From contig JAHEMU010000001.1 of NCBI GenBank assembly GCA_024643485.1, positions 1 through 27,735 of the forward strand: 27,735 bases of DNA. Direction: 5' to 3'. Below are positions 1 through 27,735 of this stretch, piece after piece. This DNA is from Cytophagales bacterium. GTDB lineage: Bacteria; Bacteroidota; Bacteroidia; Cytophagales; Cyclobacteriaceae. The position numbers and the translations under genes are program-made. Numbering within the stretch: position 1 is the stretch's first letter; each line of letters begins with the position of its first letter. The notes under the pieces are model-generated. The model did not search any database. It saw only the letters and a program-made list of their open reading frames with translations, and was not told the DNA's origin.

Positions 1-986
1 TCTTCAAATAAAACGCGATATAATGTTTGGGTGATAGGAGCTTTTACTTTGTAATAATTTGCGATTTTGGTCATGGTTCGAACGGTATTTACCCCTTCAG
101 CCACCTCTTCCATCGAATTGATGATTTCCACTAATTTTTCTCCCTTAGCAAGTCGATGTCCTACGTGAAAGTTTCGGCTGTGAAGAGAATTTGAGGTAGC
201 CACTAAATCACCCACACCGGCTAGACCCAAGAATGCACGAGCATCTCCTCCCATCGCTTTACCGAGATACATGATCTCAATCATGCCTCGGCTCACCAAT
301 AAACCTTTTGCGTTTTCTCCAAAACCGAGGCCATGAAGGGCGCCTGCAGCAATAGCAATAATATTTTTTAAAACTCCAGCTAATTCAATACCGATTAAAT
401 CGCTATTTCCATAAGTCTGAAATCGGTCGTTTCTTAAATACTTTGTGCCGTAGGTAATTACCTCTTCAAAATGACTTGCTACCACGGTTGCGGCAGGTTG
501 GTTGTCGGCTAATTCCTTAGCTATATTTGGGCCAGCCATACAACCCACGCGAATAACCGAAGTTTCATCCAAAATCACTTCTGACATTGTTCTGACTTCC
601 CTGCGGCTTAACTTAGTAACGTCCTCAATTGTTTTATTTTCAGGTAATCGTATATCTAATCCCTTGGTTCCATGGATTAATATATGAGAAGGCCTTAAGA
701 CTGGAGACATTTGGCGCATTAAATTCCTAAAACCTGAAGAAGGGATCACTGGGAAAATAATATCGCATTGTTCAGCAACTGATTCTAGATCACAGGTAGG
801 GGTAATTTTAGCATTTAGAGGGTGCCCTTTTCGAATTCCGGTGGATTTCATTTCTTCAATCGACGCTTCATCACGAGCGTATAGCAGCACTTGGTTGTTT
901 CGAGCCAGAATATTAGCGACTGCAGTACCGAAACTTCCAGCACCAAGTACACCTAAAGGTTTGCGTTTTTTAGTACTAGAGGTCAT
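1..986 (-). CDS. gpsA: NAD(P)H-dependent glycerol-3-phosphate dehydrogenase (3' end truncated by the window edge; absent from the ORF track)
   Basis: Manual translation from ATG at 986: MTSSTKKRKPLGVLGAGSFGTAVA (Rossmann GxGxxG), HGTKGLD, AGPNIAKE, GIELAGVLKNIFAIAAG, GLAGVGDLVAT..SRN, EVAEGVNT. The frame stays open to position 1 and overlaps the stop of the upstream acyltransferase. Confidence 0.96.
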   Translation of the reverse strand, partial: MTSSTKKRKPLGVLGAGSFGTAVANILARNNQVLLYARDEASIEEMKSTGIRKGHPLNAKITPTCDLESVAEQCDIIFPVIPSSGFRNLMRQMSPVLRPSHILIHGTKGLDIRLPENKTIEDVTKLSRREVRTMSEVILDETSVIRVGCMAGPNIAKELADNQPAATVVASHFEEVITYGTKYLRNDRFQTYGNSDLIGIELAGVLKNIIAIAAGALHGLGFGENAKGLLVSRGMIEIMYLGKAMGGDARAFLGLAGVGDLVATSNSLHSRNFHVGHRLAKGEKLVEIINSMEEVAEGVNTVRTMTKIANYYKVKAPITQTLYRVLFE

Positions 987-2664
987 ATCCGTCCATTCGA
1001 TTATGATAAAAGTACAAGGTAGGTAAACTCTTAGTGATAATTTTATCTCCTTTTCTAATAAGGGGTCTGTTCAAATGGTAAAGGCCAACATTCTCAAGCC
1101 CCAAAGCAATTACTTCCTCAATATCCCTGTACATATGTTTGGCTATATTAAGTTCTTTATTTGCTTTTTTCTCCAATATAATTTTGCGGTACTTTTCAAC
1201 CTCATTTTTAAATACTTCATATTCAATTTCAAGTTCTTCTTCTGGTTGCCTTAAGAAACTGAATAAATCCATTTTGGGGAATTGAGATTTCCAATGTCGG
1301 AACGCTACCCAAGCAACTAAATGAGAAGCAAACACCCGATTGATGCGGTGATATTCCGTAACGATTTTTTCGCTTAGAATTCGTGTATATTCATTTTCTC
1401 GTTGGTCATCTTCCGTTATTTCTCCATGTGAAGTGAAATAATCAGCAATTTTAAGTTGATTCCCGTGTTTGTCAATACTTTGACCATTTTCATCCACGTA
1501 ATTACCCAAAACATCTAATGGACGTCCGATGGAGACCGAGATGTTAGAACCTTTTTTGAAGAATTCTATTAAAAATTTAATGATTTTATAAGAGGTGGAA
1601 TATTCGTCTTTTTCTCTGTAATAACGTTCTTGTCCTGTTCTTTTTAAATATTCGTTGATTAGTGAAGGAGCTTCGAGTACGAAGTGATAATTGATCGTGA
1701 CGGGAACAATGTAAATACGTCTGTGTTTGGTGTCCTCGTTCATTAATAAACTTCTTTGTGCTTCAACGGAAGTTCCAAGAAGCCCTCGTTTTAATGATTT
1801 TTCGATATGTCCTGATCTGCTTCTAGTTCCGCCGGGGAAGAAGAGACTGTGAGCGCCTTTCATTTGTGCCAAGTGGCTATACATTTTAAGCGTTTCCAGA
1901 TAAATCGGATTTCGCTTTCTCCTATCCACTTTATAAGCTCCGAGGCTATTCATGAAATAAGCGAATATCTTGATGTTAAAAAGATTTAAACCAGCGCCAT
2001 AAATAAATGGAGGCAGACCAAGAACGTGAATGATCCAACCGATTAGAATGCTATCTAGATTGCTGAAATGAGTTGGAACCATCACGATGGTGCCTTTTCT
2101 CGCCAACTTTCTTAGCAGTTTAATTTTTCCAAATATTTGAATTTTGTCAGTCAGGTTATAATCGCTTTTGAATATTGCGAACAGACCCTTTACTCGGGCT
2201 GCATTCAATAAACGCCGAAATCCAAATTTTACGATATTTCGGGTAACTGTATATCGATTGGGTCGAAAATTTCCAGCGACTTCATTCGCATAACGAAGGA
2301 TAATTTTCTTTAATATTTTTTGAATGTCCTGATCGGTGGTTTCACTTGAAGAAAGTTCCACTAAATCTTTTTTGATATCATCCCAAAACGCCGCTTCATC
2401 GGGTGGATCGACACGCCAAGGATTTGATTTCATCCGTTGCATTTCACGGTATCTGGCCGTTTCGATTTCTTCAATCAATTCCTTTGTTGAGGACTTAACT
2501 AAAAGAATTCTCTTCAAAGATTCCTCAGATACCTCTTCGATAAATTCCTTCCGATGTTTGCTTAATTGAACAACCGGCCAATACTTGGAGCGCTTTATAA
2601 TGGGCTCGTAATATCTTCGTTTGCGTTTTTTCGCAAGACTTTTCTTTTCCTCAGTTTCAGCCAT
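976..2664 (-). CDS. PlsB-like glycerol-3-phosphate / lysophospholipid acyltransferase
   Basis: Acyltransferase motif I HX4D (PTHFSNLDS), motif II (GAYKVDRR), motif III (FFPGGTRSRSG) and motif IV (IVPVTINY). Coupled to gpsA. ATG at 2664 is preferred over the TTG at 2673. Confidence 0.85.
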   Translation of the reverse strand: MAETEEKKSLAKKRKRRYYEPIIKRSKYWPVVQLSKHRKEFIEEVSEESLKRILLVKSSTKELIEEIETARYREMQRMKSNPWRVDPPDEAAFWDDIKKDLVELSSSETTDQDIQKILKKIILRYANEVAGNFRPNRYTVTRNIVKFGFRRLLNAARVKGLFAIFKSDYNLTDKIQIFGKIKLLRKLARKGTIVMVPTHFSNLDSILIGWIIHVLGLPPFIYGAGLNLFNIKIFAYFMNSLGAYKVDRRKRNPIYLETLKMYSHLAQMKGAHSLFFPGGTRSRSGHIEKSLKRGLLGTSVEAQRSLLMNEDTKHRRIYIVPVTINYHFVLEAPSLINEYLKRTGQERYYREKDEYSTSYKIIKFLIEFFKKGSNISVSIGRPLDVLGNYVDENGQSIDKHGNQLKIADYFTSHGEITEDDQRENEYTRILSEKIVTEYHRINRVFASHLVAWVAFRHWKSQFPKMDLFSFLRQPEEELEIEYEVFKNEVEKYRKIILEKKANKELNIAKHMYRDIEEVIALGLENVGLYHLNRPLIRKGDKIITKSLPTLYFYHNRMDGYDL

Positions 2665-2683
2665 ATAATGCAATAATAGAATT

Positions 2684-2691
2684 CAAATATA
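2684..2691 (-). promoter_or_regulatory. Bacteroidota -7 promoter element for the acyltransferase-gpsA unit
   Basis: CAAATATA on + reads TATATTTG on -, matching TAnnTTTG, about 20 nt upstream of the start. Confidence 0.65.
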
Positions 2692-2767
2692 GAACAAACC
2701 ATATTCTTATAAAAAATAATAGGAATGTAATACTTTAAAGTGCAATCAAGGTATAAAAGCTACTAGC

Positions 2768-3436
2768 TTATTTATTTTCTAAATCTGATGCCTTTAAAGT
2801 GCCGTAAAGATACGCTCGAATTATAATTCCTTCCAATTCATATTTTATTTTGAAATGGGTGTCTTGAGGTAATATAAGCGAAAAACATGAGATTTCACTC
2901 CCTTCATTAGTTTGGTGGTCAGTGAGGTGAATTACTTTTCCTTCGGTATATACTAATTCTTCATTTTTAGAAAGCGATTCTATTTCGGTTGGAGAGAGGC
3001 ATATTCTATAAATATTTGCCCCTCCTTTGGCAATAAATTGTTCGGTAAGTTGAATGAAATCTTTCAAATAAGGATGTGGGTCTAGGAGTATCCATTGTTG
3101 CTTGACGGAATTGGATTCAATATCGAGGACCATTTCGCCCGCAGTACCAAAGTAAATGCCAATTAACCCAATGAATGCAAGAATAATTAAAATCCATGGT
3201 GAGCCTATGCCATTAAAAGCTCCCAAAAGGGCCAAAGGCATTAAAATTCCACCCAAGATGGCGGGAAATAAAAGTACTTTTTTGGAAAGTGAAATTGATT
3301 TTACGGATTCAAGGGGAATTAATTCGGTTTTTCGGCCCCTTATAACGACTATTTTGTCGGAATAAAGCTGAATTTTTCGATGCGTTTTTTCGGGTAAATC
3401 AAGTGAGCATTGAGCTATAGGGGCACTTCCATCCAT
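2768..3436 (-). CDS. Hypothetical membrane protein (two-TM hairpin; degenerate DUF952-like C-terminus)
   Basis: 222-aa ORF with an ATG start. Hydrophobic hairpin VLLFPAILGGILMPLALLGAF / WILIILAFIGLIGIYFG. C-terminal IYRI..EGKVIHLT..KYE..AYLYGTL. Confidence 0.7.
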   Translation of the reverse strand: MDGSAPIAQCSLDLPEKTHRKIQLYSDKIVVIRGRKTELIPLESVKSISLSKKVLLFPAILGGILMPLALLGAFNGIGSPWILIILAFIGLIGIYFGTAGEMVLDIESNSVKQQWILLDPHPYLKDFIQLTEQFIAKGGANIYRICLSPTEIESLSKNEELVYTEGKVIHLTDHQTNEGSEISCFSLILPQDTHFKIKYELEGIIIRAYLYGTLKASDLENK

Positions 3437-3576
3437 AGAAAATAAATATTCTTACAAATATTTCAAAATTTAAAGTAATTTAACGCTTTAATAACGGTTT
3501 TGTCGGTAGTAAACCCGATTTATATAACTTAATCTGTAAATTTATTGTTTATAGAATTGAAAACAGAAGAAATAGC

Positions 3577-6489
3577 GTGTTGAAACCATTTAAAATCGCG
3601 GGGTTAAGTATAGCCATTTTTATAATGGTTTCCTTCTTTGGAGGTGAAGTCAATGCAACGCATTTACGCGCTGGACAATTAATCGTAGAACGAGTTAATT
3701 GTCAAGGACTTACCTTTAGAATTAGCTTTGTCATTTATAAAGATACAGGTTCAACGATAGAAGTTGGGGGCGGTACTCTTCGTTTTGGAGATGGAAGTGA
3801 CCCGGATAATGACGGCGAAAAAGGGTATGTGGTACCTACCGAAAGTTCAAACGACCCGTCCATGTCCACGACTAATTTAGGGAATGAACTTGCCGTAGTC
3901 CGGTATTCAATTACCCATACCTATGGGGCGCCAGGACGTTATGTAATCAGTTATTTTGAGATGAACAGGAATTTTGGAATTTTAAATATTCAAGATTCTG
4001 GGAATACGTCCTTTTATATCGAAGCGGAAATTAATATTGATCCGTTTTTTGGTTGTGATAATTCACCTATTATGTTAATTCCCCCAGTGGATGAAGCATG
4101 TACAGGAGTGGCATTCGTTCATAATCCTGGAGCTTACGATCCGGATGGGGATAGCCTTTCTTTTGAGTTGGTAGTGCCTAAAATGGACAGAGGAGCAGAT
4201 GTGGTAAACTACCGTTCACCTATTGCACCTGAGTTTTATGTGAATTTTGATTATCTAAATGAAGATAAAACAGACGAGCCTAGTTTTTCCATAAATCCTT
4301 ATACTGGAGAGCTCTATTGGGATGCTCCAGGTGATAAATTGAACGAGTACGGAGGTCGTGAGTATAACGTGGCCTTTAAGGTGACGGAGTGGAGGAAAAT
4401 ACAAGGAAGGTGGTATCGGCTGGGATATGTGATCAGGGACATGCAGATAATAGTCAGAGAATGTGACAACGATCGGCCTGATTTGATAGTGCCTGATGAT
4501 ATTTGCGTGGAAGCAGGTACTCTTATAGATGAAAGCATTATTGGTATCGACCCTAATAACGATGATGTGAAAATAGAAGCATTTTCACAGGTGTTTTTTC
4601 TAAATAGTAATTCAGCGACGATCGATCCTTCCGACGGAAGATGGCAGCCTATTAACTCTGCCTCGGTAAATTTTCTATGGCAAACCGATTGTTTCCATGT
4701 GAGAGATCAACCGTATCAGGTTGTTTTTAAAATAACTGATGACCCGGTGGATGGGCCTAAATTAGTAAATTTCGCTACATGGAATATAACAGTTATAGCT
4801 CCAAAACCTGAATGGGTTAATGCACAGGCTGATTTTGCTAAAAAAGAAGCGACTCTTGAATGGGAACAATATGACTGTTTTAATGCTCAAGCTATACAGA
4901 TTTGGAGGAGAGTTGATTCGTATAATTATGTTCCGGGTGAATGTGAAACGGGTATGCCGGATTTTCTCGGTTACGAATTGATTGATCAGGTTTCTCCATT
5001 GGAAACTACCTATATTGATAATAATAAAGGAAATGGACTAAATGTCGCAGCAGGATATTGCTATCGTTTAGTTGCTGTTTTTGGACAACCTAGCGGAGGC
5101 GAAAGTATAATTTCAAGTGAAATTTGCCTTGATCCTATGATTGCTGATGCGCCTGTGATGACTCATGTAACGGTGGATAAAACTGATAAAGTAGCTGGAG
5201 AGGTGACCGTTTCGTGGAAACCTCCATTTGATATCGATAAAGTTAAATTTGGTACAGATTATAGGTATGAAGTTCAACAAGGATTGGGTTTAATCAGTAA
5301 TACATTCAAAAATGTTGGCACTACTGCCGATACTACTTTCACCGTAACTGCTTTAAATACTGAGGATAATGCCCATGTTTTTAGGGTTGTACTGTATTCT
5401 AATGACGCTACTGTAGTTGGCCCTACTGATCCAATCGATACTTCTGCCGTAGCAAGTACTGTTTGGTTACAGCCTAAACCACTGTATGAAAAGATTAATT
5501 TGTTTTGGACTTTTAATGTTCCTTGGACAAACAATGTTCAAAATTACCCATGGCATTATATATATAGAGGAGAAGAAAGTGATGGCGAAATGAATTTAAC
5601 GCTGATTGACTCCGTTAATGTGAATTTGATGGGGTATAATTATCTGGATTCCGGTCAATGGAATTCTACACCATTGCTAAATACGGATTTATATTGTTAC
5701 TATGTTGAGACACAAGGATCCTACGGGAATCCGAAAGTGGAATCTCCGCAGATCAATAAATCACAAATGATTTGTGTACAGCCAAATGATGATGTAGCTC
5801 CATGTCAGCCGGAATTGGAAGTAGCCACCATCAACTGTGAGGATTTCTTGGAAAATAGTGGTTGTGGTTTTACCGATTTTGAAAATATAATTAAATGGAA
5901 AGCTACAGTACCGGGAGGATGCCAGGATGATGTGCAGTTTTATGAACTGTATTATGCTAATTCTACCAAAGCGGAATTCCAATATTTGGCAACAGTAACG
6001 GACACAATCTACATCGATACTGATCTCACTTCTTTTGCGCGTTGTTATAAGGTACGTGCAGTAGACCGTTCGGGTAATAGAAGTGAGTTTAGTGAAAAAG
6101 TGTGCTTTGATAATTGCCCATATTATGAGTTGCCAAATGTATTTACTCCAGGAAATAATGACGGGTGTAACGATTTATTTAGCGCATATAGCGATCGAGA
6201 AATCATCGATGAAAATGGAAATTCCATTTGCGGAGAACGTGACCTGACCCGATGTGCTCGATTTGTTCAAAGTGTGGAGTTTAGAGTGTACAACAGATGG
6301 GGACGTCAGGTGTTTGACTATAAATCTGGAGGCGAAAAAACCATCTATATAGATTGGGATGGAAGGGATTCGAATGGAAATGAGCTGTCGTCCGGTACTT
6401 ATTTTTATATTGCTGAAGTCGTGTTTGATTTGGTGGATCCATCCAAACGACGACAGGAAATGAAAGGTTGGGTTCAAATTATCAGGTAA
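3577..6489 (+). CDS. T9SS type-B sorting (gliding-motility-associated C-terminal domain) large secreted protein with PKD/Ig- and Fn3-like modules
   Basis: Sec signal ending EVNA|THLRAG. HTYGAPGRY and GAYDPDGDSLSFEL motifs, Fn3-like repeats, and C-terminal PNVFTPGNNDGCNDLF..VYNRWGRQVF..WDGRDSNGNELSSGTYFY. Confidence 0.9.
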   Translation: MLKPFKIAGLSIAIFIMVSFFGGEVNATHLRAGQLIVERVNCQGLTFRISFVIYKDTGSTIEVGGGTLRFGDGSDPDNDGEKGYVVPTESSNDPSMSTTNLGNELAVVRYSITHTYGAPGRYVISYFEMNRNFGILNIQDSGNTSFYIEAEINIDPFFGCDNSPIMLIPPVDEACTGVAFVHNPGAYDPDGDSLSFELVVPKMDRGADVVNYRSPIAPEFYVNFDYLNEDKTDEPSFSINPYTGELYWDAPGDKLNEYGGREYNVAFKVTEWRKIQGRWYRLGYVIRDMQIIVRECDNDRPDLIVPDDICVEAGTLIDESIIGIDPNNDDVKIEAFSQVFFLNSNSATIDPSDGRWQPINSASVNFLWQTDCFHVRDQPYQVVFKITDDPVDGPKLVNFATWNITVIAPKPEWVNAQADFAKKEATLEWEQYDCFNAQAIQIWRRVDSYNYVPGECETGMPDFLGYELIDQVSPLETTYIDNNKGNGLNVAAGYCYRLVAVFGQPSGGESIISSEICLDPMIADAPVMTHVTVDKTDKVAGEVTVSWKPPFDIDKVKFGTDYRYEVQQGLGLISNTFKNVGTTADTTFTVTALNTEDNAHVFRVVLYSNDATVVGPTDPIDTSAVASTVWLQPKPLYEKINLFWTFNVPWTNNVQNYPWHYIYRGEESDGEMNLTLIDSVNVNLMGYNYLDSGQWNSTPLLNTDLYCYYVETQGSYGNPKVESPQINKSQMICVQPNDDVAPCQPELEVATINCEDFLENSGCGFTDFENIIKWKATVPGGCQDDVQFYELYYANSTKAEFQYLATVTDTIYIDTDLTSFARCYKVRAVDRSGNRSEFSEKVCFDNCPYYELPNVFTPGNNDGCNDLFSAYSDREIIDENGNSICGERDLTRCARFVQSVEFRVYNRWGRQVFDYKSGGEKTIYIDWDGRDSNGNELSSGTYFYIAEVVFDLVDPSKRRQEMKGWVQIIR

Positions 6490-6491
6490 AA

Positions 6492-6911
6492 TTAAATCCT
6501 GTTCTTTTTCTTTAAATCAGTGATTAATGATTTAAGAGACTCATCACATATCTTCTTTTCAAGGTTTACTTTAAAAGTTTTGTATTCAGTGTGAAGAATA
6601 CATGGATTCTGTGCATCACATATTGTGAGTCCCATGATACATTGATCAAAAATATTTTTCCCATCAATGCATACTATAACATCTATTAACCTTCGATTCA
6701 TATTGTTTTCATCGAGGTAAAATCCACCACCCCTACCTTTTAGTGAAGAAATAATATTACTTCTGGACAGTTGCTGTAGAATTTTACTTAAATATGGCTT
6801 TGGTATATCTAATTCCTTGGCGAGTTCTTCGACTGTCGATTTAGAATCTGCCTCCATTTTAGATAAGTGGAGGATGGTTCGAATAGCGTATTTGGCTGAA
6901 TTTGAAAACAT
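6492..6911 (-). CDS. Rrf2-family Fe-S transcriptional regulator (IscR/NsrR-like)
   Basis: MFS..AKYAIR N-terminus, wHTH YLSKILQQL..S.KGRGGGFYL, and the ligand cluster C91-C98-C104-H107 (CIMGLTICDAQNPCILH). Confidence 0.93.
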   Translation of the reverse strand: MFSNSAKYAIRTILHLSKMEADSKSTVEELAKELDIPKPYLSKILQQLSRSNIISSLKGRGGGFYLDENNMNRRLIDVIVCIDGKNIFDQCIMGLTICDAQNPCILHTEYKTFKVNLEKKICDESLKSLITDLKKKNRI

Positions 6912-6945
6912 AATTGTAAATGTAAAAAAAAAAACGGAATTAAAT

Positions 6946-6961
6946 AGGATAAAAATATCCT
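6946..6961. promoter_or_regulatory. Palindromic operator candidate AGGATA-AAAA-TATCCT (putative Rrf2 site)
   Basis: Perfect 6-bp inverted repeat with a 4-nt spacer between the divergent rrf2 and nos starts, 7 nt upstream of the -7 element. Confidence 0.6.
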
Positions 6962-6968
6962 TTTATCT

Positions 6969-6976
6969 TATATTTG
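6969..6976 (+). promoter_or_regulatory. -7 promoter element of the nos operon
   Basis: TATATTTG(CA) matches TAnnTTTG, 36 nt upstream of the cytochrome c ATG. Confidence 0.7.
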
Positions 6977-7012
6977 CAGAGCATATTAACTTACACATTA
7001 AATAACAAGTAG

Positions 7013-7489
7013 ATGATACGACAAACCACGATGATTTTTCTTCTATATCTGATGGCATCTTGTTCAGGTGGCGGAGAAAAGACCGAAGCTACTGGAGGGA
7101 TTCCAGGAGCGAGAACGGATTTACCAAAAACATTGGCAGAGGTAGAAAAGGATTTTGCTAGTTTCAAGGGAATAGGTCCGGTGACCAGCGTTACCTTGGA
7201 AGAAGCAATTAGTGAGGAAATGGCCGCTGCAGGGAAGGTAATTTTTGACGCGAAATGTTCGGCATGTCACAAGACAGATAAGCGATTTATAGGTCCTGAG
7301 CCAAAGAATGTATTGTCGAGAAGAACTCCAGAATGGGTCATGAACATGATTCTTAATCCAGAAGAAATGGTATCCAAAGATCCAATTGGAAAGCTTCTTC
7401 TTGTAGAATATAATGGTTCACCAATGGCAAATCAGAATTTAACTCAAGATGAAGCACGTTCAGTGCTTGAATATTTCAGAACACTTTAA
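7013..7489 (+). CDS. Monoheme cytochrome c lipoprotein, probable electron donor to NosZ
   Basis: Lipobox LMASC, a single heme motif CSACH, distal Met candidate in GSPMANQ; first gene of the nos operon. Confidence 0.9.
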   Translation: MIRQTTMIFLLYLMASCSGGGEKTEATGGIPGARTDLPKTLAEVEKDFASFKGIGPVTSVTLEEAISEEMAAAGKVIFDAKCSACHKTDKRFIGPEPKNVLSRRTPEWVMNMILNPEEMVSKDPIGKLLLVEYNGSPMANQNLTQDEARSVLEYFRTL

Positions 7490-7499
7490 TTATAACCTT

Positions 7500-8072
7500 A
7501 TGAAGAATTTCATACAATTAATGACTGCACTATTTATTGGGGTAGTTATGGCATCTTGTGCAGGAGGAGAAGCACAGAATGCAACACAAGAAGAAACTCT
7601 TGCTAATAATACGCCGCTGGGTCAAGCAGGCGTAGTTGATGATGAATCAGCAAAGAACATTTTACAAGTGGCAATTGGCTCCGCGGATCATACTACGTTA
7701 GTAGCAGCGGTTCAAGCGGCTCAAATTGAGCATGTTCTTGTAAATGCAGGCCCATTAACAGTATTTGCTCCTGTGAATTCAGCATTTGCAGCATTGCCAG
7801 AAGGTACTGTTGAAAATTTACTAAAACCTGAAAATAAAGCGCAGTTAGCGAATATTTTAACTCGCCACGCCGCTCCTGGATCTTATGATATTGAAGGTTT
7901 AAAAGGAATGGCTGCTAAAAACAGGAAATTATACATGGCCACGGGTGATTATCTTGAAATCGTAGTCGATGGTGACAATGTAACTGTTGGTGGGGCAAAA
8001 GTACTAGCCACCGTACCTACTTCAAATGGAATTATTAATGTGGTAGACAAAGTGATACTACCTGCCAACTAA
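7500..8072 (+). CDS. Fasciclin (FAS1) domain lipoprotein
   Basis: FAS1 motifs HTTLVAAVQAA..L...GPLTVFAPVNSAFAALP, ILTRH and SNGIINVVDKVILP; lipobox VMASC. The ATG at 7500 gives a clean signal peptide and avoids overlap with cytochrome c. Confidence 0.92.
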   Translation: MKNFIQLMTALFIGVVMASCAGGEAQNATQEETLANNTPLGQAGVVDDESAKNILQVAIGSADHTTLVAAVQAAQIEHVLVNAGPLTVFAPVNSAFAALPEGTVENLLKPENKAQLANILTRHAAPGSYDIEGLKGMAAKNRKLYMATGDYLEIVVDGDNVTVGGAKVLATVPTSNGIINVVDKVILPAN

Positions 8073-8091
8073 ATACTTAACTAAAATTAAC

Positions 8092-10056
8092 ATGAAAAAT
8101 TATTTTCGATACATTACTCTGATGTTTGCGGTACTTTTTACCGTAGCGATGAGTTCGTGCAATACCGGCCCCAAAAATGATAAAGGTGCTTTAGGTGGAA
8201 ATATTGCTGAAAGATCCTTTGTAGCCCCTGGTGAATTGGATGAATTTTATGCATTTGTTTCAGGTGGATTTAGCGGTCAGCTGGCCATCCATGGTTTGCC
8301 TTCTGGGCGTTTGTTTAAAGTAATTCCGGTATTTTCAGTAGACGCTGAGAAAGCATACGGATTTAACGAAGAAACTAAACCTATGTTGAACACTTCTTAC
8401 GGTCCTGTGCCTTGGGATGATGCTCACCACCCTGATTTATCACAAACCAATGGTGAAGTGGATGGAAGATGGTGTTTTATCAACGCTAACAATACACCGC
8501 GTATTGCTAGGATAAGCCTATCTACTTTTGAAACAGAAGAAATCATTGAAATCCCTAACAGTGCAGGGAATCACTCCTCTTCTTTCGTAACTGAAAATAC
8601 CGAATACATTGTTGCAGGTACTAGATTTAGCGTTCCTGTTCCTCAACGCGATATGTCGATTGATGAATACAAAGGAAATTTCAAAGGTGCTGTTTCTTTT
8701 ATTAAAGTGGACAGTGAAACGGGTCATATGAACATTAATTTCCAAATAATGCTACCTGGATTTAACTATGATTTGGCTCACCCTGGTCGTGGCGCTTCTC
8801 ATGGTTGGATGTTCTTTTCAACATATAATACCGAAGAAGCGAATACTTTATTGGAAGTGAATGCTTCACAAAATGACAAAGATTATATTGCTGCCATCAA
8901 CTGGAAAAAGGCGGAAGAATATATTGCTGCTGGTAAATTCACTGAAATGCCTGCCAACTACGCACACAATGTGTACGATGAGAGCACTCAAATGGCTACT
9001 ACCACAATGATGAAAACCGTTAAAGTGTTGAATCCAGCTGATTTACCAGGATTAGTTTATTTCTTACCTACACCGAAGTCTCCTCACGGTTGTGACGTAG
9101 ATCCTACAGGTGAATATATTATTGGGTCAGGTAAATTATCTGCATCAATTACTGCGCATTCATTTACCAAAATGTTAGCTGCTATTGAAGGACAAAAATT
9201 TGATGGTGATGCATACGGCATTCCAATTTTAAGTTATGAAGATGTTGTTGCAGGTATAGTTGAACAAGCTGGTTTAGGACCATTACACACTGAATTTGAT
9301 GGTAAAGGAAATGCATATACCACTTTCTTTATTTCTTCAGAAGTTGTTAAATGGAAAGTTGGAACTTGGGAAGTACTTGATAGAGCTCCTACCTATTATT
9401 CTGTTGGTCACTTGATGATTCCAGGTGGTAATTCAAGAAAACCTTTTGGTAAATATTTATTAGCTATGAATAAAATCACCAAAGACAGATACATACCAAC
9501 AGGACCAGAATTAGCACAATCTGCTCAGTTATATGATATTTCAGGCGATAAAATGGAATTGTTATTGGATTTCCCTACAGTTGGTGAACCTCATTATGCT
9601 GCAGGAGCTCCTGCTTCATTGATTATTCCTAACCATAAAAAATTCTACAAACTGGAGGAAAACAATCACCCATTCGCAGTTAAATCTGAGAAAGATGCAA
9701 GAGTTGAACGCGATGGTAAAAACGTACATATATATATGACTACCATTCGAAGCCACTTTGCTCCGGATAATATCGAGGGAGTTAAAGTAGGGGATAGAGT
9801 TTATTTCCACGTTACTAATCTTGAGCAAGATTTTGATGTTCCTCATGGAATAGCAATGATTGGTGCGAATACTTCAGAATTGTTAATCATGCCTGGCCAA
9901 ACAGAAACTTTTGTTTGGGAACCTAAAATGCCAGGTGTATGGCCATTCTACTGTACTGACTTCTGTTCTGCACTTCATCAAGAAATGCAAGGATACGTTC
10001 GTGTATCAGCCGCAGATTCAGATATACAGATGAAATGGACCTTAGATGGTGAGTAA
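8092..10056 (+). CDS. nosZ: Sec-dependent (clade II) nitrous-oxide reductase
   Basis: Seven CuZ His (DAHHP, GNHSS, SPHG, LHTEF, VGHL, EPHY) and CuA ligands (DVPHG..CTDFCSALHQEM). No twin-Arg signal; lipobox AMSSC. Confidence 0.98.
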   Translation: MKNYFRYITLMFAVLFTVAMSSCNTGPKNDKGALGGNIAERSFVAPGELDEFYAFVSGGFSGQLAIHGLPSGRLFKVIPVFSVDAEKAYGFNEETKPMLNTSYGPVPWDDAHHPDLSQTNGEVDGRWCFINANNTPRIARISLSTFETEEIIEIPNSAGNHSSSFVTENTEYIVAGTRFSVPVPQRDMSIDEYKGNFKGAVSFIKVDSETGHMNINFQIMLPGFNYDLAHPGRGASHGWMFFSTYNTEEANTLLEVNASQNDKDYIAAINWKKAEEYIAAGKFTEMPANYAHNVYDESTQMATTTMMKTVKVLNPADLPGLVYFLPTPKSPHGCDVDPTGEYIIGSGKLSASITAHSFTKMLAAIEGQKFDGDAYGIPILSYEDVVAGIVEQAGLGPLHTEFDGKGNAYTTFFISSEVVKWKVGTWEVLDRAPTYYSVGHLMIPGGNSRKPFGKYLLAMNKITKDRYIPTGPELAQSAQLYDISGDKMELLLDFPTVGEPHYAAGAPASLIIPNHKKFYKLEENNHPFAVKSEKDARVERDGKNVHIYMTTIRSHFAPDNIEGVKVGDRVYFHVTNLEQDFDVPHGIAMIGANTSELLIMPGQTETFVWEPKMPGVWPFYCTDFCSALHQEMQGYVRVSAADSDIQMKWTLDGE

Positions 10057-10073
10057 ATCGTGGCTTGTTGCCG

Positions 10074-10107
10074 GGGATGGGAGCTTTCGGGTGACCATCC
10101 CTTTTTT
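10074..10107 (+). terminator. Intra-operon stem-loop / terminator after nosZ
   Basis: GGGATGG (10074-10080) pairs with CCATCCC (10095-10101), enclosing a TTCG-capped inner hairpin, followed by T6 (10102-10107). Confidence 0.75.
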
Positions 10108-10147
10108 ACAAGCCGATTTATTCTAAATTTCAATAAAACAACAAGTC

Positions 10148-11158
10148 ATGAAAAAGTCAAAATGGATAATGCTGGTAGCCGCGATTTTACCACTGTCATT
10201 ATTCTTATTACCACTTTGGGGAATTACTCTCGAGGCTCCCCAGTATCCACAATCCATTGGTATGGAAATCTGGATAACTCATATTGAGGGAATGAACGAA
10301 AATGATCTTCAGAACATTAACCTGATGAATCATTATGTGGGGATGAAAGAGATCCCTGAACATATGCCAGAGTTTGATCTGTTTCCTTATGTAGTAATAG
10401 GTTTATCTCTATTGGGTATTGTTATAGGATTAACAGGAAAACGAAATTGGTATTTAGTGTGGTTTGGAATTGCCATTATTCTTGGAATTGCCGGGATGTA
10501 CGATTTCTATCAATGGGAATATGTATACGGCCATGATCTTAATCCGCATGCTGCAATAAAAATTCCAGGCCAAGGGTATCAACCGCCTTTAATAGGTCGA
10601 AAATTAATCTTGAATTTTACGGCAGTAAGTATGCCATTGGCAGGTGCCTATTTGTTATTTTTAAGTATGGTGTTATCAGTGGTTGCCTTTTTAATAGATA
10701 AAAAAAGCAATAAGGGCATAGTGAATGTTATTTTGATTTTGATTATTCCTATTGCCATGAGTTGCAAACCTTCCATTCAAGAAATTGCATATGGAAGTGA
10801 CGCGTGTAATTTTTGTTCGATGAATATTGTGGACAAACAACATGCCTCCCAATTAGTAACTAATAAAGGAAAAAACTATAAATTTGATGCTATTGAATGT
10901 ATGATTCATTATTTAGAAAAAAACAATGAATCAGAAATGGCTTATGTACTGGTTTCGGATTTTGCCGATCCTGGTCAATTTTTAGCTGCGAAGGAGGCGG
11001 TTTTTGTTATCGATCCTTCTTCTCCTAGTCCGATGGGAGCATCATTATCTGCTTTTAGTGCAGGTGATTTTGTGAAATCAGAGGATACTCAGGTGAAAAC
11101 ATTTGAGTGGAGTGAAGTTAAAGAAGTAGTCAAAGAAATTAGCGTGAATAATTTATAG
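10148..11158 (+). CDS. nosL: NosB-like membrane domain fused to a NosL copper chaperone domain
   Basis: N-half has four TMs with LEAPQYP.....INLMNHYVGM and YQPPLIG.K.ILNF (clade II NosB-type). C-half has DACNFCSM.IVD, YKFDAIECM and SPMG (NosL). Confidence 0.88.
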   Translation: MKKSKWIMLVAAILPLSLFLLPLWGITLEAPQYPQSIGMEIWITHIEGMNENDLQNINLMNHYVGMKEIPEHMPEFDLFPYVVIGLSLLGIVIGLTGKRNWYLVWFGIAIILGIAGMYDFYQWEYVYGHDLNPHAAIKIPGQGYQPPLIGRKLILNFTAVSMPLAGAYLLFLSMVLSVVAFLIDKKSNKGIVNVILILIIPIAMSCKPSIQEIAYGSDACNFCSMNIVDKQHASQLVTNKGKNYKFDAIECMIHYLEKNNESEMAYVLVSDFADPGQFLAAKEAVFVIDPSSPSPMGASLSAFSAGDFVKSEDTQVKTFEWSEVKEVVKEISVNNL

Positions 11159-11166
11159 GAAAACCT

Positions 11167-12408
11167 TTGAAACGATATAAAGTACTGTTTTTTGTTTTCC
11201 AGTTATTGGTATGCACGACCGTGCATGCCAATGTACTGGATATTTGTAGCACGTGCGAAAACAAACAAATTGGTAAAGCTATTTCGCTTGCTAATGCGCA
11301 CGATACCCTTTTAGTTCAAAAAGGAGTTTATAAAGAATTTGCCTTATCTATTGATAAGCCTTTAACTCTACTGGGTGTAGGAAACCCCACCATAGATGCA
11401 GAAGGTAAAGGGGAAATTATTTCTGTAACCTCCGATTCCGTGAATATTATTGGGTTCATTATAAAGAATGTAGGGATAAGCCATACTCGGGATTTGTCTG
11501 CAGTTCATTTATATAAGGTAGATTATTTTAATTTGATTGATAATCAATTAGAAAACGTCTTTTTTGGTTTTCTGATTGAGAAATCTCATCACGGATTAAT
11601 TTCTAATAACAAGGTTCAAGGAGAAGGAAAAAAGGAGTTTTTTTCTGGTAATGGAATACATTTGTGGCATTGCTCCGACGTCATTGTCGAAAAAAATCAC
11701 CTTTCAGGTTTACGGGATGGTATTTATTTTGAATTTGTTGATGAAAGCAAGGTGAGGAACAATGTGAGTATCGGAAATATTCGATATGGCTTGCACTTTA
11801 TGTTTTCAAATAATGATACGTACTCCAATAATCGTTTTGAAAACAATGGGGCAGGAGTTGCCGTGATGTTTTCAAAATTTGTCAATATGAATGATAACCT
11901 ATTTATCAAAAATTGGGGACCAGCTTCTTATGGGTTATTATTAAAAGAAATCTACGATTCAGAAATCGTAAATAATCGCTTTCAGGAAAACACCATCGGC
12001 ATCAATATTGACGGATCATCCCGCATACATTATAAAAACAATGATTTTATTCGGAATGGCTGGGCAGTGAAAGTGACCGGAGGGTGTTATACAAATAAAT
12101 TTGAATACAATAATTTCATCTCAAATGCATTTGATGTCTCCTATAACAGTAACTTGAACGATAATTTATTTATCAACAACTATTGGAGCAATTACACCGG
12201 GTATGACATAAATAAGGATTCCTTTGGTGATATTCCATTCAGGCCTGTGAATTTGTTTTCTTATGTGGTAAATCAAACCCCTGAAACCATCATTCTTTTA
12301 AGAAGCCTATTTGTCGACATTCTAAATTTTTCCGAAAAAGTGAGTCCGGCCTTTACCCCGGATAACCTCGTGGATGAAGCCCCTTTAATGAAGAAAATAC
12401 AATGGTAA
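11167..12408 (+). CDS. nosD: Nitrous-oxide reductase maturation protein NosD (beta-helix)
   Basis: TTG start and signal peptide; GNGIHLW, RDGIYFEF, RYGLHFMFS, NYWSNYTGYD..GDIPFRP motifs. Confidence 0.95.
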   Translation: MKRYKVLFFVFQLLVCTTVHANVLDICSTCENKQIGKAISLANAHDTLLVQKGVYKEFALSIDKPLTLLGVGNPTIDAEGKGEIISVTSDSVNIIGFIIKNVGISHTRDLSAVHLYKVDYFNLIDNQLENVFFGFLIEKSHHGLISNNKVQGEGKKEFFSGNGIHLWHCSDVIVEKNHLSGLRDGIYFEFVDESKVRNNVSIGNIRYGLHFMFSNNDTYSNNRFENNGAGVAVMFSKFVNMNDNLFIKNWGPASYGLLLKEIYDSEIVNNRFQENTIGINIDGSSRIHYKNNDFIRNGWAVKVTGGCYTNKFEYNNFISNAFDVSYNSNLNDNLFINNYWSNYTGYDINKDSFGDIPFRPVNLFSYVVNQTPETIILLRSLFVDILNFSEKVSPAFTPDNLVDEAPLMKKIQW

Positions 12409-13109
12409 CATTAAAAAATATAAATAAGTCATTCGGTTCTGTAAATGTACTGCAAAACCTTACCTTGGAAATTACTCCTGGTAAAATTGTAGCAGTATTA
12501 GGTCCAAATGGGTCTGGTAAAACGACCATGATAAAGTCGATTCTAGGAATGGTTTTGCCCGATTCTGGAGAAATTGAGGTGCTTGGACAAAAAGTTAAAA
12601 GTGAAGGAACCTACAGAAATAAGGTAAATTATTTACCTCAAATAGCTCGATTTCCGGATAATTTAAAGGTAAAGGAACTCATTCATATGATTCAGGATAT
12701 CCGAAATGTAAAAGGGAATCCGGAGGAGTTAATTACTCAATTAGGAATAGAAAAATACTTAGATAAACGCTTGGGGAACCTTTCTGGTGGAACTAGACAA
12801 AAAGTAAATCTAGTATTAACTTTTATGTTTGATGGTGAATTGTACGTGTTGGATGAGCCAACAGCAGGATTGGACCCTGTCTCATTAATTCATTTAAAGG
12901 AGATCATTCAAGTAGAAAAGAAAAAAGGTAAAACCTTGCTTATTACGTCTCACATATTGCCGCTTGTAGAGGAGATGGCGGATGAAATCGTTTTCTTGTT
13001 AGAAGGATGTATCCATTTTCATGGAACCATGCAGCAACTTAGAGAAAAGACTGGAGAATCTCAGCTCGAGCGAGCAATTGCCCACTTAATTTTAAATAAT
13101 AATGATTAA
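12402..13109 (+). CDS. nosF: ABC transporter ATP-binding protein NosF
   Basis: Walker A GPNGSGKT, signature LSGG, Walker B VLDEP, H-loop TSH; overlaps the nosD stop. Confidence 0.92.
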   Translation: MVTLKNINKSFGSVNVLQNLTLEITPGKIVAVLGPNGSGKTTMIKSILGMVLPDSGEIEVLGQKVKSEGTYRNKVNYLPQIARFPDNLKVKELIHMIQDIRNVKGNPEELITQLGIEKYLDKRLGNLSGGTRQKVNLVLTFMFDGELYVLDEPTAGLDPVSLIHLKEIIQVEKKKGKTLLITSHILPLVEEMADEIVFLLEGCIHFHGTMQQLREKTGESQLERAIAHLILNNND

Positions 13110-13884
13110 AATATTAAAATATAGCTTTTCTGACTTAATGAGAAGTCGTTGGAGCTATGCCTACTTTCTGTTTTATTTTCTATTAGGTATGGGATTGCTT
13201 TTTTTGAGTAATGATTTATCTAAGGCGATCATCACATTGATGAATATCGTATTGGTTTTAACGCCACTTATAGGAACAGTTTTCGGTGTGATGTATTTCT
13301 ATTCCGCAAGGGAGTTTACGGAGTTATTATTGGCCCAACCAATTAAAAGGAAGCATATATTCTTAGGGCAATATTTAGGAATCTCATCGAGCTTATCGCT
13401 TAGTTTGATCCTTGGCTTAGGTATTCCATTTCTAATATATGGAATTGGAGGTAGTGGGCAGTCAGTTAATTTTCTGTTATTATTAATGGCAGGGGTTTTT
13501 CTGACCTTTATCTTTGTGGCTTTAAGCGTAAACATAACGCTTCGACATGAAAATAAAATTAAGGGATTTGGCTATGCCATCCTCACATGGCTTTTATTGG
13601 CAGTGATTTATGATGGGTTATTCTTAATCGGATTACTCATGTTTAATGAATATCCTTTAGACTCATTTACTCTTTTGGCAAGTGTGTTAAACCCGATTGA
13701 TTTATCAAGAATTTTAATTCTGTTAAAACTGGATATTTCAGCGTTGTTGGGCTATACTGGCGCGATTTTTAGAAATTTTTTCGGAACAGATTATGGAATG
13801 ATTGTTTCTTTAGGGGTATTGTGTATGTGGGTAATTGTTCCGGTAGGATTATTACTAAGAACCGCTAAGAAAAAGGATTTTTAA
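13102..13884 (+). CDS. nosY: ABC transporter permease NosY
   Basis: About six TMs, ELLLAQPIKRK..FLGQY and LNPIDLSR motifs; overlaps the nosF stop. Confidence 0.92.
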   Translation: MIKILKYSFSDLMRSRWSYAYFLFYFLLGMGLLFLSNDLSKAIITLMNIVLVLTPLIGTVFGVMYFYSAREFTELLLAQPIKRKHIFLGQYLGISSSLSLSLILGLGIPFLIYGIGGSGQSVNFLLLLMAGVFLTFIFVALSVNITLRHENKIKGFGYAILTWLLLAVIYDGLFLIGLLMFNEYPLDSFTLLASVLNPIDLSRILILLKLDISALLGYTGAIFRNFFGTDYGMIVSLGVLCMWVIVPVGLLLRTAKKKDF

Positions 13885-14238
13885 TTATTTACGTGACCAG
13901 ATTAGGGTAGGTTTACTTGAATTTGCTTCAAAATCTGGACACGTATTTAGACCAGCTAATCCGCCAAATTCACATATGATGGCACCTTCACAATTGTAAA
14001 CAACTACCATACCGTCATAGCAATTAACACAATCGTTAATCATAAAAACAACATCATTGTGATAAGTTAATTTCCAGATTTTCACACCGGATATAGTGTT
14101 TTTATATCCATTTATTTTTTCTTGTAGCCAATTCTTCGAGTCAGAATTTTCAGTGGATGTTGGACAAAGTTCCGAAACAAAGTCGGGGGTGCAGGAAATG
14201 CCAATTGAGACAAGCAGAATGAAAATAAATGGTTTCAT
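13885..14238 (-). CDS. Cys-rich hypothetical lipoprotein (possibly DUF6970-like)
   Basis: Lipobox GISC at C16, then C25, C70xxC73, C83, C89, C100 (NDCVNCYDG..VYNCEG..ICEFGGLAG.NTCPDF). Confidence 0.7.
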   Translation of the reverse strand: MKPFIFILLVSIGISCTPDFVSELCPTSTENSDSKNWLQEKINGYKNTISGVKIWKLTYHNDVVFMINDCVNCYDGMVVVYNCEGAIICEFGGLAGLNTCPDFEANSSKPTLIWSRK

Positions 14239-14299
14239 AATTATAGGTGTTATAATTAATAGACACGTATTGTTAGATTTTAGTTGTAATAGAGTTTGT

Positions 14300-15187
14300 T
14301 TAAATGCGTTTTTTTCCTCTGTTAATTACATAAACACTGCTTAATACGGTAGCAAATCCTGCTATATGAACAACATTAATTGACTCCCCATCCAGAAGTC
14401 CCCAAATGATGGCTACTACAGGAATTAAATAGGTTACAATACTTGTAAATACTGGGTCGGTGATTTGAACCAAGTGGTTAAATAAGATCAAGGCAATTGA
14501 GGTACCCATAACTCCTAGTAAAGAAATATATCCTAATCCTACCCAAGCGCCAGGGGTCGTTTGAAGTTTCATGATAACGGGTGTAAATCCAACGATATAG
14601 ACTAATGCAATTGGAAGGACAATTAATAAAGAAAGGGAAGTGATTTTTACTGCAGGTAAATCACTCAAATTGAATTTGATTAAATTTACATTAAAACCAT
14701 AGCAGATGGTGGCAACGACAATGAAGAAAGCATAGTAATTAACATCGCCAAATCCGTTTTTTCCATTTAAAATAAGGAAAACACATCCGATAAAACCAAG
14801 AGCTAAACCAGCAATTACTCCTCGATTCGTAGATTGTTTAAAAATGATTACCCCAATTAGTAAAACAAATAACGGTGTTAGCGCATTTAATATTCCAGCC
14901 AATGCACTAGAGATTTGTGTTTGAGCGGTAGCAAATAAGAAAGCTGGGATAAAGCTTCCAACCATTCCCACGCTCAATAACCATTTAAAGTTTTTTTTGT
15001 TAATTCTTTTTATTGCAGGGATAGAAAAAGGAGTTAAGAAAATCGCAGCAGACAATATTCTCAGCGAGCCGACTTCATCAGGTGAAAATACTTCAAGGCC
15101 TCTTTTCATTAATATAAATGAACTACCCCAAATGATACTGAGAATTGCCAAAATTCCCCAAGCATAACGTTGGCTATTTTTATCCAT
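14300..15187 (-). CDS. DMT/EamA-family transporter
   Basis: About ten TMs in two repeats; IWGSSFILMK, LNALTPLF and VTYLIPVVAIIWG motifs. Confidence 0.92.
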   Translation of the reverse strand: MDKNSQRYAWGILAILSIIWGSSFILMKRGLEVFSPDEVGSLRILSAAIFLTPFSIPAIKRINKKNFKWLLSVGMVGSFIPAFLFATAQTQISSALAGILNALTPLFVLLIGVIIFKQSTNRGVIAGLALGFIGCVFLILNGKNGFGDVNYYAFFIVVATICYGFNVNLIKFNLSDLPAVKITSLSLLIVLPIALVYIVGFTPVIMKLQTTPGAWVGLGYISLLGVMGTSIALILFNHLVQITDPVFTSIVTYLIPVVAIIWGLLDGESINVVHIAGFATVLSSVYVINRGKKRI

Positions 15188-15191
15188 TCGA

Positions 15192-15199
15192 CAAATATA
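15192..15199 (-). promoter_or_regulatory. -7 promoter element for the EamA gene
   Basis: CAAATATA on + reads TATATTTG on -, only 4 nt upstream of the ATG (nearly leaderless). Confidence 0.55.
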
Positions 15200-15349
15200 G
15201 ATAAAGGTTAAATGAGAGAGTTACCTGGGGTATTATTTCTTTTTAAAAGGTTTAGAAAACTGAATACCAATGCAAGATTTTAGATGAAATGAAAGAAAAA
15301 GTCGAATTGAAGAAAATTTTGTTATATATTAAATATAAGATTAAATATA

Positions 15350-15385
15350 ATTAAATGAATAATTATTGATCATTATTCATTTAAT
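15350..15385. repeat. Perfect 14-bp inverted repeat with an 8-nt spacer
   Basis: ATTAAATGAATAAT (15350-15363), spacer TATTGATC, ATTATTCATTTAAT (15372-15385). Confidence 0.8.
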
Positions 15386-15468
15386 CTTTAAAAATGTTGC
15401 TTTATCGAGAATATTAAATCATGTGAGGAATTGAATTGTATCGAGGATTTTGGATGTAAAAACTATTG

Positions 15469-15476
15469 TACTTTTG
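15469..15476 (+). promoter_or_regulatory. -7 promoter element for the histidine kinase
   Basis: TACTTTTG matches TAnnTTTG, 27 nt upstream of the ATG. Confidence 0.6.
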
Positions 15477-15503
15477 TGGCGTGTTTAGTCAAGTTGAGAA
15501 GGG

Positions 15504-16838
15504 ATGAGTAAAATAGTAAATTATTTTATAGCAAAGCAAGGAGATTCTATCGATGAAAAGTTGGTGCAAGTTTTTGTGCAAACGATTCCGATTCTTTGTG
15601 TTATTGTAAGCATAATTACATATTTTGTTGAGTTAGAGCCAGATAATCTAAGTTCTACCCTTTTGGGATTTGGCTTGTTTGTTTATCTATTAGGAAGAAT
15701 AAGGAAGAGATTTCCGTTGTGGGTTCAACGATTGACATTCACATTAATTTTATATGCCTTTATGCTCTATATATGGGCGTTCTCTCCTAAAAACCATAAT
15801 GATTTATTTCTTTTCCTGGTCAATTTGATTTCTACATTGATCATTTATAGAAAACATTATATCTCAATTGTAATCAGCAATTTATTATTAGTTTTTGGAT
15901 TAGCTTATTACCAATATTCCAGAGGGTATTTCATGAGTGAGGATGTTGATTATGTATATCGTTCTCTTCAAGTGAATTATTTTGTATTGGTGACAGTGGC
16001 TGTACTTGTGATTTATACATTGGTGGAGAATATTCGAAGTGAACAGCAAAATCAATTAGATTCCAAAAGAGAAATTGAAGAGAAAAATGCGCTGATGGAA
16101 GTTCGAAACGAGGAACTGAAACGGCTAAACGGCACCCAAAGAAGGATGTTAGCGATTATTTCTCATGATGTAAAAAATCCTATAGACAGTTTAACGGGTA
16201 TGGTTGCTTTATTGAAAAAAGGCATGCTTAGTCAGAGTGAGTTGGATAAGATTACAGAACAATTACATCGCCAATTGTCGAATACCTCATTAAATTTGTC
16301 GAATCTTTTGAGTTGGGCTAGGAAGCAATCGGAGCAAATAATTTTACGTAAAGAGCGTTTTTCCATTGAGAGTGCAATTAAAGAAGTAGCAAGCTTCGTT
16401 CAAGAGTTTGCTAAAACAAAAAATATTCAATTAAATATCAATCATAACACCAATAATTTTGCTTACGGAGATGTGTATATTTTACACATTGTTCTTCGTA
16501 ATTTATTATCGAATGCCATTAAATTTACTCCTGTAAAGGGGACAATTGAAATAAATGTTCAATCGGATGATGAATTAATTTCTGTTGAAATCAAGGACAG
16601 TGGAATTGGCATGAATAAGGAAACAGTACAAAAATTATTTGTTGAAGGGCAAACAACTTTAGGTACTGAAGGTGAAAAAGGGAATGGATTTGGATTGTTT
16701 TTAGCGAAAGAATATGCCGTTGCAAATGGAGGTAATATTTGGGCGGAAAGCACTGAAGGGAAAGGCTCTAGTTTTATTTTTACCATACCCGTTTATCAAA
16801 ATGAAAAAGTGAATAGTCCTTTAGTAGAAACTATCTAA
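15504..16838 (+). CDS. Membrane-bound sensor histidine kinase (HisKA + HATPase_c), no receiver domain
   Basis: H box ISHDVKNP, N box RNLLSNAIKF, G1 DSGIGM, G2 GNGFGL; about five to six N-terminal TMs. Confidence 0.93.
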   Translation: MSKIVNYFIAKQGDSIDEKLVQVFVQTIPILCVIVSIITYFVELEPDNLSSTLLGFGLFVYLLGRIRKRFPLWVQRLTFTLILYAFMLYIWAFSPKNHNDLFLFLVNLISTLIIYRKHYISIVISNLLLVFGLAYYQYSRGYFMSEDVDYVYRSLQVNYFVLVTVAVLVIYTLVENIRSEQQNQLDSKREIEEKNALMEVRNEELKRLNGTQRRMLAIISHDVKNPIDSLTGMVALLKKGMLSQSELDKITEQLHRQLSNTSLNLSNLLSWARKQSEQIILRKERFSIESAIKEVASFVQEFAKTKNIQLNINHNTNNFAYGDVYILHIVLRNLLSNAIKFTPVKGTIEINVQSDDELISVEIKDSGIGMNKETVQKLFVEGQTTLGTEGEKGNGFGLFLAKEYAVANGGNIWAESTEGKGSSFIFTIPVYQNEKVNSPLVETI

Positions 16839-16873
16839 TAGGAATAAATATCAAAATCTTGTTTTTCTAAATT

Positions 16874-16897
16874 GGGTGCATAAATGCACCCTTTTTT
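16874..16897 (+). terminator. Rho-independent terminator of the histidine kinase gene
   Basis: GGGTGCA-TAAA-TGCACCC followed by T6. Confidence 0.85.
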
Positions 16898-17657
16898 ATG
16901 CCTTTTTTAAATCAATACCCGTTCCAAATAAAGCAAAATCATACTTTACTGGGTCTGTTGGATCGAAGGTGCGAAGTTTTGCTGTCAGCTCCTCTGCGGC
17001 TTTCCAATCGTCTTGTTTTCGTACCAATATTCCTAGTTCTCTAGCCACTCTTCCGACGTGAACGTCGAGTGGGCATATTAATTCACTTGGTTTGATATGC
17101 GACCAAATCCCAAAATCAACTCCATTTGGATCTTTTCTAACCATCCATCTTAAGAACATATTCAGACGTTTACAAGATGAATTTCTCGAAGGAGTAGCGA
17201 TGTGTTTTTTGGTTCTTTTCGGAGCGGTAGGGGATTCAAAAAACAATTGTTCAAATGAAATTAATCTTTCCTTCATAGTACTTCCATGATTAAAAGCGAG
17301 TTCTAAACTGCTATGTTTTTGATAAAATTCCTTTAAAAAGTGGACAAAATACAGCGCATCTACCGGCTGGAAAGTGCGGTAATAAAACCGCTCCAAATTT
17401 TGCAGTTCTGATGCCGAATGATTCAAAATAAAATCGTGGGGGGCATGGTCCATTATTTCCATTAATCTCATTCCACTTTTAATAATTGCAGCGCGGTTCC
17501 CCCAAGAGATGATAGCAATTAAAAACCCAGAAATTTCAATGTCTTGTAATGTTGAAAATTGATGTGGAATTGAAATTGGATCATTAGAAATAAAAGAGCG
17601 ATTGTTATAATGATGCAATCGCTCTTCTAGAAAATCTTTTATTTCAGAATCAGTCAA
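16896..17657 (-). CDS. TIGR02757 (DUF2400) family protein
   Basis: DPISIPHQF, SWGNR, CKRLNMFLRWMVRKD..VDFGIW, PLDVHVGRVA and DPVKYDFALFG motifs. The TTG start abuts the upstream stop. Confidence 0.92.
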   Translation of the reverse strand: MTDSEIKDFLEERLHHYNNRSFISNDPISIPHQFSTLQDIEISGFLIAIISWGNRAAIIKSGMRLMEIMDHAPHDFILNHSASELQNLERFYYRTFQPVDALYFVHFLKEFYQKHSSLELAFNHGSTMKERLISFEQLFFESPTAPKRTKKHIATPSRNSSCKRLNMFLRWMVRKDPNGVDFGIWSHIKPSELICPLDVHVGRVARELGILVRKQDDWKAAEELTAKLRTFDPTDPVKYDFALFGTGIDLKKA

Positions 17658-18731
17658 TTAAGGGATGTAGGTAATGGTTACTCTAAATCGTTTGTCAACT
17701 GCTCCTAATCGATCGAAGGCGGCTTTACTGATTTTTACCAGGATATCTTTATTTTCATTGGTGTCGGGCAATGGGCCAATTACTCTCGCCCAAACCTCTC
17801 GTCCATTCATTTCGTTTCTCACCCGGATGATGGTACCAGGTTTAATGGTACGATGAACTGCTAAATATTTCCTTGTATTTTCGGTATCAGGTATCAACTC
17901 CGCCACTCCTTGTTCGGTTACTTCAACAAATTTATCTGTTGGCATTGGAGTGGTATTGGTTTGAACCTCGTCGTCTTTATCTGAATTTTGAGTAATCTGT
18001 TTTGATTTTTCTTCGGCCTTTACTTCTTTTTTAACCTCTTTTTTCTCCTCTTTCTCTTTGATTGCCTCCGTTTTATCGGTTGTTTGAACTTCTTCCTTTT
18101 CAATAGAAGGGGAGCCTTCTTGTTTAATGATTAGTTGCTGACCTTCGCTAAGTGAAGTGGAGGTTAAATTATTCCATTTCATAATATCGTCTACACTCAC
18201 ATTAAATTTTTTCGAAAGTGCATATAATGTTTCTCCTGCTTCCACTGTGTAAGTCTCTGAATTACTAGGTTGTTTTACTACAGTTTCTGTTTTATTACCA
18301 GCGGTATTACCCGCAGATTTCCCTGGAATTTTTAGCACTTGCCCCTCACTTAGGCCATCTGAAGTCAATTTGTTGAGGGATTTTATTTCATCTACCCCTA
18401 CTTGGTACTTTCGTGCAATTGCAAATAGAGTTTCACCTTTTTGAACGGTATGACTTCCATTCGCAGCAGCGGTAGGAGTGGTGGTAGTTGCTTCTTTTGC
18501 TGGTAAGTAAAATTCCTGACCTATGTTTAGACCCTTTTCGGCTTGAGGATTTAGTTTTATCAGTTGAGATGGTGGTACATCATATTGCCTTGAGAGGGCG
18601 AATAAGGTTTCTCCTTTTTGTACTAAATGTATTCTGACGGTTGCGCCATTAACGGTGGTAGTTCTACTCGTCAATTGAGCCCAACTGGTAACGGAAATCA
18701 TCAGAATAATCAGAGTTAAAAAAAATCTCAT
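17658..18731 (-). CDS. Secreted protein with three LysM domains and a C-terminal RlpA-like double-psi beta-barrel
   Basis: Three V(Q/E)xGETL(F/Y)A repeats, a Lys/Glu-rich linker, and C-terminal AVHRTIKPGTIIRVRNEMNGREVWARVIG..KISKAAFDRLG. Confidence 0.9.
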   Translation of the reverse strand: MRFFLTLIILMISVTSWAQLTSRTTTVNGATVRIHLVQKGETLFALSRQYDVPPSQLIKLNPQAEKGLNIGQEFYLPAKEATTTTPTAAANGSHTVQKGETLFAIARKYQVGVDEIKSLNKLTSDGLSEGQVLKIPGKSAGNTAGNKTETVVKQPSNSETYTVEAGETLYALSKKFNVSVDDIMKWNNLTSTSLSEGQQLIIKQEGSPSIEKEEVQTTDKTEAIKEKEEKKEVKKEVKAEEKSKQITQNSDKDDEVQTNTTPMPTDKFVEVTEQGVAELIPDTENTRKYLAVHRTIKPGTIIRVRNEMNGREVWARVIGPLPDTNENKDILVKISKAAFDRLGAVDKRFRVTITYIP

Positions 18732-18762
18732 ATTTATCGACTGTTTATTTATTTAATCTTAG

Positions 18763-18770
18763 CAAAAATA
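18763..18770 (-). promoter_or_regulatory. -7 promoter element for the LysM-TIGR02757 unit
   Basis: CAAAAATA on + reads TATTTTTG on -. Confidence 0.55.
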
Positions 18771-18870
18771 CGGCCAAACATTCATGCGAATATACGAATT
18801 ATCGGAAGTATTGTTTGTGAATTCTTGTATGTTTATCTTATAATGATACTTTTTAGTTAATTTTATTGAT

Positions 18871-20202
18871 ATGAAAACGATATTATTTTTTAGTCTGATA
18901 TTTTTAAGTGGAACTCTAATCGCGCAAGAGCAGAAAAAAGTCTTTATAATGGAAATTAAAGCGGAAATTGATCCACGTATGAATAGATATGTGAAATTGG
19001 CTTTGGAGAAAGCGGAGGATGAACAAGCTGATTTAATTCTGATTGAAATGGATACCTATGGTGGTGCTGTTGCTGACGCTAAAGATATTGTGGAAGCGCT
19101 TTTGGACTACCCGAAACCCATCTGGGTTTTTATTGATAAAGATGCGGCATCTGCCGGAGCATTGATCTCAATTGCTTGTGATAGTATATATATGTCTCCG
19201 GGGTCAAGTATTGGCGCAGCAACTGTTGTAGTTGGAGACGGTACAGCTGCCCCTGATAAGTATCAATCGTACATGAGGTCTACCATGCGTTCAACCGCAG
19301 AGGTTAATGGACGTAACCCACTAATTGCTGAGGGAATGGTGGATCAGAATATTGAAGTCCCGGGAATTTCAGAAAAGGGCCAGGTTATTACCTTTTCTAC
19401 TTCAGAAGCCATAAAAAATGGATTTTGCGAAGGTGAGTTCAAAAGCAGAGAGGAATTATTTTCTCATTATGGTTTAGATAAATATCAGGTAATTGAATTC
19501 AAACTTTCTTCATCAGAAAGGATTATTGCATTTTTTCTCAACCCATTTATCAGCGGAATTTTAATATTAATTATAATTGGTGGAATCTATTTTGAATTGC
19601 AAACACCCGGGATCGGATTTCCTTTAGCAGCAGCGGGAATCGCATTGGTGTTGTACTTGGTTCCATATTATTTAAATGGATTAGCGGAAAGTTGGGAGAT
19701 AATAGCCTTAGTAGTTGGGATTATTTTAATTGGCGTGGAGATTTTTGTTATTCCAGGTTTCGGATTTGCCGGAATCAGTGGTATTGTACTTTTCTTTGGT
19801 TCTTTGATTCTAATTATGTTAAATAATGACACCTTTGATTTTAGTATGGTACCATGGAGTGAAATTACCAAAGCGACTGCCACCCTCATTGGAGGGATGA
19901 GTGGCGCTTTTTTATTGATGTTTTTTGGTGGTGTCAGGTTATCAAATTCAAAAGCATTTTCCAAAATTGCATTGGTAAATACCTTGCAAAAGGAAGATGG
20001 ATATACTTCCAATTTTTATGCTGAAAAGCAGTTAGTTGGAAAAATAGGTATTGCGTATTCAGTGCTCCGCCCGAGTGGAAAGGTGGAAATTGATCATGAA
20101 ATTTACGATGCATATACTAGTGGTGGATTTATTGAACAAGGGCAGGAAATAGTCGTAGTTAGTGACGGCGGGACTTCACTTAAAGTTAAACCGAAAAGTT
20201 AA
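18871..20202 (+). CDS. nfeD: Long-form NfeD family membrane serine protease (ClpP-like domain, TM region, OB fold)
   Basis: DTYGG, AASAGALI (Ser nucleophile), DKYQSYM (Lys), TM block with EIFVIPGFG, and C-terminal LRPSGKV..YDAY. Confidence 0.9.
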   Translation: MKTILFFSLIFLSGTLIAQEQKKVFIMEIKAEIDPRMNRYVKLALEKAEDEQADLILIEMDTYGGAVADAKDIVEALLDYPKPIWVFIDKDAASAGALISIACDSIYMSPGSSIGAATVVVGDGTAAPDKYQSYMRSTMRSTAEVNGRNPLIAEGMVDQNIEVPGISEKGQVITFSTSEAIKNGFCEGEFKSREELFSHYGLDKYQVIEFKLSSSERIIAFFLNPFISGILILIIIGGIYFELQTPGIGFPLAAAGIALVLYLVPYYLNGLAESWEIIALVVGIILIGVEIFVIPGFGFAGISGIVLFFGSLILIMLNNDTFDFSMVPWSEITKATATLIGGMSGAFLLMFFGGVRLSNSKAFSKIALVNTLQKEDGYTSNFYAEKQLVGKIGIAYSVLRPSGKVEIDHEIYDAYTSGGFIEQGQEIVVVSDGGTSLKVKPKS

Positions 20203-20203
20203 A

Positions 20204-20935
20204 TTGAAAGATTCCATACAAATTATCATTCCCGCACGCTATAATTCTTCTCGTTTGCCAGGGAAACCTTTATTGGACATCGGAGGCCAAACGATGATTC
20301 AACGAACGTATTTGCAAGCAAAGAAGGTAGCGAGTCATGTTGTTGTTGCGACTGATGATCAGCGGATTTATGACCATGTGGCTACTTTTGGTGAGGTGGT
20401 AATGACTTCAAAAGATCATCAAAGTGGTACGGACCGAATATATGAGGCAGTGGGAAAACTTTCATTCAGACCTGAATATGTGATAAACGTGCAGGGAGAT
20501 GAGCCGTTCATACATACGGAACAAATTGAAGAATTGGCATCGCTATTAGATGGTAGAACTGAACTGGCTACCTTATCAAGAGAGATATTAAATCACGAGC
20601 ACGTTTCTAACCCCAATATTGTAAAAGTAGTTACAGCAAATAATGGAAATGCCTTATATTTTAGTCGTTTTGGAATTCCATATTTGCGTGATAGCGCCTA
20701 TTCTGATAAGATAAAGTATTTTCAACATATCGGGATTTATGCCTATCGGGTGGATATTTTAGAAGAAATAACTAAGTTACCTGTTTCAATGTTAGAACAG
20801 GCAGAGTCGCTTGAACAACTCCGGTGGCTTGAAAACGGTTATCAAATAAAGGTGGCTGTAAGCAGCTATGAAAATCACGGTATTGATACCGCTGATGATT
20901 TGGAAAATGCGAGAAAAATTGTTTCTGGCAGGTAA
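20204..20935 (+). CDS. kdsB: 3-deoxy-manno-octulosonate cytidylyltransferase
   Basis: IIIPARYNSSRLPGKPL, HQSGTDR, NVQGDEP, QHIGIYAYR and LEQAESLEQLRWLENG motifs. TTG at 20204 lies 1 nt after the nfeD stop. Confidence 0.96.
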   Translation: MKDSIQIIIPARYNSSRLPGKPLLDIGGQTMIQRTYLQAKKVASHVVVATDDQRIYDHVATFGEVVMTSKDHQSGTDRIYEAVGKLSFRPEYVINVQGDEPFIHTEQIEELASLLDGRTELATLSREILNHEHVSNPNIVKVVTANNGNALYFSRFGIPYLRDSAYSDKIKYFQHIGIYAYRVDILEEITKLPVSMLEQAESLEQLRWLENGYQIKVAVSSYENHGIDTADDLENARKIVSGR

Positions 20936-20953
20936 TTTGTATGAAAATAGACG

Positions 20954-22198
20954 ATGAATAAACGGATTTACGTAGTATTATTTTCTTTTATATTCTTCTT
21001 CGGATTTATAAATACGCCAATATTCGGTCAAAATTACTTTACCGTTTCAGGAAAGGTGATGGATGCAGAATCGGGAGAACCCTTGGTTTTTGCTTCAGTG
21101 GGTTTGAAGGGAAAGAGCATTGGTACTATTTCAAATGCCATAGGTGAGTTTGATTTTCATATTCCCATTGAAAATTCGGATCTAATATTCGAAATACACA
21201 TGCTGGGTTATGAGAGTTTTGAACTGGAGGTTTCAGAGGTAATCAGAAGAGGGTTAACTGAGTTTTCGCTTACACGTACTTTGAAATTTCTCGATGAGGT
21301 GATCGTTTCAGATAGCCTTTCAGGGGGAGATATTTTTACTATTGCAGTAAACAGAATCGATCAGAATTACCCTTCCGAACCTTTTATTCTGGATGGTTTT
21401 TATAGAGATGTTAAAAGTGTTGGTGGGACGTATGTTGCCTTATTGGAAGCTGCGGTAAAGGTGTACGATAAGGATTACAAGGCACCAAAACAGAAAATGA
21501 GATTAAGGGAGCGGGTGACGCTTGTTGAAGTCAGAAAAAGTCTTGGGTATGATAATAAATTCACCACTTTCTTTGATCAAACAAATTTATTGGAAGATTT
21601 ACTCCTACATAACAATGTTCGATATCGACAGTTTCCGGGTGACAGCGACGAGGCATTCATCTCGAAATTACAGAGAACGGATGTCGATTTTTATAATGGC
21701 AGACGAATATTTCTGATTCAATTGGAAAATTCAGATCGGTTAAAATTTTACATTGATGCAACGACCTTTTCTTTTTTGAGGGTAGAATACGAGTTGGGAA
21801 TTTCTGACGAGGTAATAGACCGAAAGGGGAACTTGTATAGTAAAATGAAGAGTTTGAAGAAAATTATTGATTTTCGAGAGTACTATGGAAGTATGTATTT
21901 GAACCATATTAATCTTGAAACTGAAGTCAATTGGTATGATCGTTCAAATGAAGTAAAATTCACAACGAAACTACATCAACAGTTAATGGTAAATAAAGTA
22001 TTTCCTGCAACTTCCCAAAAGATTGGCCCCACTGAAACCATGAAGAAATTTGGTTTACAATATCAACAAAGAGCGTATAACAAGGAATTTTGGGACAACT
22101 ATAACGTAATTAAGGAGACTCCTTTAGATAAATCAATCATTGATGATTTGGAAAAGGACCTGTCTTTGGAACGTCAATTTCAAAATAAACGCAAGTAA
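20954..22198 (+). CDS. CarboxypepD_reg-like domain secreted protein of unknown function
   Basis: Signal peptide, then VSGKVMDAESGEPLVFASV..GTISNAIGEFDF..LGYE; the C-terminal region was not recognised. Confidence 0.8.
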   Translation: MNKRIYVVLFSFIFFFGFINTPIFGQNYFTVSGKVMDAESGEPLVFASVGLKGKSIGTISNAIGEFDFHIPIENSDLIFEIHMLGYESFELEVSEVIRRGLTEFSLTRTLKFLDEVIVSDSLSGGDIFTIAVNRIDQNYPSEPFILDGFYRDVKSVGGTYVALLEAAVKVYDKDYKAPKQKMRLRERVTLVEVRKSLGYDNKFTTFFDQTNLLEDLLLHNNVRYRQFPGDSDEAFISKLQRTDVDFYNGRRIFLIQLENSDRLKFYIDATTFSFLRVEYELGISDEVIDRKGNLYSKMKSLKKIIDFREYYGSMYLNHINLETEVNWYDRSNEVKFTTKLHQQLMVNKVFPATSQKIGPTETMKKFGLQYQQRAYNKEFWDNYNVIKETPLDKSIIDDLEKDLSLERQFQNKRK

Positions 22199-22326
22199 TT
22201 CATTCGCTTTATTGCGTCAAATGGGCTATTTACCGTACTTTTTAACCTTCAGTCGAACTTTAATTACTTTTTTAGTGGGTATTTCGTTAATTCAAGTATA
22301 GATAAAGCCAACTATAGACACGGAAT

Positions 22327-22361
22327 AACCCTGAGGACTAGGTTCTCGGGGTTGTTTTTTT
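22327..22361 (+). terminator. Rho-independent terminator for the nfeD-kdsB unit
   Basis: AACCCTGAGGAC-TAG-GTTCTCGGGGTT is a 12-bp stem with two G.U pairs that form only on the + transcript, followed by G and T7. Confidence 0.85.
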
Positions 22362-23328
22362 AAAGAGAATTGAACTCTTCAATCAACTGTTTCAGGTCTA
22401 TCGGGACTACCCCGTGATGTTCGCAGACCAGTCCACCCGCTAAATTTGCTAATTTTGTTATGGAGGCCGGAGGGAGTTTTGCAGCTAAGGCTATGGCGGC
22501 AACAGAAACAACGGTATCACCCGCTCCACTTACGTCTGATATTTCCCGATAATGTGCGGGTTGGTAAATCTCTTCTTCACCGAAAATAGAAAAAATCCCT
22601 TTTTCCGATAAAGTGACCATTACCCCATGGCAATTCATTTTCTGGTGTAATTTACGAACGCCTTTTTTTATATTTTCTAAATCAGAGGTGTCAATTTTTT
22701 CATTGATACCTTCCTGGAGTTCCTTTAAATTTGGTTTGAATAAATCCGTTTCTGTATAGGAATTGAAATTTCGTTTTTTCGGATCAACGACAACGGCTAT
22801 TTTATTTTTTTTCGCTTCCGATTTTATAAATCGAATGGTATCTGTTGTTAAAACGCCCTTATCATAATCTTCAAGAACGATTACATCGCATTCAGGGATA
22901 AGATCACGAATTAAATTGACAAAAGTAGACGCAATGTCGGGCTGTATTTCCACATCAGTTTCCTCATCGATTCTGAGTACGTGATGATTGCCGGCCATTA
23001 CCCGGTGTTTTACTGTGGTAGGTCGGTGATTGCTTACAATGATGTGTTTTGAAACGATCTGATGTTGATTCAATAAATTAATGAATGTATCACCCATTTT
23101 ATCGTTACCAATGACAGAGCATAAAATGGGAGTGGCTCCCATAGCAATTACATTTAAAGCTACATTGGCTGCACCTCCTAACCTTTCTTCACGGTTAGTA
23201 ACACTTACCACGGGAACAGGCGCTTCGGGAGAAATGCGATCAATTTTCCCTTTTATATAGGAATCGACCATCACGTCGCCGATGATAAGCACCTTTAAGT
23301 GGCTAAATTGTTGTGCAGTCAAGCTCAA
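22360..23328 (-). CDS. rfaE1: D-glycero-beta-D-manno-heptose-7-phosphate kinase (stand-alone RfaE/HldE domain I, PfkB family)
   Basis: IGDVMVDSY..RISPEAPVPVV, RLGGAANVALN, DYDKGVL, VDPK, KPNLKE and DVSGAGDTV motifs. Confidence 0.92.
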   Translation of the reverse strand: MSLTAQQFSHLKVLIIGDVMVDSYIKGKIDRISPEAPVPVVSVTNREERLGGAANVALNVIAMGATPILCSVIGNDKMGDTFINLLNQHQIVSKHIIVSNHRPTTVKHRVMAGNHHVLRIDEETDVEIQPDIASTFVNLIRDLIPECDVIVLEDYDKGVLTTDTIRFIKSEAKKNKIAVVVDPKKRNFNSYTETDLFKPNLKELQEGINEKIDTSDLENIKKGVRKLHQKMNCHGVMVTLSEKGIFSIFGEEEIYQPAHYREISDVSGAGDTVVSVAAIALAAKLPPASITKLANLAGGLVCEHHGVVPIDLKQLIEEFNSL

Positions 23329-23329
23329 A

Positions 23330-24520
23330 TCAATGCAATTTTTCTAAAACAACTTTTATTCTTGAAACCGCCTCACGAAGGTCACTTTCTGAAGCTGCAT
23401 ATGAAAGTCGAATGCAGTTAGGTTCTCCAAACGAGCCACCTTCAACCAACGAAACATGAGCTTTAGCAAGGATATACAAACACAAATCAGAGGCGTCTTT
23501 GATTTGTGTTTCTCCATCTGAGGTTCCAAAATAGTGACACACATCCGGAAAGAAATAGAATGCTCCAGTTGGCATATTCACTTTGAATCCTGGTAAATCA
23601 GACAATAATTTATAAACTAAATCTCGTCTTTTTTGATAGGCTTTTACCATATCAAACGTAGGAGTAAGATCACTTTCGATGGCTACCAATCCTGCGCGTT
23701 GAGCGATGCTACAATTAGCGGAGGTGATTTGACCTTGTATTTTATTTGCTGCTTTGGCAATATTCAATGGAGCGCAGATATATCCAACTCTCCAGCCGGT
23801 CATAGCGAAACCTTTAGCAAAACCATTTACCGTTACTGTTCTTTCGAACATGCCAGGGATAGAAGCAATACTGAAGTGTTTTCCTTCATAATTGATGTGT
23901 TCATATATTTCATCACTTATTACCAATAAATCGTGTTTTTTGGCAACATCTGCAATGGCTTCTAATTCTGATTGATTAAAAACAGCTCCCGTTGGATTAC
24001 AAGGAGAGCTAAATAAAATGGCCTTTGTTTTTTTTGTTACTGCCTTCTCCACTTGGTCTGCAGTAACTTTAAAATCTTTATCAATTCCTGCGGATACAAA
24101 TACGGGAGTTCCTCCGGGTAGAGAAACTAAAGTGCTGTAACTCACCCAATATGGGGCGAAAATAATTACTTCATCACCTGGGTTAACAATGGCCATCATC
24201 ATGTTAGCAATGGATTGTTTAGCTCCATTAGACACAACAATGTGTTCCCCTGTGGCTTCTTTAATGTTGTTTTCTTCTCGGAGTTTTTTTGCAATGGCAT
24301 CTCTAAAGTCTTTATAACCATTAACAGGAGGGTAAGCAAAGTATTTTCCTTCATCAATTGCAGCTTTGGCGCCTTCGCAAATATGAGCCGGCGTTTTAAA
24401 ATCGGGCTCCCCTAAACTTAAACTGATTACATTATTTCCTTGCTCTTTTAATTCTCGGGCTTTGGCTGCCATTGCCAATGTGGCCGATTCCTCCATATTG
24501 AGTACTCTATCCGATATCAT
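23330..24520 (-). CDS. aspC: PLP-dependent class I/II aminotransferase (aspartate aminotransferase type)
   Basis: SLGEPDF, GAKQSI, PYWVSY, PCNPTG, SDEIY, PLP-Lys motif GFAKGFAMTGWRVGY, GAFY and IRLSYA. Confidence 0.9.
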   Translation of the reverse strand: MISDRVLNMEESATLAMAAKARELKEQGNNVISLSLGEPDFKTPAHICEGAKAAIDEGKYFAYPPVNGYKDFRDAIAKKLREENNIKEATGEHIVVSNGAKQSIANMMMAIVNPGDEVIIFAPYWVSYSTLVSLPGGTPVFVSAGIDKDFKVTADQVEKAVTKKTKAILFSSPCNPTGAVFNQSELEAIADVAKKHDLLVISDEIYEHINYEGKHFSIASIPGMFERTVTVNGFAKGFAMTGWRVGYICAPLNIAKAANKIQGQITSANCSIAQRAGLVAIESDLTPTFDMVKAYQKRRDLVYKLLSDLPGFKVNMPTGAFYFFPDVCHYFGTSDGETQIKDASDLCLYILAKAHVSLVEGGSFGEPNCIRLSYAASESDLREAVSRIKVVLEKLH

Positions 24521-24540
24521 TTCTTCGTATTTTAGTGCTG

Positions 24541-24548
24541 CAAAGGTA
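24541..24548 (-). promoter_or_regulatory. -7 promoter element for aspC-rfaE1
   Basis: CAAAGGTA on + reads TACCTTTG(CA) on -, 20 nt upstream of the ATG. Confidence 0.75.
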
Positions 24549-24657
24549 AGTATTAGGCATTAAAAATGTATAATGGCTAACAAATAATTTAATTTTTTAA
24601 AATAATATCAATGAAAAAGCTGTTTTGTTATTTATATGGTAATAATTTAATGTTTTC

Positions 24658-24689
24658 CTTGAAAATTAATGAAGTAATTTATTCCTTTG
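24658..24689 (+). promoter_or_regulatory. Candidate arg-operon promoter (-33 CTTG, 20-nt spacer, -7 TTCCTTTG)
   Basis: Each element has one mismatch to TTTG / TAnnTTTG and the spacing is plausible; it lies 8 nt before the leader ATG. Confidence 0.45.
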
Positions 24690-24697
24690 TATAGAAT

Positions 24698-24763
24698 ATG
24701 AAATTTAGTTACGCCCATATCACAGAATCATTCTGGCCGTTCTATAGGCCCCTGCTGGGGTAA
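24698..24763 (+). CDS. Putative leader peptide MKFSYAHITESFWPFYRPLLG (21 aa)
   Basis: ATG at 24698 to TAA at 24761-24763, between a candidate promoter and a terminator hairpin upstream of the arg operon. Confidence 0.6.
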   Translation: MKFSYAHITESFWPFYRPLLG

Positions 24764-24774
24764 TTAAATTTTCT

Positions 24775-24799
24775 TGCTGCCTATGGGGCAGTGTTTTTT
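24775..24799 (+). terminator. Leader (attenuator-type) terminator upstream of the arg operon
   Basis: TG-CTGCC-TATGG-GGCAG-TG stem (5 Watson-Crick pairs plus G.U extensions) followed by T6, 45 nt before the GNAT ATG. Confidence 0.7.
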
Positions 24800-24844
24800 C
24801 GTCGTATTATTTTTTTTCAAACTTTATCAATCAATTTAACGCCA

Positions 24845-25498
24845 ATGAAAGTTCAGCTTATGGTGGCGACTAGCAACCATACAGAATTAGCAGAGCAGAT
24901 TGTTGAATTAATTGCAACAGCTGCAAAACTTCGTGGAACGGGGATCGCCCGTCGTGATCCTATGTATATCCGCAAAAAAATGCTCGAAGGAAAGGCAATT
25001 ATTGCCATGGATGGAGAGCAGCCGGTAGGATTTTGCTATATCGAAACCTGGGACAACAAAAAATACGTTGTGAATTCAGGGTTGATTGTACATCCCGATT
25101 ATCGCGGGATTGGTCTCGCTTCAAAAATCAAAGAAGCAGCTTTTAATCTATCTAGGAAAAAATATCCGGGAGTAAAATTATTTGGAATTACCACCAGTTT
25201 AGCGGTGATGAAAATCAACTCTAAATTAGGGTATAAACCAGTTACTTTTTCGGAATTAACACAGGATGAAGCCTTTTGGAAAGGATGTGAAAGCTGTCCA
25301 AATTATGATATTCTCACCCGCAATAATCGAAAAAATTGTATTTGTACAGGAATGTTATACGTGCCGGGAGCGGTGGAAATTAAAAGTAGCGAGCGAAAGA
25401 AAAGAATTGATTTATACTACCGTTGGGTAAAATTGAAACAATTCGGTTTCCTTAAAAAATTTAAAAAATCAAATGAAAAAAGTAGTATTAGCATTTAG
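24845..25498 (+). CDS. GNAT-family N-acyltransferase, probable ArgA-substituting N-acylglutamate synthase
   Basis: Acyl-CoA motif A LIVHPDYRGIGLASKIK and CESC..CIC cluster; first gene of argG-argC-argD. ATG at 24845 is preferred. Confidence 0.8.
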   Translation: MKVQLMVATSNHTELAEQIVELIATAAKLRGTGIARRDPMYIRKKMLEGKAIIAMDGEQPVGFCYIETWDNKKYVVNSGLIVHPDYRGIGLASKIKEAAFNLSRKKYPGVKLFGITTSLAVMKINSKLGYKPVTFSELTQDEAFWKGCESCPNYDILTRNNRKNCICTGMLYVPGAVEIKSSERKKRIDLYYRWVKLKQFGFLKKFKKSNEKSSISI

Positions 25499-26654
25499 CG
25501 GAGGATTAGACACCACCTTTTGCGCCATTCATTTAAATAAAAATGAAAAAATGGAGGTGCATACGGCTTTGGTAAATACAGGAGGATTTTCCAAAGAGGA
25601 ACTTGAAGACATCGCCATACGTGCTAAAAAATTAGGGGTGGCGAGCCATGTCACTTTGGATAAAACACAGGATTTCTATCAAGATTGTGTGCGTTATTTG
25701 ATTTTCGGGAATATGCTCAGAAATCATACGTATCCACTTTCAGTAAGTGCCGAACGTATCTTCCAAGCAGTAGCGATTGCCCAGTATGCGAAAGAAATAA
25801 ATGCCGATGCAATTGCTCATGGGAGTACCGGTGCCGGAAACGACCAAGTGAGATTTGACCTGGCTTTTCAGGTATATTATCCTCAAGCTGAAATTATCAC
25901 ACCAATTCGTGATTTGAAGCTCAGCCGACAACAAGAGGTCGATTTTCTTAAAGAAAACGGTATTTCACAATCGTGGGAAAAAGCTAAATACTCTATCAAT
26001 AAAGGCTTGTGGGGCACTTCAGTGGGAGGAGAGGAGACCCTAACCTCAAGGAAGTCACTACCGGAAGAAGCTTTTCCTTCGACACTTCAAAAGAAAGAAA
26101 ATGAAACGATAGAGATAGCGTTTTTAAAGGGTGAACCCGTAGCGCTGAATGGGAAAAAATTAGACCCTGTGGACTTGATTGTTCAACTCAATACTTTGGG
26201 AAGTGCCTTTGCTATTGGCCGAGATGTGCATGTGGGGGATACCATTATAGGAATTAAGGGAAGGGTAGGTTTCGAAGCACCGGCTCCTTTAATTCTGATA
26301 AAAGCACATCAATTACTAGAAAAACATACGATGACCAAATGGCAGCAGTATTGGAAAGATCAATTGTCGAATTGGTATGCCATGCAATTGCACGAAGGGC
26401 AGTATATGGAGCCAGCATTGAGGAACATCGAACAGTTTTTACAAGATACTCAGCAACGGGTAACGGGAAAGGTTTACGTAAGTTTGAAACCGTATAGGTT
26501 CGAACTGGAAGGGATCGAATCGGCCTTTGATTTAATGAAAAGCGAATTTGGGAGTTATGGAGAGATGAATCTGGCTTGGTCTGGTGAGGATGTAAAAGGC
26601 TTTACTAAAATTATAGGAAATTCATCGAAGATTTACCACTCAATTAAAGAATGA
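25473..26654 (+). CDS. argG: Argininosuccinate synthase
   Basis: VVLAFSGGLDT, HGSTGAGNDQVRFD, YSINKGLWGTS and GIKGRVGFEAP motifs. Confidence 0.97.
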   Translation: MKKVVLAFSGGLDTTFCAIHLNKNEKMEVHTALVNTGGFSKEELEDIAIRAKKLGVASHVTLDKTQDFYQDCVRYLIFGNMLRNHTYPLSVSAERIFQAVAIAQYAKEINADAIAHGSTGAGNDQVRFDLAFQVYYPQAEIITPIRDLKLSRQQEVDFLKENGISQSWEKAKYSINKGLWGTSVGGEETLTSRKSLPEEAFPSTLQKKENETIEIAFLKGEPVALNGKKLDPVDLIVQLNTLGSAFAIGRDVHVGDTIIGIKGRVGFEAPAPLILIKAHQLLEKHTMTKWQQYWKDQLSNWYAMQLHEGQYMEPALRNIEQFLQDTQQRVTGKVYVSLKPYRFELEGIESAFDLMKSEFGSYGEMNLAWSGEDVKGFTKIIGNSSKIYHSIKE

Positions 26655-27613
26655 AAAAAGTAGGAATTATAGGGGGTGCAGGATATGCTGCTGGTGAATT
26701 ACTGAGGTTGCTTTGTTTTCATCCAGAGGTGGAAATATCCTTTGTTCAAAGCACAAGCCAATTAGGCAAGAAAATATCCGATTTACATCCTGATTTATCC
26801 GATTGGACAGATTTGAGGTTTGTTGATGGACCTACCGAAAAAGTGGATGTCATATTTTTATGTACGGGTCATGGAAAAGCAGAACATTGGGTAAATAAAT
26901 TGGGCGATAAAGCGGCAAAACATCTTATTGATTTAAGTGCTGATTATCGGCTATTGAGAAATGAACGTTGGACATACGGTCTTACAGAATACCACCGAAA
27001 TGAAATTAAAAAGGCCGTGAATATTGCTAATCCTGGTTGTTTTGCAACAGCAATTCAATTAGGGATATTGCCTGCTGTTTCTGAGAAAAACGTAAGCGCT
27101 GAATGGCATGTGCATGCAATTACGGGGTCAACTGGTGCTGGTGCTGGACTATCCGATGCTACACATTTTAGTTGGAGATATTCTAATCTTTCAATCTATA
27201 AACCATTTGAGCATCAACATCTGGCTGAAATAAAAGCGACTTTCGCTGAAGTGAACAAAAAAAATGTTCCACCCATAAATTTCCTACCCTTGAGAGGGAA
27301 TTTTACTCGCGGAATATACTGTTCAATGTACACCGATTATGAAGGCACTCAGAATGATGCCTTAGCGATGTATCAAAAATATTATGCGAAAGATCAATTT
27401 GTTAGCGTAACGGACAGTGATATCGATTTAAAGCAAGTAGTAAATACCAACTTTTGCAAGCTATCAGTTAAGGTAATAGGCGGGAAATTATTAGTAATAA
27501 GTTGTATAGATAATTTAATAAAGGGTGCAGCTGGGCAAGCCATTCAGAATATGAACCTATTAATGGGTTTTTCGGAAGATGCTGGTCTGCGCCTCAAAGC
27601 AATAGGTTTTTGA
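26651..27613 (+). CDS. argC: N-acetyl-gamma-glutamyl-phosphate reductase
   Basis: GIIGGAGYAAGELLRLL..HP, IDLSADYR, IANPGCFATA (catalytic Cys), HQHLAEI and IDNLIKGAAGQAIQNMN; ATGA overlap with argG. Confidence 0.97.
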   Translation: MKKVGIIGGAGYAAGELLRLLCFHPEVEISFVQSTSQLGKKISDLHPDLSDWTDLRFVDGPTEKVDVIFLCTGHGKAEHWVNKLGDKAAKHLIDLSADYRLLRNERWTYGLTEYHRNEIKKAVNIANPGCFATAIQLGILPAVSEKNVSAEWHVHAITGSTGAGAGLSDATHFSWRYSNLSIYKPFEHQHLAEIKATFAEVNKKNVPPINFLPLRGNFTRGIYCSMYTDYEGTQNDALAMYQKYYAKDQFVSVTDSDIDLKQVVNTNFCKLSVKVIGGKLLVISCIDNLIKGAAGQAIQNMNLLMGFSEDAGLRLKAIGF

Positions 27614-27614
27614 T

Positions 27615-27735
27615 ATGAAATTATTTGAAGTATATCCACTATTTCCTATCGAAATTGTAAGAGGAAAGAATTCCCAGGTATGGGATCAAAATGGAAATGA
27701 ATATCTAGATTTTTACGGTGGTCATGCGGTGATAT
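27615..27735 (+). CDS. argD: Class III aminotransferase (acetylornithine aminotransferase), 5' fragment
   Basis: MKLFEVYPLFPIEIVRGKNSQVWDQNGNEYLDFYGGHAVI, 1 nt after the argC stop; truncated by the window edge. Confidence 0.88.
   Translation, partial: MKLFEVYPLFPIEIVRGKNSQVWDQNGNEYLDFYGGHAVI

Follow-up and report, generated by a model that had tools for sequence, protein, structure and literature searches.

An arginine-biosynthesis operon lies toward the end of the window, that is, the whole stretch of 27,735 nucleotides of Cytophagales DNA that was analysed. Ahead of its first gene are found a short upstream open reading frame (uORF), a candidate promoter element and two RNA hairpins, HP1 and HP2, and a gene for a class I/II aminotransferase is divergent from the operon. 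The features are the following.

24682-24689, forward strand: candidate Bacteroidota -7 box TTCCTTTG, agreeing with the consensus TAnnTTTG at 7 of 8 positions
24698-24763, forward strand: predicted leader peptide gene, 21 codons plus TAA (24761-24763), encoding MKFSYAHITESFWPFYRPLLG
24713-24721, forward strand: GCCCATATC, a copy of the conserved nucleotide motif RCACATA
24734-24736, forward strand: UGG codon (W13), aligned with AGG (Arg) in the three nearest relatives in a nucleotide alignment
24746-24748, forward strand: single Arg codon AGG, the first triplet of HP1 and the near-invariant putative sensing position of the family
24748-24761, forward strand: hairpin HP1 (GCCCC-UGCU-GGGGU), formed by the Arg-Pro codons and the last codons of the uORF
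24762-24774, forward strand: A/U-rich linker from HP1 to HP2, 13 nt in the window
24775-24793, forward strand: hairpin HP2 (UGCUGCC-UAUGG-GGCAGUG), terminator-like, 11 nt past the stop codon
24794-24799, forward strand: U6 tract, which together with HP2 makes a canonical intrinsic terminator in the window's genome
24845-25498, forward strand: GNAT acyltransferase (Pfam), first gene of the operon, with its ATG at 24845
25473-26654, forward strand: argG, argininosuccinate synthase (Pfam PF00764, PF20979)
26651-27613, forward strand: argC, N-acyl-gamma-glutamyl-phosphate reductase (Pfam PF01118, PF22698)

The ATG of the uORF, at 24698, is 8 nt past the end of the -7 box, and the frame closes at the 3' end of HP1, 11 nt before the stem of HP2. 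This arrangement, as well as the presence of only one Arg codon (AGG, 24746-24748), had been read from the letters alone in the original prediction and was confirmed. In relatives the -7 box likewise stands 7-8 nt ahead of the leader ATG. Transcription in F. johnsoniae starts 4-5 nt past the -7 box (PMC6847099), so the leader mRNA of the window would be nearly leaderless, with a 5' UTR of about 3-5 nt as estimated from that distance. Several further short ORFs are present in the same AT-rich spacer, so a short ORF by itself is not significant here; the uORF stands above chance because it is conserved among relatives. A contig from a second sediment sample was identical over 24560-24753, the UGG codon included. 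The sequencing runs containing the window's sequence were of DNA only, with no RNA runs among them.

The RCACATA motif was observed 15-24 nt past the leader ATG in Cytophagales, Flavobacteriales and Balneolales (including L002-L108), and it is regarded as an RNA or DNA signal rather than a peptide signal because it occurs in all three codon phases. Its core remains ACAUA whatever the sequence of the HP2 loop. Covariation was found neither with the HP2 loop nor with the linker, and pairing with either was rejected (duplex z = -0.37, cross-locus p = 0.20). The motif may act as a pause site, or it may enhance near-leaderless translation as a CA-rich element.

The GNAT protein is a candidate N-acyl-glutamate synthase, in that the GNATs nearest to its predicted fold include NAGS, ArgA and Rv2747. 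It was also considered as an RNA-binding autoregulator, a role rejected since the predicted fold resembles GNAT/NAGS enzymes only. A C-terminal Cys motif, FWKGCxSCxNYDILTRxNRKNCxCTGM (25265-25360, residues ~141-172), lies outside the Pfam GNAT match; C148, C151, C165 and C167 are invariant in 27 sequences, and a long basic helix follows the motif. The motif may form a metal site.

To place the uORF among its relatives, GNAT homologues were gathered from 29 relatives, 80 reference genomes and 80 metagenome contigs. Most of the GNAT loci carry a short ORF at the equivalent place, with a run of Arg codons at its end and usually Pro next. A near-leaderless uORF followed by two covarying hairpins recurs in this position in Cytophagales, Flavobacteriales and Balneolales; a conserved uORF upstream of GNAT-argG-argC had been proposed as a check for the first two orders, and it was found there and in the third. 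Leaders of Cytophagales end in ...TPRLRRPLLG, ...IRCRRPLLGL or FRPNFRPL, those of the nearest relatives in ...RRPLLG or FRPNFRPL, those of Flavobacteriaceae in ...PRRRRP-stop, of other Flavobacteriia in ...RRPLRA-stop, and of Balneolales in ...RRIPRRR-stop. At least three Arg within the last 8 codons of a short ORF were counted in 54% of 171 non-identical upstream regions, compared with 10% of their reverse complements and 3% of shuffles; these and the other family counts overstate significance, since relatives share ancestry and are not independent.

A covariance model, R1, was built on the two-hairpin region. In the window's genome its sole match was the window element itself (44.7 bits, E = 3e-8), with a score in the upper half of the family, and the R1 search found no further copies there. 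Under strict filters, R1 found one match each in 28 of 151 genomes of the order, and 25 of the 27 new matches were directly upstream of a GNAT homologue. The window has all the parts by which the element is defined: an in-frame Arg codon as the first HP1 triplet, the A/U linker, the HP2 loop, GNAT-argG downstream and the spacing of the -7 box. As judged by sequence comparison, the uORF is the window's copy of a widespread leader-peptide family of the arginine operon.

The distribution of the leader was compared with that of ArgR. No ArgR (PF02863) was found in 41 Cytophagales genomes, including that of the window, a reduced MAG of 82.5% completeness, while controls including B. thetaiotaomicron were positive; control through an ArgR operator was rejected on this finding. 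The loci without a credible leader are those with an ArgR-like ORF (...GTIAGDDT...) immediately ahead of GNAT, observed in Bacteroidales and Marinilabiliales (L040, L049, L050, L055, L058, L062, L064, L080, L084 and L087). ArgR and the leader appear to replace each other.

Whether the frame is translated was addressed in 82 non-identical R1 matches, a set chosen by RNA structure. Upstream of HP1 the uORF frame is open over a median of 39 codons and has an ATG in 66 matches, and it stops a median of 5 codons past the first HP1 triplet. Its last 8 codons hold 2.5 Arg, as against 0.38 and 0.11 in the other two frames, in which an ATG and openness occur together in only 10 and 3 cases. The uORF frame is the only one that is open, ATG-started and Arg-rich across the set. 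The first HP1 triplet encodes Arg in 80/82 matches (AGG in 61), a figure partly built into the model, which the openness of the frame is not. The proposal of an unannotated leader peptide gene for the arginine operon is thus upheld by conservation in relatives and by the frame test.

The number of Arg codons in the critical 8 is one in 10 of the 82 matches, two in 33, three in 23 and at least four in 15. At least two are present in 71 of the 82, whereas the window has only one and so no tandem codons. The earlier statement that the leader lacks tandem cognate codons is right for this copy but wrong for the family, which is rich in rare Arg codons. The copy of the window has lost one such codon, because the UGG column of W13 reads AGG in L110, L002 and L003, a single-base A-to-U change. 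Furthermore, AGG accounts for 58% of Arg codons in the upstream part of the leaders vs 6% in the adjacent arg genes, and the leaders of Flavobacteriia use CGC/CGT while their genes use AGA. In the window's genome AGG makes up 12% of Arg codons, or 4.4 per 1000 codons, and a tRNA-Arg(CCU) gene is present. This preference for rare Arg codons is the pattern expected if tRNA charging is sensed. Independent leaders with a single Arg codon also exist (L211/L212 and L203), for example one ending in ...TQPRP-stop. From these comparisons, what the coding sequences conserve is a run of rare Arg codons and not a peptide sequence.

The two-hairpin structure was derived from an alignment of 35 loci. In the family HP1 starts at the last Arg codon (AGGCCC...GGGUCU or CGCCCC...GGGCG) and is 67-79% paired, with CG/UA compensatory changes; the stop codon is at its 3' edge in 60/82 matches, as it is in the window, and within its loop in 11/82. 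The linker is 10-13 nt long (median 11) and 78% A+U, and the Arg codon is 24-29 nt from the base of HP2. HP2 is a stem of 7-8 bp whose cells are 93% paired, with compensatory changes in 7/7 pairs and a covariation score of 0.64-0.72, whereas shuffles scored 0.17-0.19 and slid controls no more than 0.27. Its closing pairs switch between CC..GG and GG..CC across the family, and its pentaloop is U-R-N-G-U/C in nearly all members (UACGU 32, UAUGU 14, UGCGU 10); the UAUGG of the window fits U-R-N-G-N. In the window HP2 with its U6 tract ranks second-best among the terminator-like sites of 20 kb, and at least 5 U within 8 nt past HP2 are found in just 11 of 82 relatives. The usual tail is pyrimidine-rich and G-poor, with 9.6% G and 22.6% C in the first 60 nt. 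The window and six relatives had no match in Rfam at E <= 1-10, T-box and riboswitch families included. Sequence comparison establishes the homology, a frame predicted to be translated, an excess of rare Arg codons in it, two hairpins at a constant distance from each other, and an association with the arg operon alone.

Based on these findings, the uORF is probably the leader-peptide gene of a ribosome-mediated arginine attenuator used by many Bacteroidota and Balneolales that lack ArgR. Transcription would begin a few bases ahead of the leader ATG, and a ribosome would read the short frame until it arrives at one or more rare Arg codons, and HP1 always opens with the last of them. Under a shortage of charged tRNA-Arg (here of the CCU isoacceptor for AGG), the ribosome would wait and keep HP1 open; when arginine is ample, it would reach the stop codon, which lies where HP1 ends on its 3' side, and depart, and HP1 would fold. 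The state of HP1 would then set the fraction of polymerases passing HP2, here a hairpin with U6, into GNAT-argG-argC. In this scheme we infer the stalling, the polarity (shortage turns the operon on) and the output step. Points against this reading are the one Arg codon of the window, where classical attenuators rely on several, the failure to find an antiterminator, and the small number of relatives with a U-tract past HP2.

The search for an antiterminator covered seven pairings, tested against cross-locus permutations or shuffles, of which the cross-locus controls are blind to pairing of invariant motifs. In folds masked by a ribosome footprint at each Arg codon or at the stop codon, HP2 stayed intact at 12 representative loci. 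The classical 2:3 antiterminator, in which the 3' arm of HP1 and the linker pair with the 5' arm of HP2, gave -4.1 for self and -4.8 for cross combinations, and the fold of segments 2 and 3 had z = 0.03. Pairing of the start-codon region with the linker (p = 0.16 across the family, strong only in the window and its nearest relative, L110), of the 5' part of the ORF with the 3' half of HP2 (p = 0.34, strong only in L002 at -19 kcal/mol), of the HP1 3' arm or the Arg codons with the pyrimidine tail and of the Arg codons with the HP2 3' arm (p >= 0.98), and a role of HP2 as antiterminator of a downstream terminator (p = 0.80) were all rejected. Outside 2:3 the candidate pairings gave p = 0.16-1.0, and none was better than controls. 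A T-box-like UGGN was rejected as well, since N varies and the motif is missing where the HP2 closing pairs are flipped.

Two of these pairings were observed in single lineages. In the window, 24696-24712, which includes the leader AUG, can pair with 24760-24775 at -13.2 kcal/mol, and in L110 positions ~619-631 can pair with ~690-700 at -10.9 kcal/mol, with sequences that differ from those of the window; by these predicted folds the pairing could shut off further translation of the leader. In L002 (1345-1470, the same as L030), leader codons 4-10 pair with the HP2 3' arm and tail at a predicted -19 to -20 kcal/mol, and part of this alternative pairing repeats the HP2 5' arm (AUUGCC). The pairing may represent an antiterminator confined to this lineage.

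A frameshift at the hungry codon, by which the ribosome would move on through HP2, was also considered. In 59/83 cases no stop interrupts the -1 frame from the HP1 Arg codon through HP2, vs 43 +/- 4.6 in shuffles, an imperfect null, and no slippery site was evident in the 82 R1 matches. In the window, readthrough by frameshifting was rejected: a -1 slip on UAU-AGG would bring UAG into the A site, and the +1 frame stops at 24765.

The family is not a switch of the trp type, because masked folds keep HP2, the pairings are no better than controls and U-tracts are few. Intrinsic termination is not its general output either, because a U-tract past HP2 is found in only 11/82 relatives; for the window, the output would most simply be termination at HP2 and U6. 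By reasoning and not from data, coupling of ribosome and polymerase alone would yield no polarity or the wrong one. The right polarity would require, on the same reasoning, a ribosome that persists on the Arg codon and either unfolds HP1 or shields the leader RNA. Unfolding of HP1 would abolish a two-part target, HP1 with HP2, on which a negative factor acts, and shielding would be from Rho or an RNase.

It is possible, though less probable than the scheme set out above, that the sensor is the same but its readout is trans-acting: folded HP1/HP2 would be targeted by Rho, by NusA/NusG-assisted termination, by an RNase or by an RNA-binding protein, and a ribosome parked on the Arg codon would erase the target or shield the leader RNA. 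Two static covarying hairpins at constant spacing, with a conserved loop sequence and no alternative pairing found, are consistent with such a target, as are the G-poor, pyrimidine-rich 60 nt past HP2 and the Rho encoded in the window's genome, and orf34 offers precedents for both Rho and RNase G (PMC6386406). Set against this, each factor named is a candidate, a low G content may be usual for 5' UTRs in Bacteroidota, and HP2 with U6 in the window resembles a factor-independent terminator, which shielding would not relieve. In a more specific form, judged doubtful, the attenuator would have no switch at all, and the static HP1/HP2, the 11-nt spacing and the U-R-N-G-U loop would make up the site recognised by a factor that acts in trans in termination or decay. 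If this were true, a ribosome on the HP1-first Arg codon would erase the site, and one hungry codon would suffice. In Balneolales (L031-L037), G-free repeats of the CACUCACUC type were observed 60-100 nt before GNAT; they resemble a Rho utilisation site or a CA-rich translation enhancer.

The attenuator reading applies to the family, and the state of the window's copy was weighed separately. This copy could be a decaying relic of an Arg-rich ancestor that has lost sensing, its HP2 and U6 acting as a constitutive or otherwise controlled partial terminator. One Arg codon against the 2-4 of most relatives, the AGG-to-UGG change at codon 13, the only moderate rarity of AGG at the frequency given above and the reduced genome are what decay would leave. 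However, the -7 box spacing, the ATG, the open frame, the invariant AGG, HP1, the 11-13 nt linker and HP2 are all intact, the R1 score places the copy among the upper half of family members, single-Arg leaders are also carried by independent lineages, and no ArgR was found that could have assumed control. A relic is therefore rather unlikely, and by a modest preference the copy is taken to be a still working but less sensitive sensor: a working sensor is somewhat likelier than a relic because single-Arg leaders exist, one AGG suffices in the rbfL leader of S. aureus, and the other parts are intact.

In the original prediction, the aromatic-rich nascent peptide may itself stall the ribosome in dependence on arginine or ornithine. 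Read as an arrest peptide in the manner of SpeFL, TnaC or the fungal arginine attenuator peptide, it would, with its aromatic residues and R-P, bind either amino acid in free form inside the exit tunnel. The proposed arrest determinants F3, Y5, F12, W13, F15 and Y16 are unconserved even in the nearest relatives (MTTLLQHLPAGFRPNFRPL, MTLRVTHIAATPRLRRPLLG, MKLLATYIPSSIRCRRPLLGL), so the aromatic residues are lineage-specific, and W13 is a one-base derivative of AGG. Conservation of the peptide as a whole is absent among relatives, the shortest members of the family have just 13-14 aa (e.g. MNTSLQILRVRVRA), and Pro and the residues past it are accounted for by base pairing, as they are the coding of the HP1 3' arm. 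The bias to rare codons indicates tRNA sensing. A stall at high arginine would need to turn the operon off, and we know of no bacterial precedent for this in such a geometry. In favour of the peptide are that RP is the most conserved dipeptide (63/110 tails vs 46 +/- 4.6 in shuffles), that about one tenth of relatives end in RP-stop, that hydrophobic-[TS]-P ahead of the Arg run is enriched (20 vs 6.1 +/- 2.2) with all synonymous codons used, and that no RNA switch was found to explain a classical readout. The modest enrichment of hydrophobic-[TS]-P and RP is the only hint of selection on the peptide.

A resemblance to the C-terminus of SpeFL had also been suggested. SpeFL is a 34-aa peptide with a HIRRXXH ornithine sensor, including the conserved R12 and R13, and an effector with a Phe core of F20, F26, F28, F30 and F31; in the stalled state R34 occupies the P site and the ribosome has reached the stop codon (Herrero del Valle et al., bioRxiv 10.1101/604074). 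Every one of these defining features is missing: HIRRXXH is absent (the window has ...AHITES... and no RR), and there is no Phe core in a peptide of 21 aa whose C-terminal half contains two Phe and whose last residues before the stop are RPLLG. Homology to SpeFL or TnaC was rejected, as there is no sequence similarity and the downstream genes are GNAT, argG and argC, not speF. The window peptide had no match among PDB chains at E <= 10 and matched no Pfam family. Arginine status is very probably reported via the ribosome, as had been proposed, while the part of that proposal concerning an arginine- or ornithine-binding arrest peptide is unsupported and very improbable. That the frame is a chance ORF left untranslated, with only the RNA hairpins mattering, is highly improbable, since the other short ORFs of the spacer, which suggest it, are outweighed by the frame test on structure-defined matches, the enrichment of Arg tails and the rare-codon bias.

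Classical attenuators (trpL, hisL, leuL, thrL, pheL and ilvL of Enterobacteria) rely on several cognate codons. The leader-peptide family described here shares with them a short ORF at what would be the transcript start of a biosynthetic operon, cognate codons near its end that overlap a first hairpin, a second hairpin next, with a U-tract in the window, and a sensor that is presumably tRNA charging. It differs from them in its amino acid, arginine, in its near-leaderless mRNA and in a host not using Shine-Dalgarno; an antiterminator competing with the terminator could not be detected, the second hairpin carries a conserved pentaloop and in most cases lacks a U-tract, and the window has a single cognate codon. 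In E. coli pyrE and pyrBI, the leader ORF ends ~8-14 nt before a hairpin and the speed of RNA polymerase is set by UTP. As there, a ribosome at the stop codon would abut or overlap the base of the hairpin and no antiterminator helix would be required, but Arg codons in the same geometry would yield the wrong polarity. TnaC ends in RP-stop, and with TnaC, SpeFL and the fungal arginine attenuator peptide the window leader has in common a uORF before a metabolically related gene and an R-P near the C-terminus. Those peptides have a conserved sequence and sense a free ligand, whereas here only the Arg run and Pro are conserved and the choice of codons points to tRNA sensing.

The closest precedents for reading arginine through codons are two other bacterial uORFs. 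In Salmonella orf34, low arginine leads to pausing at Arg codons, which alters the fate of the downstream mRNA and its RNase G sensitivity, and translation of orf34 blocks Rho (Ben-Zvi et al. 2019, PMC6386406). The leader of the window has in common with orf34 (speFL) of Salmonella and E. coli speF that it is a bacterial uORF, for which Arg-codon pausing there is a precedent; orf34 controls a catabolic, polyamine gene, whereas the window leader precedes a biosynthetic operon and is without sequence similarity to it. The rbfL leader of S. aureus is a very short uORF in which a single rare AGG/AGA senses arginine limitation via scarce tRNA-Arg (Kohl et al. 2026, PMC13009471). Its output is occlusion of the downstream RBS, so that starvation turns a biofilm regulator off (PMC13009471). 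Here the regulated unit would be a biosynthetic operon, and the main ORF begins ~80 nt downstream, with two conserved hairpins in between.

Control of arginine biosynthesis by the ArgR repressor is textbook knowledge, and attenuation by a leader peptide is on record for Trp, His, Leu, Thr, Phe and Ile/Val. Full-text searches of open-access papers found no account of a leader peptide ahead of a bacterial operon for arginine biosynthesis, which agrees with the original prediction, where none was known. The element is best read, from its sequence, as belonging in reduced form to a family of arginine leader peptides that is apparently undescribed and has a non-classical readout. A readout other than that of the trp paradigm is proposed because no antiterminator is detectable and the loop of the second hairpin is conserved. 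What is new is that HP1 opens with an invariant Arg codon, that the leaders favour rare codons, that HP2 covaries, keeps its loop conserved and stands at a fixed spacing, and that the tests for an antiterminator were negative. The one-codon variant of the leader is new as well, together with its origin. The window's copy is informative since it is reduced to the one invariant codon of the family, the place where sensing must occur. In conclusion, the findings suggest that large parts of the Bacteroidota, without ArgR and without Shine-Dalgarno initiation, read arginine via a near-leaderless uORF with rare Arg codons.
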